From: Escherichia coli
GTDB lineage: Bacteria; Pseudomonadota; Gammaproteobacteria; Enterobacterales; Enterobacteriaceae
DNA length: 64,000 bases
Assembly: GCA_029351405.1 (NCBI GenBank)
Contig: GCA_029351405.1_4841.1
Reading direction: 5' to 3' (one strand)
In this document: positions 1 through 64,000 of the stretch, piece by piece
Layout: every line of letters starts with the position of its first letter
Numbering within the stretch: the first letter of the stretch is position 1
Notes under the pieces: generated by a model
Told to the model about the DNA's origin: nothing
The model's input: the letters and a program-made list of their open reading frames with translations, nothing else
Database searches by the model: none
Translations under genes and position numbers: made by a program

Positions 1-1556
1 ACCAAAACGGGCGCGTCGCCGTCCGCATCTATGGCGTACACACCGACGATCCCGTCCTCCTGCCTACGGACAAACTCCCATGGGCGAAGGTACTGATGCC
101 TGCTTCAAACGCCTCCTCTGCTGGTTTAGGTTGGTCTCCAACGGGTATCATTCCTGGTACTGAGGTTATGGGGTTCGCCCTTGACGAAGCATACCAGAAT
201 TTACGCATCACCTGGACTTGGACTGGTTCAAGTCCTACTGATGGTGCCGACACAAACCCACTGGCTCTCGGGCAGGTCGTTCAATCTGTGGAACGTCAGG
301 CGTACAACGCCGTCACTGACGTTCCTGTGAAACAAGAAGACGAACCACAACCAGATCCACAACCACCTGTTGGCGGGTATGATCCAGAGAAGTGGATGAC
401 AATCGCGCGTGGTGAATTGGGTATCAAGGAGTACGCCGGAAAGTTCAACAACAACCCGCGCATTATAGAATATCACAAGACAACCTCCCTTGGTGCTTCT
501 GAAGATGAAGTGTCGTGGTGTGCGGCGTTCGTGGGTTGGGTTATGATACAGGCTGGATACACGTCTACGCGCTCCGCTCTTGCCCGATCTTACCTTACAT
601 GGGGTACTGCACTGTCAGCACCACAATATGGCGCTATCGTAGTCTTCCGGCGTGGTAACAACCCCACATTTGGACACGTAGCGTTTGTGCAGAAGTTCGA
701 TGCAAACTATGTCTGGTGTATTGGTGGCAACCAATCCGATTCAGTGAAGGTTAGTCGTTTCAGACGTTCTTCGGTCTTGGGATATCGTTGGCCTGGTCCT
801 GCTAACACAGCCACAGCCGCGCCTGCGCAGCAGAATGGTAAATGGTCAGAACCTATCCCAGATCGTACTCCAAAGGAACAACCGACTCCGGCTCCTACTG
901 GGCGAGTACAGGATATTGACAACACTGGAGAAACCATGGTTCCGGCTGCGGGTGGATCTAAATACCCGTACAATAACGTCATGGTGTCCCGAGCTGGGCA
1001 TATTATGGAAGTGGATGACACCCCTGGCGGTGAACGTCTTCACTGGATGCATAAGTCTGGGTCTTACAAGCAAATGTTGCCGGATGGTGATGTGGTCAAC
1101 AAGTCCGTCAAAGACCACTATGACCTGACGATGTTCAACAAGCGTTATTATGTCGGCGGGGACCACAACCTGACGGTCAAAGGAACTGAAGTTCAGCGCA
1201 AGACAGGTGAGGTCTATCATTTGCATTCCAACAATTACTCCAACGTGGTTGCGGGCACAGCGCTGATGAAATTCAGTGACCTAGCTGAGTTTCAAGCACA
1301 GAATATTCTGCGCATTATCTGCGAGACTCTGGAGGTCGGCGGGACATTGAAGGTTCCTAAGATTCTAACGACTGAGATCATCGCTGACAAACTGACTGTC
1401 GCTCAGACGATCAATGGTAACATCATATATGCCGAAGGTGCTGGTCGCGCTTCTTCTCTGTCGGGTGCAACCCCTGCATCCCCTACGGGTCCGGGTGAGA
1501 TTGACATCAAGGCAGAATTAAAAGACAATGGTGGTAATTTCGGCACCAAAGAGTAA
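1..1556 (+). CDS. gp5: baseplate central hub / cell-puncturing protein (T4 gp5-like), 5' partial, with embedded NlpC/P60-CHAP-type cysteine peptidase domain
   Basis: Frame 3 is open from nt 3 with no stop before the ATG at 96, so the gene runs off the window edge. The N-part resembles the gp5 OB-fold. The middle has a Cys/His peptidase signature (SWCAAFVGW ... GHVAFV). The C-part (HIMEVDDTPGGERLHWMHKSGS...) resembles gp5/VgrG beta-structure. Confidence 0.75.
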   Translation, partial: QNGRVAVRIYGVHTDDPVLLPTDKLPWAKVLMPASNASSAGLGWSPTGIIPGTEVMGFALDEAYQNLRITWTWTGSSPTDGADTNPLALGQVVQSVERQAYNAVTDVPVKQEDEPQPDPQPPVGGYDPEKWMTIARGELGIKEYAGKFNNNPRIIEYHKTTSLGASEDEVSWCAAFVGWVMIQAGYTSTRSALARSYLTWGTALSAPQYGAIVVFRRGNNPTFGHVAFVQKFDANYVWCIGGNQSDSVKVSRFRRSSVLGYRWPGPANTATAAPAQQNGKWSEPIPDRTPKEQPTPAPTGRVQDIDNTGETMVPAAGGSKYPYNNVMVSRAGHIMEVDDTPGGERLHWMHKSGSYKQMLPDGDVVNKSVKDHYDLTMFNKRYYVGGDHNLTVKGTEVQRKTGEVYHLHSNNYSNVVAGTALMKFSDLAEFQAQNILRIICETLEVGGTLKVPKILTTEIIADKLTVAQTINGNIIYAEGAGRASSLSGATPASPTGPGEIDIKAELKDNGGNFGTKE

Positions 1557-1628
1557 GTTGGTATAAGTTTAGTGGCAGAGGGCAGCACGTCTCTCTGCTC
1601 CTTATAGGCATCCTGAGAGGATCGCGAA

Positions 1629-2009
1629 ATGAAAGAGTACAAAGATGTCGATCTGAAGTTCGGCATGCATCCGGTGACCAAAGATGTCACCATGAAATCA
1701 GGTGTATATGCTGTCTTACAATCCGTGCGGAATATCGTCATGTCTTCAGTCGGGGACTGGCCCACTTATCCTGGGATCGGCGCAGGGTTGTATAATCTCC
1801 TCGGAGAGAACACCACCCCAACGATTCAGGTAGATGTGAAGAACAAAGTAGAGGACGCTATCGCCCTGTATGAACCCAGAGCAGAGGTAGAAGAAGTCAC
1901 GGTGAGTCTGTCAGAGGATTACCATTCTCTGGGCGTGACCATCACATTCTATGTGGTCAACAATCCAGATCCAATAACAGACACCGTGTGGTTGAAAAGG
2001 ACGAATTAG
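1629..2009 (+). CDS. gp25: baseplate wedge protein, gp25/GPW-like
   Basis: 126 aa. The pattern DLKFGMHP..LQSVRNIVMSS..GDWPTYPGIGAGLYNLL..AIALYEPRAEV fits the gp25/GPW family. It directly follows the gp5-like gene and has SD GAGAGGA upstream. Confidence 0.7.
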   Translation: MKEYKDVDLKFGMHPVTKDVTMKSGVYAVLQSVRNIVMSSVGDWPTYPGIGAGLYNLLGENTTPTIQVDVKNKVEDAIALYEPRAEVEEVTVSLSEDYHSLGVTITFYVVNNPDPITDTVWLKRTN

Positions 2010-2356
2010 AGTTTCGTCCTGAATGCCGGAGCCACGACTAACATGAAGTGGCTCAATAACCTGAACATTTCTTTGCCGTTGAAGTGGTAGAGGATAATCA
2101 TCGGCCTGACGTCAACCACTGATCCCTCCAGCTTCTTGTTCAACATAAATCTGGAACCGACACTGACCTTCCCGCGCTCTTCGTCTCCTGGTTTGTCGTA
2201 GACCACGCAACTGGTGGCATAACCGATCTGAGATCCATCCTCAGACCGCAAGGGCAGCATATGCCCTTCAGACATCAGATGATGCAGGTTTTGGTATAAA
2301 CCTTTGTCTGGTATGGGGACTGCCAGCTGCATTCTCAACTCTTTGTAATCTTGCAT
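2006..2356 (-). CDS. hypothetical protein (116 aa)
   Basis: ATG ORF packed 5 nt after the upstream stop. Its stop overlaps the convergent gp25-like stop. No motif recognised. Confidence 0.45.
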   Translation of the reverse strand: MQDYKELRMQLAVPIPDKGLYQNLHHLMSEGHMLPLRSEDGSQIGYATSCVVYDKPGDEERGKVSVGSRFMLNKKLEGSVVDVRPMIILYHFNGKEMFRLLSHFMLVVAPAFRTKL

Positions 2357-2361
2357 GAGGA

Positions 2362-2823
2362 CTACTCCGCCAGGGTGATCACAACCATATTTAAGACTGT
2401 GTCGATAGCTCGGCCTGTTTCCTCTTCATGGAGGGTTTCGGCGCGGAGGTGCACGTCGGTGATGAAATTGTCGATGTGCATTGACGTCAGGTACGGGCGG
2501 TGCTGGCTGACCGGACGGTTGATCAGTACATAGTTACGCAGTGTGTTGAAGTCCTGCTGAGAGCACCCGGTGGTGTCAATGCGCAGGAAGCGTTCATTGT
2601 GGCTTGTCTTCAACTCAGTTACTTTGCCGAGGTAGACCAGAGGTCCATTGCGACCGATACGGAACATAACATCAACAACAGACTTGAAGATTTCGCGTTC
2701 AATCAGTGCGGTGGGTGACCAGCAGATCTCTTCTTTGTCGTCGGCGTACAGGGTGTCGATCACCAGAGGGAGTTGAATGTAACCGAAGTTGTGCAGTGGG
2801 TTGGTGAGTACCTTGTTTGTCAT
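2362..2823 (-). CDS. hypothetical early protein (153 aa)
   Basis: The true ATG at 2823 is preceded by the conserved cassette ATTGAAAGCAGGAACTATATCATG. The longer ORF-track start is an artefact. Confidence 0.6.
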   Translation of the reverse strand: MTNKVLTNPLHNFGYIQLPLVIDTLYADDKEEICWSPTALIEREIFKSVVDVMFRIGRNGPLVYLGKVTELKTSHNERFLRIDTTGCSQQDFNTLRNYVLINRPVSQHRPYLTSMHIDNFITDVHLRAETLHEEETGRAIDTVLNMVVITLAE

Positions 2824-2873
2824 GATATAGTTCCTGCTTTCAATTTGTGGCGAATGCCAATGAATTACTGGGA

Positions 2874-2902
2874 AGTATAGGGGAGGGCGTTTCAAAAGTA
2901 AA
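2874..2902 (-). promoter_or_regulatory. early sigma70-type promoter TTTACT-N17-TATACT
   Basis: Minus strand reads ggggcTTTACTtttgaaacgccctccccTATACTtcc. The -35 overlaps the 3' arm of the upstream terminator hairpin. Confidence 0.6.
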
Positions 2903-2922
2903 GCCCCTCAATGAGGGGCTTT
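2900..2922. terminator. GC-rich hairpin terminator downstream of the glutaredoxin-like gene
   Basis: AAAGCCCCTCaatGAGGGGCTTT, perfect inverted repeat flanked by A/T runs. Confidence 0.6.
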
Positions 2923-2928
2923 GACAGA

Positions 2929-3153
2929 TCAGCGTTTGAGGCTGGCGGCGAGTCCATTAACGTCGGTCACGGTCTGGTCAGCGAGGACGATTACAGGCAT
3001 CGACACGCGCGGCTTACCCGTCAACTGCTGAAGTTCTTCCAGCCGGTAATCTTTGTCCAGCTTGAGGATCTTGTGTTCCAGCCCTTTCATTTTGCACAGA
3101 TTTTCGGCTGTTACACACTGAGCGCAACCTTGTTTGGAATAGATCGTAATCAT
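2929..3153 (-). CDS. glutaredoxin-like redoxin (NrdH/T4 NrdC-type)
   Basis: 74 aa. N-terminal IYSKQGCAQCV has a CxxC active site in a beta-alpha context. Located immediately downstream of nrdB. Confidence 0.7.
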   Translation of the reverse strand: MITIYSKQGCAQCVTAENLCKMKGLEHKILKLDKDYRLEELQQLTGKPRVSMPVIVLADQTVTDVNGLAASLKR

Positions 3154-3162
3154 TTCTCACCT

Positions 3163-4266
3163 TTAAGCGAATTTGAGGCCATCGGATACCGAACCAGTCA
3201 GTACACCCATCAGATAATCAGGAGCTTCCGCTTCCTGCAACGCGTACTGCATTGCCTTATTATCTAGCCAGTCATTAATCCATGGAACTGGGTTCTCCTT
3301 GCGAGGTTCACCGGGATATGGGTGCCCGATAGCGCCCATCCGGTGGGTTGCCAGCCAGTCTACCATCTGATGAAGGATCTTGGCGTTCAGCCCCAGGATG
3401 GAACCGTCTTTGAACAGGTAGTTCGCCCACTCCTTCTCTTGATGAACCACGTCCAGGAACATCTGGGTCATCTCACCACGCAGTTCCTCACGGATGATTG
3501 CAAAGTCGGGGTCCATACCAGGCAGGCGGTTTAGTAGCGTCTGGGTCAGTATCAGGTGATCCTGCTCATCACGGGCGATCTGTCGAATGATTTTGGCATT
3601 GCCTTCCATCTTCTTCTGGAACTGTGTGAATGCCCAAGAGCACGCAAAGGACACGTAGAAGCGGATGCCTTCCAGTGTGTTGGCAGCAAACAGAGCACGC
3701 CAGAATGCGCGTTTGGCATTCATCAGATCTTCTCGGGTGAAGATGCGTCCGGCCATACGCATGCCACTGTACTGTACCATGTCATCGTAGTACACACTGA
3801 TCTGGTGAGCACAGTCCACGATCTCTGCAACATCCAGTACATGGTCAAACACGATACCTGGATCGTTCACAGTGTTGCGCAAAATGTGGGTGTACGATAA
3901 AGAGTGAATGGCTTCCTGGCGCGTCCATTCAAGGACAGCAAACTGCATTTCAGGGGTAGACGCCCATGGACCAAACGCCTCGAAAGGAGCCGCACCCTGG
4001 ATAGAGTCCAGCATGGTCTGGCGCTTCAGGTTGCTGAAGTAGACATGTTTCTCTGCTTCGTTCAGAGTAGCGAAGTCTGCCTTGTCCTTGGTGATGTCCA
4101 CCTCTTCAGGACGCCAGAATTGACTGAGACCTTTCTCATACCACTTCTGTACGAATGGCCAGGCCACGACATCGTAACGCTGGATGCTCACTGGGTCGCC
4201 GAAGAACGGTAGACCAGTGTTGTCCGAGCTTGGGTCGAATACGGAGAATTGTTTCTGTTCGCTCAT
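3163..4266 (-). CDS. nrdB: ribonucleotide reductase class Ia beta subunit
   Basis: 367 aa. Ferritin-like di-iron motifs QEAIHSLSYTHIL, TLEGIRFYVSFA and RDEQDHL. Adjacent to nrdA. Confidence 0.9.
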   Translation of the reverse strand: MSEQKQFSVFDPSSDNTGLPFFGDPVSIQRYDVVAWPFVQKWYEKGLSQFWRPEEVDITKDKADFATLNEAEKHVYFSNLKRQTMLDSIQGAAPFEAFGPWASTPEMQFAVLEWTRQEAIHSLSYTHILRNTVNDPGIVFDHVLDVAEIVDCAHQISVYYDDMVQYSGMRMAGRIFTREDLMNAKRAFWRALFAANTLEGIRFYVSFACSWAFTQFQKKMEGNAKIIRQIARDEQDHLILTQTLLNRLPGMDPDFAIIREELRGEMTQMFLDVVHQEKEWANYLFKDGSILGLNAKILHQMVDWLATHRMGAIGHPYPGEPRKENPVPWINDWLDNKAMQYALQEAEAPDYLMGVLTGSVSDGLKFA

Positions 4267-4285
4267 GTTTCTTTCCTGATTAATA

Positions 4286-4305
4286 AGGGGTGATCGCTCA
4301 CCCCT
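4286..4305 (-). promoter_or_regulatory. intercistronic hairpin between nrdA and nrdB
   Basis: AGGGGTGAtcgcTCACCCCT, 8-bp stem, no long U-run. Likely an mRNA stability or attenuation element. Confidence 0.45.
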
Positions 4306-4336
4306 GATGATATAACGGTAGTAGGTTTAGACCAAT

Positions 4337-6619
4337 TTATACAACACAGCTATCGCACTGAGTTTCCTCAGCCTGTTTCAACTCTTCGTCTTCCTTGGCG
4401 TCCTTGTTTGTGTTGTAATACAGAGTCTTGCCACCCCACATATAGAATGACAGGATATCCTGCATCATCTTGGCACGAGGGATCTTGCTGTCAGGGTACT
4501 TCTCTGGGTCATACCACGTGTTGGTACTGATGGACTGGTCAACCCAGCGCTGGATGACAGCAGCGGTCTTCAGGTACTCAATACAGTCCAGATCCCACTT
4601 GAGGTCATACATCGGTCCAAGGGTCTCAACGTCCGGGACGACCTGCTTATAAGTGCCGTCCTTGCTACCCTTGATGCTCACCAAGCCCTTCGGTGGCTCA
4701 ATGCCGTTCGTTGCGTTGAGGACCTGTGAGGAGCTTTCGGTAGGGGCTACTGCCAGCAGGGTAGCGTTGCGGATACCATAGGTCTTCAGATTATCCTTCA
4801 ACTCATCCCAATCCAGCCCATATGCCATGCCTTCCGGCTTCTTGCCATTTGGTAGGATATCAAGTGGAAGAGGCTGAAGGTCGGCGGTGACCTGCCCATT
4901 ATTGTGGATGGTTCCGCGTTTACACGCCCCGAACTTCATAGCCAGACGGTTGGATGCCTTGACCAGATAGAAGTGCAGGTGTGCCATCCACGTATCCAGC
5001 ATTTCAAGACCAGCTGGTGAGCCATAGCCCGTGAAGTTCTTGGCCAAGAAGTGAGCCACGTTCACGATACCAACACCCAGAGGACGATAGTCTTCAACAG
5101 CTTTACGAGCCTGAATCGCTGGATAGTCCTGATATTCCAACAGCATGTCCAGCGCAGACACCAACACGAACGCAACGTCTTCCATTTCCGTAGGATCTTC
5201 GAACGCCGTCAGGTTAAAGGAAGCTAGGGTGCACAGAGCCACGCGCCCGTTTTCATCGTTGTACTGCTCAAACTCACGGGTCGGCAGGGCGATTTCTAAA
5301 CAAAGATTTGAAGAATAAATCGTGTCTAGGTTGAATGGACTGTATTCATTCATGTGATCGACAAATGCGATGTAGATGCGGCCTGTGTCTGAACGCTGGT
5401 CTAACAGCATCTGGAACACCTCTTCTGCCTGCAACTTTTTAGCACGAACCAAACCAGCATCAGCGGCCTTGATCATGTTCTCATACAGAGTACGGAACTT
5501 GTCAACGTCAGCGAAGTATGCTTCATACATTTCGCGGTTGTCTTTCGGGTCGAACAGATACAGAGGCTGCTTGGCAACAAGGCGCTCAAACATCACGCGG
5601 TTGATCTGAATGCCATAGTCGATACGGCGTTCGCGGTTTTCTTCAGTACCACGGTTGTTCTTCAGAACAACGACGTCATCGAACTGGTAATGCCACAGAG
5701 GGATGTATGCTGTTGCTGCACCACCACGAATGCCGCCCTGAGAGCACGATTTGAGTGCCCCAGTGAGATACTTGATGAACGGGATCAGGCCTGTGTGAAC
5801 CATCTCTCCGCCGCGAATAGGACTACCAATCCCACGGATTGCCCCGACGTCGAAGCCGATACCCGCACGTTTGGAGACATAGTCAACGATGGTCTTGGCT
5901 GTTGCGTTGATAGAGTTCAGGGTGTCATCAGTCTTGATTAACACACAGGAACTGAACTGACGAGTAGGAGTACGAACACCTGCCATAATCGGGGTGGGAA
6001 GACTGAACTTGCCTGTGCTGGCATATTCATAGAACTTTTTCACCATCTCCAGGCGGCTGTCTTTGTCCCAGTTAGAGAACAACGCCATGGCTATGCCCAT
6101 GTACATGACCTGTGGGGTTTCGTAGAAGATCTTGCTGTCTTTCTTGGAACGGTCGCGCAACAGGTACTTCTCAGTCAGCTGACCCATGGCCGCCCACGTG
6201 AAGTTCTTATCGCGTTTGTGATTGATGACATCGTTCAGCTCGTTGAACTCTTCGGTCGTGTAGAGATCAAGGAACTCACGATCATACACGCGCTGTTTGA
6301 TGTTCTTGACGAAGATGTCCAGCAGGTGAGGCGGCTTGTACTGACCGTAGACAGCCTTGCGCAGATCATACGACTTCAGACGAGCAGCCACATACTGGTA
6401 ATTGGGTTTGTCTACAGAGATCAGTGAAGCTGCAGCCTGGATGAGGATATCCTGAATGCGATCTGTTCTCATGTTGTCGGTGAACTGAATCTTCGATGCA
6501 GCGATCACCTCTGACATTGACACACCAGACAGGCCATCACATGCGCGGTCTACGACTGCGTGTAGTTTCTCAATATCAAATGGGACAGAAGATCCGTCAC
6601 GTTTTATAACGTTAATCAT
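4337..6619 (-). CDS. nrdA: ribonucleotide reductase class Ia alpha subunit
   Basis: 760 aa. ATP-cone N-terminus (VIKRDGSSVPFDIEKL), catalytic-core motifs (SSCVLI, NLCLEI) and a C-terminal redox Cys pair (QCDSCVV). Confidence 0.92.
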   Translation of the reverse strand: MINVIKRDGSSVPFDIEKLHAVVDRACDGLSGVSMSEVIAASKIQFTDNMRTDRIQDILIQAAASLISVDKPNYQYVAARLKSYDLRKAVYGQYKPPHLLDIFVKNIKQRVYDREFLDLYTTEEFNELNDVINHKRDKNFTWAAMGQLTEKYLLRDRSKKDSKIFYETPQVMYMGIAMALFSNWDKDSRLEMVKKFYEYASTGKFSLPTPIMAGVRTPTRQFSSCVLIKTDDTLNSINATAKTIVDYVSKRAGIGFDVGAIRGIGSPIRGGEMVHTGLIPFIKYLTGALKSCSQGGIRGGAATAYIPLWHYQFDDVVVLKNNRGTEENRERRIDYGIQINRVMFERLVAKQPLYLFDPKDNREMYEAYFADVDKFRTLYENMIKAADAGLVRAKKLQAEEVFQMLLDQRSDTGRIYIAFVDHMNEYSPFNLDTIYSSNLCLEIALPTREFEQYNDENGRVALCTLASFNLTAFEDPTEMEDVAFVLVSALDMLLEYQDYPAIQARKAVEDYRPLGVGIVNVAHFLAKNFTGYGSPAGLEMLDTWMAHLHFYLVKASNRLAMKFGACKRGTIHNNGQVTADLQPLPLDILPNGKKPEGMAYGLDWDELKDNLKTYGIRNATLLAVAPTESSSQVLNATNGIEPPKGLVSIKGSKDGTYKQVVPDVETLGPMYDLKWDLDCIEYLKTAAVIQRWVDQSISTNTWYDPEKYPDSKIPRAKMMQDILSFYMWGGKTLYYNTNKDAKEDEELKQAEETQCDSCVV

Positions 6620-6702
6620 GGTGTTCCTCGGGTTTGTTTACGCAGGTTTTATTATACGCCGCCCTCATAGATTGAAGGCGGCAGGGAGGGTTGGCGGGTT
6701 AC

Positions 6703-7545
6703 TTAAATGTCGTACAGATCGTTGACTTCCAGCATCAGGCGGGTGAAGTCGCCGCGCCCGTTGCGGTCAGACTTGTCGAACTCGATGACACTGAAAGGCT
6801 GAACCCATTCAGGGTACTCATCGCCGACGCCAACACCATCGATCTTCAGGGTTCCGGCCTCCAGCTTGGCGTTGAAGTCGCGGAAGGAACTGACGTACTT
6901 TTCAAGGGCGCTGTCGCGCAGGCGCTTGTTAGACTGTTTGATGTCACCGTTGACGAAGATGTAAGTCGAGTCGGATGCGCGGGTCAGTAGGTTCTTCAGC
7001 TGCTCCATATCACATTCCTGCGCTTCTTCAATGATCAGGAAGGTGTCGTCGAAGGTCATCCCCTTGATGGTCTCCAGATCCTGGATCTCAATGATCCGCT
7101 TCTCCCACAGATAGTTGAAGAAACCGTCGCTACCTGTGTCAGTCTTCAGCACCTTCTTCAGCGTCTGAATCAGGGGCATCAGATATGGCATCAGCTTTTC
7201 GTATGTGTCGCCAGGGCGGAAGCCTGCAGTCTGGCCTGTTGGCAGCGGAGAGCGCGTGATGACGATCTTGCTGACCACTTTATCGATCAGGAGCTTGGCG
7301 GCGGCTGAGGCACCACAGTACGATTTACCTGTGCCTGCCGGACCGATTGCGATGGTGAGGTTTTCTTCAAGAGCAGATTGATACGCGAGGTTCTGATTTT
7401 CTGAGAGGCCATTGAACGGAGCGATTCTGAAGTCACCTTTAGAGAACTTCATCCAGTCATCTTCTTTCTGAATTGTCTCTTTCTTACGTGCTGACTTGGT
7501 CTTGCCCGCTGGCTTCTTACTTACAACTTTGGTGGCAGATTGCAT
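6703..7545 (-). CDS. phoH: PhoH-like ATPase
   Basis: 280 aa. Walker A GPAGTGKS followed by VITRSPLPTGQTAGFRPGD and IIEEAQ, which is the PhoH family pattern. Confidence 0.85.
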   Translation of the reverse strand: MQSATKVVSKKPAGKTKSARKKETIQKEDDWMKFSKGDFRIAPFNGLSENQNLAYQSALEENLTIAIGPAGTGKSYCGASAAAKLLIDKVVSKIVITRSPLPTGQTAGFRPGDTYEKLMPYLMPLIQTLKKVLKTDTGSDGFFNYLWEKRIIEIQDLETIKGMTFDDTFLIIEEAQECDMEQLKNLLTRASDSTYIFVNGDIKQSNKRLRDSALEKYVSSFRDFNAKLEAGTLKIDGVGVGDEYPEWVQPFSVIEFDKSDRNGRGDFTRLMLEVNDLYDI

Positions 7546-7624
7546 GGGAACCTTCCTATATCTCAGGGTGTCATCACCTCTAATTAAGGTGACAACCCCA
7601 GCATACCTGAGGATTGGATAAAGA

Positions 7625-7644
7625 AAAGGCCGTTTCCGGCCTTT
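7625..7644 (-). terminator. rho-independent terminator after the endolysin gene
   Basis: Minus strand reads AAAGGCCGgaaaCGGCCTTTTCTTT. Confidence 0.65.
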
Positions 7645-7647
7645 GAG

Positions 7648-8442
7648 TTAACTGAAACTCTTGTATGCTGCTGCGAGCTTCGTGTCGTACTGGTTCTTGG
7701 CATACGCCGGACCATTATAGCGCCGCGCAAACTCAGCCCAGTTCTTGTCCTTCAGAGCCTGCCAGAGCTTGGCGTCAGCCTTGATGAACTTCACGAATGC
7801 CATCAAATGAGCACGTTCTCCTGTCAGGAAGTCGTTGAACATCTCCTTGGCGTTGGCATATCCACAGACCTGGCAGTTGAATCCCATGATCTGGAAGAGA
7901 CCGTAAGAGGCGCTCTCGTACGCACAATCCTCGTCGATGTTGATCGCTGCATGAAGTCGATCCAACTCCGCGTCGCCGCCCGTGTACCCGCCTGCGGAAG
8001 GGCTGACCAACGTCGGGTACATATGTCCCATGGCATTCGCCCGAGCCTGTCCGAACTTCGCCATCAGCTTCTTATACATGATGTGGCGCTCAAATAATGT
8101 CTTGATCTTACCTGATTTGGTGAAGCCCGTGCCGCGCGACTCAACCTGATTCACCGCCTTGACAGAGGCAAGGTCAACACCCAGATCGTTAGCAGCATCA
8201 ATCAGGTCTGACTCAGTTAGATGATCCTGATGGGCGTCTCCGGCGTTGCGAATAGCATAGGAGGTCTTTGGACCCACGATACCATCAATGACAAGTCCCG
8301 CACCCGCCTGAACCGTCTTGACGGCGTTCTCTGTTACCTTGCCAAAGATACCATCAGCGACGAGGGTGAAGCCGATTTTGTTGAGGCTATTCTGAAGTGC
8401 CTTCACTTCAGTGCCACGGTTGCCAAGTTTTAGAATGGCCAT
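7648..8442 (-). CDS. endolysin: PG_binding_1 domain + N-acetylmuramidase (DUF3380-type) domain
   Basis: N-terminus LKLGNRGTEVKALQNSLNKIGF...DGIFGKVTENAVK is a peptidoglycan-binding repeat. The C-part (VNQVESRGTGF..LFERHIMYK..YGLFQIMG) is muramidase-like. ATG at 8442 with SD GGAGGT; the ORF-track start at 8457 is a GTG inside that SD. Confidence 0.8.
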   Translation of the reverse strand: MAILKLGNRGTEVKALQNSLNKIGFTLVADGIFGKVTENAVKTVQAGAGLVIDGIVGPKTSYAIRNAGDAHQDHLTESDLIDAANDLGVDLASVKAVNQVESRGTGFTKSGKIKTLFERHIMYKKLMAKFGQARANAMGHMYPTLVSPSAGGYTGGDAELDRLHAAINIDEDCAYESASYGLFQIMGFNCQVCGYANAKEMFNDFLTGERAHLMAFVKFIKADAKLWQALKDKNWAEFARRYNGPAYAKNQYDTKLAAAYKSFS

Positions 8443-8469
8443 AAGAAATACCTCCACAATGAATGCAGA

Positions 8470-8479
8470 GGTATTTAAA
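8470..8479 (-). promoter_or_regulatory. late-promoter-like motif TTTAAATACC
   Basis: Lies 28 nt upstream of the endolysin ATG. Matches the cTAAaTAc family seen before structural genes. Confidence 0.45.
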
Positions 8480-8627
8480 GTGAAAGTGAACTACTCGAGA
8501 AACTGAGGGAAAACTTTGTTCGGAATGTGGTCAGCAACCCAGAGAGCGCCTAAAGATGATTGAATGACTGTGATCTCCTCCCAAGACCTGATAGGGGGAG
8601 TTGCCTCCCCTATGTTACACGTCGGGA

Positions 8628-9116
8628 TTAGGCCAGTTTGCTCACCAGAGCTTCAACTGCGTCGGCGCTCAGTTTACCCATTTTGACGTACTGAGCTTTT
8701 GCTTCGCCGCCAACTGCTTTCACGATGTCGGTGTTGTCGTACCCCTTCTTAGGGAAGACCATCACAGAGAAGGAACCGTTGTTCAGCGGGTTCAGCTGGA
8801 TGCGACCTTTACCGACTACGATGGTGCCGTAAGTTTCGGTGTTTGCTTCGACAATGTGGATGTCGTGACCCAGGTTTTTCAGCATACCAACTTTGTCGGC
8901 AGTCTTAGCAACCACAGCTTTGTCAACCACAACCTGCTCTACCAGGGTGAAGCCGTTAGTCGATTTCACTTTACCGTTCAGCAGGTTCATGAAGGAAGTT
9001 TTGCCACCAGTGAAGCCAGCCGCCTGAGCGATGCGGAACATTTCAACTTTAGCAACTTCGGTGTTCAGTTCGAAAGAGATGGTGCCGTTGGTGATCAGAG
9101 TTTTGGTAGTAGCCAT
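8628..9116 (-). CDS. hypothetical early protein (162 aa)
   Basis: ATG at 9116 after AGGAATTACATC. Has its own strong early promoter and a long structured leader. No motif recognised. Confidence 0.6.
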   Translation of the reverse strand: MATTKTLITNGTISFELNTEVAKVEMFRIAQAAGFTGGKTSFMNLLNGKVKSTNGFTLVEQVVVDKAVVAKTADKVGMLKNLGHDIHIVEANTETYGTIVVGKGRIQLNPLNNGSFSVMVFPKKGYDNTDIVKAVGGEAKAQYVKMGKLSADAVEALVSKLA

Positions 9117-9189
9117 GATGTAATTCCTCATAATGTAGTTGGTTCATTTCACTTTTCATTCGGCGGTGTGTTGCCGCCCTATGTGAACT

Positions 9190-9218
9190 ATAATAGTGCA
9201 TCATTATTGAAGAGTAAA
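9190..9218 (-). promoter_or_regulatory. early promoter TTTACT-N17-TATTAT
   Basis: Minus strand reads ttattgaaaaagacTTTACTcttcaataatgatgcacTATTAT. An A/T-rich UP-like tract lies upstream. Confidence 0.6.
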
Positions 9219-9259
9219 GTCTTTTTCAATAATTTTTTAAAATATTTTTGAAGTATTTT

Positions 9260-9283
9260 AAAAGGCCTCATTCGACGAGGCCT
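9260..9283 (-). terminator. rho-independent terminator
   Basis: Minus strand reads AGGCCTCgtcgaatGAGGCCTTTTAAAAT, after the 68-aa ORF. Confidence 0.6.
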
Positions 9284-9311
9284 GGAGGGAGGTGATGTGA
9301 AGTAAAAAGTT

Positions 9312-9518
9312 TTAGCTCGGGCGAAATCTTACAAACTCGCGAGCCAATTCGGCCTGCTCAGCACTGATAGGAACTCCATGGAAGTCCACCTGACCATTCT
9401 TCCAGCCGTGGATGAAACTCGGGGACTCTTCCCCAGATAGGACATACCCCTCACGAGATTTCAAGTACCCCCGCAGGATCTCTCCGTCGTCCAGTTTGTT
9501 CAGTTCTTCTAACGTCAT
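9312..9518 (-). CDS. hypothetical protein (68 aa)
   Basis: ATGA overlap with the primase stop suggests translational coupling. Confidence 0.5.
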   Translation of the reverse strand: MTLEELNKLDDGEILRGYLKSREGYVLSGEESPSFIHGWKNGQVDFHGVPISAEQAELAREFVRFRPS

Positions 9519-10573
9519 CGCACTTTCCTCAGTTCAGCGAATTGTAATGATGCGGCCATACCTTGGTAAACGTTCTTGGCGATCAGCTTCAGGAGGTCTT
9601 GTATGGACATGTTGCCCTTTGATGGCATGACCATGTCGTTGATATCCTTCCAAGGAACGTCTGGTGGGAACAGTACAACTTTGACACCTTTATCTATCAT
9701 CTTCTGAATACCGTCACACACCTGCGGGTTCCGGTACTGATTATCAGGGATATAAATGTCGCCCTTCACGCTCAGTAGATCAGCATCGGCCGATGCAAGA
9801 CAGTTGGGTAGGAACAGGCTGTCAATCGGACCTTCCACAACCAGCTTGGTCTTGTGAATGTTCACCCGGTCTTCACCATACACCTTAGTGTCTTCATCCT
9901 TGGGCTTGACTGTTGCGTAGCGCAGTGTCGCACTCTTGTCGAATGCACGCCCCTGAACGATCTTCATGCGACCATCCTGAGTCCAGAACGGAATCACCAG
10001 CCGCTCATCGTCGGGGATCTTCAGCTGCTTCTCAGGGTTCGTTTCGAACTGGAGTAGATCCTGGCGGAAGTGCTGTGTGTAATATAGGAGGGTCAAAGTG
10101 CTCTCCGGCAGTCCACGCCACTGTACGTACTGTCGAGCCTTATGGTCAGGCGGTAGCAGATCAAGCCGTAGCATATTGCCGAGGAGGCTCTCGTCGCGTT
10201 TCGCCGCCACTGAGCCAATACGGGCGGTCTGTGTCAGCTTTGGCAACGGCTTCAGGGAAGGAAGTGGTCTGCCCGACGTATCACCCAGCAGACGGAACTT
10301 CTCCATGTTGTACTCTGTTGAGAGGCGTTCGTCGAACTTCTTCAGCCAGAACTCAAATGACCAGCCATTCATCTGGTTGCAGTTGTGGCACTTGAACCGG
10401 AAGCAGTCATTATCTCGATCGAAGAAAAAATAACCGCGTCGCTTATTAGCACTTTTGAGAGAATCTCCACAAAGCGGGCATCTAAAATTTGCGACAGACC
10501 CAACGCGTTCCCACTTGAATTTATCGAGTCTGGGAGCAACGTAATTTATGAATTGTTCATCAAGAAATTTCAT
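9515..10573 (-). CDS. gp61: DNA primase (T4 gp61-like; zinc finger + TOPRIM)
   Basis: Zinc finger FRCPLCGDS..RRGYFF...FKCHNCN and TOPRIM-like VVEGPIDSLFL..ADADL. The start at MKFLDEQ (10573) overlaps the upstream stop as TAATG. Confidence 0.8.
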   Translation of the reverse strand: MKFLDEQFINYVAPRLDKFKWERVGSVANFRCPLCGDSLKSANKRRGYFFFDRDNDCFRFKCHNCNQMNGWSFEFWLKKFDERLSTEYNMEKFRLLGDTSGRPLPSLKPLPKLTQTARIGSVAAKRDESLLGNMLRLDLLPPDHKARQYVQWRGLPESTLTLLYYTQHFRQDLLQFETNPEKQLKIPDDERLVIPFWTQDGRMKIVQGRAFDKSATLRYATVKPKDEDTKVYGEDRVNIHKTKLVVEGPIDSLFLPNCLASADADLLSVKGDIYIPDNQYRNPQVCDGIQKMIDKGVKVVLFPPDVPWKDINDMVMPSKGNMSIQDLLKLIAKNVYQGMAASLQFAELRKVR

Positions 10574-11184
10574 TAGATCTTCGGCCTCTGGAACACTTCG
10601 GTCACAGTATAGTCTACACCACGACTTTGAGCTATACACAGTTGTCGCCAAGCCCCATACAGGATATTCTGCTCCCCGGCAGTGTTGCGCTCAAAGTGGG
10701 CGAAGCCGTCGAGGAGTTTCATGTAGCTGCGCATAAGCTGGGTAACGGTTCTTCCTCTCTTGATCTGTTCATCAAGGTACTTCTGATAATGCTCTGGTGA
10801 TGACAATGAAGAGTACTTCATGTCTGGCACATGAACTGGCATCAGGGACTTGCGGGGTGTGAAGTAGAACAACCCCCACTTTGGTGGCAGGTCTTCAACC
10901 CTGATCACGTCCTGAGGGCAGACATAAAAGCGGTATGCGCCCATGCCCGTCGTCGGATCCATGCGATGAGGCTTCTTCTTGTCGGTAAGGAAATCAGAGC
11001 GAGACACCTTCACTTCCATCAGGATAGAGCAACCGCCGGAACGGAACCCGATGGCATCAGGTGATTCTTTGTTGTCAAACGAATTTGGCTCGATGAAGAC
11101 AGCGCCGCAGTTCATGCGACCGCGCAGGTAGTTGGCCGCGATTTCACATCCTTCGCGGTGTGACGGGATAAAGATTTTGCTCAT
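10573..11184 (-). CDS. PD-(D/E)xK nuclease superfamily protein (MmcB-like)
   Basis: Core DAIGF...ILMEVKVSRSDFLTD is a D...E-x-K motif. ATG at 11184 with SD AAAGGAAAGGA. Coupled to the primase gene. Confidence 0.5.
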   Translation of the reverse strand: MSKIFIPSHREGCEIAANYLRGRMNCGAVFIEPNSFDNKESPDAIGFRSGGCSILMEVKVSRSDFLTDKKKPHRMDPTTGMGAYRFYVCPQDVIRVEDLPPKWGLFYFTPRKSLMPVHVPDMKYSSLSSPEHYQKYLDEQIKRGRTVTQLMRSYMKLLDGFAHFERNTAGEQNILYGAWRQLCIAQSRGVDYTVTEVFQRPKI

Positions 11185-11241
11185 TGTCCTTTCCTTTTGG
11201 TGAATAATGAGCAAAATTATATGCCTTTATTTCGTATTGAC

Positions 11242-11595
11242 TTACGACAGCTGCTTCAGTTTGTAGATCGTCTGATAGCACAGTGTCTTGATTTCATCAA
11301 GCGTGTTCTGAAGGTGGGAGTCACACTGCTTGTAGATGCCATCGACGTCTATCACCACACTGTTAATATAGGAGATAGGGTCTGGGTTGTAGAGCTTGAT
11401 GTTCTCGAATGATGGAACATACTGACCACCCGCACCGATGTATGCTTCGGTAAACGTGTCCAGCAAGCCCTCCAGTTCCCCGTAGAACTCCCCGAGTGCC
11501 TTGTGCTTGGCATAGGATGTTGTAACGAAGTGCAAGGCATGAGAGTGGGCTATAGCAAGCAGTCCACGGTTGATGAAAATACTCGCATTGACCAT
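11242..11595 (-). CDS. hypothetical late protein (117 aa), possibly a four-helix (Dps/ferritin-like) fold
   Basis: CTAAATAC motif 31 nt upstream. HSHALHF..HKALGEFYGELEGLLDTFTEAY is loosely Dps-like, which is weak evidence. Confidence 0.5.
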   Translation of the reverse strand: MVNASIFINRGLLAIAHSHALHFVTTSYAKHKALGEFYGELEGLLDTFTEAYIGAGGQYVPSFENIKLYNPDPISYINSVVIDVDGIYKQCDSHLQNTLDEIKTLCYQTIYKLKQLS

Positions 11596-11609
11596 GATGT
11601 TGTCCTCAG

Positions 11610-11637
11610 AAAAAGAAATCCCCCTGTATTTAGGGGG
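11610..11637 (-). terminator. composite terminator hairpin carrying a late-promoter motif in its loop
   Basis: Minus strand reads CCCCCtaaatacaGGGGGatttcttttt. CTAAATAC (11626-11633) forms the loop. Confidence 0.6.
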
Positions 11638-11688
11638 ATCCAGTTACAGACCAAGTTCTTTCGTCGTGGCGTCGTCTAGTGCAACCTC

Positions 11689-12258
11689 CTAGACAGGCTT
11701 AACACCGAGGAACTTGGCAATGTCAGCAGCCAGGTTTTTACCCTTGCTGATATCATGCTCCTTGCCGTTGCAGGTGACGATCACATACGGGTCATCTTCA
11801 CCACCGAAGTTCACGGTGATCGCCTTGCCGATGCCAGGGATGCCAGAGTATTCGAACTCAGTACGACCACTCTTGCGAGACTTGCCAGCACCCAGTGCTT
11901 TACCGATCATCTTGTCCATGTTCGCCAGTTCCTGAGCATAGGATTCGGTCACCTGGCCTTTGTCGGCAGACTTGCCAAAGAAGAATTCGAAGCCGTCATG
12001 GACAGCAACGACTTCCTGACCTTGGGAAATACCGTGAGTCTGATCCGGAGTCAGCTTCACCTTGATGGTGTTGCCGTTGGTTAACTCCAGGTTGTAGACA
12101 TCCGCCTGATTGTCAGGAGTGATCTGGGTCACGGTAGCGCCGGAACACCACTGGGTGCCGTCAGCTTGCTTGGTGATGGATACGGTCTTACCCTGGACAC
12201 CAGCATGGGTCTGAGGTTTAGCGGCTTGTTCTTTAAAATATTCGATAAACGGTTTCAT
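11689..12258 (-). CDS. hypothetical late protein (189 aa)
   Basis: A perfect T4-type TATAAATA lies 25 nt upstream of the ATG. No motif recognised. Confidence 0.6.
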   Translation of the reverse strand: MKPFIEYFKEQAAKPQTHAGVQGKTVSITKQADGTQWCSGATVTQITPDNQADVYNLELTNGNTIKVKLTPDQTHGISQGQEVVAVHDGFEFFFGKSADKGQVTESYAQELANMDKMIGKALGAGKSRKSGRTEFEYSGIPGIGKAITVNFGGEDDPYVIVTCNGKEHDISKGKNLAADIAKFLGVKPV

Positions 12259-12282
12259 CTTAATCTCCTCGGGGATTTCAGT

Positions 12283-12290
12283 TATTTATA
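12283..12290 (-). promoter_or_regulatory. late promoter TATAAATA (T4 consensus)
   Basis: Exact octamer on the minus strand, immediately 3' of the terminator hairpin 12291-12308. Confidence 0.6.
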
Positions 12291-12308
12291 AGCCCCCGAA
12301 GGGGCTTT
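12291..12308 (-). terminator. hairpin after the 1017-aa gene
   Basis: Minus strand reads AAAGCCCCttcgGGGGCTT, followed directly by ATAAATA. Confidence 0.5.
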
Positions 12309-12314
12309 CGATGA

Positions 12315-15300
12315 TCAGATCTTAATCTGCATGTTGCCACCCAGGGACTGCTCGTACTCGCTGTATGCGCCTTCCCCGTAGTCTCGTGCCCACTGGTCAG
12401 ACTGCTGGGCGCTATCCAGAGTCATCAGGTTTGGTTCAGTCGGGTTGTAACCCTTGGACTTCGCATCCCGGTACAGAGTCTGCAGGTACTGGTTGGCGCG
12501 GTCAATCTGAGCTTTGAACTCGCGATATGCCCCTTCAGTTGTGTTGCGGCGGAAGGTGATATCCCAGTCCACGTTCAGAGTCTGGCCATCACGGCTTGCA
12601 TAGATCTGCCAATCCAGGTCGCGACCTTTTGGTGCGTTGTCGCGGATGGAGTCGGCGTATGCCGCAAGGTCGACACCAGTCTTCTTCGCAGTACTCGACT
12701 CTTTCTCCAGTCTCTCGGTTTCTTTGGACAGGATACCCAACATAAATTCATTAGTGCGGCGATCCGCCATGTCGTACCCGCGCCAAAGGACTGAACCGTT
12801 GTTGTCAACAGAAATGTCGTCCAAAAATACTTGTTTCGGATTATGCGACGTGCTTTTCAGAGTTTGCATATTCCGAGATATCATTTCCATATTAGAAGAA
12901 ATTTCATCGATCAATGCCTGAACAATGTCTTTCTTCAAAGGAAGTTCATATGTCTTCGGATTGTTCAGCAGCCGCCCTTTCTGGGAGATCATCGGTGTGA
13001 ACGCGACTTTTCCTTTGTCGTAGTAATAGGTCACATTCGTGGTCAATACAGCACCATCATACTTCCCAGTTTTCGGGAAATTGACGCCAGACCAAGTGAT
13101 GGACATACCGTTGACAGTCTCACCAAACACCATGGCGTTGCTTGGCATCTTCAGGGTTCCAGAGTTGACCAGATCAGCGCCTTGGGCATTCAGGTCGATA
13201 GAACCATAGATGGCCCCGGTAATACGATCTTTCAGCATCAGGGTCTTGTCGCCCTTCTCTGGGATGATTTCCAGCGGGTGCTTGCCACGCGGAGGCTCTT
13301 TGATGAGTTCCAGCAGAGCAGTGTTCCCAGGCTTCACACGATTCAGGACAGCGTCGGACACTGTCAGAGTCCAGTTTGCGGTTTCCACATAACCCCAGCC
13401 CCGAGAACGGCGAATGGCTTTGATAGGATATGGAGCGCTTGTTGGAACTGCGCTAATTTCCCATTTGCCAGTGTACTGGGTCTTGGCAACCTCAAAGATG
13501 GACGCAATTACCGCATTGGCGACGTCACGGGCGCTACCTTTGGCCACGCTCTCCTCTTCAGCAATTTCGCTGAAAACTGAGTATTGAACGAAACCAGCGA
13601 GGACGTTTGTGAAGTTGACAACGATAACCAACCCGCCTGCCGTCGTGTAACGACCAGCGCCCACGCGACGGATGTTTTCACCAGGAAGAATAGAAGTGTC
13701 CAGCCCAACGTTGGTATCAATGATACCCAGAACACGAGCGATGAAACCGCTGTCACGTAATTGATCAACACTGGTTGCACCCTCGGTCGAATCCGATGCG
13801 GATTTAGACACTTTGTTCAACTTGATAGAGACAAGAGTTTCCCCGTTGACACCGATGATATCCCATTCAGTACCCTGCTCGTTCGAGATGCGGGCAATCT
13901 TGCGCTTTGAATTGATGGCACCTTCGTAACGCCCGTTTTTGACCACAACAGAGGCAGTAGCAGCATCAGTAGCACTTGCTGCATTTGAAAAGTCTGGGTC
14001 AGAAATACTGATGTCGACGTCACCGTTTTGAGAACGCATGCGAACACCGTTTTTGAATCGTTCCACGTTTACTTCTCGAGCACCAAGTCGTTTGGCATCA
14101 ATAACAGCAGTTCCAGAACCGATAATGTTGGCTGGGTTATTTCTGTCTGAACTGTTTTGAGAACCTTTCCAAAATTTTGTGGACGCTGTGGTGAAATCAT
14201 TCAGGATACTGATAGGGACTTGTGGTAATTTCAACTGACGAGCAATGAAATCAGCACTTTGCCCACGCACAGGTTTCTCATTCATGTATGCGCCAACATA
14301 CACGCCCGGCTCATTGTAGTGGGGAGCGATATTTGCCGTGACTAAGCGACCTTTTTCTTTCCCCGCCCACACTAACATTGGTTGAGTGGCATCGGCTTTT
14401 GTGAGTTTCCAACCGTTGTCATTGCTGGTGTCATTGCTGGTGTCATTGCTGGTGTCAACGTCCACCACCAGAATTATCTGAGCACCTTTCTTGAAAGTGT
14501 ACTGATCGTACATGCCTTTCTTCTGTTTGGTCATGGACGCACCGACCAAGTCTTGGTTGGTGAAGCCGCGCTTCATATTCCAAGATACCTCAGTCCCGTC
14601 TGGATATTTGTCAAAATCATAACCATAGAATGCGGCTACTTCTTTCGAACCGCTTATCAGGCGGACGTAGTTTCCACGAATCGGGTCTCGCCCGCTCTTC
14701 AACTCCAGACCAGTGTCCGAGCTGTTGTACCACTCGCGGTTGACTTCGATTTCAGAAGAACCAGCCCCAACTCCCACATCCGAAGTATTATTCTGAACCG
14801 GAACGTCGCCGACCTTGTCTGGATCATCCCAGGTGATACCCTGCATCTTCGGACCGTCGAATACCTGAGCCGGATCTTTACCCTTGCGGACCAGCCACAC
14901 ATAACCACGGTCAGGGACAGGCGCGTAGGTCAGGTCCATGACATTCAGTTTCTGTTTCAGACCGGACTGGCGGATAATCTTAGGAATCAGGGTCATACCG
15001 CGATCCAGTGCTTTCTTGGAGAAGTTGACAGCAAAGCCATCGATGGTCTTGCCCAGAGGAGTCGCCATGAATTGTTTGGTCGCTTCGATCATGCTGGCAA
15101 TAACGCGCATTGGGTTCTTGAAGCGAGCGATGGCGTCAGGATAGACGGAGCCGCGCTTCTGGCCGATGAAAACCTGACGAACGCTCTTGCCCAGCCCCTG
15201 AGGGGTATAGAACTGAATACGGTATTCCTTTTCATCTTCGTCGACGAAGGTGAAGAACACATCGCCTGCGTTCTTCTTACCCATGGTCAGCTCATACGGA

Positions 15301-15368
15301 GCGGAGTTGAACGCTTCGTCCAACTGATCTCTTTCCTGCATGAACTGGAGGAAACTTAGCTTTGACAT
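12315..15368 (-). CDS. large hypothetical protein (1017 aa), probably late/virion-associated
   Basis: Uninterrupted ORF with SD AGGAGA. CTAATTAG motif 36 nt upstream. Contains an in-frame (DTSN)x3 repeat. No catalytic motif recognised. Confidence 0.7.
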   Translation of the reverse strand: MSKLSFLQFMQERDQLDEAFNSAPYELTMGKKNAGDVFFTFVDEDEKEYRIQFYTPQGLGKSVRQVFIGQKRGSVYPDAIARFKNPMRVIASMIEATKQFMATPLGKTIDGFAVNFSKKALDRGMTLIPKIIRQSGLKQKLNVMDLTYAPVPDRGYVWLVRKGKDPAQVFDGPKMQGITWDDPDKVGDVPVQNNTSDVGVGAGSSEIEVNREWYNSSDTGLELKSGRDPIRGNYVRLISGSKEVAAFYGYDFDKYPDGTEVSWNMKRGFTNQDLVGASMTKQKKGMYDQYTFKKGAQIILVVDVDTSNDTSNDTSNDNGWKLTKADATQPMLVWAGKEKGRLVTANIAPHYNEPGVYVGAYMNEKPVRGQSADFIARQLKLPQVPISILNDFTTASTKFWKGSQNSSDRNNPANIIGSGTAVIDAKRLGAREVNVERFKNGVRMRSQNGDVDISISDPDFSNAASATDAATASVVVKNGRYEGAINSKRKIARISNEQGTEWDIIGVNGETLVSIKLNKVSKSASDSTEGATSVDQLRDSGFIARVLGIIDTNVGLDTSILPGENIRRVGAGRYTTAGGLVIVVNFTNVLAGFVQYSVFSEIAEEESVAKGSARDVANAVIASIFEVAKTQYTGKWEISAVPTSAPYPIKAIRRSRGWGYVETANWTLTVSDAVLNRVKPGNTALLELIKEPPRGKHPLEIIPEKGDKTLMLKDRITGAIYGSIDLNAQGADLVNSGTLKMPSNAMVFGETVNGMSITWSGVNFPKTGKYDGAVLTTNVTYYYDKGKVAFTPMISQKGRLLNNPKTYELPLKKDIVQALIDEISSNMEMISRNMQTLKSTSHNPKQVFLDDISVDNNGSVLWRGYDMADRRTNEFMLGILSKETERLEKESSTAKKTGVDLAAYADSIRDNAPKGRDLDWQIYASRDGQTLNVDWDITFRRNTTEGAYREFKAQIDRANQYLQTLYRDAKSKGYNPTEPNLMTLDSAQQSDQWARDYGEGAYSEYEQSLGGNMQIKI
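14418..14457 (-). repeat. 12-bp tandem repeat x3.3 (GTCATTGCTGGT), coding for (TSND)n
   Basis: Three exact consecutive 12-mers plus a partial fourth. In frame, so the copy number can change without a frameshift. Confidence 0.9.
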
Positions 15369-15403
15369 TTTATATCTCCTGATTGAATTAACGGCGATTT
15401 CTT

Positions 15404-15411
15404 CTAATTAG
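15404..15411 (-). promoter_or_regulatory. late-promoter-like motif CTAATTAG
   Basis: Lies 36 nt upstream of the ATG at 15368, just 3' of a terminator hairpin. Confidence 0.4.
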
Positions 15412-15439
15412 CGAAACCAAAAGGGAGCGTCAGCCCCCT
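15412..15439 (-). terminator. rho-independent terminator
   Basis: Minus strand reads GGGGGCtgacGCTCCCttttggttt (one G-U pair). Confidence 0.5.
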
Positions 15440-15443
15440 TATC

Positions 15444-15779
15444 TTATTTTTGAACTTGGGCTACAGACATCGCCCAGAGCGGGAGGGTGTGGGGGTCCAG
15501 GGCTTCCAGTAGATATTCGACGCGCTCTGACATGATACCTTCAGGGAAGTTTACTTCTTCTGGTTCGTTGTTGGCCGTCCAACCCAAGGTCAGTCCTTCA
15601 GCGTGATGGATGATATAAACGAAGTCGCCCGATTCGTAGTCCTTTTCCATCAGGTCGAAGAACGCTTCCATTTCTTCGTCGGAGAAGTAGTAGATGCGAG
15701 GTACGGAGCCGTCAGCAAAGTGTTCAGCACCCTGGAAGGCAAACATGTCATCGGCGGTGAAGTTCTTGAGTTGTGTCAT
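15444..15779 (-). CDS. hypothetical acidic early protein (111 aa)
   Basis: ATG at 15779 within the exact cassette TTGAACCGAAGGAACTATATCATG. Rich in D/E. Confidence 0.6.
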   Translation of the reverse strand: MTQLKNFTADDMFAFQGAEHFADGSVPRIYYFSDEEMEAFFDLMEKDYESGDFVYIIHHAEGLTLGWTANNEPEEVNFPEGIMSERVEYLLEALDPHTLPLWAMSVAQVQK

Positions 15780-15801
15780 GATATAGTTCCTTCGGTTCAA
15801 A

Positions 15802-16077
15802 TTAACGGCGGAAAGGGCGGTTTGCGTTTTCGCGGTTAGACCAATTCTTTTCAGCCCGAGCGATAGCCGCTGGACTCCATTCGCGCTCCCACTCTTTGTC
15901 TACTTCAGCCTGGTTGGCAGGCTCTACCATTTCAACGCCAGGGAAGTCGCATGACATGATTTCGCGCAGCTGGGCAGCTGGGGCGGTCTGGGCGTGGATC
16001 AATTCTTCGCCGTCGTAAACCTTGGCCATCAGGTATTTCTGACCGTGGCGGATATATGCGTCGAGGATAATTTTCAT
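15802..16077 (-). CDS. hypothetical early protein (91 aa)
   Basis: ATG at 16077 within the cassette TTGAAAAGCAGGAACTACACCATG. An early promoter lies 49 nt upstream. Confidence 0.6.
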   Translation of the reverse strand: MKIILDAYIRHGQKYLMAKVYDGEELIHAQTAPAAQLREIMSCDFPGVEMVEPANQAEVDKEWEREWSPAAIARAEKNWSNRENANRPFRR

Positions 16078-16125
16078 GGTGTAGTTCCTGCTTTTCAAGT
16101 TGGTGTTGTACTGCTTATGGAATGA

Positions 16126-16154
16126 AGTATAGGGAAGGATATTGAAGAAGTAAA
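16126..16154 (-). promoter_or_regulatory. early promoter TTTACT-N17-TATACT (cassette copy A)
   Basis: Minus strand reads TTTACTtcttcaatatccttcccTATACTtcattccataagcagtacaacaccaac. Confidence 0.65.
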
Positions 16155-16172
16155 GGGGCGAAAGCCCCTTTT
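16152..16172 (-). terminator. hairpin terminator overlapping the -35 of the next promoter
   Basis: Minus strand reads AAAAGGGGCtttcGCCCCTTTAC. Confidence 0.55.
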
Positions 16173-16192
16173 ATTGAATTATTTTTACGGCG

Positions 16193-16822
16193 TCAGCTCA
16201 CAACCGGAATGTGGGATCGAATACCTGCGATGATGTCCTTCAGCTGAGGCTTCCATCCACCCACCAAACGGGGTAGAGCGATAGCACCAGGCTGGACCAA
16301 AATGATGTCGCTGCCTGTGATATTGTGCTGAGGGAACTGGGCGAGGTACTGCTCCATTGTGACACCCTCATCAATCAGAACCGCACCGACGTCAGACGAT
16401 GCGTAGGTTGCACCCAGACCGTCAACGCCCCATGCCAAGATGCCCCAGTCAGGGATGTTGGCTTCAGATGTGATGGTGAATCCAAACACGGTGTTCAGCG
16501 ATGTAAAGGAGTAGACATCGTGGGTGAGGTCATGCACCAGATACCCCTTGGCCAGCATATCGGCAAAGATCGCGTCTGTATCGCCAGCAGCCGGAGTCGG
16601 CACAGTAAACAACAGCTCACCCTCAGGAGGAGCAGGGTATGTTCTGAGGGCATAGAGGCACCATGCGTCAATACACTTCTTGATAAATGCCTCTGGTGCG
16701 ACATAATCGGCAAGGCGAACCGTGCCTGAGTACTCGGATACGATGATGCCTTCCTTCGCGCCCTGTAGAGCGATGAAGACCAAGATATGTTCATATCCGG
16801 TCTGAGATGGAGTGATGTTCAT
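16193..16822 (-). CDS. hypothetical protein (209 aa)
   Basis: ATG at 16822 (MNITPSQ) overlaps the upstream stop as TAATG. The longer ORF-track N-terminus overlaps the SLT gene. Confidence 0.6.
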   Translation of the reverse strand: MNITPSQTGYEHILVFIALQGAKEGIIVSEYSGTVRLADYVAPEAFIKKCIDAWCLYALRTYPAPPEGELLFTVPTPAAGDTDAIFADMLAKGYLVHDLTHDVYSFTSLNTVFGFTITSEANIPDWGILAWGVDGLGATYASSDVGAVLIDEGVTMEQYLAQFPQHNITGSDIILVQPGAIALPRLVGGWKPQLKDIIAGIRSHIPVVS

Positions 16823-17436
16823 TATCTTGTCCTCTTCAGTTTCTCTATCGTGTGCTTGTTCATGGCGATCACCCGAGGATCTACCTCGGAGATGGTCCGG
16901 CCTTTGAAGGACACACATTTCTGAAGATATTTAGCTTTCTTCACGACGTCAGCGGCATAAGCGTTCGATGCAGGATTACGGGCAAAGCCAGCATTGTAAG
17001 AGGAGAGGGATTTGCGGATATTCTGATTGTGATAGGTCAGCCAGAACTGCATCTCATCGAGGGCGGCTTGCGCGGCATATTCTTGGTCGGTCAGCAACTT
17101 TATGGCGACATTGGCATAGCACTTGCGATTCTTACAACCTTCGCGATCACCAACTGTCTTCACCTTGTTCTGAAAGGCTCCCATGTTGGCCGCCTTGAGG
17201 CCGTATCGCATTGACACTACATCTTCGCCAGCGCGGCTCTCACGCCAAGATATGGCGGCCAGAGTGTAGCCAAGATCTTGTGTCTTGCCCACGTGATAGG
17301 CGGTTGCCATCGTATTAAGTTGTTGCTCGGAGAAATTATAAACACATTGGCTTGTATTTTGGGAAGCGTGCACATTCCCGCTGGCAATGGTAAAGGTCAC
17401 GGACAAGGCCATGGCCTTCAACGTTGTCATCGTCAT
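16822..17436 (-). CDS. secreted lytic transglycosylase (SLT domain) with signal peptide
   Basis: Signal peptide MTMTTLKAMALSVTFTIASGNVHA|SQ. SLT-type catalytic region AISWRESRAG and a later SSYNAG motif. Confidence 0.7.
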   Translation of the reverse strand: MTMTTLKAMALSVTFTIASGNVHASQNTSQCVYNFSEQQLNTMATAYHVGKTQDLGYTLAAISWRESRAGEDVVSMRYGLKAANMGAFQNKVKTVGDREGCKNRKCYANVAIKLLTDQEYAAQAALDEMQFWLTYHNQNIRKSLSSYNAGFARNPASNAYAADVVKKAKYLQKCVSFKGRTISEVDPRVIAMNKHTIEKLKRTR

Positions 17437-17496
17437 GATGGCGTTCCTTATGTTTTGTCGACTTGCAGCTCGCTTGAGCCTCCTGACAGGGGGTTA

Positions 17497-17528
17497 AAAG
17501 ATAAAGGGCACGTGATATTTAGTGCCCT
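17497..17528 (-). terminator. composite terminator hairpin carrying a late-promoter motif
   Basis: Minus strand reads AGGGCACtaaatatcacGTGCCCTttatctttt. CACTAAATATC spans the left arm and loop. Confidence 0.6.
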
Positions 17529-17534
17529 TCAGCC

Positions 17535-17819
17535 TCATTCGTAGATGAGGTGGTAGGATTCCTCGATACACTCCAGCCAGCCGTAGACGAACTGTAGAGG
17601 GTCATCCCATGCCGTCTTGGTCGCGACGGTAAAGTTGCCGTCCAGGATCTGCATATCTTGGTACTTGTTGAAAGCGAGTACAGCATCAACCACAATCAGA
17701 CCGCCCTGCTCAAGATAACGATTCGGAGTGACGGTCACTTGGTAATGAGGATTCCTGCGATTCCATATCTCCACAGCAATGTCACAGGATTCCTGAATTT
17801 CATCTTTGTTTTCTGACAT
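17535..17819 (-). CDS. hypothetical protein (94 aa)
   Basis: ATG ORF overlapping the upstream gene by 20 nt. Confidence 0.5.
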   Translation of the reverse strand: MSENKDEIQESCDIAVEIWNRRNPHYQVTVTPNRYLEQGGLIVVDAVLAFNKYQDMQILDGNFTVATKTAWDDPLQFVYGWLECIEESYHLIYE

Positions 17820-18129
17820 ACGTTTGTCTCAGATGTTCGGTAAAGGATTTACCCAGCTTGCGGAATAGTTTAATACGACCAATGACTTTGACGTAAACAT
17901 CTCCGTGGCAGGGGCGCGGCTTACACCAGCACCCCAATACCTTCCCGTCAAGATCAAGGAGTTCATCCTCAGTGATATCCCCTTCAATCAGGCGCACATA
18001 CAGGTCGTCCTCAAACAGTTCGATACAGACGCCTCGTCCATGGTCTTTGACCTCAAACGGGTTTCCCCATTTACCAGGCCGACCAATGTAGACGTCATAT
18101 GGCTCCTTCTTGAAGTGGACGACTTTCAT
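17800..18129 (-). CDS. DUF4326-family protein
   Basis: YDVYIGRPGKWGNPF ... LGCWCKPRPCHGDV matches the DUF4326 pattern. Confidence 0.6.
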   Translation of the reverse strand: MKVVHFKKEPYDVYIGRPGKWGNPFEVKDHGRGVCIELFEDDLYVRLIEGDITEDELLDLDGKVLGCWCKPRPCHGDVYVKVIGRIKLFRKLGKSFTEHLRQTYVRKQR

Positions 18130-18290
18130 TTCAGGATTTGACCTGCAAGTAGATAACAGAACCAGACAGAGAACCCGAGATACCCCAGTGCTTTCAGGTA
18201 GTTTTTCCTTTCGACTTCACGAGAAAACGCAACGATGTCAATGATGCATGCAAAGACCAGGATTGCGAGTTTAATTTGTTCGTAGTTCAT
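18126..18290 (-). CDS. small membrane protein (54 aa, two predicted TM helices), below the ORF-track cutoff
   Basis: MNYEQIKLAILVFACIIDIVAFSREVERKNYLKALGYLGFSVWFCYLLAGQILK. Starts 2 nt after the gp46 stop and ends in an ATGA overlap with the next gene. Confidence 0.55.
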   Translation of the reverse strand: MNYEQIKLAILVFACIIDIVAFSREVERKNYLKALGYLGFSVWFCYLLAGQILK

Positions 18291-18292
18291 GA

Positions 18293-20638
18293 TCAATCCT
18301 TATTGATAACTTCGGTCAGGCCGTTGCGCAGGCCATAGCGAATATTGTGTTGGAAGTATTCCTGGAACTCCTGCTCACGCTGGCTGATGACAAACAGGTT
18401 GTTCCCGCCGAACTTATGCTTCAACATCTCAACCGATTCCTGCACCCCGCGCTCGCTCATGTTCTCAAGGATCTCGTCCAGCACGAACAGGTTACATTGT
18501 ACAGACGCCTTGAGGTTAGCCACATCGCGCAGGGCTAATGTCACAGCCAGGTTCAGACGACTGCGCTGACCAGTAGACAGGGAGAAGATACTCTGTCCTT
18601 TGCGGCCTGCTGCGCTCATGGTGATCTCAAAGGTATCGTCAACAACGATGTCCAAGAACATGTTGAGGGCTTCAAGATACTCGTTGATCTTGCTATTGAG
18701 GAATGGCAGATACAGGGCGATGATACGCGCCTTGGTCTGGTCATCTTTCAAGAAGAACAGCAGGTGCTGTAAGTCCTGGAGTTCCTGGTCGGCATCCTCG
18801 CGGCGCTGGTATAGATCCTCCAGTTCACCCTCCAACGCAGCGATAGAGTTCTCTAGGTCGGTGGTAGGTGTTGGCTGTACAGCCAGTTTACGCTCCAGAT
18901 CGGCAATAGACGCCACGAGAGGAGCACGACGGGCTTTCAGCTCGGCGATCTTATCATCGACGGCTTTAATCCCGCTGACGGCATTCTCTCGCGTTTGTTG
19001 TAGTGACGCAGTGATGTCTTCAAAACGAACGTTCAGTGCCTTGCGGATGTCAAGGATCTTCTGTTGGCATTCACGGTTCAGCGAATTACACTCAATCGTG
19101 GCGGCATCATGAAAACCTTGAATATCACGGCGCAGCTGCTTGATGTTGTCAACGATTTCGTCGGCCTGCTTGCGCATTGCATCCAGTTCAGCATCCAACA
19201 CAGCAATGTCAGCAACCAGCTTGTCGTCCTGGGCTTTGTGGTCATCGATCAGGACATTGATATCGGCGGTAACTTTGTCCAGTTGATCTAACTTCGACTG
19301 CAGTTCCTGGATCTGAGGATTGTACTCGCTTTCAATACGCGCCTTGGTGTCATCAGACACTAGTTGGGTACATGTTGGGCAAGTCCCCATGTCGTGGAAG
19401 CGCTTGATGGCCGACTGATGCCCATCCATTTCGGTCTGGAACTTGATACGGAAGTTTTCACCCTGTTGACGGCGCTGGATAGCAGCGTTCAGGGCGTCCA
19501 GGTTTGTGTTGCGCTCGGTGAGCAGAGTGTTCTTGCGTTCGGCCACTGTAAAGGCGCGGTCACGCAAGACCTGAAGATCATGCTCCGCAGTAGACACTTC
19601 GATGCGCTCATAATCGTCAGCCTTGTCCTGCGCGGCGTCCTTCACCGCCTGGATCTTGGTATCAAAGTCTTTCTTGACAGCCTCGATCTCCACCATGGAT
19701 TCATCATGCAGGCGGCTTTCTACCGTCTTCATTTCCTGGCTGGCTTCGAACTCAACCGCAGCGAGACGGGTGCGCTCTTCATTCTGGGAAGCGATGTCAG
19801 CATCCAGGGCATTCAGGGCTTCCTGTTGCTGTACAAGGATATCGGCCGACTGCTGTTGGATCAGGGCGTTGGATTGCTCGATCTGCTGAAGCTGCGTCTT
19901 CTTGTTGGTGTGGTCAACAACCTTCAGTGCGCATTCGTTAGATATAGAGTCCAGAGTTGCATTTGTCCTTTTGATGGCGGCCTTGACATCTTCGTTCATC
20001 AGGCTGAAGAAGCCCAAGTCCCAGATAGTCTCCACCATCGCGCGGCGGTCGGCTGTGTACATCTCCGTGAACGGAATGAACTTCTCTTTACCCAGCACCA
20101 GAGAGTTCTCAAACATCTTCTGGTCCACGCCGATGAGATTCACGATGTACTTGTTCATGTCGGCTTTGGCTGCTTCGTTATCGATCTGCAACCACTTGCC
20201 GTCCACCATCTGGTAGACTTCAACAAAGTCAGGTTTAATGCCACGGCGAACCTTCCATTCGCTACCACGGCAGGCAAACTCCACCTCACCCACACATTCC
20301 TTGCGGCTTTGTGAGTTAACCAGGCCTGCCTTCTTCTCCTTCTTGCTGTATGTGTCGTTGTACAGTACGAAAAACAGCAGCCATACCAACATCGTGGATT
20401 TACCCGCGCCGTTGTCATCAGACGTGACAAGGGTGGCCGGGTTGCGCTGATAATCAATCTCCATGAACTGATTGCCGATGGAGCGGAAGTTCTTGGCGCG
20501 GCCTTTGCGGAAGGTCAGTTTGTGTGTAACAACGTTACGCACTTCAAATGGGACTTCAACCTCGACCGGGGCGTCGGCTTCCTTCAAAAGATTACCAAAT
20601 TTGGTCAAGATATCTGTGCTCTGAGTCATGTTATGCAT
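18293..20638 (-). CDS. gp46: recombination endonuclease subunit, SbcC/Rad50-like (T4 gp46)
   Basis: Walker A DDNGAGKST, long coiled coils, central zinc hook CPTC, C-terminal signature LSTGQRSRL and Walker B LFVLDE. Alternative ATG at 20629. Confidence 0.88.
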   Translation of the reverse strand: MHNMTQSTDILTKFGNLLKEADAPVEVEVPFEVRNVVTHKLTFRKGRAKNFRSIGNQFMEIDYQRNPATLVTSDDNGAGKSTMLVWLLFFVLYNDTYSKKEKKAGLVNSQSRKECVGEVEFACRGSEWKVRRGIKPDFVEVYQMVDGKWLQIDNEAAKADMNKYIVNLIGVDQKMFENSLVLGKEKFIPFTEMYTADRRAMVETIWDLGFFSLMNEDVKAAIKRTNATLDSISNECALKVVDHTNKKTQLQQIEQSNALIQQQSADILVQQQEALNALDADIASQNEERTRLAAVEFEASQEMKTVESRLHDESMVEIEAVKKDFDTKIQAVKDAAQDKADDYERIEVSTAEHDLQVLRDRAFTVAERKNTLLTERNTNLDALNAAIQRRQQGENFRIKFQTEMDGHQSAIKRFHDMGTCPTCTQLVSDDTKARIESEYNPQIQELQSKLDQLDKVTADINVLIDDHKAQDDKLVADIAVLDAELDAMRKQADEIVDNIKQLRRDIQGFHDAATIECNSLNRECQQKILDIRKALNVRFEDITASLQQTRENAVSGIKAVDDKIAELKARRAPLVASIADLERKLAVQPTPTTDLENSIAALEGELEDLYQRREDADQELQDLQHLLFFLKDDQTKARIIALYLPFLNSKINEYLEALNMFLDIVVDDTFEITMSAAGRKGQSIFSLSTGQRSRLNLAVTLALRDVANLKASVQCNLFVLDEILENMSERGVQESVEMLKHKFGGNNLFVISQREQEFQEYFQHNIRYGLRNGLTEVINKD

Positions 20639-21746
20639 CCAGTTTGTTCAGGCGTTGTTGGGCAGCATTATAGAAGTGCTCTGCCAGTTTACAGACGTTG
20701 TCGGGGCGCTGAATGTTGTTCCCGGCGCGGATATCCTTCTTCAGGACTTCCACCGCATCGGTCGCCACCATCTCTTCGGTGACCTCAACCTTCTCGGCAG
20801 CAACAGTAATCGTCCGGTCGATGAAGTTGTAGTCAATACACTTGCATCGCTTCATGGCATCACAGAACTTTTCATAATGCTTAGCATTGTCACGGTTCTG
20901 TACAATAACCTTAACGATTTGCCCTTCAATACCCAAGCCTGTGTTCAACCATTCCGGGTCGATCCAATTACCTTCTTCATCAGAGGACAACTTGGTGTAA
21001 TCATATTCCACATAGCGGAACAGCGTCTGGTGCTCGGCGTTCGGGATAAAGATCTCACCACCACGCATGTCGTCTACATAGAAGCCACGATTGGTCCCGT
21101 CTTTGTAGTCTTCCCAGTTCAGGTGATACGGAGTCCCAATATATTGAATGTTACCTTCCATCGAACGGGTATGGAAATGCCCCGTGTCGACCCTGGTAAA
21201 CTTGGAAAGCAGCGCAACGTCGATCTGACCGTGATCACAAGTAGAAGACTGGTACATTTTGAACCCCGCCAGCTCCAGATGCGCAAAACAGTACTCGGCG
21301 TCTGTATCCTGTATCGCTTTAATAGACGCATCATAGTTCTCCTTGTTGATCCAAGGCAGCAGCAGAGTCTTGACACCCTCGATCATCACTTCGGTCGGTT
21401 CGCTGTAATAGCAGTACACATCCGGGTCGAGTTCGTTCAGGTAGGATGGCCAGTTGATGCGGTTGGACTCTTCCAGGGTGATGTCATGGTTGCCCACGAT
21501 GCCATTCCACTTGATACCAGCCGCTTTCAACGCAGGGGTGAGTTCATCCTTCAGCCAGTCTTTGTCGCGCCCGTACATGAATTTGCGGACATCAAACGTA
21601 TCACCGAACTGCCAGACCTCTTTGATATCAGAGTCGGCAAGTTCAGGAATGAAATAATTGATGAGATAGTTCTTGATGAAGTCGCGAACGTATCGAGAAC
21701 CATTACGGCTCCCGATATGCAGATCGCCAATTTTAGCAATCGCCAT
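20631..21746 (-). CDS. gp47: recombination endonuclease subunit, SbcD/Mre11-like (T4 gp47)
   Basis: Phosphoesterase motifs GDLHIG, GDTFD, GNHD and GHFH. Confidence 0.88.
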   Translation of the reverse strand: MAIAKIGDLHIGSRNGSRYVRDFIKNYLINYFIPELADSDIKEVWQFGDTFDVRKFMYGRDKDWLKDELTPALKAAGIKWNGIVGNHDITLEESNRINWPSYLNELDPDVYCYYSEPTEVMIEGVKTLLLPWINKENYDASIKAIQDTDAEYCFAHLELAGFKMYQSSTCDHGQIDVALLSKFTRVDTGHFHTRSMEGNIQYIGTPYHLNWEDYKDGTNRGFYVDDMRGGEIFIPNAEHQTLFRYVEYDYTKLSSDEEGNWIDPEWLNTGLGIEGQIVKVIVQNRDNAKHYEKFCDAMKRCKCIDYNFIDRTITVAAEKVEVTEEMVATDAVEVLKKDIRAGNNIQRPDNVCKLAEHFYNAAQQRLNKLDA

Positions 21747-22524
21747 TGTTCTTTTTCTCCCGTTCTTCTAATCTTTGTTTGAGGGCTTCCCAATCTGGTT
21801 CCATCGCACAGATATCATCTTCCAGATTGAATTGGGTTTTGCCAAAGTCCTGATCTGAATTGTCTTCGGCCTGCGCTGTTACCGTATTCTTAGCCTGCGC
21901 CATGTATTGAAGTATGCCTTTCGCAATCTTTTTATTCGATTCTGCGAGACGAGCCGCCTCCACCTTCTCTCGTTCCTTTTGCCTTTGAGCGTCCTTTTTG
22001 TTCTCAAAGTTGCCGATACGTTCACGGAAGTCCATGCCAATTCCTGTAGCATCAACAAAGACCTCTTGTTGGAAGTCGGGATCGTCTGCCAGGCCTGCGA
22101 ACCCACCCGCCTCTTCAAATGAGCGCAATTTAATGTACGTGTGCTCTTCTTCGATGTTCAGTTTACGAGCAAATGATCGATCAGCACACATGGTCACCCA
22201 AGAGAAGAAGTTGATCTTCCCTTTCTTTCCAATGTGTTCGACGTCAAATGTGTGGAGGTAGCGCAAGATGTTGACTATTGCTTCAGAGACCATGTCTTCA
22301 CGGAAGGGATAGTCGCGATAGTTGTAGCGGGTGCTCATCTTGGTGATGATGCGCTGGACCTGTAGAGCAACATAGTTGGGGATCTTTGGAAGCCTGGTGC
22401 CTTCAGCTAGAGCCTTCTTACGAGCAGGGATCCAATCACGCAGGATGCTGATGACACGCTCGTTATCTTCGTCTGTGAAATATTTGACGACATTCTCCCC
22501 TCTGTCCACGAAGTTCATTCCCAT
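21733..22524 (-). CDS. gp55: late-transcription sigma factor, T4 gp55-like, with C-terminal extension
   Basis: RYNYRDYPFREDMVSEAIVNILRYLHTFD...INFFSWVTMCADRSFARKLNIEE parallels T4 gp55 ([31 protein letters not shown]...AYITQACFNAFVQRIKKE). The gp55-47-46 order matches T4. Confidence 0.75.
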   Translation of the reverse strand: MGMNFVDRGENVVKYFTDEDNERVISILRDWIPARKKALAEGTRLPKIPNYVALQVQRIITKMSTRYNYRDYPFREDMVSEAIVNILRYLHTFDVEHIGKKGKINFFSWVTMCADRSFARKLNIEEEHTYIKLRSFEEAGGFAGLADDPDFQQEVFVDATGIGMDFRERIGNFENKKDAQRQKEREKVEAARLAESNKKIAKGILQYMAQAKNTVTAQAEDNSDQDFGKTQFNLEDDICAMEPDWEALKQRLEEREKKNNGDC

Positions 22525-22535
22525 TATGATAGCCC

Positions 22536-23063
22536 TCAGATACCGATAAATTCATCAAAAGATCCAACAACCTTCTTCACCGAGATATTGTCATTCTCAA
22601 TCAGGAAGTTGCTGTCGTTTTTGGCTGCTGTGGCCCAGTCATCGGCAAGTTCGTTGCCTTCGTGCCCCGCATGACCCTTAACCCATTTTAGTTCAACATC
22701 ACAAATTGAACAAACGAGATCATAGATTCTGAACAGATCTTTGATGAGTTCAACGTTCTTTTCTGGAAACCCCTGATACTCCCACTTCGCTCGCCATTCG
22801 GTGACGCTCTTGATGGCATATTGGCTGTCAGACCAAATTGTTGCCTTTGGTATTCTGCGCTCACCCTTTCCTGAGAATGCCCACAGTAGCTTCAATGCGT
22901 TGGTCACACCCAACAACTCGGCGATATTGTTAGTGGACGGGGGAGGTAGATGACCGAAGAACACCTTCCATTGCATACCCGTTATTGGCCTGATGACAAA
23001 TGCCCATCCTGCGGCCTGGTTGGTCTTCGGGTTAGAACCCCCGTCAGAATAAATTTCTATCAT
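22536..23063 (-). CDS. rnhA: RNase HI (cellular type)
   Basis: DEDD residues in SDGG, AELL, SDS and ELADDW. ATG at 23063 preceded by TTTATATC. Confidence 0.8.
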   Translation of the reverse strand: MIEIYSDGGSNPKTNQAAGWAFVIRPITGMQWKVFFGHLPPPSTNNIAELLGVTNALKLLWAFSGKGERRIPKATIWSDSQYAIKSVTEWRAKWEYQGFPEKNVELIKDLFRIYDLVCSICDVELKWVKGHAGHEGNELADDWATAAKNDSNFLIENDNISVKKVVGSFDEFIGI

Positions 23064-23065
23064 GA

Positions 23066-23073
23066 TATAAATA
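23066..23073 (+). promoter_or_regulatory. TATAAATA late-promoter consensus on the plus strand
   Basis: Exact octamer 36 nt upstream of the ATG at 23109. It is also the complement of the RNase HI initiation region, so the match could be coincidental. Confidence 0.4.
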
Positions 23074-23108
23074 TCCCAAACTGGTTTTATAGAAAGAGGA
23101 ATGAAACT

Positions 23109-23876
23109 ATGGCACCCCGCGCATATCGTTTCAGTCTCACCGCCCCGCAGATTGAGCAATTGCTCCTCTCTATCTATGATGCTATCAAGTCAGAAGATAT
23201 CATCTATGATTATGCTGCAGGTGGGACTGCTGGACAAGTCGCAGCAGCGTCTGCTGTCAAGAACATGTGGTTGAAGCTCAACGAGATGGTGACAGGCCAA
23301 GGTCTCAAAGATGCCATCAACGATGCAGAAGACAGCAACGTGTTCACCGACTATTATAAGTCTTTACTGGATCGCGAAGGCTGGAAATTTATTGGATCTC
23401 CAGCAGATGAACTTCAGCGAGGCGACATCGATACCTCGAACTTCAAAGGTGGTGAGGTCATTCTACTTCAGAAGAACGCTTCGGGCAACCCAGAATTCCA
23501 ATACTGGAAGCGAACCCCTGTTGCTGGGGGTGATCCTACCTTTGCATGGGCTTCGGTCTATGAAGGGAACTCCAATGATTCCAGCATAGAGATTCCCGTG
23601 GTTGGCACCAGCGTACTCAAGGACATCCCCAAGGCACTCTTCCATATGATCGAGTTCAGAGTGCATGTCTACGATGAGACACTGGGTCATTGGCAAGACA
23701 CCGATGGGAAGGTAGGGTATCGTGGCGAGGATCTGATCTACAGTGTCTATAACCATATTCAGACCAAACCTCTCGCCACCATTGACTTCAGCCAAGATAC
23801 GGACAATATGACGGTTTCTGTGACGTCGTTGGAACCGAATGTCAAATGTCATCTGTCCTTCGTTGCGGGTTACTAA
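23109..23876 (+). CDS. hypothetical protein (255 aa), probably late/structural
   Basis: Plus-strand island. ATG at 23109 with SD AGAGGA and TATAAATA upstream. The ORF-track N-terminal extension overlaps RNase HI. Confidence 0.6.
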   Translation: MAPRAYRFSLTAPQIEQLLLSIYDAIKSEDIIYDYAAGGTAGQVAAASAVKNMWLKLNEMVTGQGLKDAINDAEDSNVFTDYYKSLLDREGWKFIGSPADELQRGDIDTSNFKGGEVILLQKNASGNPEFQYWKRTPVAGGDPTFAWASVYEGNSNDSSIEIPVVGTSVLKDIPKALFHMIEFRVHVYDETLGHWQDTDGKVGYRGEDLIYSVYNHIQTKPLATIDFSQDTDNMTVSVTSLEPNVKCHLSFVAGY

Positions 23877-25591
23877 ACCTCAAACACGGCATCAGTGAAC
23901 CAAGCGGGGAAGAACTCTGGGTTGCGCATCATCAGTGATTCAAAAGAAGAATCAAGGATGTACGTCGCAGCCCAGTCATTCACGCCCCTGACCGAACGCC
24001 CACACATCTGAACGATACGCAGTACCGCCATCCTGAAGTACGCCGATGGGTCCACACTGTTGACGTGGGCCACCAGAGGATCACCAAGGTAATCGTATGG
24101 CACCTTGATCAAGATCTGAAATCGACTATAATCGCCTTTGAAGTCATACCCCTCTTCCATGGCCGGACTGGCGATGACACAAGGCGTCTTCGTCCTGAAC
24201 GCGTGTTCCATGATGTCCATCAGAGCCTTACGGGTACGAGGAACGTGAATCATATTCCGGTACTTACTGAACTTTTGTAGAGCCAGGGCGCGGTCATAAC
24301 TCACGGTGTGGATGATACCAGACTGCCCAGGGTGGAATGCGATGATTTCATCCACGTATTCGGCCAGCTTCTTCATCTCATAGTCACCCATGTTCGCCGT
24401 CATCTTCATGATGGGCATGTAGTTGACTTTCCGGTTCTCAATCGGGATAGGATTGCCGATCTGTATCTTGTGGTACTCACCCTCACGGATACCCAGTGAC
24501 CGGGCGTACGAGTCAATCCCACAAATGGTCGCCGACATGTGAACGTGGTAGTCACCCTTGCGGAACAGACCGAACTGGGATACATCAGAGGCGATGACAG
24601 GCTTGAACTGAATCATACCCTTGTCCTTCTCCTGTACGATGAAAGTGCTGGCGTTGGTCTGCCCCATGATACCACAGTAGTCGCTGAGGTTGTGAAGAGT
24701 ATCAATAATATCAGACAGCTTCATCACCTGGGCTTCAGTCAGGCGCTCGTCTTCTACCAGTTCCTCAAGAGTTTCCAGCAGGGATTCAACCTTGCCGTGT
24801 AGTTCATCAAATATCGCATGCATCTCACCAGACAGGGAATACAGCTTGCCCAATTCATAGTTCTCTGTGCGCCTGATGATATCCTTGATGGTCTCCACGA
24901 TAGGCACTCCCTCGGGGATCGTAAGCAGCCCTTCCACAGCCTTTGTGCTGTATTCCATGATAGTATGCTCTAGGAGCGTAGAGGGCATTTTATGACACTC
25001 GTCAAGGATCAGCATATCGGCGCGGTTTTCCGGCTTCATACAGATCGTCGTGCACATCTCCACCATCATGGCGGCGTTGGTGCAGCGCAAGGAGGAGACG
25101 TCGGTCCACTGTCGACGCGCCTGAACATATGGGCAACGATTCTTACTACAGTGGCCATCACGGCATGCCATACGACACTGAATGGCGTTGTAGTATAGGT
25201 CGGGACTGATGTGGCAACGATAGTTCTTCTTGCCCTTCAGGATGTCTATCGCCACGGCTTTCTCTGCTGCATACTGATCCTGTAAACCTTTGGTCGGCGT
25301 CGTGATAGACGTGCGAAACTGACCATACGGGTTGTGCTCAAGAACCAAATGGCGAAGCACGTTATGGATGGTAGTGCCGATGAGGGATTTACCCACACCA
25401 GTCGGAGCCTCGATGATCACGTGTTTGAATTTCTTATTCACAAGGGCATCAATGGCTTCAACGATGCACTCCATCTGGCCGGGGTTGGCGGTGTCATACG
25501 GGAAGAACTCAGTGGCAAGAGACTTGATGCGGTCTATGCTGACTGGTCCGACGCCGTCAAGCGCCTTGGTATATTGGTTGAATGCTGTCAC
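23873..25591 (-). CDS. DinG/XPD(Rad3)-like superfamily 2 DNA helicase with a Cys cluster
   Basis: Walker A APTGVGKS, DEAH-type LILDECHK and a four-Cys cluster (CRMACRDGHCSKNRCPY) between motifs I and II. GTG start with SD AGGAGGA. Confidence 0.8.
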   Translation of the reverse strand: MTAFNQYTKALDGVGPVSIDRIKSLATEFFPYDTANPGQMECIVEAIDALVNKKFKHVIIEAPTGVGKSLIGTTIHNVLRHLVLEHNPYGQFRTSITTPTKGLQDQYAAEKAVAIDILKGKKNYRCHISPDLYYNAIQCRMACRDGHCSKNRCPYVQARRQWTDVSSLRCTNAAMMVEMCTTICMKPENRADMLILDECHKMPSTLLEHTIMEYSTKAVEGLLTIPEGVPIVETIKDIIRRTENYELGKLYSLSGEMHAIFDELHGKVESLLETLEELVEDERLTEAQVMKLSDIIDTLHNLSDYCGIMGQTNASTFIVQEKDKGMIQFKPVIASDVSQFGLFRKGDYHVHMSATICGIDSYARSLGIREGEYHKIQIGNPIPIENRKVNYMPIMKMTANMGDYEMKKLAEYVDEIIAFHPGQSGIIHTVSYDRALALQKFSKYRNMIHVPRTRKALMDIMEHAFRTKTPCVIASPAMEEGYDFKGDYSRFQILIKVPYDYLGDPLVAHVNSVDPSAYFRMAVLRIVQMCGRSVRGVNDWAATYILDSSFESLMMRNPEFFPAWFTDAVFEV

Positions 25592-25643
25592 TTTCTTCCT
25601 CCTATGGGATTCGCCTATAGTTTACCCGATCCCCAAGAACGAA

Positions 25644-25670
25644 AAAGCCGGAGTACAATGCTCCGGCTTT
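25644..25670. terminator. bidirectional rho-independent terminator
   Basis: AAAGCCGGAGtacaatgCTCCGGCTTT flanked by A- and T-runs. Confidence 0.7.
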
Positions 25671-25719
25671 CTCTTTTGCCATGCCCTGATTACAGAGCCT
25701 GGCCGCGCGTCAGATAGAA

Positions 25720-25998
25720 TTACTTGCCGTTGGCAGCGTTCTTCAGACCTTCGCCCACTTTGAATTTCACAACGTTTTTCGCCGCGATCTGAATGGTCTG
25801 GCCGTTCAGAGGGTTGCGACCTTCACGCGCTTCTTGGTGTTTCACTTCGAACGCACCGAAGCCGACCAGCTGTACAGATGCGCCTGCAGCAACTGCAGTC
25901 TTAACACCGTCGATAAAGGATGCCACTACTTTCTCCGCTTCGCCTTTGGTGATATTCTGGGTCGAAGCAATGTGGGCAACAAATTCAGTACGATTCAT
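25720..25998 (-). CDS. HU/IHF-family DNA-binding protein
   Basis: 92 aa. MNRTEFVAHIA...GFGAFEVKHQEAREGRNPLNGQTIQIAAKNVVKFKVG is the classic HU beta-arm pattern. Confidence 0.85.
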   Translation of the reverse strand: MNRTEFVAHIASTQNITKGEAEKVVASFIDGVKTAVAAGASVQLVGFGAFEVKHQEAREGRNPLNGQTIQIAAKNVVKFKVGEGLKNAANGK

Positions 25999-26091
25999 CT
26001 AGATTTCTCCGTTGGGTTAATGTTTACTTTCATGTTCACTACAAGAGGACTACAGCTTACCTAACAAAACATATTGAATAAAGCGAAATTA

Positions 26092-26340
26092 TTAGCCTTT
26101 CACCACGTCTTCAGTCGTTATCGTGCCATAACATCCACAGCGTTCACAAATCACTCTGACGCAAGGCTTAAAAGTCTGAATATTAGACACAGGAACGTTC
26201 ACCGCCTTTGAAGAAACCTGCATTTCGCGGACTTTAACCCGTTGTTCGGCCAGGCGCTCATCGTCCAAGAAGGTGATCGTCTTGTGAGGACAACGCATTG
26301 ACGATTCACCAACCCAGATTATTGCCATGTTGGGACTCAT
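26092..26340 (-). CDS. hypothetical Cys-rich protein (82 aa)
   Basis: ATGA coupling. CPH ... CERCGC suggests possible zinc binding. Confidence 0.5.
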   Translation of the reverse strand: MSPNMAIIWVGESSMRCPHKTITFLDDERLAEQRVKVREMQVSSKAVNVPVSNIQTFKPCVRVICERCGCYGTITTEDVVKG

Positions 26341-26615
26341 GATTTGACCTCCGATTTGGAGATTAACGATTCCATCTCCTGACGACCAATGACAGTCTCA
26401 ACTTTGTCTTCTTCAACCATCATTTCATTCAGAAGATCGTACCCCAGGACTTGTACACCAAAAGACTTTTTGTTCAGTTCTGCCTCAATATTGAGAACTC
26501 GCTGAACCGTCAGGCCACCGGAAGAGGACGGTACTGGATAGAAGGCGGAACGCACTTGAACACACCCATTTACGCTGTAACGAACCAGCAAGACATCACA
26601 CCATACACCAGCCAT
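26337..26615 (-). CDS. hypothetical protein (92 aa)
   Basis: Starts 1 nt after the upstream stop. Confidence 0.5.
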   Translation of the reverse strand: MAGVWCDVLLVRYSVNGCVQVRSAFYPVPSSSGGLTVQRVLNIEAELNKKSFGVQVLGYDLLNEMMVEEDKVETVIGRQEMESLISKSEVKS

Positions 26616-26616
26616 G

Positions 26617-27279
26617 TTACACCTCCACCGCGTGAGACTTCAGGAGTTCATCAATCTCTTTCTGTCCCATGTATGAGAACGGGGTGCGCTGGTAGAACGC
26701 CCAGAGTACTAACTGGACAACAGCACGGGAACGGGTTTCGGCCGTCATCACCAGGCCACTGAAATGAGGAGACTCAGCTGTCCATTGTATCTCTTCGCCC
26801 AGGTCTTGATTACAGGTCACCGAGATGCGGAACTTGTTGCACAGATTGTCGACTTCTTTGTACGCATCGGTAGACACACGAAGTTGTTCCGCATGTGCCC
26901 ACGGAGTTGTGACGATTCTTTCACCCATCACTTTATCAGAGATAAACCAATCAATACATTCGGTAAACTCACTAAAATGGTCGATACGATAAATGCAGTC
27001 TCCCCCTTCCATAGAACGCATGGCATGATAGCGAGCGTCGATTTCGTTGTTGTGCATCGCGTTGAAGTCGATGAACACGCGACGCGCCAGCACAACATCT
27101 TCTGGTTGAAGTGCCAGGAAATCGTTCAGGCGGCTATAATGGAGGACATTGGAACCGTCGTGGCCACGTGTGCAATATGCGTAATGGCTACCGATACGGG
27201 CGTGGGCAATATAAGACAACGGGGCGAAGAATAATCCGTCAGGATCAGGACCGACGATAATAGAATAAAGTTTTTCCAT
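26617..27279 (-). CDS. hypothetical early protein (220 aa)
   Basis: ATG at 27279 after hairpin GGGCGGCttatcataaaGCTGCCC + tttcatttgagtGACTATATCATG. Confidence 0.6.
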   Translation of the reverse strand: MEKLYSIIVGPDPDGLFFAPLSYIAHARIGSHYAYCTRGHDGSNVLHYSRLNDFLALQPEDVVLARRVFIDFNAMHNNEIDARYHAMRSMEGGDCIYRIDHFSEFTECIDWFISDKVMGERIVTTPWAHAEQLRVSTDAYKEVDNLCNKFRISVTCNQDLGEEIQWTAESPHFSGLVMTAETRSRAVVQLVLWAFYQRTPFSYMGQKEIDELLKSHAVEV

Positions 27280-27335
27280 GATATAGTCACTCAAATGAAA
27301 GGGCAGCTTTATGATAAGCCGCCCGAGGTTATTGA

Positions 27336-28202
27336 TTATTGGAAATCGCCAACATACATGTTCAGCTTGTCGTCCCAATTCAGAACGACACGGATCGTTC
27401 CGGTATCTTCTGGGAAGGTCAGTTTGTCACACATGGCGCGATTAACATAAGTCCCGCTCTGGTTGACGTTGTAGTCCTTGCCTTGCATGATACCAAAACG
27501 CTTGAAGTCGCGAGTGACCATCATGTTCAACGTGGTCCACGGAATGATGTCACGCAAGGCTTTGCACAGGACGATCTTGCCATCCGACCTGAACGACACA
27601 AACAGCTCGTTGGCGATACGACGGCGAGTAGGCGGTTCAAGTTCACGCAGGGAAATGAATTGTGAATTCTTTACCTTTTCTGCCAGCGCCTGTACTTCTG
27701 CTGGATCCGGCTTGAACGGCTCCACTGAAGAGTCAGACTTCATCACAACATCACCCTTGCGCTTCTCAACCAATTGCTTCACAGCCTTTTGACTCACGGG
27801 CGGGAGGTATTTGGACTTAGGAACAACCGCTGGCTTGATGACAGGGCTTGCATCTGGTTTCGCCTTTGGGGTACTCCGAGCCGCACGCAGCTTTTCCTGG
27901 GCTTGTAGAATGCGCTCTTGACGAGAAAGCGGAGCCTTTGGGGTGATCTTCGTACTGAAGTCAGAAACTCCGACCCAGTCACCCTGGTCGTTGCGCTTGG
28001 CGACCAGAGTCAGTTTGTGGATGATACCCTGAAGTTTGCTCTCACGTAAGTTGTCGGCATACCAGAACTTCGCGCCCATCTCGAACTTCTCGGCGAAGAT
28101 CACGCGAGCGTCTTCGTGTACCAACATAACTTTGGCTGCGTTGGGGGCAAAAGCCTTATTCTTTTCGATAATCGCCGCAGCGATTGTTTTGGTCAGGAGC
28201 AT
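27336..28202 (-). CDS. hypothetical protein (288 aa) with a Lys/Pro-rich central linker
   Basis: ATG at 28202. No motif recognised. Confidence 0.55.
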   Translation of the reverse strand: MLLTKTIAAAIIEKNKAFAPNAAKVMLVHEDARVIFAEKFEMGAKFWYADNLRESKLQGIIHKLTLVAKRNDQGDWVGVSDFSTKITPKAPLSRQERILQAQEKLRAARSTPKAKPDASPVIKPAVVPKSKYLPPVSQKAVKQLVEKRKGDVVMKSDSSVEPFKPDPAEVQALAEKVKNSQFISLRELEPPTRRRIANELFVSFRSDGKIVLCKALRDIIPWTTLNMMVTRDFKRFGIMQGKDYNVNQSGTYVNRAMCDKLTFPEDTGTIRVVLNWDDKLNMYVGDFQ

Positions 28203-28241
28203 CACAGTGTATTCCTTCAGTTCACAATGTAGGGCTAAATT

Positions 28242-28568
28242 TTAACCCGAAACTTTATTTTGAAATCCGACAAAGTCCTGGGCAATTCCCCGGCAATACA
28301 TCAGGTCTTTCTTCGTTTGTGCACTGTTGTCAGCCGCAGTCAGCATCATGGGAAGGTCCAGCGCATTCTCTATCTGATCAACACTGAACAGATCAAGGCG
28401 CTTCAGCTCTCCCTCGAAGTCAGACAGTAGGATAGATGTGTCTTTGTCATCTGGGTGGAACTGCTGATACGTCTCCATCCATGCCACACATGTGTTCAGT
28501 TTGGACGGTGGCGCAGCGTTTACACACCCGGCTATCAGTACCAACAAGAGCAGGATTTTACATTTCAT
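28242..28568 (-). CDS. predicted lipoprotein (108 aa)
   Basis: MKCKILLLLVLIAGC has a lipobox LIAG|C. The ATG overlaps the upstream TGA (TGATG). Confidence 0.65.
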   Translation of the reverse strand: MKCKILLLLVLIAGCVNAAPPSKLNTCVAWMETYQQFHPDDKDTSILLSDFEGELKRLDLFSVDQIENALDLPMMLTAADNSAQTKKDLMYCRGIAQDFVGFQNKVSG

Positions 28569-29254
28569 CACTCGTTCTCCTTCATCATATTGTCGCAGTC
28601 AACGCGAGTCTGCTGGAGTTCGCGTGACATGCGAGGATCATCAAGGTTCACGCTCAGATTCGTGGCCAGGTCTTTCAGACCGTTCTGAACCCTGTCTTCA
28701 AAGTAATAATCGTTCTCAACCAACCAGGCTCTGAGACCGAGAGCGCGAGTGCGCCATTCCTTCTTCAGGACGCGATCAGAGGTCTGCGTAGCGCTGTATT
28801 CGAATACTTTGATGCACTGGTTGCCATCGTTGATAAGGTTCAGGTGGCGGCGACCAACCTGCACACCCTTCTGTAATGCCGGAGAAGGGAGCGAACGACA
28901 CTGTCTTACGGTCATTCGGCCTTGGGTGCCCATACGCCCAGTCATGATTAAATCGCCAGCCTCCATGCCTCCACGGTTAAATTCGTCGTCATTGAGGTAG
29001 CCCTTGAGGTTATAGGCTCCCTGTTTGTAACGGTTGAACTCAATTCCGGCATTGACGACAGCAGTGGAGACGTTGCCTGTGTTCCAGAGTTCAGCGAAGT
29101 TCTCTATGGAACCAGACTTGTCGATGGCAACCGCCTGGGAGAACCCAGCACAATAGGAAAGGTCGGACCACAGTTTATCACCTGTGGAGTTCAGATTGGC
29201 AGCGGCGGGTAATGCCAGACCAGCCAGCACAACCCCGAGGATTAAACGTTTCAT
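28568..29254 (-). CDS. predicted secreted/periplasmic protein (228 aa)
   Basis: ATG at 29254 with SD AAGGAG. Signal peptide MKRLILGVVLAGLALPAAA|N. Confidence 0.65.
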   Translation of the reverse strand: MKRLILGVVLAGLALPAAANLNSTGDKLWSDLSYCAGFSQAVAIDKSGSIENFAELWNTGNVSTAVVNAGIEFNRYKQGAYNLKGYLNDDEFNRGGMEAGDLIMTGRMGTQGRMTVRQCRSLPSPALQKGVQVGRRHLNLINDGNQCIKVFEYSATQTSDRVLKKEWRTRALGLRAWLVENDYYFEDRVQNGLKDLATNLSVNLDDPRMSRELQQTRVDCDNMMKENE

Positions 29255-29333
29255 GGTGATTCTCCTTATTTCATTGGATGAAATGATAGGCGGCTCACCA
29301 TGTTGAGTAAAGGGTTTCAATAAACTATCGTAT

Positions 29334-29783
29334 TCAGAAACGGGTATCGCTGACCGTTCTGTATCGCACACCCTGAAACTGTTTAGCGAGTTTAACAAAT
29401 TCCATCGCTGGTAAATCAACTTTGTAGACCTTCATGCGCTGTTTGCCGTCCATGTTCAACGCAGCGACAAATCGGTGTGAGCCGTCAACAACGTAATTGT
29501 CAGAAGACACCCAAACCCGACCCATAGGTTTCTTATTTCTGATGTTCTTCATGATCTTCCAGACCTTCATCTTGTTGATTTCGTTCTGGGTAAGACGAAG
29601 CATTTTGATGGGCACTTGCGCAGCATCTATGGACACGCCGTTGTCTTCAAGATATTTGTGAAAATCTTCTTGTTTGTCGGCATCGATTTGCGGCATAGAA
29701 GAACGAGAAAGCCCGAGGTTCCCAACAGGAATCCTCAGGCCGTTAATGATGTTCAACCAGTCAATAAAAGATGTAAGGAACAT
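29334..29783 (-). CDS. ParB-like nuclease (ParBc/sulfiredoxin-fold) domain protein
   Basis: LRLTQNEI ... VVDGSHRFVAAL resembles the ParB N-terminal DGHHR box. Confidence 0.5.
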   Translation of the reverse strand: MFLTSFIDWLNIINGLRIPVGNLGLSRSSMPQIDADKQEDFHKYLEDNGVSIDAAQVPIKMLRLTQNEINKMKVWKIMKNIRNKKPMGRVWVSSDNYVVDGSHRFVAALNMDGKQRMKVYKVDLPAMEFVKLAKQFQGVRYRTVSDTRF

Positions 29784-29815
29784 GACACACCTCGGGATAT
29801 AGGGTTATCCCTTAG

Positions 29816-29974
29816 TTAGCGCATCCATCGATCCTTTCTCTCTTTCTCCTTGCGTTCGCGACGTTTCTGGTCGGATCGGAATAACCAATAGAAGAAGTTC
29901 CCACCCAAGATGAAAACCACCGCGATTATTACTAGGACACCCTTCACAATTTCCCAAACCAATTCTTTATCCAA
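29816..29974 (-). CDS. small single-pass membrane protein with a highly basic tail (about 52 aa)
   Basis: Probable TTG start at 29974, 5 nt after SD GAGGTG and 1 nt after the upstream TAA. TM segment VLVIIAVVFILGGNFFYWLF followed by RSDQKRRERKEKERKDRWMR. Confidence 0.45.
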   Translation of the reverse strand: MDKELVWEIVKGVLVIIAVVFILGGNFFYWLFRSDQKRRERKEKERKDRWMR

Positions 29975-29975
29975 A

Positions 29976-30263
29976 TTACACCTCGTCTTCTTCAGGTCCA
30001 CCGTCAATCAGGATACGAGCGGTGTCGAAAGTTTCCCCACCCGTGTTCAACAGCTTGGTTAGATCATCAAGAGTACCGACAGGACCAAGATCAGCCTGGC
30101 GGAGAACGAACTCTAGAAGCCCGTAGAGCGCTGATTGGAAACGGGAGTTGTCGATATCGTTCTTGACTTCCATCAGGCGGACAACATTGGCAGACTGGAC
30201 ATAACTCAGCTGAGTCTTACCTTTTGCCATGTCTTTCACGGAACGGCGTTGTTCAGGCGTCAT
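29976..30263 (-). CDS. hypothetical protein (95 aa)
   Basis: ATGA coupling to the upstream gene. Confidence 0.5.
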   Translation of the reverse strand: MTPEQRRSVKDMAKGKTQLSYVQSANVVRLMEVKNDIDNSRFQSALYGLLEFVLRQADLGPVGTLDDLTKLLNTGGETFDTARILIDGGPEEDEV

Positions 30264-30637
30264 AATGTTCCACCCCCGACAGAGATCAAGAACTCTTCTT
30301 GCATGGTCTTGACCGGGTGGTGGTTTCGGATTTCGATCATGAAGCCCCAGCCGCCGTCGGCGACGTTGCCAAAGGTCTTGACGCCAAAGGACTTCGTCCC
30401 GTTGGAGCAGGAATAGATGTCCAGGACGTATGGGCTACCCTGATTGTCGATCCCACGATTCACGTCTTCTGATACGCAGCGCTCAATCATCTTCCCGTTC
30501 TTATACAGAACGAGGTCTTGGCCATACGCCTTGAAAGCATAAACACCGTTGGTAGACACTCCGGTGATGACAGGAGGGGCGGAAACAGCAGCAAAGGAAG
30601 CGCCTAGCAGGGCAACAGCGAGGATTAACTTTTTCAT
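30260..30637 (-). CDS. predicted secreted protein (125 aa)
   Basis: ATG at 30637 in the cassette TTGAAACCAAGAGACTATATCATG. Signal peptide MKKLILAVALLGASFAAVSA|P. Confidence 0.65.
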   Translation of the reverse strand: MKKLILAVALLGASFAAVSAPPVITGVSTNGVYAFKAYGQDLVLYKNGKMIERCVSEDVNRGIDNQGSPYVLDIYSCSNGTKSFGVKTFGNVADGGWGFMIEIRNHHPVKTMQEEFLISVGGGTL

Positions 30638-30661
30638 GATATAGTCTCTTGGTTTCAAATG

Positions 30662-30683
30662 GGCGGGGTATGATTACCCCGCC
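30662..30683 (-). promoter_or_regulatory. GC-rich leader hairpin followed by CATTTGAAA
   Basis: Minus strand reads GGCGGGGTAatcaTACCCCGCC. Its stem is identical to that of the hairpin at 31223-31240 and its loop is complementary. Confidence 0.55.
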
Positions 30684-30689
30684 GTGGGT

Positions 30690-31196
30690 TTATAGAGTAA
30701 CAAGTGATACGGTAAAAACCATCGTCCCGTCTGTTGCCATTTTTCTTGAAACTGGTATGACGCGAGGCTGGCAGAATATCCATTCTTTCTCCATGGACGC
30801 CAAGTCCAGCATATCCATTTCTGATTCATCGCCTTTGTTCACAAATTTTTCTAGAGAACCATAGACATTAAGCCCCTCCGGGAGTCCGTTTCGATGTTTG
30901 TAACAAATGCGGGCAACAGCTTTGGTTCCGTACGATTTAGAAAATTGTTTGGCCACATGCTTCAGTTCACTGAAGCTAAGACAAGAATCCCATGTCTGGA
31001 ACATGTCGCCTCGTTCAAACATCATCTCTAAACGCGCAACGTCCTCTTTAGGCAGCCCGCGATAAAGTGTGGTCGTCTGTGGTTCGCGTAATTCTTGCAC
31101 CAGATCACGGACGGCAGGGGAAACAGTACCGGGGCGCATTATGTGGGACTTATCATGGACGAGGTAAAATAAATCTTGAATTTGTTGATCGGTCAT
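30690..31196 (-). CDS. candidate mono-ADP-ribosyltransferase (R-S-ExE class; T4 Alt/Mod-like size)
   Basis: 168 aa. The ordered motifs TLYRGLP (Arg), CLSFSEL (S-x-S) and MEKEWIF (E-x-E) have spacing typical of the ART fold. ATG at 31196 in the exact cassette. Confidence 0.45.
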   Translation of the reverse strand: MTDQQIQDLFYLVHDKSHIMRPGTVSPAVRDLVQELREPQTTTLYRGLPKEDVARLEMMFERGDMFQTWDSCLSFSELKHVAKQFSKSYGTKAVARICYKHRNGLPEGLNVYGSLEKFVNKGDESEMDMLDLASMEKEWIFCQPRVIPVSRKMATDGTMVFTVSLVTL

Positions 31197-31222
31197 GGTA
31201 TAGTTCCTGCATTTCAAATAGA

Positions 31223-31240
31223 CGGGGTAATCATACCCCG
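31223..31240 (-). promoter_or_regulatory. GC-rich leader hairpin followed by TATTTGAAA
   Basis: Minus strand reads CGGGGTAtgatTACCCCG. Confidence 0.55.
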
Positions 31241-31302
31241 CCCAAAGTTATAGAATTAACTGATGTGCTTCAGAAGAGCGAAGAGGATCGCGGCCTTGGC
31301 CT

Positions 31303-31494
31303 TTACCTTTCCCACGATACCTGTCTCGACATCAACTTCTTCAGCAACCCACTCTTTCCCTTCTTGCTGATGATAACGTCACGACGCTGTGCGTAGACTT
31401 CTTTGGTCGCATACACACGACGGAACCCTTTAGCGCGGAGCAAGCCCCAATTGCGATCAATTTCTACTGAGGTTTCTACCATTTTGTTCTTCAT
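31303..31494 (-). CDS. small basic early protein (63 aa); possible -1 frameshift extension to 31256
   Basis: ATG at 31494 downstream of an early promoter. An in-frame G_GGA_AAG heptamer lies at 31354-31360, and the -1 frame stays open to the TAA at 31256-31258. Confidence 0.5.
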   Translation of the reverse strand: MKNKMVETSVEIDRNWGLLRAKGFRRVYATKEVYAQRRDVIISKKGKSGLLKKLMSRQVSWER

Positions 31495-31545
31495 GTTATA
31501 ATCTTACCTTTCAACCCGGTGAACCCATCGTTCGCCAGTTATTGA

Positions 31546-31574
31546 ATAATAGGACATTCCTTAGAGGAAGTAAA
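31546..31574 (-). promoter_or_regulatory. early promoter TTTACT-N17-TATTAT
   Basis: Minus strand reads ggggTTTACTtcctctaaggaatgtccTATTATtcaataac. Confidence 0.6.
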
Positions 31575-31585
31575 CCCCTAAAAGT

Positions 31586-31610
31586 AAAAATCCCCAACGT
31601 TTGTTGGGGA
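31586..31610 (-). terminator. rho-independent terminator after the ACP-like gene
   Basis: Minus strand reads TCCCCAACaaacGTTGGGGAttttta. Confidence 0.7.
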
Positions 31611-31616
31611 CTTCTG

Positions 31617-31940
31617 TTATTTGCGCAGGGCAACTACGAGTTCAGCGAGTTCACCCATGGTCGGGTCATCACCTTTACTGCCCAGCCAACCATCGTCGAT
31701 TTCGACCTGAAACTCTTCTTCGAGGTCCATTACAATTTCGATAGCGTCCAGTTCATCACCGCCGAGGTCTTTCTTGGTACGGAGGCCAGCCAGCTTGTCC
31801 AGGGCGTCCTCGTTCTGAGATGCCACGTCGTCCAGCAATTTGCGCTTGTCATCGTCACGCCACAGATCCAAGTTCAGATTGTCAGTGGCGTACTGAGCCA
31901 GATGACGCATGACTTCAACATATGTTGGTTTGCTGCTCAT
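31617..31940 (-). CDS. acyl carrier protein-like protein lacking the phosphopantetheine serine
   Basis: KKDLGGDELDAIEIVMDLEEEFQVEIDD aligns with E. coli ACP [27 protein letters not shown]. The DSL serine is replaced by Glu. There is an extra N-terminal extension of about 45 aa. Confidence 0.65.
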   Translation of the reverse strand: MSSKPTYVEVMRHLAQYATDNLNLDLWRDDDKRKLLDDVASQNEDALDKLAGLRTKKDLGGDELDAIEIVMDLEEEFQVEIDDGWLGSKGDDPTMGELAELVVALRK

Positions 31941-31982
31941 GCTACTTCTCCCAAAGAATGGCGGGTTGCCCCGCCCGTTGGA

Positions 31983-34184
31983 TTAGATTTTGATTTCTTT
32001 CTCTGTCAGTTCGGCAGTGACCTTGTACTTCACCCCATCCACTTCAACTTCCATGGTGGACTCTTCCAGGTCGAGGTCGGTGAACCAGCCATGACCAGCA
32101 ACGATACCATACACCACTTTAGACAGCGTCTTGTTCAGGGCGCGGACTTCGGTGATGGCCGCCTTGGTAGCAGCGTCGATCCAGTTTTCGATCAGCTGTT
32201 TCTGTAGGGCTTCAGGCACGGCAGTGATCATAGGAGACTTCACAAATGCTTCGTACTCTTTCAGAGCATTGGCGATGAACAAGTCACCAGCATTGAGTTT
32301 CTTGTTCTCGGCGATCTTCTTCTGTACTGCCGCGATGCTCGGTAGTGAAGATGCCCCGGCGATCTTAACGTTCAGCTCACGGCTCATGTAGACGTCCGTG
32401 GAGTCCTTCAGTTCGGTCTTCGGTGAGAAGCCGTAATCGCGGATGCCGTAGGAGGACAGGAACTCGGCCGCCTCAGCGCCGTACTGTACTGCCAGGCCTT
32501 TGGCGTTACCCTTACCAACCAGGGCGTCTCGATAGAACTTCAGTACCTTCTGCTTGCCTTTCAGGGCTTCCAGGCGGACATTATCCGCAAAGAACTGAGC
32601 AGCACTGATGTTCTTGACCATGGCGCGGTTGACCAGCGGTACGCTTTCCAGGTTCAGGATGAACACTTCCGGACCACCAAACACGTGGACGCCCATTTCG
32701 ATCAGCTTCTGTACAACTTCGATATCAGCCTTGAACGGCAGAGTCTTCACGTTAATGATACCGTCTTTGACGATGGTGTAGTTGCGCCACTGGAAAGTAT
32801 CCAGTTCTTCAGGCAGGCCAAACTTCTTCTGTGCGAATTCAGGCACAGCCACAGTACCGTGTTGAATTGTACGCACACTGATGTTCGGGCGCTCGGAGTT
32901 ATAGACCAAATCGCTGATTGGCACAACACCCAGGTCGTTGGTAGGTTCGAACGTCGGGTTCCACTCTTCGTGTTCTGCCAGCTTGAGAGCCAGGGCTTTA
33001 CGCTCTTCTTTGGACTGAGCATTCGCGATCTGTTCTGCCAGCTTGTCTTCGGTGTCGTCGGTTTTCTGCACAGTACCGCGCCCGATACTCTTATAGGAGA
33101 ACATCGGATGCTTGGTAGCAACAGGCACACCAGCTTCAGCCAGGTACGTCAGCACATCAACGACGGTTGTCGCATCTTCAGCCGGAACCATGTCATAGTC
33201 AATACCGTCAACGCCGCGCAGCTGGTCATCAACAATCGCCTGAACCAGATCGTTCTTGATGTTGGAGTAGTCCTGCTTGGTGAAGCAGTTGCTGTACTGT
33301 TTGATGAAGCGAACGTCGCCCGTCTTCTTCAGCGCAGCCCAAACCAGATCTGCGTCCATAGTGTGTACGCCGTAGAACGCCAGCACGTATGCCGCCTGGA
33401 TGTCCGTCAGGCTATCCATCTGGTCGATCATGTTAGGGTTTACAACCCACAGCTTGGTGACGCTCTCAGGGATGCTCACATAGCCGACCGGGTGAGAGTC
33501 ATCGTCCTGTACCGCCAGCACTGTTGCCACACCGTTTTCGACGTAGATTGCATGGGTGTAGATGACTGGGACATCAACTTTCACCTTCGGCACTGATGAC
33601 TTCAGCACGTTTTCCAGTTCGTTCTGGTATTCGGTCTGACCTTCGGCAAACACGTGAGTAGCACCGGAGCGTTCGGCCATCTGCGCCAGCAGTTCGCGGT
33701 TACAGTACCAGCCGTATTCGATAAATGTAATGTTATCGAAAGCAAATGGCAGGGTCTCAGCAACCAGTAAGATTTCGTTGGTACGCCAGCAGTTGTCATA
33801 ACCATCGGTCATGAATGCCAGGTTGTTGACGTAGCCAGGTTTCTTCAGGTCACGCGCAGTATCCATCGCCAGTTTCAATGGCTCAACGAAACCAGTACAG
33901 CCGGATGGTTGCAGGAAACGGTCGATCAGTTTGTTCAGCTCGCTCAGGTCAGATGCGACACCGATCTGACGCCCGGCAAATACCGTTCCGAAATCACCGC
34001 GAGATGAAAAGTAAAGGATGCTCACAGTATCTTCGGGTTTCACCAGGGAAGGTAGGTTCTCCTTCAGATGCTTACGGACTTCTGGAAGTGAACGATACAT
34101 GGAACCGGAGATATCCACAACGATTACATGGTTAGACGGCGCGACGGTCGCAACCGCATTCTTAAATGTTAATGATTCAATCAT
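31983..34184 (-). CDS. von Willebrand factor A (vWA) domain protein (733 aa)
   Basis: ATG at 34184 (MIESLTF). MIDAS motif VVVDISGSM, then ILYFSS and MTDG. The large C-terminal region is unassigned. Confidence 0.75.
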   Translation of the reverse strand: MIESLTFKNAVATVAPSNHVIVVDISGSMYRSLPEVRKHLKENLPSLVKPEDTVSILYFSSRGDFGTVFAGRQIGVASDLSELNKLIDRFLQPSGCTGFVEPLKLAMDTARDLKKPGYVNNLAFMTDGYDNCWRTNEILLVAETLPFAFDNITFIEYGWYCNRELLAQMAERSGATHVFAEGQTEYQNELENVLKSSVPKVKVDVPVIYTHAIYVENGVATVLAVQDDDSHPVGYVSIPESVTKLWVVNPNMIDQMDSLTDIQAAYVLAFYGVHTMDADLVWAALKKTGDVRFIKQYSNCFTKQDYSNIKNDLVQAIVDDQLRGVDGIDYDMVPAEDATTVVDVLTYLAEAGVPVATKHPMFSYKSIGRGTVQKTDDTEDKLAEQIANAQSKEERKALALKLAEHEEWNPTFEPTNDLGVVPISDLVYNSERPNISVRTIQHGTVAVPEFAQKKFGLPEELDTFQWRNYTIVKDGIINVKTLPFKADIEVVQKLIEMGVHVFGGPEVFILNLESVPLVNRAMVKNISAAQFFADNVRLEALKGKQKVLKFYRDALVGKGNAKGLAVQYGAEAAEFLSSYGIRDYGFSPKTELKDSTDVYMSRELNVKIAGASSLPSIAAVQKKIAENKKLNAGDLFIANALKEYEAFVKSPMITAVPEALQKQLIENWIDAATKAAITEVRALNKTLSKVVYGIVAGHGWFTDLDLEESTMEVEVDGVKYKVTAELTEKEIKI

Positions 34185-34353
34185 CGTTTTGACCTTTTTG
34201 GGCTTTGGAGTGTTTGGAGTTCGCGTCGGCGTTCTCCAGCATAGTTTCAATGAAATCCCGGTTGTTTTCCATTTGGGCGACCAGAACATCACTGGGGCGG
34301 AATGATTTGTCAAGACAATCAAGTCCGGCGCGTTTTAATTTGTTGTCGGTCAT
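34177..34353 (-). CDS. hypothetical small protein (58 aa)
   Basis: ATG at 34353. Its 3' end overlaps the vWA start by 8 nt. Confidence 0.4.
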   Translation of the reverse strand: MTDNKLKRAGLDCLDKSFRPSDVLVAQMENNRDFIETMLENADANSKHSKAQKGQNDD

Positions 34354-34398
34354 CAGGCTCTCGTGAGTTATATTTCCCAACTATTTCAACATGGAACT

Positions 34399-34429
34399 AT
34401 TATATTACGACAGGCGGTATTGATGTCAA
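34399..34429 (-). promoter_or_regulatory. sigma70-type promoter with a perfect -35 TTGACA
   Basis: Minus strand reads TTGACAtcaataccgcctgtcgTAATATaat, in a 123-bp AT-rich intergenic region. Confidence 0.5.
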
Positions 34430-34503
34430 TTAATATAATAAAAATACCCGATTGAATATAACCGGGCATTATATTATTGACAGGTTGAAATATTATTCAG
34501 AGC

Positions 34504-35376
34504 TTATTTAAAGGAGTCTACAATGGATTTGAAAATATAATCTTTGGAGCGCTGTTGTACCGGGAGTTCTCCATACGGAACCATGCAAGGGTGTTGTTTG
34601 GTCTGAGGGTCTTTGACTGGGCCATACACCCAACCCTCAGACTCCTTCTCCGCCATCCATCTCTCATGCGATTCGCTGGGCTTACGATCACCAGTGAGGT
34701 GGAAGATAACACCTTTGCAAGCGCTCTCACGTTGCCAGGCCGGAGATTGTTCCCAAGGCAGTTGAGAGTCGTCACCAACAGACTTACAGTATGCGCGGTT
34801 GGCTTCATGACAAATCTTGGCGATGCGCAGAACCAATGGCGAATAAGTGAGATCGAGTTTGGAGTTGGCGCGCAGGAAATCACTAACAGTCTTACGAGAT
34901 TTGGCGTTATGAGATTCAACAACAAGTTCCATGTCATCCGGCCCACAAACGAAAGACGCCAAGAAGCGCTCACCATTTTCCGCTCTGAACGTCACGTCCT
35001 GAATCATCACATTGAAGCCGAGGTGATAGGCCGGATAGAGGGCGCTACGTTCAACAGCGTATTGATCGATCCGGATCTCTGCCGTTTCCGTGGCTTTGGC
35101 CAACAGATCTTGTTCAACAAGCGCCCGGTACGTCTCGAGCTGCCACAGCTGGTCGAAGGTATTATTGTAGGAAATCTCTTTGCCCAGGGCTTCATCGAAG
35201 TTGGCAGGGTCTATGGATGTGCTGGGCTTGGTGCCGTGAACGACGAAGCCGTTATCCATCTTGAAATGACAAGTGATAGCCCGGTGACCGCCGACTTCGC
35301 GGTCTTCGTAAATCACCTCAGCGATATGTGACTTCAGGACTTCAGGAGTGAGTTTTATGCCAGTACGAGTTGTCAT
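34504..35376 (-). CDS. fusion protein: N4-gp49/Sf6-gp66-like N-domain + RyR (ryanodine-receptor repeat) C-domain
   Basis: N-part ITCHFKMDNGFVVHG...DPANFDEALGKEISYNN..WQLETY. C-part HERWMAEKESEGWVYGPVKDPQTKQHPCMVPYGELPVQQRSKDY matches the RyR pattern GWxYGxxxDxxxKxHPxxVPYxEL. Confidence 0.65.
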   Translation of the reverse strand: MTTRTGIKLTPEVLKSHIAEVIYEDREVGGHRAITCHFKMDNGFVVHGTKPSTSIDPANFDEALGKEISYNNTFDQLWQLETYRALVEQDLLAKATETAEIRIDQYAVERSALYPAYHLGFNVMIQDVTFRAENGERFLASFVCGPDDMELVVESHNAKSRKTVSDFLRANSKLDLTYSPLVLRIAKICHEANRAYCKSVGDDSQLPWEQSPAWQRESACKGVIFHLTGDRKPSESHERWMAEKESEGWVYGPVKDPQTKQHPCMVPYGELPVQQRSKDYIFKSIVDSFK

Positions 35377-35384
35377 GTGTTATC

Positions 35385-35759
35385 CTATGATAGTTGTTTA
35401 CAGACCTCCACTACTTTACGACACATATCGATATTGAACAACCCAATATGACAATCGCGCTTCTTGATCCCCAGCTTATGCGCCAGCCAACTGTAAGCGT
35501 CGCTCCTGCTCAACTCTCCGCTTTTCCACAGTGGGTCAAACGATCTATGGGCTTCCTGCTTAGCAGCACGGAGAGCGGCATTCGCCATCCTTCCCAAAGG
35601 TTGTCTGCCGTCGCCATGGGCATGGCAACCGACACGGGCATCACATGGGGTACATACCCAGAACTTCAGATTGCGGAGGTCAGGACGATGAGGGTAGAGA
35701 ACATCACCACCGACGAATTCGGCTGGGAGGCCACAGTAATCACATATAACAGGTTCCAT
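35385..35759 (-). CDS. DUF3268-type zinc-finger protein
   Basis: ATG at 35759. CDYCG ... CTPCDARVGCH ... CHIGLF. Confidence 0.55.
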   Translation of the reverse strand: MEPVICDYCGLPAEFVGGDVLYPHRPDLRNLKFWVCTPCDARVGCHAHGDGRQPLGRMANAALRAAKQEAHRSFDPLWKSGELSRSDAYSWLAHKLGIKKRDCHIGLFNIDMCRKVVEVCKQLS

Positions 35760-35819
35760 ATTCTTTGTCCAAAAGAAACCCCGCACATGGCGGGGTTGCT
35801 CAGGCCGAGGCCAACAGGG

Positions 35820-36191
35820 TTATTTCAGCAGCGCTTCCAGTTCTTCAATAGATTTGCCTTCCAGCTCCTGCTGTTTCTTACGCTGGATCAGCTCCAGGAT
35901 AACCTGGTTGTTCGCCTTACGCTCTGCCGCGTCTTTGATGTCGTCGCGTTCTTTCAGCTTAACACCGATGATGTGCTTGACAACGTCGAAGCGCAGCTGC
36001 AATTCGGAATCAACGTTGCTTTTGGTGCCAATGAAATCTTCTTCATCGGTTTCTGCTGCTTTCACCTGACGGCTCAGACCTTTCGCCATTTCGTTCAGGG
36101 CGGTCAGGCTCAGATCCCAAACCTGCTCAACAGACAGCAGACCTTTGTTAGACTCGAAGCGCAGTTTCAGACGGGTTACTTTATCAAACAT
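35820..36191 (-). CDS. hypothetical protein (123 aa)
   Basis: ATG with SD GAGGA. Helical and charged. Confidence 0.55.
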   Translation of the reverse strand: MFDKVTRLKLRFESNKGLLSVEQVWDLSLTALNEMAKGLSRQVKAAETDEEDFIGTKSNVDSELQLRFDVVKHIIGVKLKERDDIKDAAERKANNQVILELIQRKKQQELEGKSIEELEALLK

Positions 36192-36235
36192 TTTACTATC
36201 CTCAATGATGAATGGGTCACAATTTCAAATCAGGT

Positions 36236-38254
36236 TTAGAACACAACTTTCACAGTGCGGTTGAACGAGCCGCTCACCTTCACGAACACGTGGTTGCGTT
36301 GGGTGGTAGAGAAGCCCAGACCGGACAGCTGCTCAGTGCTTGGCTGTACTTTAATCTTACCACCTAACATTTCAAAAACCTTGCGGTGTTTATCAAGTTC
36401 CGGCTTCAGATATTCGTTATAGAAGCCACGGGTGCCGACAGGGTTAGCACAACCTTCCAGGATGAAGAACACGTGCTTGTTGCCAGTCTGCTCACCGTCC
36501 CAATGGTTTGGTGAGTTCAGAACCAGCTGTACCTTCTGGAAGACCGAGGTCTTGATGCCCCAGATTTCCTGAGAGCGAGCGTCGTCCTTCAGGGTAGAAC
36601 GGATGTCTACCACCTGACCAGCGCGGACATCAATCACAACAGCCAGAGTGCGATCTTTGTGCTTCAGACCAGGATGCGAAAAACGCTTGGTCTGGCCTTT
36701 GTATTCAACTTCGATTTCGAAGCCCATATCACAGGTTTCACGCTGGCTGAAGTTAGTGACATAGAACTCGTACAGACCATCACGCAGCTTGCGTTCATCG
36801 CTGAAGAAGATGTTCTCCACCGGGCGGCGGTTGGGATCAATGCCGTCCATACCGTTCATGTCGATATCCAGGGTTGCGCCAGTTGCCGAACGACGGTTGT
36901 GATAATACACGTGGTTGTGAAGAGGATCGTTCAGGCTCAGATCCAGGTCGTCGTTGTTATGCCAAGCCAGTGACACGCGGAGGAAGCTGTCGACATTGCC
37001 GCCTGCGGTCTTCACGCGCTCTTTGATAGAGTCGGCCACTTCGCCATTGTACGACCAGCTGAAGCCGTTGTTCCACTTGAACAGGTTAGGAGCGCCTGCG
37101 GTAGCCGGAGCGATCAGGGACATCAGGTTGCCAATGTGAGAGTTTTCGACCAGCACTTCCAGGGAATGCGCCTTTGGCAACACGTTGGTCAGGAAGTCGT
37201 CGATCGTGATCTCTTCAACCTTGTCCAGGGACTTGGTCGGAGTCTTCACTTCAGACGCCAGCTGAGCAAACGGGTCCATCTTCTTCTGAGCTGCCAGATC
37301 GGCGAACAGAACGTTGTTGATGGTCAGATCGTCATACACGGCATAACGGCGACCCAGTGAATCAGTCAGACCCAGCGCTTCGACTTCTTTCTGCGCGTTT
37401 TCAATCATAGACTTCGTGACCAGCGCGGTTGGGCGCTTGTAGTTCGTCGGAGCGACTTTGGTTTCAAAGGACTTCACGGCGGTTTCCAGATCCCGGCCTT
37501 CATTGAGGTCTACCAGCAGAGAGCCAATCACGGTATTACGAATGCCGTGAGGGGTATGACCGTTTGCACGGTAGCCAGTGCGCCAAGCCCACAGAGCGCG
37601 TTTCTCTTCTGCAGTTTGTTCGTACAGGGTCTTGTTCACCACAAACGCCTGCACTGCCGCTTTGTGCTCTTCACCGCGATACAGAGAATTCTGGTCGATC
37701 AATTCCAGAACGATTTCAGCCGATTCCAGAGACAGTTCACGCAGGCCGCGCTCAAACACTTCAATCGCCTGGCGGATTTCACCCTTCTTAGAAGCGATGG
37801 CATCTGCCCGCAGAACATAGCTGCCCAGCAGGTCGGTGTGGAAGTGGTTGTAGGTGCGGACAATACCGTCTTTCATTTCGTGATTCGACCCAACACCAAC
37901 TTTCTTGGTGTCGTTGAAGTACACGTCGACGATTGCGTGCTGCTTAACATACGCTGACAGCGCCGCAGCGACAACGTCATATTCGTTACCCAGCTGAATG
38001 TTATCCCAGATAGAGATCACGTTCAGGTCGGAGTCGATGGTGACCACACCGCCGATGTTACGGATGAATTGTTTACAGCAGGTGCAGTCGTGCTCGGTAC
38101 GCTCACGGTAGAGCGGGTTGGTACCAGCAGGGAAAGAAGACAGATACAGATCCCACAGAGCATCTTTATCGATGTTGGTCATGAACAGACCAGTTGCTGA
38201 CATGGCCAGCACGTTATTGTTGACAGCTACTGCGAAGGGCTTAAAATCTGACAT
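36236..38254 (-). CDS. large hypothetical protein (672 aa) with a Cys cluster and a possible TerD-like C-terminal module
   Basis: HDCTCCKQF near the N-terminus. DDLDLSL..HVYYHNRRSATGATLDIDMNG..PVENI loosely resembles the TerD DLDxS..VFYxN..S..G..GDN.TG pattern. The leader has a hairpin + ATTTGAA + GAAACAGGAAGATTACATCATG. Confidence 0.6.
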   Translation of the reverse strand: MSDFKPFAVAVNNNVLAMSATGLFMTNIDKDALWDLYLSSFPAGTNPLYRERTEHDCTCCKQFIRNIGGVVTIDSDLNVISIWDNIQLGNEYDVVAAALSAYVKQHAIVDVYFNDTKKVGVGSNHEMKDGIVRTYNHFHTDLLGSYVLRADAIASKKGEIRQAIEVFERGLRELSLESAEIVLELIDQNSLYRGEEHKAAVQAFVVNKTLYEQTAEEKRALWAWRTGYRANGHTPHGIRNTVIGSLLVDLNEGRDLETAVKSFETKVAPTNYKRPTALVTKSMIENAQKEVEALGLTDSLGRRYAVYDDLTINNVLFADLAAQKKMDPFAQLASEVKTPTKSLDKVEEITIDDFLTNVLPKAHSLEVLVENSHIGNLMSLIAPATAGAPNLFKWNNGFSWSYNGEVADSIKERVKTAGGNVDSFLRVSLAWHNNDDLDLSLNDPLHNHVYYHNRRSATGATLDIDMNGMDGIDPNRRPVENIFFSDERKLRDGLYEFYVTNFSQRETCDMGFEIEVEYKGQTKRFSHPGLKHKDRTLAVVIDVRAGQVVDIRSTLKDDARSQEIWGIKTSVFQKVQLVLNSPNHWDGEQTGNKHVFFILEGCANPVGTRGFYNEYLKPELDKHRKVFEMLGGKIKVQPSTEQLSGLGFSTTQRNHVFVKVSGSFNRTVKVVF

Positions 38255-38368
38255 GATGTAATCTTCCTGTTTCAGTTCAAATGTGCGCCCCGTTTGCCAG
38301 GGCGCTTCGTTTAAGTGAGGTCAATATACGCTGGATTGAGTTATTGAAGAACGAAGTAAAGGGAATCT

Positions 38369-39592
38369 TTATTCAGGTTTCTTCAAACGGTCCAGCAAAT
38401 TGACGGAACCACGTTTGAGCACGACTTCATCACAGCGCTTTTTGTATTCCCCACCGCCGTCATAGCTGACCTTGCCCCGAGGTTTTTCACCGCGCCCAAC
38501 CGCCTCAACACAGCGGGTGTACTTGCTCAGTTCACAGAACATGTTCTCCAGCTGCATAACGTTCATGCACTGATCTACAGGCTCTTCAGCCGACCAGAAT
38601 TGCTCACGAACATACCCATATTGGGAATACACCGCGTCCTGATTGTCCCGCAACCAGAAGATGCATTCTTCATGCGTCATGCCATCTTTGTCCTGGAACA
38701 TCAGATCAATCCCTGCGCGACAGCCTGGTCCAGCAACCGTGAAGTGGTTCTCACTGAAAGGATATCCAGGAATGTACGTGAAATCAACCCAGATCTGATA
38801 GGCCAGGAATGGACCAAGCCCTTCGATGTCGTCATACATGCGCTGGTATACTTCCAGAGGAGTACCAAGGCGCAGCAAGTCATGGAAATAGTTTGGATAC
38901 TTGTTGACGAATGCCTTCAGAGAACGGATAACACGCATCGGCATGTATGGTTCCCATCCCTCGATGGTATATTCACCAGGATTCTCTTCGACCAGCTTTT
39001 TGGCGACCTTGTAGTCCATCTCGTCCACAATACCCTGGCCAACGCGATACACTTTCACCATCATCCCACCGAAGCGCTGCTCCTTGTGGTTGACAACCAG
39101 CTCAGGGAAAGCCAGGCATTGCTTCAGGCCGCCCGTGTTGAAGGCATTGGTGAATACCTTACCGCCGTCGGCCTCGAACTTCTGAAGTCGTTCGCGGGTT
39201 GCATCAAGGTTGATCTTGGCGAATTCTTTGATCGTCATCGCGCCGCCGATAGCCTGGATTGGATCCCAGAGGTTGAACATGCGGAACAACACGCAGTTGA
39301 ACATCTTGTCGGCCATACCCAGAGCATCGTTGTTGACGATGTTGTTGATCAGGTTGAGAGACTGCCTGTCGTGCTCTCTCCGGACATTACAGAACTTGAC
39401 CTGCCGTAATATGGGATTATCAGTCCAAGGAGCAGGAAGGCGCTGGACATCCTTCTTGACGTGGATCTGATAACGATCGCGCATCCATTCGTAAGACAGG
39501 CGGGTATGGGTCGGACTGAGAACCGGTTTGGCCGACTTTATCTTTTCTTCACGGACACCGCAGTACGGGACGTCTAGGGCTTTATCTTTCAT
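38369..39592 (-). CDS. probable thymidine-hypermodification enzyme (alpha-glutamyl/putrescinyl thymine pyrophosphorylase, aGPT-Pplase-like)
   Basis: The N-terminal signature YEWMRDRYQIH..LPAPWTDNPILRQVKFCNVRREHDRQS matches my recollection of the aGPT-Pplase family (PWTxDPIL..FxNVxRExDR). Needs HMM confirmation. Confidence 0.5.
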   Translation of the reverse strand: MKDKALDVPYCGVREEKIKSAKPVLSPTHTRLSYEWMRDRYQIHVKKDVQRLPAPWTDNPILRQVKFCNVRREHDRQSLNLINNIVNNDALGMADKMFNCVLFRMFNLWDPIQAIGGAMTIKEFAKINLDATRERLQKFEADGGKVFTNAFNTGGLKQCLAFPELVVNHKEQRFGGMMVKVYRVGQGIVDEMDYKVAKKLVEENPGEYTIEGWEPYMPMRVIRSLKAFVNKYPNYFHDLLRLGTPLEVYQRMYDDIEGLGPFLAYQIWVDFTYIPGYPFSENHFTVAGPGCRAGIDLMFQDKDGMTHEECIFWLRDNQDAVYSQYGYVREQFWSAEEPVDQCMNVMQLENMFCELSKYTRCVEAVGRGEKPRGKVSYDGGGEYKKRCDEVVLKRGSVNLLDRLKKPE

Positions 39593-39660
39593 GGTATCCT
39601 CTTAGAATACGAAAACAGAGGCCATTATAGCCTCTGTTGTTTAGTGAATAACTGTATATC

Positions 39661-40533
39661 TTAATCGATACGGGTCAGTTGGGTGATAGATGATTGCACT
39701 GGGCTGGCCACATAGATACGGACGTTGGCTTTCCATTCACCCCAGATCAACGGTAGAGTTGGAAAGTTGTCTTCATTGAAAACAAACACGGGAATGTAGC
39801 TCTCGACTGTTTCGCCAGAGAACGCCTGGAAGCCCATCTTGGTGTATCCCACGATCTCGTCAATAAAATCGAACGGCGCGTAGGCAACACCAGCATGTTC
39901 GTTGCATCCGAGTCGACCTGGGGTAGCCGTGCCCGTCAGAATGATTTCGGTGATCTGGCGCTTAGGCTCGGTGGTCAACATATCAGAGAAGTCAGGCTCT
40001 TTGAAGGTTGCCATGTTCTTCAGGAACTTGCCAGCCGGGTATTCTTTGCCGTCGACGGTGATGGTGTTCACCACTTTGATACACGCCTGAGGGAATTCCC
40101 CTTCGATGCGCAGACTTTCGCGTGGGAAGCCTTTGTTGTAGTAGTAATCCAGTGCTGGCACAACTTCACCTTCATTACGGATGAACTTGCTCATGTTAGA
40201 GGCATACACGCGTTGTAGGCATTCGTCACCGTCGAAACCAGCAATATGAGCCACACCGTCGTTGACTGTTGTGATGTCGCCCTGAGCATCCATGATCTGG
40301 CGCATAATGCCTTTGATGTCGACAACAACGGGTTCTTTCAGGACTCGCGGAGATGCAGTGAACTCAATTTTCACCTCATGGTCGAAATACGCCGCTTCCA
40401 GCAGTTCACGGGTTTCTTCCAGCACCAGTTTCGCCTGATTGCGGATCTTGTCAAAATTGGGCGACGTGACATCGCCCTTTGCATTACCGAAAGCCAGATT
40501 CAGATTCACGTTCTTAGAAAATGTAGTTGTCAT
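39661..40533 (-). CDS. two-domain protein with an N-terminal all-alpha NTP pyrophosphohydrolase (MazG/HisE-like) module
   Basis: LVLEETRELLEA ... IMDAQGDITTV ... VYASNMSKF fits the EExxE/D...D metal ligands and SNxSK motif of that fold. The C-terminal half is unassigned. Confidence 0.4.
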   Translation of the reverse strand: MTTTFSKNVNLNLAFGNAKGDVTSPNFDKIRNQAKLVLEETRELLEAAYFDHEVKIEFTASPRVLKEPVVVDIKGIMRQIMDAQGDITTVNDGVAHIAGFDGDECLQRVYASNMSKFIRNEGEVVPALDYYYNKGFPRESLRIEGEFPQACIKVVNTITVDGKEYPAGKFLKNMATFKEPDFSDMLTTEPKRQITEIILTGTATPGRLGCNEHAGVAYAPFDFIDEIVGYTKMGFQAFSGETVESYIPVFVFNEDNFPTLPLIWGEWKANVRIYVASPVQSSITQLTRID

Positions 40534-40549
40534 GATTTAGCGACTCCAG

Positions 40550-41014
40550 TTATTCGCTTTTGGCCTTTGTAGGCCGGATAATGTATTTTGGGACCAGCTT
40601 CCATTCAGGAACCTGATCGTGTTTAACCACTTTAATGCGTGACATATCAGCGGCTTCGGTGACCTGCTCAGGATGAATGACCTTCACCATGTTCCACTGC
40701 TCCAGCAGCTTGATGATTCGGTTCATCCTCAGGACATCTTCGCGGTTAAATCCGTTGTAATGCCCGTCCAGCATAAATAGATGCTTAAAGTGGACGATAT
40801 AATACTTACCACACTTATGAAGAATATGGCAAGTCTGATACAGAGTATTCGGCTCTTGGCGCGTGTTTACCCCAATTCGACTCAGTGTTTCCTTGATCCC
40901 CAGGAATATACCTGGCCGATCTTGGTTCAATTGAACTTCAACCATACAATCAACGATGCTGGCCTCATCGTTGACTGCTGAAATATTCAATATGTCTAGC
41001 GTATTACGCGCCAT
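40550..41014 (-). CDS. regA: translational repressor RegA homologue (N-terminally extended)
   Basis: IKETLSRIGV..NTLYQTCHILHKCGKYYIVHFKHLFMLDG ... EWKLVPKY parallels T4 RegA VKETLTRMGI..VLYQSCHILQKKGLYYIVHFKEMLRMDG ... EWKLVPKY. Sits after 44-62 as in T4. Confidence 0.85.
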   Translation of the reverse strand: MARNTLDILNISAVNDEASIVDCMVEVQLNQDRPGIFLGIKETLSRIGVNTRQEPNTLYQTCHILHKCGKYYIVHFKHLFMLDGHYNGFNREDVLRMNRIIKLLEQWNMVKVIHPEQVTEAADMSRIKVVKHDQVPEWKLVPKYIIRPTKAKSE

Positions 41015-41042
41015 GACTCATTCCCCTTTACAATAGTTTGAA

Positions 41043-41465
41043 CTACTTAGCCTTGCGCGGTTTCGCTTTGGCGTTCAGCTCAGTGCGTCTCATCTTCTCG
41101 CGTATCTCGGCCAGGACTTCCTTCGGCAAGAAACGGACGTACTCCGATGCCTTCTCCATGCTGATGTAGAAGTACTCTGAGAGTAACTTCACGTCAGGAT
41201 CAATCGGACCTTTCTTAGACCATTTGTCGTAGCGTTTCCGAGCCGGAATGGTGTAAAAGGCATATGACCATTGCATCCATGGAGTGATAGCATGTAGCTT
41301 ATTCATCTGTTGCGCAGCCACTAGAGTGTCTTTGCTCTGAGCTAAACCACGCCGCGTCATAAACGGGTCGAATCCTTTCAACACTTCTGGGTCATCAGAC
41401 CGCAAAAGGTTTTCTTTGCTGCTGTTCAGAGCAGCCAGGTAATCGAACAATCCAAGGGCGGCCAT
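41043..41465 (-). CDS. gp62: clamp-loader small subunit (T4 gp62-like)
   Basis: Synteny. FMTRRGL...TIPARKRYDKWSKK parallels T4 gp62 FMVENAL...AVPRGKRYGKWAKL. ATG at 41465. Confidence 0.65.
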   Translation of the reverse strand: MAALGLFDYLAALNSSKENLLRSDDPEVLKGFDPFMTRRGLAQSKDTLVAAQQMNKLHAITPWMQWSYAFYTIPARKRYDKWSKKGPIDPDVKLLSEYFYISMEKASEYVRFLPKEVLAEIREKMRRTELNAKAKPRKAK

Positions 41466-41469
41466 AATA

Positions 41470-42459
41470 TCACTTCCACTTGATGTTGAGCATGACATTG
41501 GTCAGGAAAAACACAGCATGCAACCAGACATCGCCGACTTGGCGGTGTTCAATCTGAGACTGACCACATACGCACACCAGATCAGGGATAGACTCATTCT
41601 GAACCAACATTTGCTTCTCTTTATCCTGTGGCACACAGAACTGGAAGAAGCGGGAATAGAAGTCTTCAGTGATATAGTTCTGGTTGTCGGTCACCCACTG
41701 CTTCATCCCAGCCCAGTCATTATCCTTCAACATATTCACCAACATGCCCATATCGGCCGATTTTAACACAGCCAGTGCACGTTCGTCGATCTTGCCGTAA
41801 GTGGTGACGTTATCCTGTAGAACACCCATGATGCGGCGGTTATCAGGGAAATGGCGCTTGACAATAGCAGCCAACACAGGAGGGTCATACTCAACACCTT
41901 CGCTGCGAAGGATTTCAGCACAGCGGCGCATGAACTGAAGTTTGACCTCATCAGCCTCAGTCTCATTCCAGATAAAGTCGATTTCACGGCAACGAGAGCG
42001 CAGAGGTTCGTTCACACGTTGCTTGGCGTTGGTGGTCAGGATGAATGAACAGTTCTTGGAGACCTTCTCCACAATACCCTTCAGCGACTCCTGCGCCGCC
42101 ATAGACAGACGCTCTACTTCGTCGAGGATAACGACTTTGCGACCACCGAATACACTCACACCAGTAGAGTACTGAATCACGCGGTCACGGATAACGTCGA
42201 TACTGTTGTCCAGGGATGCGTTGATCATCAGTGGTTGCTTACAACCGATCTCGTTACACACAGCCAGGGCGGAGGTAGTCTTGCCAGTACCAGGCTGAGG
42301 GGAGTAGAACAGCATAGACGGGATGTTACCGTTGCCGCTGGTGATGTAGCCATGGATTTTAGCGCGGACGTCTTGAGGGATGATAATCTCGTCCAGGTTG
42401 TCAGGGCGGAAACGGTTCTCCCAGGCGTACTGGTCTTTTACAATCGTGATATTAGACAT
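41470..42459 (-). CDS. gp44: clamp-loader large subunit, AAA+ (T4 gp44-like)
   Basis: WENRFRP, Walker A PQPGTGKTT, Walker B VVILDEVE and SRC motif LRSRCREI. The C-terminus ...NIKWK matches the T4 gp44 end ...EMQWK. Confidence 0.88.
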   Translation of the reverse strand: MSNITIVKDQYAWENRFRPDNLDEIIIPQDVRAKIHGYITSGNGNIPSMLFYSPQPGTGKTTSALAVCNEIGCKQPLMINASLDNSIDVIRDRVIQYSTGVSVFGGRKVVILDEVERLSMAAQESLKGIVEKVSKNCSFILTTNAKQRVNEPLRSRCREIDFIWNETEADEVKLQFMRRCAEILRSEGVEYDPPVLAAIVKRHFPDNRRIMGVLQDNVTTYGKIDERALAVLKSADMGMLVNMLKDNDWAGMKQWVTDNQNYITEDFYSRFFQFCVPQDKEKQMLVQNESIPDLVCVCGQSQIEHRQVGDVWLHAVFFLTNVMLNIKWK

Positions 42460-43115
42460 TATGTATTTCCATGATATAGTTTACAGAACAGAACCCAAGC
42501 GTCGTCATCATACGGGTTCCAGCCCTCTTTGAATTTGTTTAACATACTCGTTGCGGTGTTCTCTTTAATAGAGAACAAACGGGCAATTCTATGGCACCCA
42601 TCACCAGTAGAAACCCAGTGATCATACACTACCCCAGCCTTTAACCACATCGGTCTGGTGTTGTGTAGCAGCGCAGCCCCGGTGTCCCAGGGTTTTATTC
42701 CTGCGGCGGGGTGGCTTTTACCAGTTCTTCCGTGCATGGGATGAAGATTCCCAGACTTGCCCTTCAACCAACTCGAGACACCAACTCGGTGATGTTTAGG
42801 TCCCGCTGACCTACCGTTGGCGATACCACAACCCCGTGGCTGAAATGATTTGTTTAAACATTTTGGGTGATCAATGTTCTCACTAATCAACTGCTGCTCT
42901 CTCCAATATGCTTCTTCTGGGGAGTCAAACAGTTCTACGAATTCTACATCAAAGAAATCAGAACCTTTCTTAGATATGATTTCCTTGACTGTTTGTGAAG
43001 AAGTGAAATATGAAGTGAACAATTGTAAAGGATGTGCACCCAATTTCGTTCTAGAACCAAAATAGAAAGAACCATCCTTCCCTAACAAATGATATACAAA
43101 CGGTTGGTTCCTCAT
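42459..43115 (-). CDS. GIY-YIG homing endonuclease (T4 Seg-like) with NUMOD3-like repeats
   Basis: FVYHLLGKDGSFYFGSRT (GIY...YIG variant), EEAYWREQQLI, CLN, then GNLHPMHGRTGKSHPAAG. ATG at 43115 with SD GAGG. TAATG overlap with gp44. Confidence 0.7.
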   Translation of the reverse strand: MRNQPFVYHLLGKDGSFYFGSRTKLGAHPLQLFTSYFTSSQTVKEIISKKGSDFFDVEFVELFDSPEEAYWREQQLISENIDHPKCLNKSFQPRGCGIANGRSAGPKHHRVGVSSWLKGKSGNLHPMHGRTGKSHPAAGIKPWDTGAALLHNTRPMWLKAGVVYDHWVSTGDGCHRIARLFSIKENTATSMLNKFKEGWNPYDDDAWVLFCKLYHGNT

Positions 43116-43180
43116 TTCAGCCTCGTGTAGAAGAATCATTTCAAATAGGCGGGGAACTCCCCCGCCCACACATTATAGCA
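42459..43180 (-). mobile_element. free-standing homing-endonuclease insertion between gp45 and gp44
   Basis: Interrupts the otherwise T4-conserved 45-44 junction. Carries its own extended -10 (TGcTATAAT at 43172-43180) and a leader hairpin. Confidence 0.6.
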
Positions 43181-43196
43181 TCAGGCTGGAGATTGA

Positions 43197-43865
43197 TTAC
43201 TCAATCTGTGCGCCGACGAAGTAATTGATCGTCGCGTCGGATGATTGGAAGTTCACCATCTGTAGATCAGCACATGCACGCAGAGTGTAGTTGCCTTCGA
43301 TCATTTTCAGGTTGGCAACATCCAGCGGCATTACGAAGTCCGGCAGCGCGGTTTCGCCCAGCTCAACAGTGTAATTGTTGGAGTTGTCCAGGGTAGTGGT
43401 GGTTGCAACCAGGCGTGTTTTGCCACCCTGAGCAACCAGACGCACAGTCTTATGTCCTAGGGTAGAGCAGGCGCGGGTCAGTTCTTTCATCTTCTCTGGA
43501 GTGATGATCGCTTCAAAATCGACAGACGGCAGTTCAATGGTGTCAGCCGGAACAACAGTGAGTTCTTTAGCAGAACGCCAGAATTGCAGCTGAGAGCTTT
43601 CGCCTTTCAACAGGATGTAGTCCTGATGGAATTCGGCTTTGGCACCTTTGAAGGAAGGTAGGCGCTGGATGGCCAGAAGTTTGGTCAGGTCCAGAATCGG
43701 GAACTCAAACGGGAAGTCTTCTTCGATCTGCGCCACGGCGATCACAGTAGAAGAATCATTAATACTGCGCAGCATCTTGCCCGGTGTCAGAACGATAGAT
43801 GGGTTGATGGTCTCAAAGTTGGCCAGCAACTGAAGTGTACGTTCAGAGAGAGTGATCTCTTGCAT
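43197..43865 (-). CDS. gp45: sliding clamp (T4 gp45-like)
   Basis: 222 aa. The N-terminus LQLLANFETINPSIVL parallels T4 ALLKNFATINSGIML. The length and position match. Confidence 0.8.
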   Translation of the reverse strand: MQEITLSERTLQLLANFETINPSIVLTPGKMLRSINDSSTVIAVAQIEEDFPFEFPILDLTKLLAIQRLPSFKGAKAEFHQDYILLKGESSQLQFWRSAKELTVVPADTIELPSVDFEAIITPEKMKELTRACSTLGHKTVRLVAQGGKTRLVATTTTLDNSNNYTVELGETALPDFVMPLDVANLKMIEGNYTLRACADLQMVNFQSSDATINYFVGAQIE

Positions 43866-44207
43866 TTGTATGTATCCTCAAAATATAGTGGGGGTTCAAG
43901 TCATGTTTGACGCAATCTAGTATCGCTGTGTTTTGCTTATAGAACAAGTGGCAAATTGCGCTACGCGTTATTAATAAATGCCTTCGGCATTTATGGACTT
44001 TATTAAAGATAATAACCTTTATTAATCCTATTCGCTTCGCTCATAAAACAAATACTCGTTGTTCGCTAACGCTCACAACTCGTATAATACCACGCCGTTG
44101 TTCAACAAGAAAGCAGTTTTTATTCAACAGCAAAAATAATTTATTTGGTCTAAACATGCACGCGAAATAATATGTATGTCATGTTAACCAACACACGAGA
44201 GTAATAT
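43866..44207. other. 342-bp AT-rich divergent control region (largest non-coding tract in the window)
   Basis: Contains hairpin AAATGCCttcgGCATTT (43974-43991), three TTTATTAA repeats, direct repeats TTCGCTtCGCTCAtAA / TTCGCTaaCGCTCAcAA, two CGTTGTTC copies, and plus-strand promoter-like TTGTTC-N18-TATAAT and TTGGTC-N17-TAATAT. Confidence 0.6.
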
Positions 44208-44552
44208 ATGAAACAGTTCGTAGGATTATACGCAGTTGGGTGTAGTAAGCCAGACGCCAACACCCCAGTTTATCTGACACAGCTGGCGTCAGACAAGAAC
44301 TTACCATCGGAACCGCGATTTGTCCCCCTTGGCTTGATGACAGGCCTGAAAGTTGGTCTGTATGTCGGCGTTGTGACGTTTGAAAACGGCATCGAAGCGA
44401 AGGTTCTGCCATTCAAATTGGGTAGTGAACAAATGCTGAAGGATACGATCAGTGAACACCTGAACTCACAATGTCTGGCTTCTCTGGATAAATTGTTCGG
44501 CGTAGTATCTGATGAAGGCGAGGCCACCCCCGCCTATGTGAATCAAGATTAA
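44208..44552 (+). CDS. hypothetical protein (114 aa), plus-strand island
   Basis: ATG with a weak SD (GAGAG). Its stop overlaps the convergent uvsW stop by 4 nt. Confidence 0.5.
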   Translation: MKQFVGLYAVGCSKPDANTPVYLTQLASDKNLPSEPRFVPLGLMTGLKVGLYVGVVTFENGIEAKVLPFKLGSEQMLKDTISEHLNSQCLASLDKLFGVVSDEGEATPAYVNQD

Positions 44553-46057
44553 TCGTGATTACCCAGCGCCACCTTCATGAACTCCACAGGGTGGCGCTCT
44601 GCCAGGTAAAACTTGTAACGCTCATGAGAGTGCCTAAGAGCGTGGTTCGTGCTGGCGTTATACGATGCATCATCAACTAAGTCCCATATCCACGCAACGT
44701 CCTTAGAGGAGTGCTGACGCATCAGACGACCCAATGTCTGTATGACGCGGATATATGACTTGCTCGGGTGTGCCAGTACAAGGTGGTGCAGCTTCTTGAT
44801 TGACACACCCTGCTGCATTGTTCCGTATGATGCTAACAGGGTGATGTCCTCTCCATCCTCCATCGCTTTCTGTATGCGACGGCGGTCTTCTATCTTCACT
44901 TCCCCGTTGATGACAAACACGTTGGGCTTGACTGCGCTCAGCATATCATACACGACCATCATGTGACCATCAATACGCTCGAACATGATGGCCACGTTTC
45001 CTTTCAGATTCAGTGCCATCTTGGCGATCAGTTCGTTGCGGGACTGGTGTGTAATAAGGTATTCTATTTCCTTGGAATAATCCCCGTCCAGACCAACGGC
45101 ATCCGCCGGAGTGTGCTTCAGCTGAATCATCTTCACTTTGATGTCAGTGGCGTACCCGAGATTGATAAGGTCGCGAGCCGTGATGATCTTATGGTACGCC
45201 CCGAAGTGAGCCACCACCTGAAGCCCGGCAACTTTGGTGTTCGCCAGCGTACCTGTAACCCCCAGGCGCTGGTCGGCATAGATGCAGTTGTTTAGGATGT
45301 AAGACAGTTTATCAGACTTGGAGGTGTGCACTTCGTCCACCACGATATCACCGAACTGGTGGAACCATTCCTTCGGCTGGTCTTGAATGCCTTGCCATGT
45401 ACTGATGACGATTGGTTTGCTGATCTCCTTTGTCGCGCCCTCAAAAATCAGCTGGGTGTTAGCAACGGGCTTCCAATCACTGCCATGAGCATACTCTTCG
45501 AAGTTGTCGTACAGCTGAGTGACTAGGTGGATTGACGGCACCACGATAAGCGTCTTCAGAGGACTTTCGAGAGCTTCTCTGCGCCGCCTGTAGTACCGCG
45601 CCATGACATACAGAATAAAGGACTTACCGGCACTCGTAGCCAGTTCACAGACGCATCTGGTTTGACGCATAGCCTTGGCGATGGTGTCGTACTGGTAGTC
45701 ACGAGTCTCGGCATCGATATATTCGTGATTTTCGGTGCGGATCTTTGGATGCAGACTGTCGATGAAGTCACGGATTTCTTCATCTGGGATTTCCTGAATG
45801 TACTTCAGTGTCGGATCCAGTTCAATTGTGTATCCGTTGTTCTTACAGAACTTAAATACCTCAAACAGCAGACCGATATCGATTAGACCAGATGACTTGG
45901 TAAATAGGCGGACAACCCCGTCCCATTTAGAGAAGGGGTTGGGAACGAAGTTCGGGTCTTCGAATTTGAAGTAATCATTAAGTTCTTCCCTGATAGAAAG
46001 ATCTGCGATGCAACGCATGCGGACTTCGTTAACCTTAACAATCTGAATGTCTGCCAT
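44549..46057 (-). CDS. uvsW: UvsW-like SF2 DNA helicase
   Basis: FKFEDPNFVPNPFSKWDGVVRLF, ATSAGKS and WQGIQDQPKEWFHQFGDIVVDEVH closely parallel T4 UvsW (FSFEADGYRFNPRF..NWDGRIRLL, PTSAGRS, WQTVVKQPKEWFSQFGMMMNDECH). ATG at 46057 with SD GGGAG. Confidence 0.88.
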   Translation of the reverse strand: MADIQIVKVNEVRMRCIADLSIREELNDYFKFEDPNFVPNPFSKWDGVVRLFTKSSGLIDIGLLFEVFKFCKNNGYTIELDPTLKYIQEIPDEEIRDFIDSLHPKIRTENHEYIDAETRDYQYDTIAKAMRQTRCVCELATSAGKSFILYVMARYYRRRREALESPLKTLIVVPSIHLVTQLYDNFEEYAHGSDWKPVANTQLIFEGATKEISKPIVISTWQGIQDQPKEWFHQFGDIVVDEVHTSKSDKLSYILNNCIYADQRLGVTGTLANTKVAGLQVVAHFGAYHKIITARDLINLGYATDIKVKMIQLKHTPADAVGLDGDYSKEIEYLITHQSRNELIAKMALNLKGNVAIMFERIDGHMMVVYDMLSAVKPNVFVINGEVKIEDRRRIQKAMEDGEDITLLASYGTMQQGVSIKKLHHLVLAHPSKSYIRVIQTLGRLMRQHSSKDVAWIWDLVDDASYNASTNHALRHSHERYKFYLAERHPVEFMKVALGNHD

Positions 46058-46085
46058 ACAAAATCTCCCAAGGATTATGGGGTAT

Positions 46086-46832
46086 TTAGTGATCCGGCCA
46101 GACTCCGTTTTGTTCTTTATCCATGCGATGATACAGACGAACACGCTCAAACATCTTTGTCAGAATGTCATCACGGTTGAACTCAATGATGGTTGGTAGA
46201 GGGGAAGACTCGTTGGCAATCACGTTGATGAGGCGGGTGATCTTGACACCGAACATCTGCTGGAACATGACCGAATATAAACACAGCTGGATACTGTAAT
46301 CCTCGATCATGCCCCGCGTCTTCATAGTGTTCGATGTCTTGAAGTCGATGACAGCAGGTTTACCCTCATAAACCCCGATAAGGTCTACACGACCTGCAAG
46401 ACCAAGCACCTCGCTATATAATGGGATCTCCTGAGCATAGATCTTTGTCATCTTGTTCAGGTAAGGGAACAGCTGCTTGAACATGAACATGTATTCGCCA
46501 GCCGCTTCCAACACTTCTTTCATTGGGCGGTTCTTTAGATACAGTTCACACGCAAGGTGCAGCTTCTCCCCTCGGTCAGCACAGCGCATGGTCTCAAGAT
46601 CAGCGGCCTCTGCGCCCAGCTTCTTCCTCCAAGACTCAAGCCATTCATGATCTCCAGTGCGTCCCAGCATAGTCGTGACGGATGTCAGTTTAACACCAGA
46701 CGGTGAAACGTAATGACGACCATTCTCCGTCGTAACACACTCCAGTTCCTTGTAAGGAAGTTCGTATTGCTGGAATGTGTAATGACGGTTTTCGAAGTCA
46801 TTCAGCTTGCGTAGATCCTGGAGAGATGCCAT
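46086..46832 (-). CDS. PD-(D/E)xK exonuclease (RecB/Cas4/lambda-Exo-like)
   Basis: GRVDLIG, AVIDFKTS and QLCLY supply the D, D/ExK and QxxxY motifs. Confidence 0.65.
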   Translation of the reverse strand: MASLQDLRKLNDFENRHYTFQQYELPYKELECVTTENGRHYVSPSGVKLTSVTTMLGRTGDHEWLESWRKKLGAEAADLETMRCADRGEKLHLACELYLKNRPMKEVLEAAGEYMFMFKQLFPYLNKMTKIYAQEIPLYSEVLGLAGRVDLIGVYEGKPAVIDFKTSNTMKTRGMIEDYSIQLCLYSVMFQQMFGVKITRLINVIANESSPLPTIIEFNRDDILTKMFERVRLYHRMDKEQNGVWPDH

Positions 46833-46847
46833 TATGTGTGATCCTCG

Positions 46848-47300
46848 TTATACACCATCAATATATTTTCTCCACTCAATAGCATTTTTCACTTCGTATC
46901 CCAGTTTGTTCAGGCGATCCAAACAAGTCTCTATGAACTTGACTTTTGCTTTTTGTTCTTGTAACAGAACAGACAACTCCACATAGTCATCGTCTGCTTT
47001 GACCCATGTATCCAGGTCAGACTTCAGGGGGCGAACCTTCAGGGGGCGCTCTGCGTAGATGTTAGGGGGTAACTCCCCTGCATAGTAGCGGCGCAGATAG
47101 AGATCGATCTGGCGGAAGCGTCCGTTGAGAAATTCAAGATAACGCCCCTCGCGCAGATAATGCCGCTGTACAGCCATCCAAGAGCGCCCGATTTTCAGCG
47201 AGATCTGGTCAAGGTTCATGTCTTCTGGGTCCACTGTGATCAGCGGCTCCAGTTCGTTCATGATGTCCTCGGTAGCCATTGTCTGTAGTTGTTCTTTCAT
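46848..47300 (-). CDS. uvsY: recombination mediator UvsY-like
   Basis: 150 aa. The W..Q..Y...LRRYYAGE and C-terminal GYEVKNAIEWRK pattern parallels T4 UvsY (RLDYYSGRG, GFAIKHIQDMR). Next to uvsW as in T4. Confidence 0.6.
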   Translation of the reverse strand: MKEQLQTMATEDIMNELEPLITVDPEDMNLDQISLKIGRSWMAVQRHYLREGRYLEFLNGRFRQIDLYLRRYYAGELPPNIYAERPLKVRPLKSDLDTWVKADDDYVELSVLLQEQKAKVKFIETCLDRLNKLGYEVKNAIEWRKYIDGV

Positions 47301-47330
47301 AAAATATCCCAGCTTGTCAATGTCATAGAA

Positions 47331-47843
47331 TTATACCGCATTTCGTGGATTAGAATCAATCGCCTTCCCACCAGATAGTGGAACCAGCTGTTGGAACTTG
47401 AAGGTCACTGTCGTCACCAGCTGAGGTACAGCCGCGTCTACGTCCACCAGTACGTTGTCCAAAGCAGTCGGGCGGGCTTCCTCCAGCACGAGAGTGAGGC
47501 CAATCGGTCGGTTGAGGTTATCCAGCAATTCAATGGTAATGTCCTTGCTGACAGGCAAATCCTTGCCGACGTTGCTGGTAATCCATTGGTGGATCTGTAA
47601 CCATGATTTCCAGTCCTCGTCTATAACGAAAGTAAATACGACGGGATCATAGGTTAAACGCTCTGAAGGTATAGAAACCAACACGTCACCAGGAGACGGA
47701 CCATCGATGCCTTCGGAGTACACCCCTGGTATACTGAAGTCGTGGATGTTACGGGTTAGGAGTACAAGGTCTCCGATAGTCAGACGCCACTTATCGGACG
47801 CCGCGAAATTAGGGTTTTCGTTCTTAAATTGTACGTTGGACAT
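47331..47843 (-). CDS. tail-tube-fold baseplate/tail protein (gp19/gp48/gp54-like)
   Basis: ATG at 47843 (MSNVQFKN). F..DKWRLTI...FSIPGV...YDPVVFTFVIDEDWKSW..IHQWI resembles the T4 tube-family N-terminal pattern. Confidence 0.4.
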   Translation of the reverse strand: MSNVQFKNENPNFAASDKWRLTIGDLVLLTRNIHDFSIPGVYSEGIDGPSPGDVLVSIPSERLTYDPVVFTFVIDEDWKSWLQIHQWITSNVGKDLPVSKDITIELLDNLNRPIGLTLVLEEARPTALDNVLVDVDAAVPQLVTTVTFKFQQLVPLSGGKAIDSNPRNAV

Positions 47844-47880
47844 AATAGCACCTTTACTGTGGAGATATTTTGTGACCCTG

Positions 47881-48522
47881 ATGCGCGGGATCAGTAGATT
47901 GTTGTTGGCATGCTCGATGCTCTTGTTTACGAGCTGTCGCATCTTTGTCACGCCAATAATTTCTGTTTCCGAACTCTGGAACCCAGAAGTGCGCACTGTA
48001 CCTGTGACGTTGTCGGCCAGCGTTCCCACTTGTAACAAGGGTATGCTGGACATCATCGTGCAAGAGTTCCAGCCCTTCCAGAAGCTCGTACCTTTAGGTT
48101 GCTTTGATGAGAACACGAGCACCCTCAAGCCATACTGGAAGACCACAATTCCTCTCCTGCGGCGTGGCGATGAAGGGAAGATTCCATACCTATCAGCAAG
48201 TATTTATTACTCTCAGAACAACAGCATCATTATCACCTTTAATCCATCATTCCATGCCAAGCTGAAGCAACACATAGTTGGGCGACTGGATACAACATCA
48301 GATATAATCGTGACGTTCAAGATCATGAATGACTCAGATAAACCAGTACGAATCGCAACTCAGGGTGTGTTCGTTAACAACGACGCGGTTGGAAATGGGA
48401 TGAGTATCTTTGAAGTTAACCCAGGGGGAACGATCTTGATCAGACTGAGTAATGTGGGTGTGAACTCCCTGCTGTTGGATGGCATCGAACCAGTGGGAGT
48501 TCTTCCGGCGCGGGAGCACTGA
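47881..48522 (+). CDS. predicted lipoprotein (213 aa) on the opposite strand
   Basis: MRGISRLLLACSMLLFTSC has an n-region, an h-region and a lipobox-like LFTS|C. The ORF fills the whole 47881-48522 gap, ending stop-to-stop against the next gene. No obvious SD. Confidence 0.5.
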   Translation: MRGISRLLLACSMLLFTSCRIFVTPIISVSELWNPEVRTVPVTLSASVPTCNKGMLDIIVQEFQPFQKLVPLGCFDENTSTLKPYWKTTIPLLRRGDEGKIPYLSASIYYSQNNSIIITFNPSFHAKLKQHIVGRLDTTSDIIVTFKIMNDSDKPVRIATQGVFVNNDAVGNGMSIFEVNPGGTILIRLSNVGVNSLLLDGIEPVGVLPAREH

Positions 48523-49251
48523 TTACTTCAGCGCGTTCTTCAGATTATCGGAACCGATGCTGTTGATGACACCTCCGGCGCAGATATCTTTCGCCCACTC
48601 TGAGATCACGTTGGCGAAAGAGAAGTTAAGACACTTACCAACCATGTCTTGGATATGGGCTAACTCTGCTGCAATACCGTTCGTGATGTCCTGAGCAATA
48701 GAGGCTACTGATGCGACAGCAGTGTCGATGGCCTGAGTAACTTCAGCGGCCAGTGCCTGAATAGCATCAAGACCAGCACTGACACCCTGAGCTACCAACT
48801 CAGCCAGCTCATTCATCTTGTTTGTGATAGTTGTGAGAACACTTTGCATTGTGTTGATCCACTGTTTGCCGAGGTTCTGAATAACCCCAAATGCATTATT
48901 GATCAGATCACAGTTGTTCGGTTCTCGACCTATAGACTTCAGGGCGGACTTATACGACACAGATGTACCGATGCGGGAATATGCCTCGTTCACTGACTGG
49001 TAGCCATAGTTGTTCAAAGTAGTGATGCTGTCGTTGGCTGAGTTGAACATTGCTGTAGATTCGTTGAGTTTGGCTGTAGTCAACCCACCTGCCGTCAGCG
49101 CTTCCTGAATCTGCGTATTTCCGGTGTTAGCCAGTGACGCTGTAGTCGCCTTACCACTGGTGATTAACCCCTGTGAGGCGCTGCTGAGGGACGGGAGAGG
49201 ATTGGTAAAGGCGTTGCCCTGCGATAGGGCGTCATAGATCTGTGCGTTCAT
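48523..49251 (-). CDS. hypothetical late protein (242 aa), helical
   Basis: CTAAATACCCC motif 29 nt upstream. Confidence 0.6.
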   Translation of the reverse strand: MNAQIYDALSQGNAFTNPLPSLSSASQGLITSGKATTASLANTGNTQIQEALTAGGLTTAKLNESTAMFNSANDSITTLNNYGYQSVNEAYSRIGTSVSYKSALKSIGREPNNCDLINNAFGVIQNLGKQWINTMQSVLTTITNKMNELAELVAQGVSAGLDAIQALAAEVTQAIDTAVASVASIAQDITNGIAAELAHIQDMVGKCLNFSFANVISEWAKDICAGGVINSIGSDNLKNALK

Positions 49252-49260
49252 AAGAAAATA

Positions 49261-49287
49261 CCCCCATGGATGATGGGGGGTATTTAG
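49261..49287 (-). terminator. composite late-promoter motif + terminator hairpin
   Basis: Minus strand reads CTAAATACCCCCCatcatccatGGGGGtattttctt, then the ATG at 49251. Confidence 0.6.
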
Positions 49288-49290
49288 GGA

Positions 49291-49461
49291 TCATGGTAGT
49301 TTGTAAACGAAGTTGGACCAGAACTTACGAACAAACTTCTTGACATAAACCATTCGGTTGGCGTATTCCCCATCCTTCAGGTCATTGTAGGTCTCGATCC
49401 CTACCGCGCCCAAGAAGTACGCCGTGAAGATATAGCAGAACAGATTGATGACGACAAACAT
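49291..49461 (-). CDS. small membrane protein (56 aa), below the ORF-track cutoff
   Basis: MFVVINLFCYIFTAYFLGAVGIETYNDLKDGEYANRMVYVKKFVRKFWSNFVYKLP. SD GGAG 7 nt upstream. Confidence 0.5.
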   Translation of the reverse strand: MFVVINLFCYIFTAYFLGAVGIETYNDLKDGEYANRMVYVKKFVRKFWSNFVYKLP

Positions 49462-49502
49462 GATGTATCTCCGCTGTGTGTACTCAAATTATTTATGATA
49501 TG

Positions 49503-49925
49503 TTACAAAAGACGCTTGGTCTTCGGCTTACCCATTAGAGTGATATCCACAGGGAGGCCAGCTTTCTTGCAACGGTTGATCATGTCCAGGGTGCCAGTGG
49601 ACGAACCATCCCACATCGCAATCGGATACACTTCCAGCTTGGTCTGCCTGACGAGATCCAATGCCTTGTCTAACATGTCCTGATTGCGTTTGTTGCCCAT
49701 CCCTTTCCCATACTTTTCATAATAGCTCGGAGGTATTGGCATAGGAGTGATATGAACATAATTGATTTCAGCCCAATCACGGCAAATCGTGTCGACACCC
49801 GTGGCCTCACCCTCAATCAGTGTATAGACCTCACGAGGATCCAAGAGTTCGTCCAGCTTGGCGAATACCTTATCCCGCTCGGTGATTGAGCGGGAACCCG
49901 TAATGAGAACGATATACTTCTTCAT
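49503..49925 (-). CDS. DUF2493 / SLOG-superfamily protein
   Basis: ATG at 49925. KYIVLITGSRSITE ... IEGEATGVDTICRDWA is the Rossmann-like SLOG pattern. Confidence 0.55.
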   Translation of the reverse strand: MKKYIVLITGSRSITERDKVFAKLDELLDPREVYTLIEGEATGVDTICRDWAEINYVHITPMPIPPSYYEKYGKGMGNKRNQDMLDKALDLVRQTKLEVYPIAMWDGSSTGTLDMINRCKKAGLPVDITLMGKPKTKRLL

Positions 49926-49929
49926 AGAA

Positions 49930-50250
49930 TCACAGCGCCCCAAGATTGCCGATTACGTACAGGGAGCACAGAGGAGTGCCTGACGAACGAGGTTCGATCG
50001 TCATCCCGCTCAGGCGGATCAGTTCCAGTAAGCCGTCAGTGGTCTGATACGCGCGTGTCGAACCGTTCGGTCGATATAGCTCCAGCTCAGTTCGCCCTTC
50101 CTTTATTGCATTGCGAATGCGAGTGAACACGCTGTGGTCGCCGAATTTCTGTTTCAGAATATCCAGTTTGGTGGTCAGGCGGCGACGCGATTTGCGCGCA
50201 CGAGGGTTCTCTTTTACGACCGCTTCTAAAATCGGGATGCTGTTAGTCAT
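49930..50250 (-). CDS. hypothetical basic protein (106 aa)
   Basis: ATG after AGAGGACTTTATC. Confidence 0.55.
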   Translation of the reverse strand: MTNSIPILEAVVKENPRARKSRRRLTTKLDILKQKFGDHSVFTRIRNAIKEGRTELELYRPNGSTRAYQTTDGLLELIRLSGMTIEPRSSGTPLCSLYVIGNLGAL

Positions 50251-50342
50251 GATAAAGTCCTCTATTTGTAGGGGATAGGGTATGCGGTTAACATACCCTG
50301 TTCAAAGGTTTAGAACAAATTGCTGCAATGTTACTTTGTAAC

Positions 50343-50426
50343 GAGAGTGGTGATAGTTCCTTCATTTCAGAGTCAGTGTTGTGCTGCTTATGGAATGAAG
50401 TATATGGGGTTTATTGAAGAAGTAAA
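50343..50426 (-). repeat. early promoter + leader cassette copy B (orphan: the ATG position is mutated)
   Basis: Minus strand reads TTTACTtcttcaataaaccccaTATACTtcattccataagcagcacaacactgactcTGAAATGAAGGAACTATCACCAC. About 80% identical to copies at 16078-16154 and 58961-59036, but CACCAC replaces ATCATG. Confidence 0.7.
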
Positions 50427-50451
50427 CCCCGTTTATTGAATAAATTTAAAT

Positions 50452-50688
50452 TTATTTGAAGCGATCAGGAAGGGTGTCGTGAACCTCGGCGCTCAGCACC
50501 AGAAACTTACCATCCGTCGTTGGGAAGCAATAGTCTTTCTTGATGTGACGCAAGTGTTCAGCTACAGCTGCCACGCAGTCATCTGTCACGTCGGTCTTCT
50601 CACCAACCCACATGCTGGTTTTAGTGTTCAACCTGCCCTGGAATATAGTACCAGTGAGAGGACTTGTGCCGATCTTTTTGATAATCAT
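50452..50688 (-). CDS. hypothetical protein (78 aa)
   Basis: ATG ORF 8 nt after the upstream stop. Confidence 0.5.
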   Translation of the reverse strand: MIIKKIGTSPLTGTIFQGRLNTKTSMWVGEKTDVTDDCVAAVAEHLRHIKKDYCFPTTDGKFLVLSAEVHDTLPDRFK

Positions 50689-50696
50689 GTTTGACC

Positions 50697-51140
50697 TCAG
50701 TTGTTAATGCGGAACAGTTGTGGATAACCACCTGGATGCCCTTCTCCGGTCACGAAGACCTCGTACCGGGCACCTTTAACCAAACCGGGCAAATTGCCTG
50801 AGTCGAGCAGATAGCGGATTTTATCCATAGTGTCCATCCAGGACTTAGCAGGTTCAGCTTCAGCCTCTCCACGATTGAGGACGAGTTCACCTTCAGAATA
50901 ATACTTCCCGCTGTCCTTCATGTAGTACAGCTTGATATGGATATACTGAGGGGATGGGACCAAACGCCAGCCGTCATCAATCAGATCCTGGCGATCATTA
51001 TCCAGGGACTGGTAATCGATCTCACCAGACGCCAGACCATAGCTGCGCATGTAGCGGAACTTCTCAACACGGTCTTTCACGTCAGAGATGAAGAACTCCT
51101 TCGCGGCTGGACTGATAAAAATGTATTTCTCTTTTGACAT
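50697..51140 (-). CDS. hypothetical early protein (147 aa)
   Basis: ATG at 51140 in the exact cassette TTGAAAGGAAGGAACTATATCATG. The upstream TGA lies inside the TTGAAA. Confidence 0.6.
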   Translation of the reverse strand: MSKEKYIFISPAAKEFFISDVKDRVEKFRYMRSYGLASGEIDYQSLDNDRQDLIDDGWRLVPSPQYIHIKLYYMKDSGKYYSEGELVLNRGEAEAEPAKSWMDTMDKIRYLLDSGNLPGLVKGARYEVFVTGEGHPGGYPQLFRINN

Positions 51141-51157
51141 GATATAGTTCCTTCCTT

Positions 51158-51382
51158 TCAAAGAATGATGTGTTTGTCGATATCGGACTGCGTTGCAATC
51201 TCCCAGCGGACGATGTTCTCGGTTGTGATGAAATCACGGTTCAGGTGAGAGGCTGGCACATACACCAATGTGTTGACCATGAAGTAGCGCTGCTCATTGT
51301 TCCAGGAGTCAACATAAGCCTCAATAAGGCACACTTCGATCACTTCGCCTTTCGGATTCTTCACAGTCTTTTTCAGATACAT
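51158..51382 (-). CDS. hypothetical protein (74 aa)
   Basis: ATG at 51382 (MYLKKTV). Confidence 0.45.
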   Translation of the reverse strand: MYLKKTVKNPKGEVIEVCLIEAYVDSWNNEQRYFMVNTLVYVPASHLNRDFITTENIVRWEIATQSDIDKHIIL

Positions 51383-51441
51383 GACACAGCCCTCGGTAGT
51401 AGACGGGGCAATAATACCTCTCACCCCGTTATTGAAAACTG

Positions 51442-51642
51442 TTATCCTTCTTGTTCTTCCCAACCCCATTCATCTTCCCAAGACTGGCGAGGGGTCTTGC
51501 CCGCTTCGTAATCATCACGCCAGGCGTCGGCGTCGGCGGCTGAACCGCCCTGGCTTTTCGCGACTTTGCACAATACGTCGTGCCACTCACGGAAAGTGGA
51601 GTTGGCGACTGTGGTGTTTACAGAATCTTCTTTCAGGCTCAT
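51442..51642 (-). CDS. hypothetical protein (66 aa) with an acidic/aromatic C-terminal tail
   Basis: ATG at 51642 with SD GAGGAAA. The tail is SWEDEWGWEEQEG. Confidence 0.5.
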   Translation of the reverse strand: MSLKEDSVNTTVANSTFREWHDVLCKVAKSQGGSAADADAWRDDYEAGKTPRQSWEDEWGWEEQEG

Positions 51643-51701
51643 TGTGATTTCCTCGATTAATAGAGAGGGTAATAATACCCTCATGCAATCTTTGAAACTC
51701 T

Positions 51702-52034
51702 TTATCCAGCCAAAGTCATATTCTGGGAACCAACCCCATCTTCACATTCTGGATGACATGAAGTGCCCAGTTTTTCATGGATCACATCCAGATGGGTAAA
51801 GATAGCGTCGATGATATCGTCTTGGTCAGACTGGACGTCAATCACCAAGCCGACCAGACCAGGCGCGGCCATTTCTTTATCTTCACCTTTCTGAGCGGTT
51901 GGGTAATCACCGTCGAGTTGGATACGGATGTTTCTGATATTAGTAAGGAGGTTGCACAAACGCTCTTTATGAGAACGAGCATTGACCAAGATTTGGGACA
52001 CGGATTGTGTTGGTGATACGAGGTTGCTTGACAT
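51702..52034 (-). CDS. hypothetical protein (110 aa)
   Basis: SD AGGAG, partly inside the hairpin at 52045-52080. Confidence 0.5.
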   Translation of the reverse strand: MSSNLVSPTQSVSQILVNARSHKERLCNLLTNIRNIRIQLDGDYPTAQKGEDKEMAAPGLVGLVIDVQSDQDDIIDAIFTHLDVIHEKLGTSCHPECEDGVGSQNMTLAG

Positions 52035-52044
52035 GATTTATACT

Positions 52045-52080
52045 CCTGTTGTATGGTTGACCGTACAAGCATACAACAGG
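52045..52080 (-). promoter_or_regulatory. perfect 11-bp stem-loop abutting a Shine-Dalgarno
   Basis: Minus strand reads CCTGTTGTATGcttgtacggtcaacCATACAACAGGagtataaatcATG. Confidence 0.6.
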
Positions 52081-52126
52081 CAGGTGTATTGAACAACGCG
52101 GGTATTAAATCGACACGATAAAGGAA

Positions 52127-52354
52127 TTAACTCGGAATGTGTCTAGCGATCTTCTTGTTGATGTCGTCTAGCAGAATATTCATCGTATCTTTGCAGACCT
52201 CTACAGCCAATATCGATTTGGAATTCATGAATGAGCTGAAGATACCAGATTTCAAACGCCTCAACTCCTTTTCCGCTTCTTCAATCTGTCCCATGATGTA
52301 TTTCTTCGCGCCCTGTAGCTCTATAGCACGGATGTCTATTTCTTTATCGTTCAT
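52127..52354 (-). CDS. hypothetical protein (75 aa), coiled-coil-like
   Basis: ATG at 52354 with SD GGAGG. Confidence 0.5.
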   Translation of the reverse strand: MNDKEIDIRAIELQGAKKYIMGQIEEAEKELRRLKSGIFSSFMNSKSILAVEVCKDTMNILLDDINKKIARHIPS

Positions 52355-52403
52355 GATGACCTCCAATTAGTTTGGCACATCATATAGCGAATCCACATAA
52401 TGA

Positions 52404-52427
52404 AAAACCCCGCCGAAGCGGGGTTTT
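52404..52427. terminator. strong terminator after the major capsid gene
   Basis: AAAACCCCGCcgaaGCGGGGTTTT. The same hairpin recurs at 59066-59088, and a variant at 58579-58597. Confidence 0.8.
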
Positions 52428-52446
52428 GTAGGACCAGCCTGTTAGA

Positions 52447-53769
52447 TTAGAACAAGCCTTTGATCAGCCCTTTACGGAAGTACACGTTGCTGTCCTGGGC
52501 GATACCGTCCGCAGTCACATAGACCTGTGGATCCTGGTTCGCTGGGATCTGAACGAATGGGTTAGCACAAATCCCGTAGCGGGTCTTGAACGCCATACGT
52601 GGCGCGAAGGTGGTTTCACCCTGGGTGCGGTACATTTCCAGCGGCACATACGGCGCGAAGAAGATACCAGCATCCAGCGCGGTCGCGCCTTTGTATGCCA
52701 GGGTGATGTACTCTGCTACTGCATACGGGTCGATGTAAACGCGCATGCCGTTAGACAGAACACCAGCGAAGGTCTGACCAGTTGGGTCAATCGCCAGCTT
52801 GGTGTTTTCCTGCAGCGCCGGAGCATAATCCAGCATGCCGGACATCGCCAGAGCGGATGCTACGTTCGGAGAGCACAGAACACGGTTGCCTTTACCACGA
52901 CGGGTGTCAACACCGATGCCGTTCGCTTCAACTTCCAGCATGAAAGTCATGTACTTCCATTTTTCCAGCGCCCAACGACCGGAGATGTCAGTGGAGATGT
53001 CTACGATACCGTTGGTGCCGAATTTTTTGAAGCGTACTGCGCTGAAGTTCATGGTGCGGATAAACTCACGGTTCATCTCTGCCTGAATTTCAGTTACCAT
53101 CACGTCGGACAGGATGCTGTCAACGTCTTCGCCGTGGATCGCCATCATGTCCTGGCGCAGTTCGTGGCTGTAGTCAGCGTACAGGCCGCGAGACTTCGCA
53201 GTCACGGTTGCTTTCTGAACGGTGATACCGACACGTGCCCATGGGTTGGTGGTGGTGCCCAGCAGTTCAGCGTCGGTAGATGGCATGCCTTTACCGATGG
53301 TGGTGGTAGCAGCGCCGGAACCTTCGATCTCAGTCTGGGTAAAGCCAGATGGGTCGCCAGCCTGAGCAGTGCCGTCACCAGAATAGCCAGAATCAGCTTC
53401 CTGCATGAACAGTTCTTTACGGGACTGTGCAGTGTTGGAACCGTCTGCAACACCTTGGCGAGCACGCAGTGCGAAGATCTGACCGTCAGGACCAGACAGC
53501 GGCTGAACGCCGAAGAAGTCCATCGCGATGTTGACCGGAGCCAGACGTTTGGCCATGTCGATCAGGACTGGCTGCCATTTGCCCACAGAGGCGTTCACGG
53601 AGCCAGGAGCGTCGGATTCGCCCAGGTTTTTGGCGTTCCACTCAGCCTGGTTTTGCAGCAGACGGACGGCAACGTTTTCGGCAGAAAGCGGCTGGATGCT
53701 TTCAGATTCTTTCTGAAGAACCGGCAGCCACTGCTCGCGCATTTGTTCGGTAACAAGTTTCTTAGCCAT
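52447..53769 (-). CDS. gp23: major capsid protein (T4 gp23-like)
   Basis: FGVQPLSGPDGQIFALRA, AKSRGLYADYSHELRQDMMAIHG, KTRYGICANPF and C-terminal YFRKGLIKGLF parallel T4 gp23. ATG at 53769 (or 53778). Confidence 0.92.
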   Translation of the reverse strand: MAKKLVTEQMREQWLPVLQKESESIQPLSAENVAVRLLQNQAEWNAKNLGESDAPGSVNASVGKWQPVLIDMAKRLAPVNIAMDFFGVQPLSGPDGQIFALRARQGVADGSNTAQSRKELFMQEADSGYSGDGTAQAGDPSGFTQTEIEGSGAATTTIGKGMPSTDAELLGTTTNPWARVGITVQKATVTAKSRGLYADYSHELRQDMMAIHGEDVDSILSDVMVTEIQAEMNREFIRTMNFSAVRFKKFGTNGIVDISTDISGRWALEKWKYMTFMLEVEANGIGVDTRRGKGNRVLCSPNVASALAMSGMLDYAPALQENTKLAIDPTGQTFAGVLSNGMRVYIDPYAVAEYITLAYKGATALDAGIFFAPYVPLEMYRTQGETTFAPRMAFKTRYGICANPFVQIPANQDPQVYVTADGIAQDSNVYFRKGLIKGLF

Positions 53770-53808
53770 GATGGTCATTCCTTACATTGATATTCAGTTA
53801 AGTTGAAA

Positions 53809-53816
53809 TTACTTAG
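53809..53816 (-). promoter_or_regulatory. late motif CTAAGTAA
   Basis: Lies 40 nt upstream of the capsid ATG. Confidence 0.4.
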
Positions 53817-53860
53817 TAGTTCAAAATCAAGCCCCCTTTCGAGGGCTGTGGCTGCTAAAA

Positions 53861-54715
53861 TTAGCCGTTGATGCCGAAGCGACGATTATAGTCGGCCAAC
53901 TGACGCTTGATAGATTCTTTCAGCTCTTTGTCTGTTTCGTCTTCATCGTCATTGTCATCGCCTTCTTTCTTAGGCTTTTTGCCTTCTTCGACTTTACCAT
54001 CTTTGTTGTCGTCATCGCCGTCTTTACCGCCGACTTTGTCCTGGAAGTCATCGTCATCGTCATCACCTTCTTTCTTCACGGACTTACCTTCTACCAGGTT
54101 GCGGAAGGTGTGTACGCGGGAAGCGAATTCGCTTTCGGTGGTGAACTGCACAGCTTCCAGCAGATTGACAACCGTTGCTTTCTTGGTGTCGACCATACCT
54201 TCACAGACACGGGCGATCACAGAGTCACGCAGAGTCGCATTCGCGGCTTCTTTGATTTGACGGTTTTCGCTTTCGGCAATCGCAGCACGTCGTTCTGCTT
54301 CGGTCAGGCGGGCAGTCAGCGCAGCGATCTGGCCGTTTTCGTCGGTGGCAAAGTTAATACCAGCTTCTTTCAGAACACCAGTCAGGCCAGTCAGCAGATT
54401 TTCAGCCGCTTCACGTTTGATCTGAGCATCGATTGCAGGAGCGTTCTTGTTAGCCCACTCTTCTACAACCGCGTTCAGGAAGCCATCGACTTTGGTCGCG
54501 ATTTCCATCAAGTGAGACTCTTTCAGCTGAGCAATCTCAGCCTGATGAGCTTCAACCAGACGCAGGCGCTCAATGTTGGCAGCGTTTTCGGTTTCTTGAA
54601 TAGCGGTCAGGCGAGCGGCTTCTACTTTAGATTCCAGCAGACCAGATACTTTATCCAGGAAGTCGGTGCTGAGGCCGTTAACACCCTCAAACAGTTTTTG
54701 CAATTCAGGTTTCAT
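53861..54715 (-). CDS. gp22: prohead scaffold protein (T4 gp22-like)
   Basis: Coiled-coil sequence with an acidic DDDDDD tract. Position between the protease and MCP genes. Confidence 0.75.
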   Translation of the reverse strand: MKPELQKLFEGVNGLSTDFLDKVSGLLESKVEAARLTAIQETENAANIERLRLVEAHQAEIAQLKESHLMEIATKVDGFLNAVVEEWANKNAPAIDAQIKREAAENLLTGLTGVLKEAGINFATDENGQIAALTARLTEAERRAAIAESENRQIKEAANATLRDSVIARVCEGMVDTKKATVVNLLEAVQFTTESEFASRVHTFRNLVEGKSVKKEGDDDDDDFQDKVGGKDGDDDNKDGKVEEGKKPKKEGDDNDDEDETDKELKESIKRQLADYNRRFGING

Positions 54716-54741
54716 GATTGTTTCCTTCTGAACGATTTTCA

Positions 54742-54749
54742 GTATTTAG
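54742..54749 (-). promoter_or_regulatory. late motif CTAAATAC
   Basis: cactaaatactg, 27 nt upstream of the ATG at 54715. Confidence 0.5.
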
Positions 54750-54760
54750 TGAGGCTGAAT

Positions 54761-55429
54761 TCAGCCCAGATGTTTCAATGCGATATCGAGGCGGCGCAGG
54801 AAGTCGTCTTCTAACTGAATATTGGTTTTCACCAATGAATCGACCACATGCCCCTTAATGTCCTTAGGAACCCAAATTCCTGAAGATTCATCAAGCTGCC
54901 ATTCCACAGATTCGCTCACAGCCTTTACATAACAAACTTGTCCAGAAGGACGGTCGACTGCATCAACAGCAGTGAGCATAAAGCCGGGTTGAACGTCATC
55001 ATAGCCGTTCACTGACTTGGTCTCACCAAGGCCACGTGTAGACACGGCCAGGTTGAAGTCTGCTTCAGCCAGAGCACGAATGATCTGACCTTTCGGTGTA
55101 TTCAGGATCCGCGCTCGACCGATAGCGTTGGTGCCTTCCCAGCGCAAAGATTCGGTTTTGAGTGCAGCGTGTTCGATATCGGGGAAAGGATAATCCGGAT
55201 GCTTGAGTTCACCGATTGCACGACGATCCTGGATATACTCTTTGTCGTATGCTTCGACAGCAGGGATACCCACCTTTTGGAGATCGTAGTTGCGACCATT
55301 ACGGTTCACCTGGTTACACATCACGAATGGACCTTCGATGTACATGGCTTTTCCGCCAGTAGCCGTGGCCGCTTCACCAATCTGAAGGTCTTTCCCTATC
55401 GCAGTGATCTCACGCAACAGTTTCATCAT
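54761..55429 (-). CDS. gp21: prohead core protease (T4 gp21-like)
   Basis: YIEGPFVMCNQVNRNGRNY, GELKHP and STRGLG parallel T4 gp21 YIEGIFLQAEVVNRNKRLY, GELNHP and SSRGLG. Confidence 0.88.
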   Translation of the reverse strand: MMKLLREITAIGKDLQIGEAATATGGKAMYIEGPFVMCNQVNRNGRNYDLQKVGIPAVEAYDKEYIQDRRAIGELKHPDYPFPDIEHAALKTESLRWEGTNAIGRARILNTPKGQIIRALAEADFNLAVSTRGLGETKSVNGYDDVQPGFMLTAVDAVDRPSGQVCYVKAVSESVEWQLDESSGIWVPKDIKGHVVDSLVKTNIQLEDDFLRRLDIALKHLG

Positions 55430-55436
55430 TCGCTCC

Positions 55437-55742
55437 TTAACTCAGTCCCATCATACGACGGAACTTCATTGCTTTTTTCTTACGACGCTCGATTTTGCGC
55501 TGGTATCCCATACCCATGCGTTTCTTGGCTCGGATCGCCTTGCGGTTGCCCAGCTTGCGAGTACGGCGCTCACTGGCGACCATCACCTCACAACGGGAAC
55601 CATCCGCAGACAGTTTGAAACCAGGAGCACACTGCAGACGGCGACGGCGTTTGCCTTTTGCGTTCACCTTGTCAATGACTTTCTGCTCATCCATGCGGGA
55701 AGCCAGGAAATCAGCGAACGTTGCAACTTCTTCGATTTCCAT
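55437..55742 (-). CDS. prohead core protein (gp68-like position), highly basic
   Basis: 101 aa, Arg/Lys-rich. Position as in the T4 order 20-67-68-21. Confidence 0.55.
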   Translation of the reverse strand: MEIEEVATFADFLASRMDEQKVIDKVNAKGKRRRRLQCAPGFKLSADGSRCEVMVASERRTRKLGNRKAIRAKKRMGMGYQRKIERRKKKAMKFRRMMGLS

Positions 55743-55754
55743 GATACATTCCTC

Positions 55755-55925
55755 TTACTGGTCGTCGCCGAAAGGACCCATGTCTTGGCTCAGGGAGTTC
55801 AAGACATATTCAGTGCCCTGCTGGACCAGTTCTTGGGCGCGAGCGGACAGTTCCATTTCGCATTCAGCAGTAGCGGCATCAGTATCACCAGCGATGATTG
55901 CTTTTACCAGATCGATAGCGGCCAT
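55755..55925 (-). CDS. small acidic prohead core protein (gp67-like position)
   Basis: ATG at 55925 (8 nt after SD GAGGAT) or at 55931. The ORF-track GTG start overlaps the portal gene. Confidence 0.5.
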   Translation of the reverse strand: MAAIDLVKAIIAGDTDAATAECEMELSARAQELVQQGTEYVLNSLSQDMGPFGDDQ

Positions 55926-55949
55926 GTTCATATCCTCTAAATGTTTTCT

Positions 55950-55957
55950 ATACTTAG
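55950..55957 (-). promoter_or_regulatory. late motif CTAAGTAT
   Basis: Lies in the 30-nt gap after the portal stop. Confidence 0.4.
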
Positions 55958-55962
55958 TCGAA

Positions 55963-57657
55963 TTATTCTTCACCACCAGGAGGGTTAGTCGCTGGGATGA
56001 CGTTAGGTCTGAATTTCAGTGGACTGACTTCCCCGCTGCCGAAGCCGCCGGACTCATCTGCCTGCACTTCAGGGTATTTGCCTTCTTTCTTCTCTTTCTC
56101 GATCTTCTCTTGCTGGTCTTTGATGTCTTCATCGGACATACGCAGCAAATTGCGTTGAGCAAAATCGATAGAGAAGAGAGTGCCGATATATGGTTCGATC
56201 TGACCGAGAGCCGCCATACGCTGTGACAAGATTTCGTTCTCTTGTTGTTCACGGATGAAGCTGTCAGAAGTGAATTCGAACTTGACGAACGGCTTGATCT
56301 TCTCATTCCAGTCAGCCTGATCTGTAATGCCTTTCAATATCAGCTGGCGGCGCAGAAGTTCCAGGAAGATACCAGAAGAATAACGACGGCGCAGGCTCGC
56401 ACAGAACTTGTTGAAGCGCAGTTCTTCCTGTGTGATTTCAGCAAGATTGGAACCACCGATGTTGATGGAACCTTCCTCTTGCAGGCGGCTCTTAGGGATC
56501 ATCAGAGCCTCGTAGAGCTTCTCGCGGAAGTATACCACATGATCCATTTGACCCAGTTGATCGCCACCGCCTACGTTGGAGATCTCGGTTGCGTTCTGCC
56601 CTTCGCGACGTGGTAGCCAGTAGTCCTCAGCGATACCCATCAAATGAGTGTTACCAGCCACCTTACCAGTGGTGCGATCATACGCCAGACGGTTCTTGAA
56701 TTTGCCCATCATGGCTTGCATGTATTCTTCGGCCGACTTCTTACCCAGCGTACCCACGTCGAGATAGAACGCTCGCTTCTCAGGAGCACGTGTGATCGCA
56801 TAGATTACCGTTGCATCTTCAGTTGTAACAAGGTTGTTCAGGGGACGGATAGCCGGGTTCAGCAGGCTTGGCACAACCCCATTCGCCAGAGGCTCTTCAC
56901 CACTGTCCAGATACACTATGCTCTCATCATCAAACACCAGCTCTTGCTGTGACGGTTGGAAGTTCTGAGACGTACCGGACTGGCCAGTGAATTGGTTGCG
57001 GTTGTAGTTCGGGTTGTAGTAGTATTGAAGTTTTACGTCATTGATGACTTCGATACCGTCGCGCATCGCTTTTTGAACGATGTATACAGGACGGATACAG
57101 CGTGAGTCCATCATGATGAGTTTGGCGATACCCGCTTTCTTGTTCTTCGGGTCCACTACAACGTGGAATGCCTGACGGCCTTCAATATACCATTTGCGGA
57201 TCTTCTGATACGCCGTGTTGTCAAAGTCAAGGAGATGCATGATCTCTTTGAATGCGTCAGTGATCTTCTCTTTGACTTCTTCTGTGATACCATCTACCTT
57301 TTCCAGGTTGATGGTTACAGGAGTCTCTTCCTCTTCACAAGTGACGACGTCGTTGACAATGATATCCACAGCCTTACGAATCTCAGGCTGCTGAGCCATA
57401 GACTGGTACTCTTCGACCAGCTGTTTGACGTTGAGCAACTCATTCTCAACACCAACGAAATTGAATGTGTTCGCGCCGCCCTGGAGGATGATGGAACCAT
57501 CCTGAGAATCGTCCAGCGCAACAACAGTCGCTTTTGAAAGCAACTTCTCTTCTTGGTTCGTGACCATCTTGTCGGTATCAATCGGCGCTTCTACTTTGCC
57601 GCCTCTACCGAACAGGCCGAAGAACCCATTTCCGAATGCACCATTACCGAATGCCAT
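55963..57657 (-). CDS. gp20: portal protein (T4 gp20-like)
   Basis: 564 aa. Called from its position upstream of the head core genes and its size and charge pattern. Confidence 0.8.
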   Translation of the reverse strand: MAFGNGAFGNGFFGLFGRGGKVEAPIDTDKMVTNQEEKLLSKATVVALDDSQDGSIILQGGANTFNFVGVENELLNVKQLVEEYQSMAQQPEIRKAVDIIVNDVVTCEEEETPVTINLEKVDGITEEVKEKITDAFKEIMHLLDFDNTAYQKIRKWYIEGRQAFHVVVDPKNKKAGIAKLIMMDSRCIRPVYIVQKAMRDGIEVINDVKLQYYYNPNYNRNQFTGQSGTSQNFQPSQQELVFDDESIVYLDSGEEPLANGVVPSLLNPAIRPLNNLVTTEDATVIYAITRAPEKRAFYLDVGTLGKKSAEEYMQAMMGKFKNRLAYDRTTGKVAGNTHLMGIAEDYWLPRREGQNATEISNVGGGDQLGQMDHVVYFREKLYEALMIPKSRLQEEGSINIGGSNLAEITQEELRFNKFCASLRRRYSSGIFLELLRRQLILKGITDQADWNEKIKPFVKFEFTSDSFIREQQENEILSQRMAALGQIEPYIGTLFSIDFAQRNLLRMSDEDIKDQQEKIEKEKKEGKYPEVQADESGGFGSGEVSPLKFRPNVIPATNPPGGEE

Positions 57658-57680
57658 GATTAAGTCCTCAACATTTTCTT

Positions 57681-57688
57681 GTAATTAG
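57681..57688 (-). promoter_or_regulatory. late motif CTAATTAC
   Basis: cactaattac, 24 nt upstream of the portal ATG. Confidence 0.45.
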
Positions 57689-57722
57689 TGAGGGGGAATA
57701 AGATCCCCCAGCACTGAGGACA

Positions 57723-58256
57723 TTAGAGAGACTTGTCTGAGATGGCCTGGAAGTAACGCAGGTCAACAGTGAACTGAGTATAAGAGTCCATTGCAGACAT
57801 GTCCAGTTCCAGCTGACCGAGGTTCTGAGGCCAGGTGCCCTGAAGGGTCCAAGTCTTGGTGACGTTGTCATTCGCATCCAGCAGTTCCATGATTACATCA
57901 CGGAAATAATCATCTGGGTTAGCAGACGCACGGTTGTTGTTGCTGCCGTTGATATACTGCTGCCAGACTTCGAATGCGTTGTACGGGGCGTTGTCCACAA
58001 CGTTGATAAACGTTACAGGCAGAGCCTCGAAGCGGCGGTCACCTGGGAATGGAAGTTCACGACCACCCCATGGGACGAGTATTTCCCCGAGCTGGCCTGT
58101 TGGGGTATTTGTGGTCACCGCCAACAGCGAAACATCACGGATAGTATCGCTTCCAGCCACGAAGGAAGGGAAGTTAACAGTCACACGCCAACGGTGTTGG
58201 CGCTGAACGCCACCCCCGCGTGACATAGCTGCTCTGAATTCATTAACTGTAGCCAT
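57723..58256 (-). CDS. gp19: tail tube protein (T4 gp19-like)
   Basis: 177 aa. RWRVTVNFP...GDRRFEALPVTFIN...WTLQGTWPQNLGQLELDMS parallels T4 gp19 ...GDRTFDDWTVTVMN...IEIKGLWPTNVGELQLDWD. Confidence 0.85.
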   Translation of the reverse strand: MATVNEFRAAMSRGGGVQRQHRWRVTVNFPSFVAGSDTIRDVSLLAVTTNTPTGQLGEILVPWGGRELPFPGDRRFEALPVTFINVVDNAPYNAFEVWQQYINGSNNNRASANPDDYFRDVIMELLDANDNVTKTWTLQGTWPQNLGQLELDMSAMDSYTQFTVDLRYFQAISDKSL

Positions 58257-58281
58257 GGTCGTTCTCCTCTGAATAGTGTAA

Positions 58282-58289
58282 ATATTTAG
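58282..58289 (-). promoter_or_regulatory. late motif CTAAATAT
   Basis: Lies 26 nt upstream of the tube ATG. Confidence 0.5.
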
Positions 58290-58363
58290 TTTTGAAATAA
58301 ATGGGGGTTAAAATACTCCAAAGTGAAGATATTTATTATGTCATTCCCCGATAAAAATTATTC

Positions 58364-58578
58364 ATGCTGGGAACGATGAAACGCAATCCGGGTTTGTTGG
58401 ATAACATCCGACGACCGAAACTGAATGCCGCTCTTGGGTTGATAGTAAACTCAGGAAAGAGAAATTCCTTAAACTTGGATACGATGTAGAAGGTAAAACA
58501 GAGGATATGCTGGCGATAGAAGCCGGGTTGGGGCGTATCTGGGGGTGTGGTCTTATCCGGTATGAACAGGAAAACTAA
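58364..58578 (+). pseudogene. decayed gene remnant on the plus strand (possible homing-endonuclease relic)
   Basis: A 41-codon ATG ORF (MLGTMKRNPGLLDNIRRPKLNAAL...) ends at TAG 58487. An overlapping frame is open from 58405 to TAA 58576-58578 with no start (..SWVDSKLRKEKFLKLGYDVEGKTEDMLAIEAGLGRIWGCGLIRYEQEN). No SD. Confidence 0.4.
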
Positions 58579-58597
58579 AACCCCGCCTCAGCGGGGT
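58579..58597. terminator. hairpin terminator
   Basis: CCCCGCctcaGCGGGG. On the minus strand it is followed by TTTTAGTTTT. Confidence 0.7.
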
Positions 58598-58603
58598 AAA
58601 CTA

Positions 58604-58960
58604 CTATTTGCGAATGCCAACCTGAGCATAATACACATGATAATCACCGTGGGTACGGAAGCTGGTGAGGTGGAAGGTGACGAGGTGGCTCCCGAAAGCT
58701 ACAACTTTGGTATCTGGGGAGCATAAATCATTAGTTAGTTCACCCAGAACCTTACCACAAAACTCCCCAACAATAGCGTTAAATCTGTCAATGTGTGGAC
58801 TGGTCACCGTCATTGGACCAACATCTGCACAGTAGATCCCTTTTATCATCTTTCCCTGGCTGTCGCGTACTGGCTTTGCAGGCTGGTAAGGGTTGACGCG
58901 GCGTTTCAGGTTACAGAGGCCGATTTCTTTCAGGATAGCGTTAATTTCGGTCTTGGTCAT
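58604..58960 (-). CDS. hypothetical early-type protein (118 aa) inserted between the sheath and tube genes
   Basis: ATG at 58960 in the exact cassette TTGAAACGAAGGATCTATATCATG. Has its own early promoter and terminator. Confidence 0.6.
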   Translation of the reverse strand: MTKTEINAILKEIGLCNLKRRVNPYQPAKPVRDSQGKMIKGIYCADVGPMTVTSPHIDRFNAIVGEFCGKVLGELTNDLCSPDTKVVAFGSHLVTFHLTSFRTHGDYHVYYAQVGIRK

Positions 58961-59008
58961 GATATAGATCCTTCGTTTCAAGTTGGTGTCGTACTGCTTA
59001 TGTTTAGA

Positions 59009-59036
59009 ATTATACGTGAGTTATTGAAGAAGTAAA
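59009..59036 (-). promoter_or_regulatory. early promoter TTTACT-N16-TATAAT (cassette copy C)
   Basis: Minus strand reads ttattgaattacTTTACTtcttcaataactcacgTATAATtctaaacataagcagtacgacaccaac. Confidence 0.65.
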
Positions 59037-59065
59037 GTAATTCAATAAAATAATCTGGAAAATTT

Positions 59066-59088
59066 AAAACCCCGCCGAAGCGGGGTTT
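59066..59088 (-). terminator. terminator after the tail sheath gene
   Basis: AAAACCCCGCcgaaGCGGGGTTT, identical core to the hairpin at 52404-52427. Confidence 0.75.
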
Positions 59089-59093
59089 GTTTA

Positions 59094-60989
59094 TCAGGAA
59101 GCGGCTACGATACCACCGCCAGTTTCGATCTCGCTGAACTCCATGTCCGGACGTACCGCAGCAAAGTCCAGATACACCCAGTTGATGGAGTATTCTGGTT
59201 TCAGCCAGATACCCGCGACCATCTGGTTCGCAGCGATAACATCAGCGGTGTTATTGTCCTCGTCACACTTCACCATCCCGTCATAGATCGCGCCCATGTT
59301 GGCCAACTGGCGGATATATGGGCGGACAGCGTTGCTGAACAACCCACGAGTGAATGCATCGTTGTTCTCACCAAGGTAGTATTTGGCGATGGCTGCGATA
59401 TTCTGCTCTGCCATAATGAACAGACCACGAACGTTGATGCGGTCGAACGCAGATGGGCGGGTCAGGCCAGTCTTGTCGCCGTACAACACGATGCCTTCGT
59501 TGGAGAAGGTGACGATGCTGTTGATCTGGTTGCGATACAGCACAGCACGCTCATCAGAAGACGCAGACCACGCCATTCGATTATAGTTGTTGTATTTACC
59601 ACGGTTGTGGAACGCTGGAGATTTGTAGATACCCGCGATTTCAATGCTTCGCGCCCAAACACCTGCGGTGCCGCCACAAGCCGGAATCCAACGCATTTTG
59701 TCGTTGTACTTGTCGTACACATACGCCCAGTTGTCATCCATGAAGAAGTAGGAGGAGTCGCGAACAAGGCTTTCACGCCAGGCCACAACATCATCCATCT
59801 CACGGCCACGGTTTCCGACGACCGTATCGCGAAGAGGAGACACAAAGGACACTGTGTCTTTACGCTCAGTGGACAGGTCGATCAGTGCCTGCTGCTCAAT
59901 CAGTTCTTCACAGAAACCGAACACTGGCTTGGCATCATACGCTTCGGCGTTGTTCAGTGCCTGGATAGCCGCAACACGGTTCCCAGTGTAATCGTCTACA
60001 CCACCTTCGAGTTCAATGACACCAGCAGCCAGGGTAGTGGCGAAGGTGTACACCCAATTTGAGGTGCCGTTGATCACGTCTTTGAAGTACGCATTGGATC
60101 CATCAGATTTCTTAGAACCCTGAGCGGTCTGCACCAGTTCATACTTCTCGATGATCGTACCGGAAGCGCCAACAGTGGTGACGGCAGCGGTAGCAGTCAG
60201 ACCATTCGCGTCTGGAACAATCGCAGTCGCAGCCTGAGGACCGATTGCTTTGTGGGTGACGGTGACGGTGTTGGACTTCACGACAACAGAAGAATACACG
60301 TCAGACAGAGACGTCAGCGCGGTTCCGATCTTTGTCGCCAGAGTCGCCGGAGTATCAGCGTCAGTGTACGCCACGGCTTCCCCAGCAACAGAGATGGAAC
60401 CAGCAGCGGTGGCAGTACCGGATACAGAGATACGATCAACCTGGCTAACAGCGCCAGAAGAGTCTGTGATGCGACCTACTTTGTCAACGATGGCGATATG
60501 GTACTCGCCAGCCTGCGGAGCATATGCGAAGTTGTTACGGAATTCCCAGGTCGGGAACAGTGCAGCATCACAGATGTTCACAGCAATGTCGTTACCCAGA
60601 GAGCCAGCATAGCGGCCTGTCCAAGTAATAGACGCAGATGGGGACGCAGTTTCGAAGTCTAGTTTGTTGCGGATAAGGATTGCAGTCTGACCTTTGGTTA
60701 CAGCGTTGCGTGCCGCCGGACCGACCACACGGGTCACCCATGCAACAGAGCTGTAAGACAGGAAGTCAGCAATCACCAAGAAGTCGGTGGCAGTTGCATC
60801 GTTTGGCTTGAAGAATTTCTTTACCAGACCAGTTTCGCCACCAGTGACCAACACAGGGAGTTCTGCTTCACCCCATTGGAATTTGCCGACAGTCGCACCC
60901 TGAACAACAACGGATGGAGACGTCTGAAGCGTGGCATCACGCTCAGTCCACTGTACGGACGGCGCAACGCTGAAGCTTTGAGTTGCCAT
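59094..60989 (-). CDS. gp18: tail sheath protein (T4 gp18-like)
   Basis: 631 aa from the ATG at 60989 (MATQSFSV). Sits between TerL and the tube gene. C-terminal region AGIYKSPAFHNRG...GDKT is sheath-like. Confidence 0.8.
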   Translation of the reverse strand: MATQSFSVAPSVQWTERDATLQTSPSVVVQGATVGKFQWGEAELPVLVTGGETGLVKKFFKPNDATATDFLVIADFLSYSSVAWVTRVVGPAARNAVTKGQTAILIRNKLDFETASPSASITWTGRYAGSLGNDIAVNICDAALFPTWEFRNNFAYAPQAGEYHIAIVDKVGRITDSSGAVSQVDRISVSGTATAAGSISVAGEAVAYTDADTPATLATKIGTALTSLSDVYSSVVVKSNTVTVTHKAIGPQAATAIVPDANGLTATAAVTTVGASGTIIEKYELVQTAQGSKKSDGSNAYFKDVINGTSNWVYTFATTLAAGVIELEGGVDDYTGNRVAAIQALNNAEAYDAKPVFGFCEELIEQQALIDLSTERKDTVSFVSPLRDTVVGNRGREMDDVVAWRESLVRDSSYFFMDDNWAYVYDKYNDKMRWIPACGGTAGVWARSIEIAGIYKSPAFHNRGKYNNYNRMAWSASSDERAVLYRNQINSIVTFSNEGIVLYGDKTGLTRPSAFDRINVRGLFIMAEQNIAAIAKYYLGENNDAFTRGLFSNAVRPYIRQLANMGAIYDGMVKCDEDNNTADVIAANQMVAGIWLKPEYSINWVYLDFAAVRPDMEFSEIETGGGIVAAS

Positions 60990-61030
60990 AATCTTATTCC
61001 TTCTCTGTAGAGTTTCGCTCAATTTGAAAG

Positions 61031-61038
61031 ATATTTAG
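61031..61038 (-). promoter_or_regulatory. late motif CTAAATAT
   Basis: cactaaatatc, 42 nt upstream of the sheath ATG, in the gap after TerL. Confidence 0.5.
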
Positions 61039-61041
61039 TGA

Positions 61042-63252
61042 TCACCGTCTCAGCCATTCTTCCATAGACATACCAGAGTGTTCATCATAAACCTGAATTC
61101 CACCGAACCCTGGGATGTTCTCCACAGAGTGAGGATCTGGCGTCGACATCATACCCCCAAATGGTAGCATCTGTGATTCTTCCATCGCAGACAACCGTCC
61201 TCTCATGTCCGCAGAGATATTTGAATTGGTGAGATCACTAAACCATTCTTGTTTCACCGCCCATGCATACAACACGAGGGGCATTACACAGTCATCATGA
61301 CAACCATCATCGGCTTCATACCTTGTTCCAGTCCATACGAATGTACTGAGTTCATCTATCGTGTCCTGGTCATCTATCACCAGCATTTCACGTTCAATCA
61401 GGGCTTTCAGGTTGGCACAGCCGTTTGTGCGCACCTTCTTGTTGGTATTGATACCAGGTTCAGGGCGGCGACCACCGATTCTCTTGCCTGTGCCCTTGGT
61501 ATCTGTTGTGGTGAAGATGATCTCGGGATATTCAATTTCCTGGTATAGAATTGTGATTACCTGACCACCCACGTCGTTGTTGGTCTCGACTAGCATCGGG
61601 CACGTTCCATACTTCTCGCCCATATCGGCGATTGTGTACGCATACATCATTGGAGGTATCGTGTTATTTCGATACTTGGCTGCGATCTTGTGAGGATAGT
61701 CTGTGATGTCGATAATGGTCAGCACAGAATAATCCCCTTCGACACCCTTGCCTGTATCTGCGATACCCATATAGATGCGCTTAGGATCGTAGTCGTGATA
61801 AATCTTGGTGAACTCGTTCGGCTCCTGATACAGCTTCGAGGTCATCTTGTCCAGACACTTGGCAGGTATCAGTGATCCCACAGAACCACGGAACTTAATA
61901 CCAAATTCTTGATCGAAACGTGCATCACCCAGCTTCGCCCTTTGTTTGGATTCCCAGTCTGGATCTTTGGTGTACGTTGGAACACGATACCATGGGACCT
62001 CTGTGAGTTTGAAGTCGTTGTATTGTGGATGTTCTGGGTTCGCCTTGGTGACGATGTCGTAGAACAACCCGCGCTGACCTTTCGGCGTACTGGTCAGAAT
62101 ACAACGTGAAGTCTCTGCAGATGCAATCGCCGGGAATGTAGACTCCCAGAATTCAAAGTCGTTTTCAATGAACGCCACTTCGTCCACATACAGGAGCGAT
62201 ACAGATCGACCACGGATGGAGTCGGAAGATGTCGCATAGGCGTAGATCTTTGATCCGTTTTCGAACTCGATCAGCGTGGAACCGAACTTCTCACAACCCT
62301 GTTGGAGGAAGAATGGCAAATCTTGATATGCTTTGCGAATACGATCTAGGATTTCAATCGCCTGCTTCTCTTTGTTCGCCAGTACTGCGATCTCTTTGTC
62401 AGAGTGGAACATGGCATACCAGAGCAGGAACGCTGCCACGACAGTCGTGTTGTGGCTGAGGAAGCCGTTGGTGTAGTAGCGCTGATCACTAGATTTCACC
62501 TGTAGGTCATACATGTGATGCGTCTCACCAGTCTGCCAAACCTCACGGATTTCTTCTGGACCTTCTGATGTCATGATGTATGACCCAGCATTCAGGTCTT
62601 TGGCAAATATCTCCTTCATTTCCGGGGTGAAGAATATGTGTTCGTCGGCCACGTTAATTCGCCGCCCAGTAACAGTCACAATAACGAATTCCGCATATTT
62701 CTTCGTCTTATGCGCTGCGATAACCGGAACCCAGCCACTATCGGATTGCACAAAGTAACGTTTGCCGAAGCGGCTGTCCACAAACTTGTCATGGTTGCCA
62801 ATGGTATTCAGCGGCACAGCGTGATTGACGTCCTCGAAACGGCTGTGAAGCTCCCCTATGGTCAGGAGCAACTGCTCTTGGCTGAGAGTATCGTAAACTG
62901 TGACAAGCGTGTCACCTTTTACACATTTCCCAGACTGACGAGCCTGGACGACCGCATTGAATCGATAGTCCTGGAAGTCATGGAACAACTGCTTCTGATA
63001 ATCGTGCATGTCAAAGAGGATGAAGCCTTTATCGATGGTCGTGATCTTGTAGTAGTTGGCGGCGAAGTAATGGGCGTCCATCGCGCACTCGACGAACTCC
63101 GATTCCTGCTCATCTGTTAGCATCAACTCCACACGAGGAGCACGCACAGACGGCTTGCGCATGAACGTTTGGTCCATACGCAGTCTGACGTCTTCTGTCT
63201 TAAACCCCGTCTTGAGCGGGGCATATTCTACATCACGCTTCTGATACGCCAT
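61042..63252 (-). CDS. gp17: terminase large subunit (T4 gp17-like) interrupted by a mini-intein
   Basis: ATG at 63252 with SD GGAGGTG. Walker A is split (RQSGK | intein | TTVVAAF). Walker B-like LLYVDEV. C-terminal nuclease region with DDCVMP. Confidence 0.88.
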   Translation of the reverse strand: MAYQKRDVEYAPLKTGFKTEDVRLRMDQTFMRKPSVRAPRVELMLTDEQESEFVECAMDAHYFAANYYKITTIDKGFILFDMHDYQKQLFHDFQDYRFNAVVQARQSGKCVKGDTLVTVYDTLSQEQLLLTIGELHSRFEDVNHAVPLNTIGNHDKFVDSRFGKRYFVQSDSGWVPVIAAHKTKKYAEFVIVTVTGRRINVADEHIFFTPEMKEIFAKDLNAGSYIMTSEGPEEIREVWQTGETHHMYDLQVKSSDQRYYTNGFLSHNTTVVAAFLLWYAMFHSDKEIAVLANKEKQAIEILDRIRKAYQDLPFFLQQGCEKFGSTLIEFENGSKIYAYATSSDSIRGRSVSLLYVDEVAFIENDFEFWESTFPAIASAETSRCILTSTPKGQRGLFYDIVTKANPEHPQYNDFKLTEVPWYRVPTYTKDPDWESKQRAKLGDARFDQEFGIKFRGSVGSLIPAKCLDKMTSKLYQEPNEFTKIYHDYDPKRIYMGIADTGKGVEGDYSVLTIIDITDYPHKIAAKYRNNTIPPMMYAYTIADMGEKYGTCPMLVETNNDVGGQVITILYQEIEYPEIIFTTTDTKGTGKRIGGRRPEPGINTNKKVRTNGCANLKALIEREMLVIDDQDTIDELSTFVWTGTRYEADDGCHDDCVMPLVLYAWAVKQEWFSDLTNSNISADMRGRLSAMEESQMLPFGGMMSTPDPHSVENIPGFGGIQVYDEHSGMSMEEWLRR
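62449..62925 (-). mobile_element. mini-intein (159 aa) in the TerL P-loop
   Basis: Begins CVKGDTLV and ends GFLSHN, with +1 residue Thr. Block-B-like NVADEH and block F/G-like MYDLQV..YYTNGFLSHN. No endonuclease domain. Confidence 0.8.
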
Positions 63253-63949
63253 CGTCTTCACCTTCTTCCTTCGGCTCTGCCTGAACGTCGATTACATCTT
63301 CTTCGGGATCAGGTCCTTTGGATGCAGCTTTCGCTGCAGTACGTTCTTCAGCACGTTTACGGGCGTCTTCGATGGTCTTCAGTAGATCACGAGAAGACCT
63401 GGCCTGTTTACCGACGTTGACCGTGGTTGTGCCATCAGGGGACGTGGTGACCTCGACGGTTGTTTCGTCTCCAGGAGGTGGCTCTCTGTCGCCCGTGACC
63501 GCCTTGATAGTTTTCTGGTTCTCCATCAGGTCTTTGTTCAGACCGCGCATGAGTTCACCCAACTCTTTGAAGACTGTGAAAGCACGGGGTGCTTCAGTCG
63601 TCGTCGCAAGTTTGGCTGCCTGTCCCATCATGAACATCGTGGCTTCCTGCATGGCATAAGTCGTGTCACGGATGCGTTTGTAGTCGGTGGTGGCATCAGT
63701 GTCTTCGAAGTCTGGAACCTTAGATTCCTTGGGCTTCAGCTCTTCTGGGTCCAATGAAGGAGGAAACACCACAGGCTCATACCCCGCAGTCTCATACCCC
63801 GCAGGCTTTTCACCCAACCATTCGCCTGTATCCGGATCGTAATCTTTTCCGGCCATAGGCGAGGTCTTCTCCATGACTTCTTGAGCGACCTCATCCCGCG
63901 CTTGGATAGCACTGAGGGTGGATAATAGGCGTTCTGACATAGCACTCAT
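63233..63949 (-). CDS. gp16: terminase small subunit (T4 gp16-like)
   Basis: DYKRIRDTTYAMQEATMFMMGQAAKLATTTEAPRAFTVFKELGELMRGLNKDL parallels T4 gp16 [54 protein letters not shown]. ATG at 63949 with SD GGAG. Confidence 0.7.
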   Translation of the reverse strand: MSAMSERLLSTLSAIQARDEVAQEVMEKTSPMAGKDYDPDTGEWLGEKPAGYETAGYEPVVFPPSLDPEELKPKESKVPDFEDTDATTDYKRIRDTTYAMQEATMFMMGQAAKLATTTEAPRAFTVFKELGELMRGLNKDLMENQKTIKAVTGDREPPPGDETTVEVTTSPDGTTTVNVGKQARSSRDLLKTIEDARKRAEERTAAKAASKGPDPEEDVIDVQAEPKEEGEDDGVSEA

Positions 63950-63951
63950 AA

Positions 63952-64000
63952 TCAATCTCCAGGATGATGTACACCGTCTTTGTCAACACGGAACCACTCC
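63952..64000 (-). CDS. 3' end of an unidentified upstream gene (partial)
   Basis: An open frame ..EWFRVDKDGVHHPGD ends at TGA 63952-63954. The rest lies outside the window. Confidence 0.3.
   Translation of the reverse strand, partial: EWFRVDKDGVHHPGD

Follow-up and report, generated by a model that had tools for sequence, protein, structure and literature searches.

Host TerD/Ter stress systems have historically been tied to phage inhibition, and bacterial ter operons pair TerD-family proteins with vWA proteins, in one case as TerF and in another as a TerD-vWA fusion. Viral RyR-domain proteins (RyDEP, PF02026) are described by Lopez Rivera et al. (bioRxiv 2026, PMC13232231) as binding or cleaving the cADPR signals of Thoeris. 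The same text gives H75, W78, H100, and D117 of RyDEP as the ligand or catalytic residues, and reports that the signals were bound by six and cleaved by none of the eight homologues tested; it gives no separate result for homologue H6 (PMC13232231). We compared these systems with a cluster of seven genes in a 64,000-nucleotide stretch of DNA from an Escherichia coli assembly (the window). The gene anatomy, the domain and fold assignments, and the distributions of the genes were determined, and molecular functions were predicted from them. We read the cluster, with moderate confidence, as a variable accessory segment of the Ackermannviridae genome that is composed of independently inherited cassettes and is not one system. 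This accessory island probably has a counter-defence role.

The window phage belongs to the Ackermannviridae (Aglimvirinae) and shares 96.4% identity with Escherichia phage PC3 in this region. The seven ORFs all lie on the minus strand, where the initial annotation had placed them, and its domain calls were all correct in Pfam (DUF3268, Phage_gp49_66, RyR, VWA, and PP-binding). The segment is flanked on one side by the block of replication and thymidine-modification genes and on the other by further early genes. The gene upstream of the cluster encodes a 5-hmdU DNA kinase (HMUDK; Pfam HMUDK_hel, E 5e-82), in agreement with the earlier placement of the cluster downstream of thymidine-modification genes, and a MazG-like pyrophosphatase also adjoins the cluster on this side. 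The position directly downstream of the kinase and the pyrophosphatase, and the synteny with HMUDK in all Ackermannviridae loci, are consistent with the cluster genes being auxiliaries of the adjoining thymidine hypermodification and nucleotide-metabolism block, for example with the ACP-like and vWA proteins as carrier and scaffold. However, hundreds of phages with the 672-aa (DUF8224) or 733-aa vWA (vWA733) protein described below have no HMUDK within 10 kb, the ACP-like protein has no Ser for carrying any group, and no transferase or synthase was found in the cluster with Pfam, which makes such an auxiliary role extremely unlikely.

Terminator-like hairpins, found by pattern matching, lie between the cassette units. 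One follows the 123-aa gene (35777-35797, minus strand; an 8-bp stem with 6 GC pairs, then a T-rich tail), one follows the gp49-RyR gene (34443-34470, minus strand), and one lies between the vWA and ACP-like genes (31960-31975, minus strand), a gap in which the annotators of Dickeya phage LIMEstone1 also placed a terminator at the matching position. A sigma-70-like promoter (TTGACA-16-TAATAT; 34402-34429, minus strand), likewise a pattern match, is located upstream of the 58-aa gene. The hairpins after the 123-aa, gp49-RyR, and vWA genes and the promoter before the 58-aa gene suggest that the region comprises three to four transcription units, so that the two operons proposed earlier hold only as an approximation. 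A search of the whole window with Rfam gave no match, including to the DUF3268 RNA motif.

The 672-aa protein (36236-38254, minus strand) is a full-length member of Pfam family DUF8224 (PF26675). Homologues 99% identical to it carry a precomputed PF26675 match, as do all but one among the 120 matches listed from more than 5,400 homologues, and phrog_1735 matches the ORF over its full length. It comprises an N-terminal module (residues ~1-400), an inserted TerD-like β-sandwich, and a C-terminal module (residues ~565-672), and its predicted structure had a pLDDT of 83.5. An alignment with short homologues revealed the insert as well as the residues C57, C60, and H137, which are invariant in the N-terminal module, and this CxxC...H triad of the DUF8224 core is probably a Zn site. 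No match to the 672-aa protein was obtained in scans with NCBIfam, PADLOC, or a copy of Pfam without the PF26675 model, and four separate domain fragments gave nothing usable against Pfam. HMMER searches of PDB sequences with the protein and its family profile returned chance matches only (BacB, E 0.13; a RING finger, E 0.24), and the RING finger match falls on the CxxC region. A Foldseek search of the whole model against the PDB gave none at E ≤ 0.001, the best being lipoxygenase PLAT domains. The 672-aa and 123-aa proteins are labelled as RNA polymerase in the Sajous1 paper and in some records of GenBank; no such similarity was observed, and polymerases were absent from the fold matches. DUF8224 was present in 557 of 50,697 phage records, and its carriers include Ackermannviridae, ~145 kb Klebsiella myoviruses, and phages of Caulobacter, Bacillus, Xanthomonas, Vibrio, and Microcystis.

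The TerD-like β-sandwich domain (residues ~420-555; 36590-36997, minus strand) is inserted in the DUF8224 core. The initial annotation had ventured a weak TerD-like call for this part of the protein; the motifs that it quoted are present, and the predicted structure, which has the TerD β-sandwich fold, supports the call. No substitution occurs in 39 homologues at W431, N433, D435, D436, L437, D438, L462, D463, D465, N467, V479, E480, and N481. Among these, D435, D436, D438, D463, D465, N467, E480, and N481 sit in loops in the same order as in TerD, and the acidic loops of the insert would sit where TerD binds Ca2+. The loops with invariant acidic or amide residues (DDLD, LDxDxN, and VEN) are probably a Ca2+ site, as judged from their sequence. 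In sequence searches, Pfam TerD did not match the 672-aa protein, the isolated domain, or any of the 39 homologues even at E values up to 5-10, and it matched none of nine domain-bearing representatives. A comparison of 164 domain sequences with nine Ter sequences by hhalign gave a P value of 0.0056 and a probability of 6.5% over 34 collinear columns, and only nine columns were aligned when thin profiles were used; we take this similarity as suggestive at most. Most proteins with a domain of the insert's sequence family are either DUF8224 proteins or multi-repeat proteins that also have Zn-ribbon and C-type lectin domains, and these relatives gave marginal matches to DUF2135, P_proprotein, and PPC. 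DUF2135 was rejected as the identity of the β-sandwich: it was matched by only 3 of the 39 homologues (E ~0.02), and its match in the cellular repeat proteins spans only ~20 residues of a generic-looking stretch.

The 123-aa charged protein (35820-36191, minus strand; ORF matching phrog_2018 at E 9e-47) is probably helical. Its family corresponds to no Pfam family and gave only noise, such as DUF7444 at E 0.009 in one member. When ORFs were clustered in 80 IMG/VR loci, the 123-aa gene was found near DUF8224 in 76 of them, directly downstream in most, and it was the sole gene cluster besides DUF8224 that recurred across non-Ackermannviridae loci. DUF8224 and the 123-aa gene form a two-gene cassette that many unrelated large phages share. 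The 123-aa partner goes only with the long form of DUF8224, which contains the insert, and the small genes that follow the short form are unrelated to it. Because it is found with the long form only, the partner would be expected to work with the TerD-like insert, and the pair may bind some factor of the host or its defence in a metal-dependent manner.

The genes for DUF3268, gp49-RyR, and the 58-aa protein form a hypervariable middle cassette. The DUF3268 (PF11672) zinc-finger protein, 124 aa from its ATG (35385-35759, minus strand; Pfam E 2e-38), is missing in several Ackermannviridae relatives and occurs sporadically near DUF8224 or vWA in unrelated phages. The gp49-RyR gene (34504-35376, minus strand) encodes a 290-aa fusion of a gp49-like N-domain (Phage_gp49_66, E 2e-11) and an RyR (R12) domain (E 2e-10), the latter at residues ~178-290 (34504-34845, minus strand; Pfam RyR, 40.9 bits against a cut-off of 27.4). 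The RyR domain matched an RyR repeat structure in the PDB with an E value of 6.6e-20 and the 139-aa chain 35tm_A with an E value of 5e-10. The fusion protein is identical to the RyDEP homologue H6 (UniProt A0A0C5PQF8) at 282 of 290 residues (97%) and is 34% identical to the DyoEdafos RyDEP (BLASTP, E 7e-14). H237, W240, H262, and D279 align with H75, W78, H100, and D117 of RyDEP at identical spacing, and all four are conserved. By sequence, the gp49-RyR protein is a member of the RyDEP family, and it is predicted to bind the Thoeris cADPR signals (2'cADPR/3'cADPR). One gene of the cluster is thereby placed in a newly described anti-Thoeris family, of which the window phage has a near-copy of H6, and the earlier remark that the cluster lacks an obvious phage function no longer holds for this gene. 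Because of the identity to H6, the earlier suggestion of an anti-defence role of the region also gains support; for the genes other than RyR, a counter-defence label would be guilt by association.

The gp49-RyR gene is either 96-98% or only 39-47% identical among phages in which the flanking genes are 71-99% identical. The divergent alleles have no Pfam RyR domain, and such an RyR-less allele is present in many Ackermannviridae. In P46FS4, the NAD-salvage genes NAMPT and PRPS adjoin the RyR-less gp49-like allele at the matching position. A gp49-like domain near homologues of the cluster occurs only in the Ackermannviridae. Since RyR and RyR-less alleles alternate here, in some cases (P46FS4) with NAD-salvage neighbours, the locus appears to be a counter-defence hot spot, and it is a place to search for new anti-defence genes.

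The 58-aa protein (34177-34353, minus strand; ORF matching phrog_11447 at E 1e-44) occurs in the Ackermannviridae only, with divergent alleles. The 3' end of its gene overlaps the vWA start codon, with 8 nt shared, and the two genes would be translationally coupled. The following gene encodes vWA733, the 733-aa vWA protein (31983-34184, minus strand; Pfam VWA, PF00092, E 1e-5, above the curated cut-off). Residues ~1-290 of vWA733 begin with a vWA domain, in which the MIDAS is complete, and continue with a β-sandwich (ITIH, ArnB, Sec24 trunk-like), and the last ~440 residues gave no recognised match. The MIDAS residues D24, S26, S28, T97, and D127 do not vary among 44 homologues, and, by sequence, ITIH1 and ArnB are the closest relatives of solved structure. 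vWA733 was present in 504 of 50,697 phage records, including Ackermannviridae, T4-like phages of Klebsiella, Citrobacter, Enterobacter, and Rhizobium, and PBS1. No neighbour was conserved outside the Ackermannviridae in 80 vWA733 loci. The protein is a self-contained MIDAS protein that may ride in the virion at low copy.

Published proteomes bear on this last point. In the virion proteome of LIMEstone1, the vWA homologue was represented by 6 peptides (11.4% coverage), whereas each of the obvious contaminants (ligase, gp44, and PhoH) was represented by a single peptide, and 1 peptide of the homologue was detected in Sajous1 virions. Several GenBank records also label the homologue as a minor tail protein. 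vWA733, perhaps with its small neighbours, could accordingly be a low-copy virion component, either ejected with the DNA and active from the onset of infection or serving as an adhesion factor of the particle, and not an intracellular early protein. However, few peptides were detected, the name tail protein comes from automatic annotation, and the gene lies among early and middle genes, where it follows the sigma-70-like promoter and no late promoter motif of the T4 type was found. We regard a virion location as rather unlikely; it would in any case concern a single gene and is compatible with the accessory island.

The acidic ACP-like protein (107 aa; 31617-31940, minus strand) matched Pfam PP-binding (PF00550) with an E value of 3e-5 and 24.8 bits, above the cut-off of 20.8. 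It has the four-helix PP-binding domain, and 71 ACP sequences in the PDB matched it at E ≤ 0.01; with the NCBIfam ACP models, it scored under every cut-off. The protein reads DLGGDELD where the canonical motif is DLGADSLD, so the earlier description of a Ser-less ACP homologue, with DSL replaced by DEL, is right. The attachment Ser is replaced by Glu or Asp in every Ackermannviridae homologue, and D[ED]L is present in all eight distinct homologue motifs. The ACP-like protein cannot carry acyl groups because the phosphopantetheine-attachment Ser is Glu or Asp, and it would most likely act as a binding mimic or partner protein. Binding of host FabZ has been predicted in a preprint for some phage ACP, though not specifically for this ACP-like protein. 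The ACP-like gene adjoins vWA in the Ackermannviridae only.

A broader proposal would join several of these features. DUF8224 and the 123-aa protein could be a widespread two-protein phage system (present in over 500 sequenced phages from unrelated lineages), in which a Zn-site, enzyme-like core is regulated or targeted via the TerD-fold, Ca2+-binding insert; independently of this, vWA733 could form a virion-carried pair of MIDAS protein and ligand with the Ser-less ACP mimic. We consider this combined proposal unlikely. If it is true, DUF8224 and the 123-aa protein could act in host takeover or counter-defence as proteins of a new class and might even act on the host TerD/Ter stress systems.

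The initial annotation had grouped the TerD-like, vWA, RyR, zinc-finger, and ACP-like proteins into one Ter-type host-manipulation or anti-defence unit, comparable with bacterial TerD/TerY. The co-occurrence of a TerD-like fold and a vWA domain with an intact MIDAS agrees with that grouping, as do the ter operon pairings given above, the Ca2+ or other metal links of all three domain types, and the stable gene order of the Ackermannviridae (DUF8224, 123-aa, ..., vWA, ACP). We examined the linkage of the genes in 160 related loci, of which 80 were IMG/VR loci around DUF8224 homologues and 80 were loci around vWA homologues. The TerD-like (DUF8224) and vWA genes were linked in the Ackermannviridae only, and their host-genus distributions differ. 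In the 80 DUF8224 loci, vWA, ACP, gp49-RyR, and HMUDK were found within 10 kb of DUF8224 only in the Ackermannviridae. Within this family, Dickeya phage LIMEstone1 has intact vWA and ACP genes, a 174-aa remnant of DUF8224, and none of the 123-aa, DUF3268, and gp49-RyR genes. The genes are thus not co-conserved beyond one phage family and are separable inside it, which contradicts a coherent, co-evolving Ter-like module. Lack of co-conservation across relatives was also the outcome that the initial annotation had itself named as speaking against its grouping.

In a few non-Ackermannviridae genomes, such as IMGVR_UViG_3300017769_000001 and Aeromonas phage phiA8-29, DUF8224 and vWA733 occur together at a distance of 30-60 kb. 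Six unrelated loci have DUF3268 in the vicinity of DUF8224 or vWA, and one has an RyR domain near vWA; these re-associations with DUF8224 or vWA could reflect more than chance. A functional link specific to the Ackermannviridae is also possible, because the gene order is stable within that family.

None of the seven proteins scored above noise in PADLOC, vWA733 had no TerY-P match there, and hhalign against two Ter-operon vWA proteins gave a probability of 5-6%, so that the assignment of vWA733 to the Ter type (TerY/TerF) is not supported. No TerB, TerC, kinase, or phosphatase/PP2C was detected in the cluster with Pfam. In addition, the function of the RyR domain is a different, ligand-based one, and the TerD-like domain family occurs mostly in C-type lectin repeat proteins and not in ter loci. 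A single Ter-type module is largely refuted because of the gene distributions, and we consider it very unlikely. These results correct a tempting but wrong grouping, in that shared 'calcium-flavoured' domains do not amount to a Ter-like system.

With the region read as an accessory segment of separate cassettes, each protein can be compared with its own closest described system. The DUF8224 and DUF3268 proteins (672 and 124 aa) are ordinary full-length members of their families. Searches of the literature on DUF8224, PF26675, DUF2135, and phage ACP mimics located no functional data, and the dissection of DUF8224 into a CxxC...H core, an optional TerD-like insert, and a 123-aa partner is absent from the literature searched; it is a first anatomy for one of the more widespread uncharacterised proteins of large phages. 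In regards to TerD (PF02342; PDB 2KXT and 2QZ7), the insert shares the collinear motifs L-W strand, DLD, G, and [IV][FY]Y-N-x-x-S, whereas the TerD signature GDN(R/L)TGEGDGDDE is by eye absent, with LDxDMN...PVEN in its place. Moreover, TerD is a stand-alone protein of ~190 aa, and the domain here forms an inserted part of a phage protein of 672 aa, without ter operon context. The ACP-like protein is clearly ACP-like in the helix-II region, DLGGDELDAIEIVMDLEEEF in an alignment with the Bacillus subtilis ACP, but differs by an N-terminal extension of ~45 residues. Compared with the ITIH, ArnB, and Sec23/24 trunk type, vWA733 has neither an ArnA-like FHA/Zn-ribbon partner nor a MoxR ATPase, and is a phage-encoded, stand-alone protein. 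The RyDEP founder is a 138-aa glycosidase, to which the window protein adds an N4-gp49-like N-terminal domain and a middle region. The founder sits inside a NARP1 operon, and the NAD-salvage genes of P46FS4, beside the RyR-less allele, echo that placement.

We compared the gene neighbourhoods of 80 loci (with 10 kb flanks) around homologues of the 672-aa protein (36236-38254), a member of Pfam DUF8224 (PF26675), and of 80 loci around homologues of the 733-aa vWA protein (vWA733; 31983-34184). The 123-aa gene (35820-36191) was the only recurrent neighbour of DUF8224, occurring in 76 of the 80 loci and mostly just downstream. The genes for vWA, the ACP-like protein (107 aa; 31617-31940), the gp49-like + RyR fusion (gp49-RyR, 290 aa; 34504-35376), the 58-aa protein (34177-34353), and HMUDK were found near DUF8224 in the Ackermannviridae loci only. 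No neighbour of vWA733 recurred outside the Ackermannviridae in its 80 loci, iterative HMM searches included. In the phage collection, DUF8224 occurred in 557 records and vWA733 in 504 records, which overlapped essentially in the Ackermannviridae alone. DUF8224 was otherwise found in Klebsiella and Serratia myoviruses of about 145 kb, phiCbK-like Caulobacter phages, and Bacillus, Xanthomonas, Vibrio, Microcystis, and Cellulophaga phages, and vWA733 in T4-like Klebsiella, Citrobacter, Enterobacter, Cronobacter, Pseudomonas, and Rhizobium phages and in PBS1. A few genomes carried both genes 30-60 kb apart. Dickeya phage LIMEstone1 possesses intact vWA and ACP genes and a 174-aa remnant of DUF8224, and lacks the 123-aa, DUF3268 (35385-35759), and gp49-RyR genes. 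The initial annotation had proposed one coherent Ter-like anti-defence or host-manipulation module; this proposal is not supported, given the failure of co-conservation outside the Ackermannviridae (160 loci) and given LIMEstone1, which uncouples the genes inside the family. The cluster is a variable accessory segment of independent cassettes. One cassette is DUF8224, with its predicted TerD-fold insert, and the 123-aa partner; another is the hypervariable DUF3268/gp49-RyR/58-aa stretch, containing a predicted RyDEP-type anti-Thoeris protein; and the further parts are a stand-alone MIDAS vWA protein and a Ser-less ACP mimic. Guilt by association is the basis for a possible counter-defence role of the genes other than RyR. 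In a few phages outside the Ackermannviridae, a DUF3268 gene was observed within 10 kb of a DUF8224 homologue (loci L035, L037, and L054) or a vWA733 homologue (L135, L136, and L140), and L147 has a RyR-domain gene about 8 kb from its vWA gene.

Escherichia phage PC3 (Ackermannviridae, Aglimvirinae) shared 96.4% identity with the region. The region matched 255 phage records, and almost all of these phages have hosts in the genera typical of the Ackermannviridae (Salmonella, Klebsiella, Escherichia, and Dickeya). ORF calling placed the seven ORFs at the positions initially annotated. All the cluster genes are on the (-) strand; upstream of them lie the genes for the clamp loader, for RegA, for a pyrophosphatase of the MazG-like type, and for the 5-hmdU DNA kinase (match to Pfam HMUDK_hel with E 5e-82). 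Pattern matching located terminator-like hairpins 3' of the 123-aa, gp49-RyR, and vWA genes and a promoter-like site (TTGACA-16-TAATAT) upstream of the 58-aa gene, and no T4-type late promoter motif was found within the cluster. The Rfam scan of window 1-64000 gave no family at gathering score, including the DUF3268 RNA motif described for other DUF3268 genes. Directly downstream of the ACP-like gene, a 175-aa ORF (30690-31217, (-) strand) without a Pfam match resembled the C-terminal part of phrog_832, an Alt-like 'RNA polymerase ADP-ribosylase' (E 5e-16). A 149-aa ORF (29334-29783, (-) strand) contains the sequence DGSHR and had no Pfam match; its equivalent in LIMEstone1 (L171 11390-11839), by position alone, is annotated as 'confirmed structural protein'.

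More than 5,400 homologues of the DUF8224 family are present in a large protein collection. The shorter relatives, from Pseudomonas phage PaMx74, Ralstonia phage RP13, and Klebsiella phage KpLz-2_45 (about 535-565 aa), aligned with residues 1-400 and 565-672 and lacked exactly the TerD-like segment, which indicates that the beta-sandwich is an insert in a two-part core. The small genes 3' of short-form DUF8224 were unrelated to the 123-aa protein; thus, the 123-aa partner goes with the insert. R52, C57, C60, H137, W224, D249, R274, R302, R303, E614, R624, and E628 are among the residues that do not vary between the long and short forms, and the CxxC...H triad suggests a putative Zn site. The GenBank records of ChubbyThor, vB_KpnM_BIS47, and pSC20 and the proteome table of the Sajous1 paper give the label 'DNA-directed RNA polymerase' to homologues of the 672-aa and 123-aa proteins; we found no similarity supporting this label and rejected it.

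Pfam TerD matched neither the 672-aa protein, its isolated domain, nor 39 homologues, and HMMER of the 672-aa protein against PDB sequences gave no match. With TerD, TerE, and TerZ from two ter plasmids as hhalign targets, only HVYYHNRRS was aligned with FIFYNNLKS; when 164 sequences of the domain were compared with 9 Ter sequences, 34 collinear columns were aligned (P 0.0056, 6.5% probability). The sequence methods gave no convincing result for TerD. The TerD-like call is supported at the level of the predicted fold but not as membership in the TerD sequence family. The invariant D435, D436, D438, D463, D465, N467, E480, and N481 are in loops after the collinear motifs, and the domain is a putative Ca2+ binder. 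The insert profile matched 7,034 cluster representatives. Matches beyond DUF8224 included an Hsp70 fusion and proteins in which 3-13 tandem copies are combined with Zn-ribbons and C-type lectin domains; none of nine representatives carrying the domain had a TerD Pfam hit, and overlaps with DUF2135, P_proprotein, and PPC were marginal. This occurrence in varied tandem-repeat, Zn-ribbon, and lectin proteins suggests that the insert is a generic, probably Ca2+-dependent, binding module. The motifs W-x-N-x-DDLDL, LDVD[AM]N, and PVENI characterise the domain family of the insert, which apparently has no name. Representative-library proteins of this family are P0241, P0243, P0244, P0247, P0257, P0279, P0349, and P0371, and in its large tandem-copy proteins the Zn-ribbons are N-terminal.

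The DUF3268 (E 2e-38), gp49-like (Phage_gp49_66, E 2e-11), RyR (E 2e-10), vWA (VWA, E 1e-5), and ACP-like (PP-binding, E 3e-5) domain calls were all backed by Pfam above the curated cut-offs. The MIDAS residues D24, S26, S28, T97, and D127 were invariant in 44 vWA homologues (down to 33% identity), in agreement with the annotated MIDAS. The predicted model of vWA733 had a pLDDT of 86.6 and a pTM of 0.68. HMMER against PDB sequences matched vWA733 to ITIH1 (E 1.6e-5) and ArnB (E 2e-4), and its last ~440 residues had no match. A Ter-type (TerY) affiliation was not upheld, as vWA733 exhibited no specific similarity to the vWA proteins of Ter operons or to PADLOC TerY-P models. In purified LIMEstone1 virions, the vWA homologue was represented by 6 peptides (11.4% coverage) and evident contaminants by 1 peptide each; in Sajous1 virions, it was represented by 1 peptide. 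The vWA protein may be located in the virion at low copy. Upstream, the vWA frame continues without a stop codon as far as the TTG at 34322 (31983-34322, (-) strand, 779 aa); this extension is probably not translated because all homologues and phrog_2426 begin at the ATG at 34184 (733 aa). The vWA start overlaps the end of the 58-aa gene, which matched phrog_11447, by 8 nt. In the alignment of the ACP-like protein with B. subtilis ACP, DLGGDELDAIEIVM was aligned with a 14-residue stretch, and Glu or Asp replaced Ser in every distinct homologue, which confirms the Ser-less ACP homologue as annotated.

Across related phages, the gp49-RyR gene is mosaic, being 96-98% or only 39-47% identical where its flanks are 71-99% identical. 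In the divergent alleles (P46FS4 and Sajous1), the gp49-like domain is retained, and there is no Pfam RyR domain. In P46FS4, NAMPT and ribose-phosphate pyrophosphokinase genes adjoin the RyR-less allele, inserted between the gp49-like and 58-aa/vWA genes (L002 5881-8396). At this spot, LIMEstone1 has only a truncated nadV (L171 6091-6423), and the homing endonuclease F-LimVI follows its HMUDK gene. The P46FS4 insert and the truncated nadV indicate that NAD-salvage genes come and go at the RyR-domain position; the presence of different answers to NAD-based immunity in one place would fit a counter-defence hot spot. According to a May 2026 preprint (PMC13232231), viral proteins of the PF02026 family, which it names RyDEP, act against Thoeris. 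The founder, mycobacteriophage DyoEdafos gp78, is located within a NARP1 NAD+ operon and is a glycosidase that converts 2'cADPR and 3'cADPR to ADPR (PMC13232231). Six of eight other homologues, identified in a figure of that preprint, bind the signals without cleavage, and two of these, encoded by Ruegeria and Pectobacterium phages, are nanomolar sponges that rescued phages from Thoeris (PMC13232231). The gp49-RyR protein was identical at 282 of 290 residues to homologue H6, a Salmonella phage protein (PMC13232231 supplementary table), and direct alignment with DyoEdafos gp78 covered 88 residues at 34% identity (E 7e-14). H237, W240, H262, and D279 aligned with founder H75, W78, H100, and D117, which hold and cleave the ligand (PMC13232231). 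The four aligned ligand residues and the near-identity to H6 place the gp49-RyR protein, judged by sequence, in the RyDEP family, whose known function is to counter Thoeris.

What the first reader, a model, noticed from the sequence alone, without database searches (positions are those of the whole stretch)
38369..40533. Probable thymidine-hypermodification enzymes occupying the slot where T4 has its DNA polymerase
The block 45-44-62-regA is in exact T4 order. Where T4 continues with gene 43, this phage has two other genes. One is a 290-aa protein with a MazG/HisE-like all-alpha NTP pyrophosphohydrolase module (LEETRELLEA, MDAQGD, SNMSKF). The other is a 407-aa protein whose N-terminus (LPAPWTDNPILRQVKFCNVRREHDRQS) matches my recollection of the aGPT-Pplase family, which decorates 5-hydroxymethyl-dU in DNA. 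Together they suggest non-canonical thymidine in this genome: pool sanitation plus post-replicative base modification.
Basis: partly seen in the sequence, partly recalled or inferred. Interest (0 to 1): 0.5.

Follow-up and report, generated by a model that had tools for sequence, protein, structure and literature searches.

The report
Known thymidine-hypermodification paralogue plus MazG-like gene
The two genes are real and are the counterparts of phage ViI genes 160 and 161, in a phage family already known to replace part of its thymidine with 5-NeOmdU, so the finding is ordinary; the exact job of the 407-aa enzyme, however, has never been worked out.

Summary
Both ORFs exist exactly as described, as do the quoted motifs and the 45-44-62-regA order. 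One GIY-YIG homing-endonuclease ORF sits between 45 and 44.

The window is an Agtrevirus-like Ackermannviridae phage, 97% identical to Escherichia phage YX22. The family is known to carry 5-NeOmdU.

**407-aa protein.** It matches Pfam PF18723 (E 5e-82). This family was formerly called aGPT-Pplase clade 1 and is now named "5-hmdU DNA kinase, helical domain". The protein is 88% identical to ViI gp160 and sits in the same position. It is not the proven serine:DNA transferase. That enzyme is the clade-2 paralogue gp247 (PF18724), which lies outside the window. ViI 5-NeOmdU synthesis was reconstituted from purified kinase, gp247 and gp226, with no role given to gp160. So membership of the toolkit is supported, but "decorates 5-hmdU" is unproven for this paralogue.

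**290-aa protein.** It is a weak but consistent MazG-like NTP pyrophosphohydrolase. Its homologues also occur in N4-like phages. The orthologue of the proven pathway dTTPase/dUTPase is a different gene.

**Verdict.** Already known; low interest.

**Residual lead.** Clade 1 keeps a Cys/Glu motif that aligns to the catalytic pair of clade 2. Its most consistent neighbour is a thymidylate-synthase-like gene. It is a candidate for the unidentified step that converts 5-hmdU to thymidine.

The parts
38369..39592 (-). 407-aa clade-1 aGPT-Pplase-family protein (Pfam PF18723, now named HMUDK_hel); orthologue of Salmonella phage ViI orf00160 / gp160
38522..38548 (-). Motif E349-N-M-F-C353-E354-L-S-K357, the putative catalytic Glu/Cys of the 407-aa protein
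   Evidence: Translation ENMFCELSK. Conservation over 140 family representatives: C353 96%, E354 95%, K357 95%, N350 90%, E349 84% plus Q 14%. hhalign places E349/C353 on E243/C247 of PaMx11 gp46. Mutating these residues in gp46/PUGT was tested in PMC11472151, and the equivalent Cys/Glu of M6 gp51 and ViI gp247 are essential (PMC8989533).
38951..39097 (-). Insertion of about 49 aa (residues 166-214) specific to Ackermannviridae; beta-hairpin plus helix in the model
   Evidence: More than 60% of 140 family members have gaps here. DSSP of the model: E178-183, E188-193, H194-203, E208-210. Most family hits match in two stretches.
39614..39638 (-). Perfect 11-bp stem / 3-nt loop hairpin in the 68-nt spacer between the two genes; its T-tail is weak
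   Evidence: Terminator-like scan; sequence read. Function not tested.
39661..40533 (-). 290-aa MazG-like NTP pyrophosphohydrolase; orthologue of ViI orf00161
   Evidence: ORF. PHROG 2144 'MazG-like pyrophosphatase' E 3e-132. 58% identical to ViI orf00161. No Pfam or NCBIfam hit. Family profile hits the MazG-like protein DR2231 in PDB, E 4.7e-4 to 5e-3.
39964..40533 (-). Conserved N-terminal module (residues 1-190) of the 290-aa protein, with EETRE (40405-40419), DAQGD (40276-40290), SNMSKF (40183-40200) and a GKxxPxGKFLKN motif
   Evidence: Alignment A3: E40, E43, D82, D86, S112, S115, K116, F117, G168, K169 invariant. Stand-alone homologues of 175-183 aa occur in Pectobacterium phage A38 and Pseudomonas phage Cygsa01.
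39661..39963 (-). C-terminal extension (residues 191-290) of the 290-aa protein; unknown fold; restricted to part of the Ackermannviridae
   Evidence: Absent from Serratia Ackermannviridae and from N4-like homologues. AF2 model unusable, pLDDT 39. Not similar to the bacterial MazG_C domain, hhalign E 0.77.
40550..43865 (-). Synteny anchor: regA (40550-41014), gp62-like (41043-41498), gp44-like (41470-42459), GIY-YIG homing-endonuclease-like ORF (42459-43169), gp45-like (43197-43865)
   Evidence: Pfam hits; annotations of relatives.

Best explanation
These are the Agtrevirus orthologues of Salmonella phage ViI genes orf00160 (gp160) and orf00161. The genome belongs to the Ackermannviridae, which build DNA with 5-hydroxymethyl-dU and convert it after replication into a mixture of 5-NeOmdU and thymidine.

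**407-aa protein.** It is the clade-1 member (PF18723) of the aGPT-Pplase superfamily.
- Shown: it is a helix-hairpin-helix, glycosylase-like protein.
- Shown: it keeps a nearly invariant E-N-x-x-C-E-x-x-K motif that aligns with the catalytic Glu/Cys of the solved clade-2 amino-acid:DNA transferases.
- Inferred: it uses Cys353 to add to C6 of a C5-activated hydroxymethyl-uracil. This would generate an exocyclic methylene, which is then captured by a second substrate.
- Unknown: that second substrate.
- Shown by others: it is not the serine transferase that makes 5-NeOmdU (that is gp247), and it was not needed for the purified in-vitro pathway.

**290-aa protein.** It is an all-alpha MazG-like (d)NTP pyrophosphohydrolase with an extra C-terminal extension. 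It most likely trims a pyrimidine dNTP pool (inferred). It is not the orthologue of the proven pathway dTTPase/dUTPase.
For: **Lineage.** 97% nucleotide identity to YX22, and hits across Ackermannviridae.

**407-aa protein.**
- Family: PF18723, E 5e-82.
- Orthology and synteny with ViI gp160/gp161.
- gp160 is listed as the aG/PT-PPlase paralogue in PMC5889632 Table 3.
- The SW16-7 Agtrevirus orthologue is published as aGPT-Pplase1.
- hhalign of clade 1 against clade 2: E 0.0033, placing E349/C353 on E243/C247.
- C353 is 96% conserved in 140 representatives.
- Fusions with the 5-hmdU DNA kinase occur in SP10 gp186 and in P0243.
- In Vibrio phage D506 the orthologue sits inside one cluster with kinase 2, the clade-2 transferase, a thymidylate-synthase-like gene, a dNMP kinase and an NTP-PPase.

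**Rest of the pathway.** All the other pathway genes are present in YX22, outside the window-equivalent region.

**290-aa protein.** PHROG 2144; profile hit to DR2231; conserved EExxE / DxxxD / SNMSKF motifs.
Against: - No activity has ever been shown for any PF18723 protein.
- Full-length SP10 gp186 plus ATP gave only 5-PmdU (PMC8989533).
- The clade-1 / clade-2 profile alignment is weak: HHalign probability 9.8%. Foldseek found nothing significant in PDB. HMM searches of PDB sequences found nothing.
- In 81 bacterial loci and most of 79 viral contigs, PF18723 occurs without a detectable 5-hmdU DNA kinase or clade-2 gene nearby. Action on phosphorylated hmU in DNA is therefore not the only possibility.
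- The MazG-like protein gets no Pfam or NCBIfam hit, and its structure prediction failed.
Confidence: 0.78

Rival explanations
1. The 407-aa protein is itself the transferase that decorates 5-hmdU to make the hypermodified base. The MazG-like protein is the dedicated pool sanitiser of that pathway.
For: - Same superfamily as the proven transferases.
- gp160 was one of the five lysates that together made 5-NeOmdU (PMC5889632).
- SP10 has only a clade-1 domain and no clade-2 hit anywhere in its genome. There, clade 1 could be the glutamate transferase.
- MazG-type genes recur near PF18723 genes in bacteria (40 of 81 loci) and in viral contigs (20 of 79).
Against: - In ViI, the serine transfer is done by gp247. 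5-NeOmdU was rebuilt from purified kinase, gp247 and gp226. gp160 is not among the proteins given a function (PMC8989533).
- Only one hypermodified base has been reported in ViI, CBA120 and phiHS2 DNA.
- The MazG-like N-domain family also occurs in N4-like phages.
- The proven dTTPase/dUTPase of phage 15599 carries a dUTPase_2 domain. Its ViI/YX22 counterpart is orf00063, outside the window.
Confidence: 0.15
2. Clade 1 is the missing enzyme that converts the non-hypermodified (phospho-)5-hmdU residues in DNA to thymidine. It would use the same Cys-C6 / exocyclic-methylene chemistry, with a hydride donor in place of an amino acid.
For: - PMC5889632 states that how 5-hmdU becomes thymidine is unknown.
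- A PF18723 gene or domain is present in each thymidine-hypermodifying phage checked here: ViI, this phage, PaMx11 gp50, phage 15599 Orf49 and SP10 gp186C. For M6-like SN1 it is reported in the published annotation. dT alongside the modified base is cited here for the ViI group, phiHS2, phage 15599, phiW-14 and SP10.
- The family was reported as restricted to the hypermodifying phages among seven genomes examined, which included SPO1.
- The catalytic Cys/Glu are retained.
- Clade-2 enzyme plus NaBH4 yields thymidine from 5-PmdU, so the chemistry is feasible.
- Kinase fusions exist.
- It co-occurs with TAGT-type glycosyltransferases in 23 of 79 viral contigs. This fits a role independent of the kind of hypermodification.
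Against: - No reductant-binding feature was identified.
- Most viral and all bacterial contexts lack a detectable kinase.
- Thymidine could instead come from competition with host dTTP, as assumed for phage 15599.
- SP10 gp186 with ATP alone gave only 5-PmdU.
Confidence: 0.25
3. Clade 1 works with the thymidylate-synthase-like hydroxymethylase on free nucleotides, or independently of the DNA kinase. In this reading it belongs to the pre-replicative pool module, not the post-replicative DNA step.
For: - A thymidylate-synthase-superfamily gene is its most frequent neighbour. It lies within 3 kb in 42 of 79 viral contigs, mostly directly downstream. It lies immediately upstream in 26 of 81 bacterial loci; hhalign to the TS family gives probability 90.6%, E 1.3e-6.
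- It is adjacent to that gene in PaMx11 and phage 15599.
- Other frequent partners are dCMP deaminase, a YfbR-like 5'-deoxynucleotidase and MazG.
Against: - It is fused to a kinase that acts on DNA.
- It has an HhH DNA-glycosylase-like fold. In clade 2, the homologous region holds residues whose mutation was tested for DNA binding (L142, W146, K150).
- Gene adjacency may only reflect a shared pathway.
Confidence: 0.12
4. Clade 1 is a non-catalytic DNA-binding 'helical domain' that merely assists the 5-hmdU DNA kinase, as the current Pfam name suggests.
For: - Pfam name HMUDK_hel.
- Fusions with the kinase.
- Not required for 5-NeOmdU synthesis in vitro.
Against: - The SP10 kinase domain alone is active.
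- Cys, Glu and Lys in the motif that aligns with the clade-2 catalytic site are near-invariant.
- The family is abundant in genomes and contigs with no detectable kinase.
Confidence: 0.08

Closest known systems
Salmonella phage ViI (Vi01) gp160 = orf00160 / Vi01_130c, 'aG/PT-PPlase' paralogue (Lee et al. 2018, PMC5889632)
   Same: 407 aa, 88% identical, the same flanking genes (MazG-like orf00161, regA, 62, 44, 45), the same Pfam family PF18723.
   Different: Nothing of substance. The window's phage is an Agtrevirus-like member of the Aglimvirinae, whereas ViI is a Kuttervirus. A homing endonuclease sits between 45 and 44 here.
Clade-2 aGPT-Pplase / amino-acid:DNA transferase (PF18724 ADDT): ViI gp247, M6 gp51, PaMx11 gp46 (PUGT, PDB 8Z2M/8Z2N), phage 15599 DADT
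   Different: No PF18724 profile hit. Only about 13-14% identity. No demonstrated activity, and not needed for 5-NeOmdU in vitro. Carries a 49-aa insertion and a distinct conserved N-terminal PWT...KFxNxRRExDR block. The metal-binding residues of clade 2 were not mapped.
SP10 gp186 (5-hmdU DNA kinase fused to a PF18723 domain)
   Same: The C-terminal domain (residues 313-598) is PF18723, with the E..CCE..KY motif.
   Different: In SP10 the domain is fused to the kinase and is the only aGPT-Pplase-family member in the genome. Here it is a separate protein with a clade-2 paralogue elsewhere in the genome.
DR2231 of Deinococcus radiodurans and the MazG / PRA-PH all-alpha NTP pyrophosphohydrolases
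   Same: The family profile of the 290-aa protein aligns over about 80 residues, including the EExxE, D..D and N-x-S-K motifs, E 4.7e-4. From my own recollection, not checked here: DR2231 prefers dUTP.
   Different: No Pfam MazG or PRA-PH hit for the protein itself. It has an extra GKFLKN-containing segment and a 100-aa C-terminal extension. Substrate unknown.
Phage 15599 gp18 dTTPase/dUTPase (PMC13458397)
   Same: A pathway-linked pyrophosphohydrolase in another Ackermannviridae phage that hypermodifies thymidine.
   Different: gp18 is a dNMP-kinase-like domain plus a dUTPase_2 domain. Its ViI/YX22 counterparts are orf00065 and orf00063, not the 290-aa protein.
Bacterial PF18723 operons (predicted, unvalidated defence or modification systems; Iyer et al. 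2013 as cited; DefensePredictor PMC13092281)
   Same: PF18723 gene next to a MazG-type gene (40 of 81 loci) and a thymidylate-synthase-like gene (26 of 81).
   Different: The bacterial MazG carries the MazG_C domain (PF18722), which is not detectably related to the phage C-terminal extension. These operons add DUF1643, a dCTP-deaminase-like gene and XRE / M78-peptidase regulators. No 5-hmdU DNA kinase was detected.

Membership tests
PF18723 (aGPT-Pplase clade 1 / HMUDK_hel) | Profile match above the curated threshold over the whole domain | tested here: met
   275.8 bits against a cut-off of 25; residues 30-364 on profile positions 4-278 of 281.
PF18723 (aGPT-Pplase clade 1 / HMUDK_hel) | Orthology to the reference member ViI gp160 (sequence and synteny) | tested here: met
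   88% identity over the full length; same neighbours.
PF18723 (aGPT-Pplase clade 1 / HMUDK_hel) | Helix-hairpin-helix DNA-glycosylase-like all-alpha fold | tested here: met
PF18723 (aGPT-Pplase clade 1 / HMUDK_hel) | Family-wide conserved residues (PWT, FxNxxRxxDR, FLAYQxxVDxTY, GPGC, ENxxCExxKY) | tested here: met
   All are present in the query; conservation is 84-97% in 140 representatives.
PF18723 (aGPT-Pplase clade 1 / HMUDK_hel) | Biochemical activity on 5-hmdU or 5-PmdU | not testable with these tools
   No activity is reported for any member in the papers read.
PF18724 (clade 2, amino-acid:DNA transferase, AADT/ADDT) | Profile match | tested here: not met
   No hit at E<=10. A local clade-2 HMM finds nothing in the window. 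ViI gp247 and D506 0195 do hit it.
PF18724 (clade 2, amino-acid:DNA transferase, AADT/ADDT) | Catalytic Glu-x3-Cys shown essential by mutagenesis | tested here: inconclusive
   E349/C353 align to E243/C247 of gp46, but the profile-profile E-value is only 0.0033 and the probability 9.8%.
PF18724 (clade 2, amino-acid:DNA transferase, AADT/ADDT) | Transfer of an amino acid or amine to 5-PmdU DNA | not testable with these tools
   Needs an enzyme assay.
MazG / all-alpha NTP pyrophosphohydrolase superfamily | Pfam MazG, MazG-like or PRA-PH profile match | tested here: not met
   No Pfam hit at E<=10 for the 290-aa protein. Distant homologues hit MazG/PRA-PH only below threshold.
MazG / all-alpha NTP pyrophosphohydrolase superfamily | Sequence relationship to a solved MazG-like enzyme, and the acidic EExxE...DxxD metal-binding motifs | tested here: met
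   Family profile against PDB: DR2231, E 4.7e-4 to 5e-3, aligned over the motifs. E40, E43, D82 and D86 are invariant. PHROG 2144, E 3e-132.
MazG / all-alpha NTP pyrophosphohydrolase superfamily | Four-helix-bundle fold | tested here: inconclusive
   AF2 model pLDDT 38.9, unusable.
Ackermannviridae 5-NeOmdU pathway (system level) | dUMP hydroxymethylase-like TS, 5-hmdU DNA kinases 1 and 2, clade-2 transferase and PLP decarboxylase all in the genome | tested here: inconclusive
   None lies in the 64-kb window. All are present in the 97% relative YX22 outside the window-equivalent region, at 47-92% identity to the ViI proteins. The rest of this genome is not available.
Ackermannviridae 5-NeOmdU pathway (system level) | 5-NeOmdU in virion DNA | not testable with these tools
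   Shown for ViI, CBA120 and phiHS2 in the literature, not for this phage.
T4-type replication gene block | Order 45-44-62-regA on one strand | tested here: met
   A homing-endonuclease ORF is inserted between 45 and 44.

The most novel reading that the evidence does not exclude
The 407-aa protein (PF18723, clade 1) may be the long-sought enzyme that converts the 5-hmdU (or 5-PmdU) residues not chosen for hypermodification into ordinary thymidine. It would use the Cys353 / exocyclic-methylene chemistry of its clade-2 relatives, with a hydride donor. More broadly, PF18723 may be a distinct catalytic family whose real partner is the thymidylate-synthase-like hydroxymethylase and not the DNA kinase after which Pfam now names it.
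Probability: 0.25. Interest if true: 0.7.

Novelty: already known. Interest (0 to 1): 0.25.

Why it matters
As it stands, the finding re-discovers a published gene pair in a phage family whose thymidine hypermodification (5-NeOmdU) and biosynthetic genes are already described. It adds little.

What remains open is the function of the clade-1 paralogue.
- It is conserved in every thymidine-hypermodifying phage examined here.
- It is widespread: 4478 representatives at E<=1e-3, and at least 583 loci in bacterial species genomes.
- It retains a catalytic-looking Cys/Glu motif.
- No activity has been assigned to it.
- The step from 5-hmdU to thymidine, known since the 1980s for phiW-14 and SP10, has no assigned enzyme.

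A direct assay of this protein would test that link.

Tried and rejected
**Searches that found nothing.**
- Single-sequence and profile HMM searches of PDB sequences with the 407-aa protein.
- NCBIfam and PADLOC for both proteins.

**Analyses that failed or came out negative.**
- AlphaFold of the 290-aa protein from a shallow alignment failed (pLDDT 39). No fold search was run on it.
- I tested whether its C-terminal part is the bacterial MazG_C domain. It is not detectably so.

**Ideas considered and rejected.**
- That the 407-aa protein is a kinase, as its Pfam name might suggest. Reading the sequence, it has no Walker A motif, and Pfam reports only the helical domain.
- That it is a clade-2 or clade-3 enzyme. 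There is no profile hit.
- That the 'polymerase slot' position has functional meaning. The polymerase is simply elsewhere in all relatives.

**Tool and library limits.**
- P0290 is not on record.
- Iyer et al. 2013 and the EcoSal review by Hutinet et al. are not in the held library. The original family definitions are therefore cited second-hand.
Full report
**1. Observation**

- 38369-39592, 407 aa;
- 39661-40533, 290 aa.

The quoted peptide strings translate from the stated DNA. Upstream on the same strand lie:
- RegA (40550-41014; Pfam Translat_reg, E 2e-34);
- a gp62-like clamp-loader subunit (41043-41498);
- a gp44-like AAA+ subunit (41470-42459);
- a gp45-like clamp (43197-43865).

One detail was missed. 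A 236-aa GIY-YIG-like homing-endonuclease ORF (42459-43169) sits between 45 and 44 (annotated as such in a relative). A perfect 11-bp hairpin lies in the 68-nt spacer between the two genes of interest.

**2. What genome this is**

Bases 36000-44000 are 97.1% identical over their full length to Escherichia phage YX22. They are 93-97% identical to other Agtrevirus-like phages (PC3, AV101, Ag3, SW16-7), with weaker hits across 285 Ackermannviridae records. The gene pair is therefore a conserved feature of a well-sampled phage family.

**3. The 407-aa protein**

*Family and orthology.*
- Pfam gives one strong hit: PF18723, E 5.2e-82, covering residues 30-364. No other family appears even at E<=10.
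- PF18723 is now called 'HMUDK_hel, 5-hmdU DNA kinase helical domain'. It is the family earlier called aGPT-Pplase clade 1. The orthologue in Yersinia phage CAU_YEP3 carries that name. The Agtrevirus SW16-7 paper lists its orthologue as aGPT-Pplase1. The sister families are PF18724 (now ADDT, amino-acid:DNA transferase, formerly clade 2) and PF18746 (still named clade 3).
- In Salmonella phage ViI the gene in the same position is orf00160 (Vi01_130c, 407 aa). It is flanked by orf00161 (MazG-like) and regA. The window protein is 88% identical to it over its full length.
- The gp numbers used by Lee et al. correspond to these orf numbers. gp160 is the aG/PT-PPlase paralogue in Table 3 of PMC5889632.

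*What is known experimentally.*
- Five ViI lysates (gp67, gp160, gp226, gp243, gp247) together made 5-NeOmdU from 5-hmdU DNA (PMC5889632).
- The follow-up study (PMC8989533) assigned the kinases gp67 and gp243, the serine:DNA transferase gp247 (clade 2) and the PLP decarboxylase gp226. It rebuilt each step with purified proteins.
- gp160 received no function there. Later structural and pathway papers on clade 2 do not mention clade 1.
The activity it attached to this protein belongs to the paralogue.

*Structure and active site.*
- An AlphaFold model built from a 25-sequence alignment is confident (pLDDT 86.6, pTM 0.82).
- Foldseek against PDB gave nothing significant.
- Profile-profile comparison of 140 clade-1 against 121 clade-2 sequences is weak (E 0.0033, probability 9.8%). 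It spans 151 columns and puts E349/C353 of the query on E243/C247 of PaMx11 gp46.
- E243A and C247A were among the PUGT mutants tested in PMC11472151. The equivalent Cys and Glu of M6 gp51 and ViI gp247 are essential.
- Across 140 representatives clustered at 50% identity: C353 is 96% conserved, E354 95%, K357 95%, N350 90%, and E349 84% with a further 14% Gln.
- I infer, but have not shown, that clade 1 is a catalytic enzyme using the same chemistry: Cys addition at C6, then an exocyclic methylene.
- Ackermannviridae members carry a 49-aa insertion (residues 166-214) that most of the family lacks.

**4. Context of PF18723 elsewhere**

*Size of the family.* It has 4478 representatives at E<=1e-3 and at least 583 loci in one-per-species bacterial genomes.

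*Links to the DNA kinase.* It is fused to the 5-hmdU DNA kinase in SP10 gp186 (kinase at residues 35-193, PF18723 at 313-598) and, in the opposite order, in P0243. SP10 has no clade-2 hit anywhere in its genome.

*Clustering with pathway genes in phages.*
- In Vibrio phage D506 the orthologue lies in one cluster with kinase 2, the clade-2 transferase, a thymidylate-synthase-like gene, a dNMP kinase and an NTP pyrophosphohydrolase.
- In PaMx11 it is gp50, between the kinase gp49 and the thymidylate-synthase-like gp51.
- In Acinetobacter phage 15599, the subject of the 2026 dapT paper, a PF18723 gene (Orf49) lies directly upstream of the dUMP hydroxymethylase and the dTTPase/dUTPase gp18. My term searches of that paper found no mention of it.

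*Seventy-nine IMG/VR contigs.*

| Partner gene | Window searched | Contigs |
|---|---|---|
| Thymidylate-synthase-superfamily gene | ±10 kb | 54 |
| Thymidylate-synthase-superfamily gene, mostly directly downstream | ±3 kb | 42 |
| 5-hmdU DNA kinase | ±10 kb | about 18 |
| Clade-2 gene | ±10 kb | 2 |
| YfbR-like 5'-deoxynucleotidase | ±3 kb | 24 |
| TET-associated glycosyltransferase | ±3 kb | 23 |
| dCMP deaminase | ±3 kb | 21 |
| MazG | ±3 kb | 20 |

*Eighty-one bacterial loci (neighbours within 4 kb).*

| Partner gene | Loci |
|---|---|
| MazG plus MazG_C | 40 |
| DUF1643 | 26 |
| Divergent thymidylate-synthase-like protein, immediately upstream (hhalign probability 90.6%) | 26 |
| XRE / M78-peptidase pair | about 27 |
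| dCTP-deaminase-like gene | 19 |
| 5-hmdU DNA kinase, clade-2 gene or PLP enzyme (whole locus, ±8 kb) | 0 |

DefensePredictor lists aGPT-Pplase / MazG / MazG-C operons as predicted, unvalidated defence systems. The family's most constant partner is therefore the hydroxymethylase-type enzyme, not the kinase after which Pfam now names it.

**5. The 290-aa protein**

- Pfam and NCBIfam are silent. PHROGs places it in phrog_2144 'MazG-like pyrophosphatase' (E 3e-132).
- It is 58% identical to ViI orf00161.
- A profile that includes distant homologues hits the MazG-like NTP pyrophosphohydrolase DR2231 in PDB (E 4.7e-4 for one variant chain, 5e-3 for the 2yeu chain). The alignment runs through the EExxE, D..D and N-x-S-K motifs.
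- Distant homologues touch Pfam MazG and PRA-PH just below threshold.
- The conserved module is residues 1-190. It occurs alone (175-183 aa) in N4-like Pectobacterium and Klebsiella phages, and after 45-44-62-regA in Pseudomonas phage Cygsa01.
- Residues 191-290 are an extension confined to part of the Ackermannviridae. That extension is not detectably the bacterial MazG_C domain.
- The structure prediction failed (pLDDT 39).
- The proven pathway dTTPase/dUTPase of phage 15599 is a dNMP-kinase-like domain plus a dUTPase_2 domain. Its ViI and YX22 counterparts are orf00065 and orf00063, next to the hydroxymethylase and kinase 1 and outside this window.
- 'MazG-like NTP pyrophosphohydrolase' is therefore supported. 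'The pool sanitiser of the thymidine pathway' is not.

**6. Rest of the pathway**

None of the other ViI pathway genes, nor the DNA polymerase, is in the window. The window corresponds to about 44.4-111.5 kb of YX22. The remainder of YX22 encodes orthologues of the following:

| ViI protein | Identity in YX22 |
|---|---|
| gp67 (kinase 1) | 88% |
| Thymidylate-synthase-like hydroxymethylase | 77% |
| dNMP kinase | 90% |
| dUTPase_2 | 61% |
| gp226 (PLP decarboxylase) | 92% |
| gp243 (kinase 2; inside a 532-aa protein) | 47% |
| gp247 (clade-2 transferase) | 90% |
| DNA polymerase | 87% |

5-NeOmdU has been measured in ViI, CBA120 and phiHS2, but not in this phage.

**7. Mechanism and rivals**

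*Best-supported statement.* The 407-aa protein is the gp160 orthologue, a catalytically competent-looking clade-1 enzyme of the 5-hmdU pathway with an unknown second substrate. The 290-aa protein is a MazG-like (d)NTP pyrophosphohydrolase of unknown specificity.

*Most interesting rival.* Clade 1 performs the unassigned conversion of 5-hmdU to thymidine.
- Lee et al. state that this step is unknown.
- The family is present in each thymidine-hypermodifying phage I checked, and was reported as restricted to the hypermodifying phages among seven genomes that included SPO1.
- Borohydride plus a clade-2 enzyme already makes thymidine from 5-PmdU.
- Against it: many contexts lack a kinase, no reductant site was recognised, and thymidine may simply come from host dTTP.
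- I put it at about 0.25.

**8. Verdict**

The genes, the family and the DNA modification of this phage lineage are already in the literature, down to an Agtrevirus annotation of this very gene. Novelty: already known. Interest is low. One testable lead remains: the unassigned function of PF18723.

Noticed in passing
window 42459-43169 (-): A 236-aa GIY-YIG-like homing-endonuclease ORF lies between the gp45-like and gp44-like genes (weak SegE_GIY-YIG hit, E 0.0034). Relatives that cover only 92% of 36000-44000 in two pieces probably lack it, so it looks like a mobile insertion.
   Followed up: partly
window 39614-39638 (-): A perfect 11-bp stem / 3-nt loop hairpin (AACAGAGGCTATAATGGCCTCTGTT) with a T-poor tail lies between the MazG-like stop codon and the 407-aa start codon. 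It could be a partial terminator or an RNA-stability element.
   Followed up: no
L015-L095 (bacterial genome loci): PF18723 is widespread in bacteria, with at least 583 loci. It sits in operons of the form XRE / M78 peptidase / divergent thymidylate-synthase-like / PF18723 / DUF1643 / MazG+MazG_C / dCTP-deaminase-like. No 5-hmdU DNA kinase or clade-2 gene was detected. The Pfam name 'kinase helical domain' does not fit most members.
   Followed up: partly
L096 4376-5251 and 8961-9926 (Acinetobacter phage SH-Ab 15599): In this Ackermannviridae phage the clade-2 transferase gene lies directly after the gp44 / gp62 / regA-like genes, in the same slot as the pair studied here. A PF18723 gene (Orf49) lies directly upstream of the dUMP hydroxymethylase and the dTTPase/dUTPase. 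My term searches of the 2026 dapT paper found no mention of it.
   Followed up: partly
L180 22382-24295 (Bacillus phage SP10 gp186) and the whole SP10 genome (L180-L182): SP10 gp186 is a 5-hmdU DNA kinase (PF18748) fused to PF18723. No clade-2 (PF18724-like) gene was detectable anywhere in SP10. The clade-1 domain is therefore the only aGPT-Pplase-family member in a phage that makes both alpha-glutamylthymidine and thymidine from 5-hmdU.
   Followed up: partly
L101-L179 (IMG/VR contigs): In 23 of 79 viral contigs the clade-1 gene lies within 3 kb of a TET-associated-glycosyltransferase-like gene and a thymidylate-synthase-like gene. Microbacterium phage Alakazam (L008) shows the same arrangement. 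This suggests phages that glycosylate 5-hydroxymethylpyrimidine and also carry clade 1.
   Followed up: no
L100 37436-39034 (Escherichia phage YX22): The kinase-2 (PF18747) orthologue of the closest relative is only 47% identical to ViI gp243. It forms the C-terminal 300 residues of a 532-aa protein with an unannotated 235-aa N-terminal part.
   Followed up: no
window 36236-38254 (-): The 672-aa ORF just downstream of the 407-aa gene (phrog_1735, unknown function, no Pfam hit) is conserved in the family. In the ViI record it is annotated as two ORFs (Vi01_128c and Vi01_129c).
   Followed up: no
window 34504-35376 (-) and 31983-34322 (-): A 290-aa protein combines an N4 gp49/Sf6 gp66-family domain with a RyR domain. 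A 779-aa protein (phrog_2426) is annotated in a relative as containing a vWFA domain. Both are conserved Ackermannviridae genes of unknown role.
   Followed up: no
L011 (Pseudomonas phage Cygsa01): The order 45-44-62-regA followed (after one opposite-strand ORF) by a 175-aa homologue of the MazG-like N-domain also occurs in this 166-kb Pseudomonas phage, whose annotation compares its clamp protein with phiW-14 gp45. The regA / MazG-like adjacency therefore extends beyond the enterobacterial Ackermannviridae.
   Followed up: no

Follow-up and report, generated by a model that had tools for sequence, protein, structure and literature searches.

The window analyzed here is a 64,000-nt stretch of DNA from an Escherichia coli assembly (GCA_029351405.1), and its minus strand carries, at positions 40550-41014, an open reading frame (ORF) of 154 codons plus a TAA stop that encodes a homologue of RegA, the translational repressor of phage T4. 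This identity had been proposed in the original prediction, which named no strand, and it was confirmed on several counts. The translation contains both of the peptides on which the proposal rested, LYQTCHILHKCGKYYIVHFKHLFMLDG and EWKLVPKY, and it matched the Pfam family PF01818 (Translat_reg, "Bacteriophage translational regulator") with E=2.1e-34 and 118.5 bits against a cutoff of 25, residues 24-146 covering model positions 1-121 of 122, i.e., the full length of the family. The same region (residues 25-146) matched residues 2-120 of the T4 RegA chain (PDB 1REG) with E=4.3e-26. [quoted passage not shown] The core (residues 24-146; 40577..40945, minus strand) is followed by a basic C-terminal tail, residues 147-154 (RPTKAKSE; 40553..40576, minus strand), which falls outside both the Pfam and the 1REG matches. 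The stretch 146-154 (IRPTKAKSE) holds three K/R against one D/E, and pLDDT is below 50 from residue 148 on.

An annotated "translational repressor protein" of Escherichia phage vB_EcoM-ZQ1 (GenBank) matches the window protein with 100% identity, identical or near-identical RegA is annotated in ~270 Ackermannviridae records (at least 80% identity, full length), and the same 465-nt gene is labelled RegA or translation repressor in phages Ag3, LIMEstone1, and YX22. Over the 2.9 kb around regA, identity is 97-98% with Escherichia phages YX22, PC3, and ZQ1, 93% with Shigella phage Ag3 (Ackermannviridae, Aglimvirinae, Agtrevirus), and 87% with Dickeya phage LIMEstone1. Judged by these matches, the source of the window is an Agtrevirus-like (ViI-like) phage of the Ackermannviridae, the identification of RegA as a standard, already annotated core gene of ViI-like phages is secure, and the gene is, by homology, an ordinary RegA orthologue already in public records.

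The gene was also predicted to occupy the T4 position, as indeed it does: the order 44-62-regA is retained, with the clamp-loader small (A) subunit gp62 (41043..41465, minus strand; PF16790, Phage_clamp_A, E=1.5e-10; gp62 in Ag3 and LIMEstone1) and the clamp-loader large subunit gp44 (41470..42459, minus strand; PF21328, Gp44_lid, and PF00004, AAA) directly upstream. RegA thus directly follows gene 62 of the 45-44-62 replication cluster, an order common to Ag3, LIMEstone1, YX22, 3M, SP1, and Bullseye. The downstream gene differs from that of T4, being a MazG-like pyrophosphatase according to the annotation of relatives (the window copy had no Pfam match) and not DNA polymerase. Upstream, a free-standing ORF of 218 aa (42459-43115, minus strand; no Pfam match) is inserted between gp45 and gp44, starting at the position of gp44's ATG in Ag3 and using the gp44 promoter, hairpin, and leader. 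YX22 has this ORF, Ag3 lacks it, and LIMEstone1 retains only ~40 nt from its 3' end; judged by a motif like VYHLLGKDGSFYFGS, it may encode a homing endonuclease of the GIY-YIG type.

The N-terminal extension of RegA

The first 23 residues of the protein (MARNTLDILNISAVNDEASIVDC; 40946..41014, minus strand) precede the part shared with T4 RegA. An N-terminal extension had been predicted and is present, but its length had been put at ~30 residues and is in fact 23, since Met1 of T4 RegA aligns with Met24. The motif M(A/P)RNTLDIL..SAV....I(V/I)DC is present in all close homologues (55-85% identity), and the RNTLDIL...I(V/I)DC signature is specific to the Ackermann clade as compared with other non-T-even RegAs. 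Residue 24 is Leu in many RegA homologues, including that of Serratia phage 3M, and therefore cannot be the start of those proteins. When codons 1-23 were compared across five genera, with Agtrevirus, Limestonevirus, Kuttervirus, and a Klebsiella phage among the lineages covered, 6-9 synonymous differences were found against 2-4 non-synonymous ones, the same ratio as in the core. The ATG at 41014 has a Shine-Dalgarno (SD) sequence, AAGGGG, 9-14 nt before it, whereas the sole SD-like sequence upstream of the Met24 codon is GAGG, ~17 nt away. AlphaFold2 placed two short helices in the extension, at residues 5-10 and 17-22 (pLDDT ~78-85). Together, the conserved motif, the Leu at residue 24, the synonymous differences, and the SD establish the extension as real, translated coding sequence. 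With one K/R against four D/E (net -3), it is unlike what would be expected of an added RNA-binding surface and does not suggest one.

Searched exhaustively with HMMER, 1.84 billion cluster representatives yielded 898 of the RegA family. In 147 of the best 150 of these, the residues N-terminal to the T4 start numbered two or fewer in 4, 3-9 in 32, 10-17 in 71, 18-30 in 31, and more than 30 in 9 (pooled, 3-17 in 103 and at least 18 in 40), figures that are approximate, metagenomic start calls being uncertain. Residues beyond the T4 start also occur in cyanophage RegA (~131 aa) and in metagenomic RegA proteins of 145-175 aa, one of which (P0037, 160 aa, from a different, low-GC, non-Ackermann lineage) is predicted to have the same two N-terminal helices (pLDDT 93). 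With a T4-short N-terminus in only 4 of the 147 sequences (best 150 of 898) and with P0037 also extended, the extension does not set this RegA apart. On this survey, the extension is the family norm and the 122-aa RegA of T4 is an N-terminally minimal outlier. Conclusions on the N-terminus and dimer interface of RegA that are based on T4 may fail to generalise, as the sole solved member of the family is that minimal outlier.

Start cassettes in the window and in related phages

It had also been claimed that a set of early mRNAs shares an unusually rigid initiation sequence, and a rigid initiation sequence is indeed shared by a set of small, promoter-proximal genes. The cassette AGGAACTATATCATG, allowing up to two mismatches, was observed nine times in the window versus 0.03 expected, always on the minus strand and always at the starts of ORFs. 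Likewise, TTGAAANGNAGGAAC with at most one mismatch was observed six times versus 0.07 expected, all on the minus strand. Full copies end in the ATG of ORFs of 91-220 aa, an SD and an ATG being found in nine of nine, and the products of eight of the nine genes have no known function. One cassette ORF (30690-31196, minus strand, 168 aa) matched PHROG 832, "RNA polymerase ADP-ribosylase" (Alt-like), with E=2.8e-15; the paper on phage CBA120 describes ViI-like phages as being without Alt or ModA homologues (PMC3184105).

The full module consists of TTTACTTCTTCAATA..TATACT, then CATAAGCAGTACRACACCAAC or a GGCGGGG..CCCCGCC hairpin, then TTGAAAnGnAGGAACTAYAYYATG; an example of the cassette as RNA is CAACUUGAAACGAAGGAACUAUAUCAUGACC. 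A -35/-10 pair (TTTACT-N16/17-TATACT, TATAAT, or TATTAT) lies upstream of four of the nine copies, and a G+C-rich hairpin occurs at six of the nine, either before the -35 or right after the -10, with four copies having a 5' hairpin in the leader. All of the copies described here are on the minus strand. Upstream of TTGAAACGAAGGATCTATATCATG (58958..58981) is TTTACT-N16-TATAAT; both TTGAAAAGCAGGAACTACACCATG (16075..16098) and ATTGAAAGCAGGAACTATATCATG (2821..2844) are preceded by TTTACT-N17-TATACT and a hairpin, which is terminator-like in the former. A divergent cassette, AGGAATTACATCATG (9114..9128), is downstream of TTTACT-N17-TATTAT and a hairpin. Both TTGAAATGCAGGAACTATACCATG (31194..31217) and TTGAAACCAAGAGACTATATCATG (30635..30658) follow a 5' G+C-rich hairpin, and a partial cassette, AGTGACTATATCATG (27277..27291), follows a hairpin. 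Two copies have no promoter and come directly after the upstream gene: TTGAACCGAAGGAACTATATCATG (15777..15800), which immediately follows that gene's stop codon and has an orthologous copy in Serratia phage 3M, and TTGAAAGGAAGGAACTATATCATG (51138..51161), which lacks a promoter-like site directly upstream. The cassette segment is predicted to be unpaired, its spacer UAUAUC and the AUG being A/U-rich with GAAA upstream, and an Rfam scan of the whole window matched no family. According to the 2011 paper, the early promoters of CBA120 were not findable by informatics (PMC3184105).

The cassette is also present in Serratia phage 3M (Miltonvirus; RegA 58% identical), Salmonella phage SP1 (Kuttervirus), and Klebsiella phage Bullseye, as well as in a divergent metagenomic relative and in ~157 kb IMG/VR contigs. 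Across genera of the Ackermannviridae, CTTGAAAnGnAGGAACT is the invariant part. Most genera have TAYAYY as the spacer; 3M is an exception, its spacer being variable in length as well as sequence beside a constant CTTGAAAnGnAGGAAC. Since the 5' half, CTTGAAAnGn, is kept across genera beyond the needs of SD pairing, an additional trans-acting reader is conceivable, and RegA is a legitimate candidate. In an IMG/VR scan with CTTGAAANGNAGGAACT, most of the matches listed, which numbered at least 120, were chance occurrences inside coding sequence (L-E-K/M-Q/K-E-L), and among these matches true start-region copies were found only on ~157 kb Ackermann-type contigs; the scan, aimed at cassettes in phages that lack RegA, therefore does not discriminate.

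A remnant, CTGAAATGAAGGAAC (50356..50370, minus strand), has a promoter and leader and no ATG. The window aligns near-perfectly with phage Bullseye through the promoter, the leader, and AGGAACTA, and is unrelated downstream; the ATG and gene have been lost from the window copy, and homology stops exactly at the cassette in this one case. T4-type phages carry promoter-early stem-loop (PeSL) cassettes (Arbiol 2010, PMC2839356; Comeau 2014, PMC4122927), recombination modules in which a stem-loop and an early promoter are combined with an SD and a start codon (PMC4122927). The window cassette looks like these promoter-leader-start modules: both are repeated composite units in which a sigma-70-like early promoter and a stem-loop accompany an SD and a start, placed before small, variable early genes, and, as with PeSL, the window cassette sits where homology between related genomes breaks off (one case). 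The promoter of T4/PST PeSL is TTTACW-N17-TAYWAT, as compared with TTTACT-N16/17-TATACT, TATAAT, or TATTAT in the window. Unlike in PeSL, several of the window hairpins lie downstream of the -10 as a 5' leader hairpin instead of upstream of the promoter, the start region is much more rigid, with conservation that extends from genus to genus, and some copies (15777-15800 and 51138-51161) are entirely without a promoter.

RNA-binding residues, leaders, and start contexts

The RegA monomer of T4 binds RNA in a helix-loop groove; in T4 and RB69 RegA, binding requires K14, T18, and R21 of helix A together with W81, and F106 is the site of cross-linking to RNA (PMC3014915). The T4 dimer has an E68-R91 salt bridge, the footprints of T4 and RB69 RegA cover either the AUG or the stretch that separates it from the SD, and, as of a 2010 review, no structure of a RegA-RNA complex had been resolved (PMC3014915). 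Operators of the T4 type are A+U-rich and unstructured, are located at the AUG or immediately 5' of it, and have an A tract on their 5' side. In an alignment of 25 diverse RegAs, T43, R46, and W107 of the window protein, which correspond to T18, R21, and W81 of T4, were invariant. The equivalent of K14 is G39, at a position where almost no member of the Ackermann clade has a basic residue, and the equivalent of F106 is H132, the clade having His there; both positions are variable across the RegA family and hence are not family-defining. The equivalents of E68-R91 are Val/Val, and a hydrophobic pair occupies these positions in almost every aligned sequence except that of T4. Thus, the window protein resembles T4 and RB69 RegA in Pfam family, in ~40% identity and a TM-score of 0.90 over the core, in the T18, R21, and W81 groove residues, and in its location after genes 44 and 62, and it differs from T4 RegA (122 aa) by 23 additional N-terminal residues with two predicted helices, by 8 additional basic C-terminal residues, and by the changes of K14 to Gly, F106 to His, and E68-R91 to Val/Val. 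This pattern suggests that the core mechanism of RegA is probably conserved, with room for shifted specificity; given the non-basic K14 position and the His at F106, RNA specificity may be different from that of T4. Targeted literature searches returned no functional work on RegA of the Ackermannviridae and no transcriptomics on RegA or early promoters.

The intergenic leader between gp62 and regA (41015..41042, minus strand) contains the SD AAGGGG at -14..-9 and the A+U-rich sequence CUAUUGUAAA, and is a candidate autogenous operator. An AUUGU-type A+U-rich element occurs at the same position of the gp62-regA spacer in four genera, being CUAUUGUAAAGG in the window, AAUAAUUGUUAAAGG in phage SP1, and UAAUUGUUUG in 3M. 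The SELEX consensus of T4 RegA is AAAAUUGUUAUGUAA (PMC3014915), and the leader element is closer to it than is the cassette, which has no match to the consensus beyond UUG. The leader element is thus a weak hint of T4-like specificity and of autogenous control.

Start contexts were tabulated for the 53 non-cassette genes, which have A at -3 in 39 cases, T at -2 in 31, and C at -1 in 29. ATC occupies positions -3..-1 in 15 of the 53, versus ~1.6% expected, and ATC-ATG is found also at ORFs that are syntenic with late structural genes of relatives (capsid, portal, tail tube). The 3' end of the cassette (ATC-ATG) is therefore a genome-wide start context and is not specific to the cassette. Starts at 53769 (the ORF syntenic with the major capsid gene of relatives), 54715, 57657, 52034, 40533, and 38254 are examples of this genome-wide preference. 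The leaders of gp44, gp45, and regA, whose T4 counterparts are the best-known targets of RegA, are without the cassette: gp45 and regA have leaders of their own, and in gp44 a promoter, a hairpin, and TTGAAATG come before a different SD. The part of the cassette that is conserved across genera includes the SD and lies upstream of the region contacted by T4 and RB69 RegA.

RegA and the cassette

Taken overall, the best explanation, and one that we consider probable, is that the window encodes an ordinary RegA orthologue with a T4-like mechanism and a normal extension, accompanied by a separate PeSL-like cassette. By analogy with T4 and RB69 RegA, the monomer would bind A+U-rich RNA that is free of structure, at start codons or immediately 5' of them, through the helix-A/loop groove (helix A, residues 36-45) that includes T43, R46, and W107, and bound RegA would block the 30S on a subset of pre-replicative mRNAs. 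The regA mRNA is probably among the targets, considering that its leader has an AUUGU-type A+U-rich element. The extension would form an acidic two-helix appendage on the core with a role that is probably structural; a role in the monomer-dimer balance is speculative. The cassette would be a separate, family-wide module made up of an early promoter, a short leader (CA-rich or with a 5' hairpin), an AGGA SD, an A/U-rich spacer, and the ATG, and its rigidity most likely reflects selection for efficient initiation together with spread and exchange of the module through recombination.

It is also conceivable, if unlikely, that this RegA has diverged, either to become mainly an autogenous or replication-gene regulator with a different RNA motif or to bind another partner through its extension. 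The changes that run through the entire Ackermann clade, with Gly or another non-basic residue for K14 and His for F106, the hydrophobic pair in place of E68-R91, and the conserved AUUGU element of the regA leader would fit such a change; however, T18, R21, and W81 are invariant, the fold is unchanged, and loss of E68-R91 is common to nearly all non-T-even RegAs, T4 being the unusual one.

Somewhat harder to sustain than divergence is the proposal that the cassette UUGAAAnGnAGGAACUAUAUCAUG is a well-defined operator dedicated to the extended RegA, through which the protein shuts off an early-gene regulon. In its favor, the cassette genes are small and promoter-proximal and one is Alt-like, as might be expected of early host-takeover genes that need later shut-off; the spacer is A/U-rich and predicted to be unstructured, like T4 operators; and the 5' half is more conserved across genera than SD function requires. 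RegA and the cassette also co-occur in every Ackermannviridae genome examined, but this is uninformative, as no Ackermann genome was found without either. A tie between the two through the extension is not supported: an acidic extension that is the family norm argues against a dedicated cassette reader, and extended P0037 occurs without a rigid cassette nearby, none being found in the 18 start regions of its contig. The AUG-proximal part of the cassette is the genome-wide context, seen also at late-syntenic ORFs, and varies in 3M, while the absence of the cassette from the gp44, gp45, and regA leaders argues against a dedicated operator. Moreover, a cassette was found at a recombination breakpoint (one case, Bullseye), and PeSL-type cassettes exist in T4-type phages (PMC4122927). 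Comparison of RegA and cassette across lineages does not bear on the link either way: the cassette core is identical between lineages whose RegA is only 58% identical, and the variants at the K14-equivalent position (G, S, L, V, M, C) have no matching change in the cassette across genera. The RegA proteins of PeSL-bearing T4-type phages are not known to carry an N-terminal extension.

A specific link between RegA and the cassette is possible but is unsupported by the sequence analysis. We doubt even more that the two form a dedicated operator pair, or that the core groove, perhaps with lineage-specific termini, recognises the 24-nt UUGAAAnGnAGGAACUAUAUCAUG as the high-affinity operator of ~10-25 early mRNAs per genome; repression by RegA of at least some of the cassette mRNAs, as part of a much larger set of targets, would be somewhat less improbable. 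An RNA motif like UUGAAAnGnAGGAAC would support reading of the cassette by RegA, and an A/U-rich motif of the AUUGU or UAA type would support the ordinary reading. If the cassette were the operator, it would be the first to be sharply defined for RegA, and the RNA-protein pair would be suited to the long-missing structure of a RegA-RNA complex. The early genes of the Ackermannviridae share a very rigid promoter-leader-start module that provides an easy handle on what RegA binds, and, if RegA bound the cassette, its recognition of RNA would be directly testable.

The least credible of the alternatives, that the extension is an annotation artefact and translation truly starts at Met24, draws on the exact alignment of Met24 with Met1 of T4 and on a database entry (P0015, Erwinia phage Bue1) annotated from the equivalent of Met24, and we rejected it because residue 24 is Leu in many relatives, the extension is conserved with mostly synonymous changes and is ordered in the AlphaFold2 model, and a good SD precedes the ATG at 41014 as opposed to GAGG ~17 nt before Met24.

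RegB was considered as another possible reader of early starts and was set aside, as the label of 3M_118, "putative RegB endoribonuclease", looks spurious. The window ORF at 16825-17436 (minus strand) is 54% identical to 3M_118 (3M 47555-48166), and Pfam gave for the latter a weak, sub-threshold match to SLT (lytic transglycosylase) and no RegB family. The N-terminus of 3M_118 is signal-peptide-like by eye; the DUF7270 ORF that adjoins the 16825-17436 ORF is unrelated to it. Elsewhere in the window, an ORF at 38369-39592 (minus strand) matched the 5-hmdU DNA kinase helical domain (PF18723, E=5e-82), an assignment consistent with the pathway of thymidine hypermodification that ViI-like phages are known to have.
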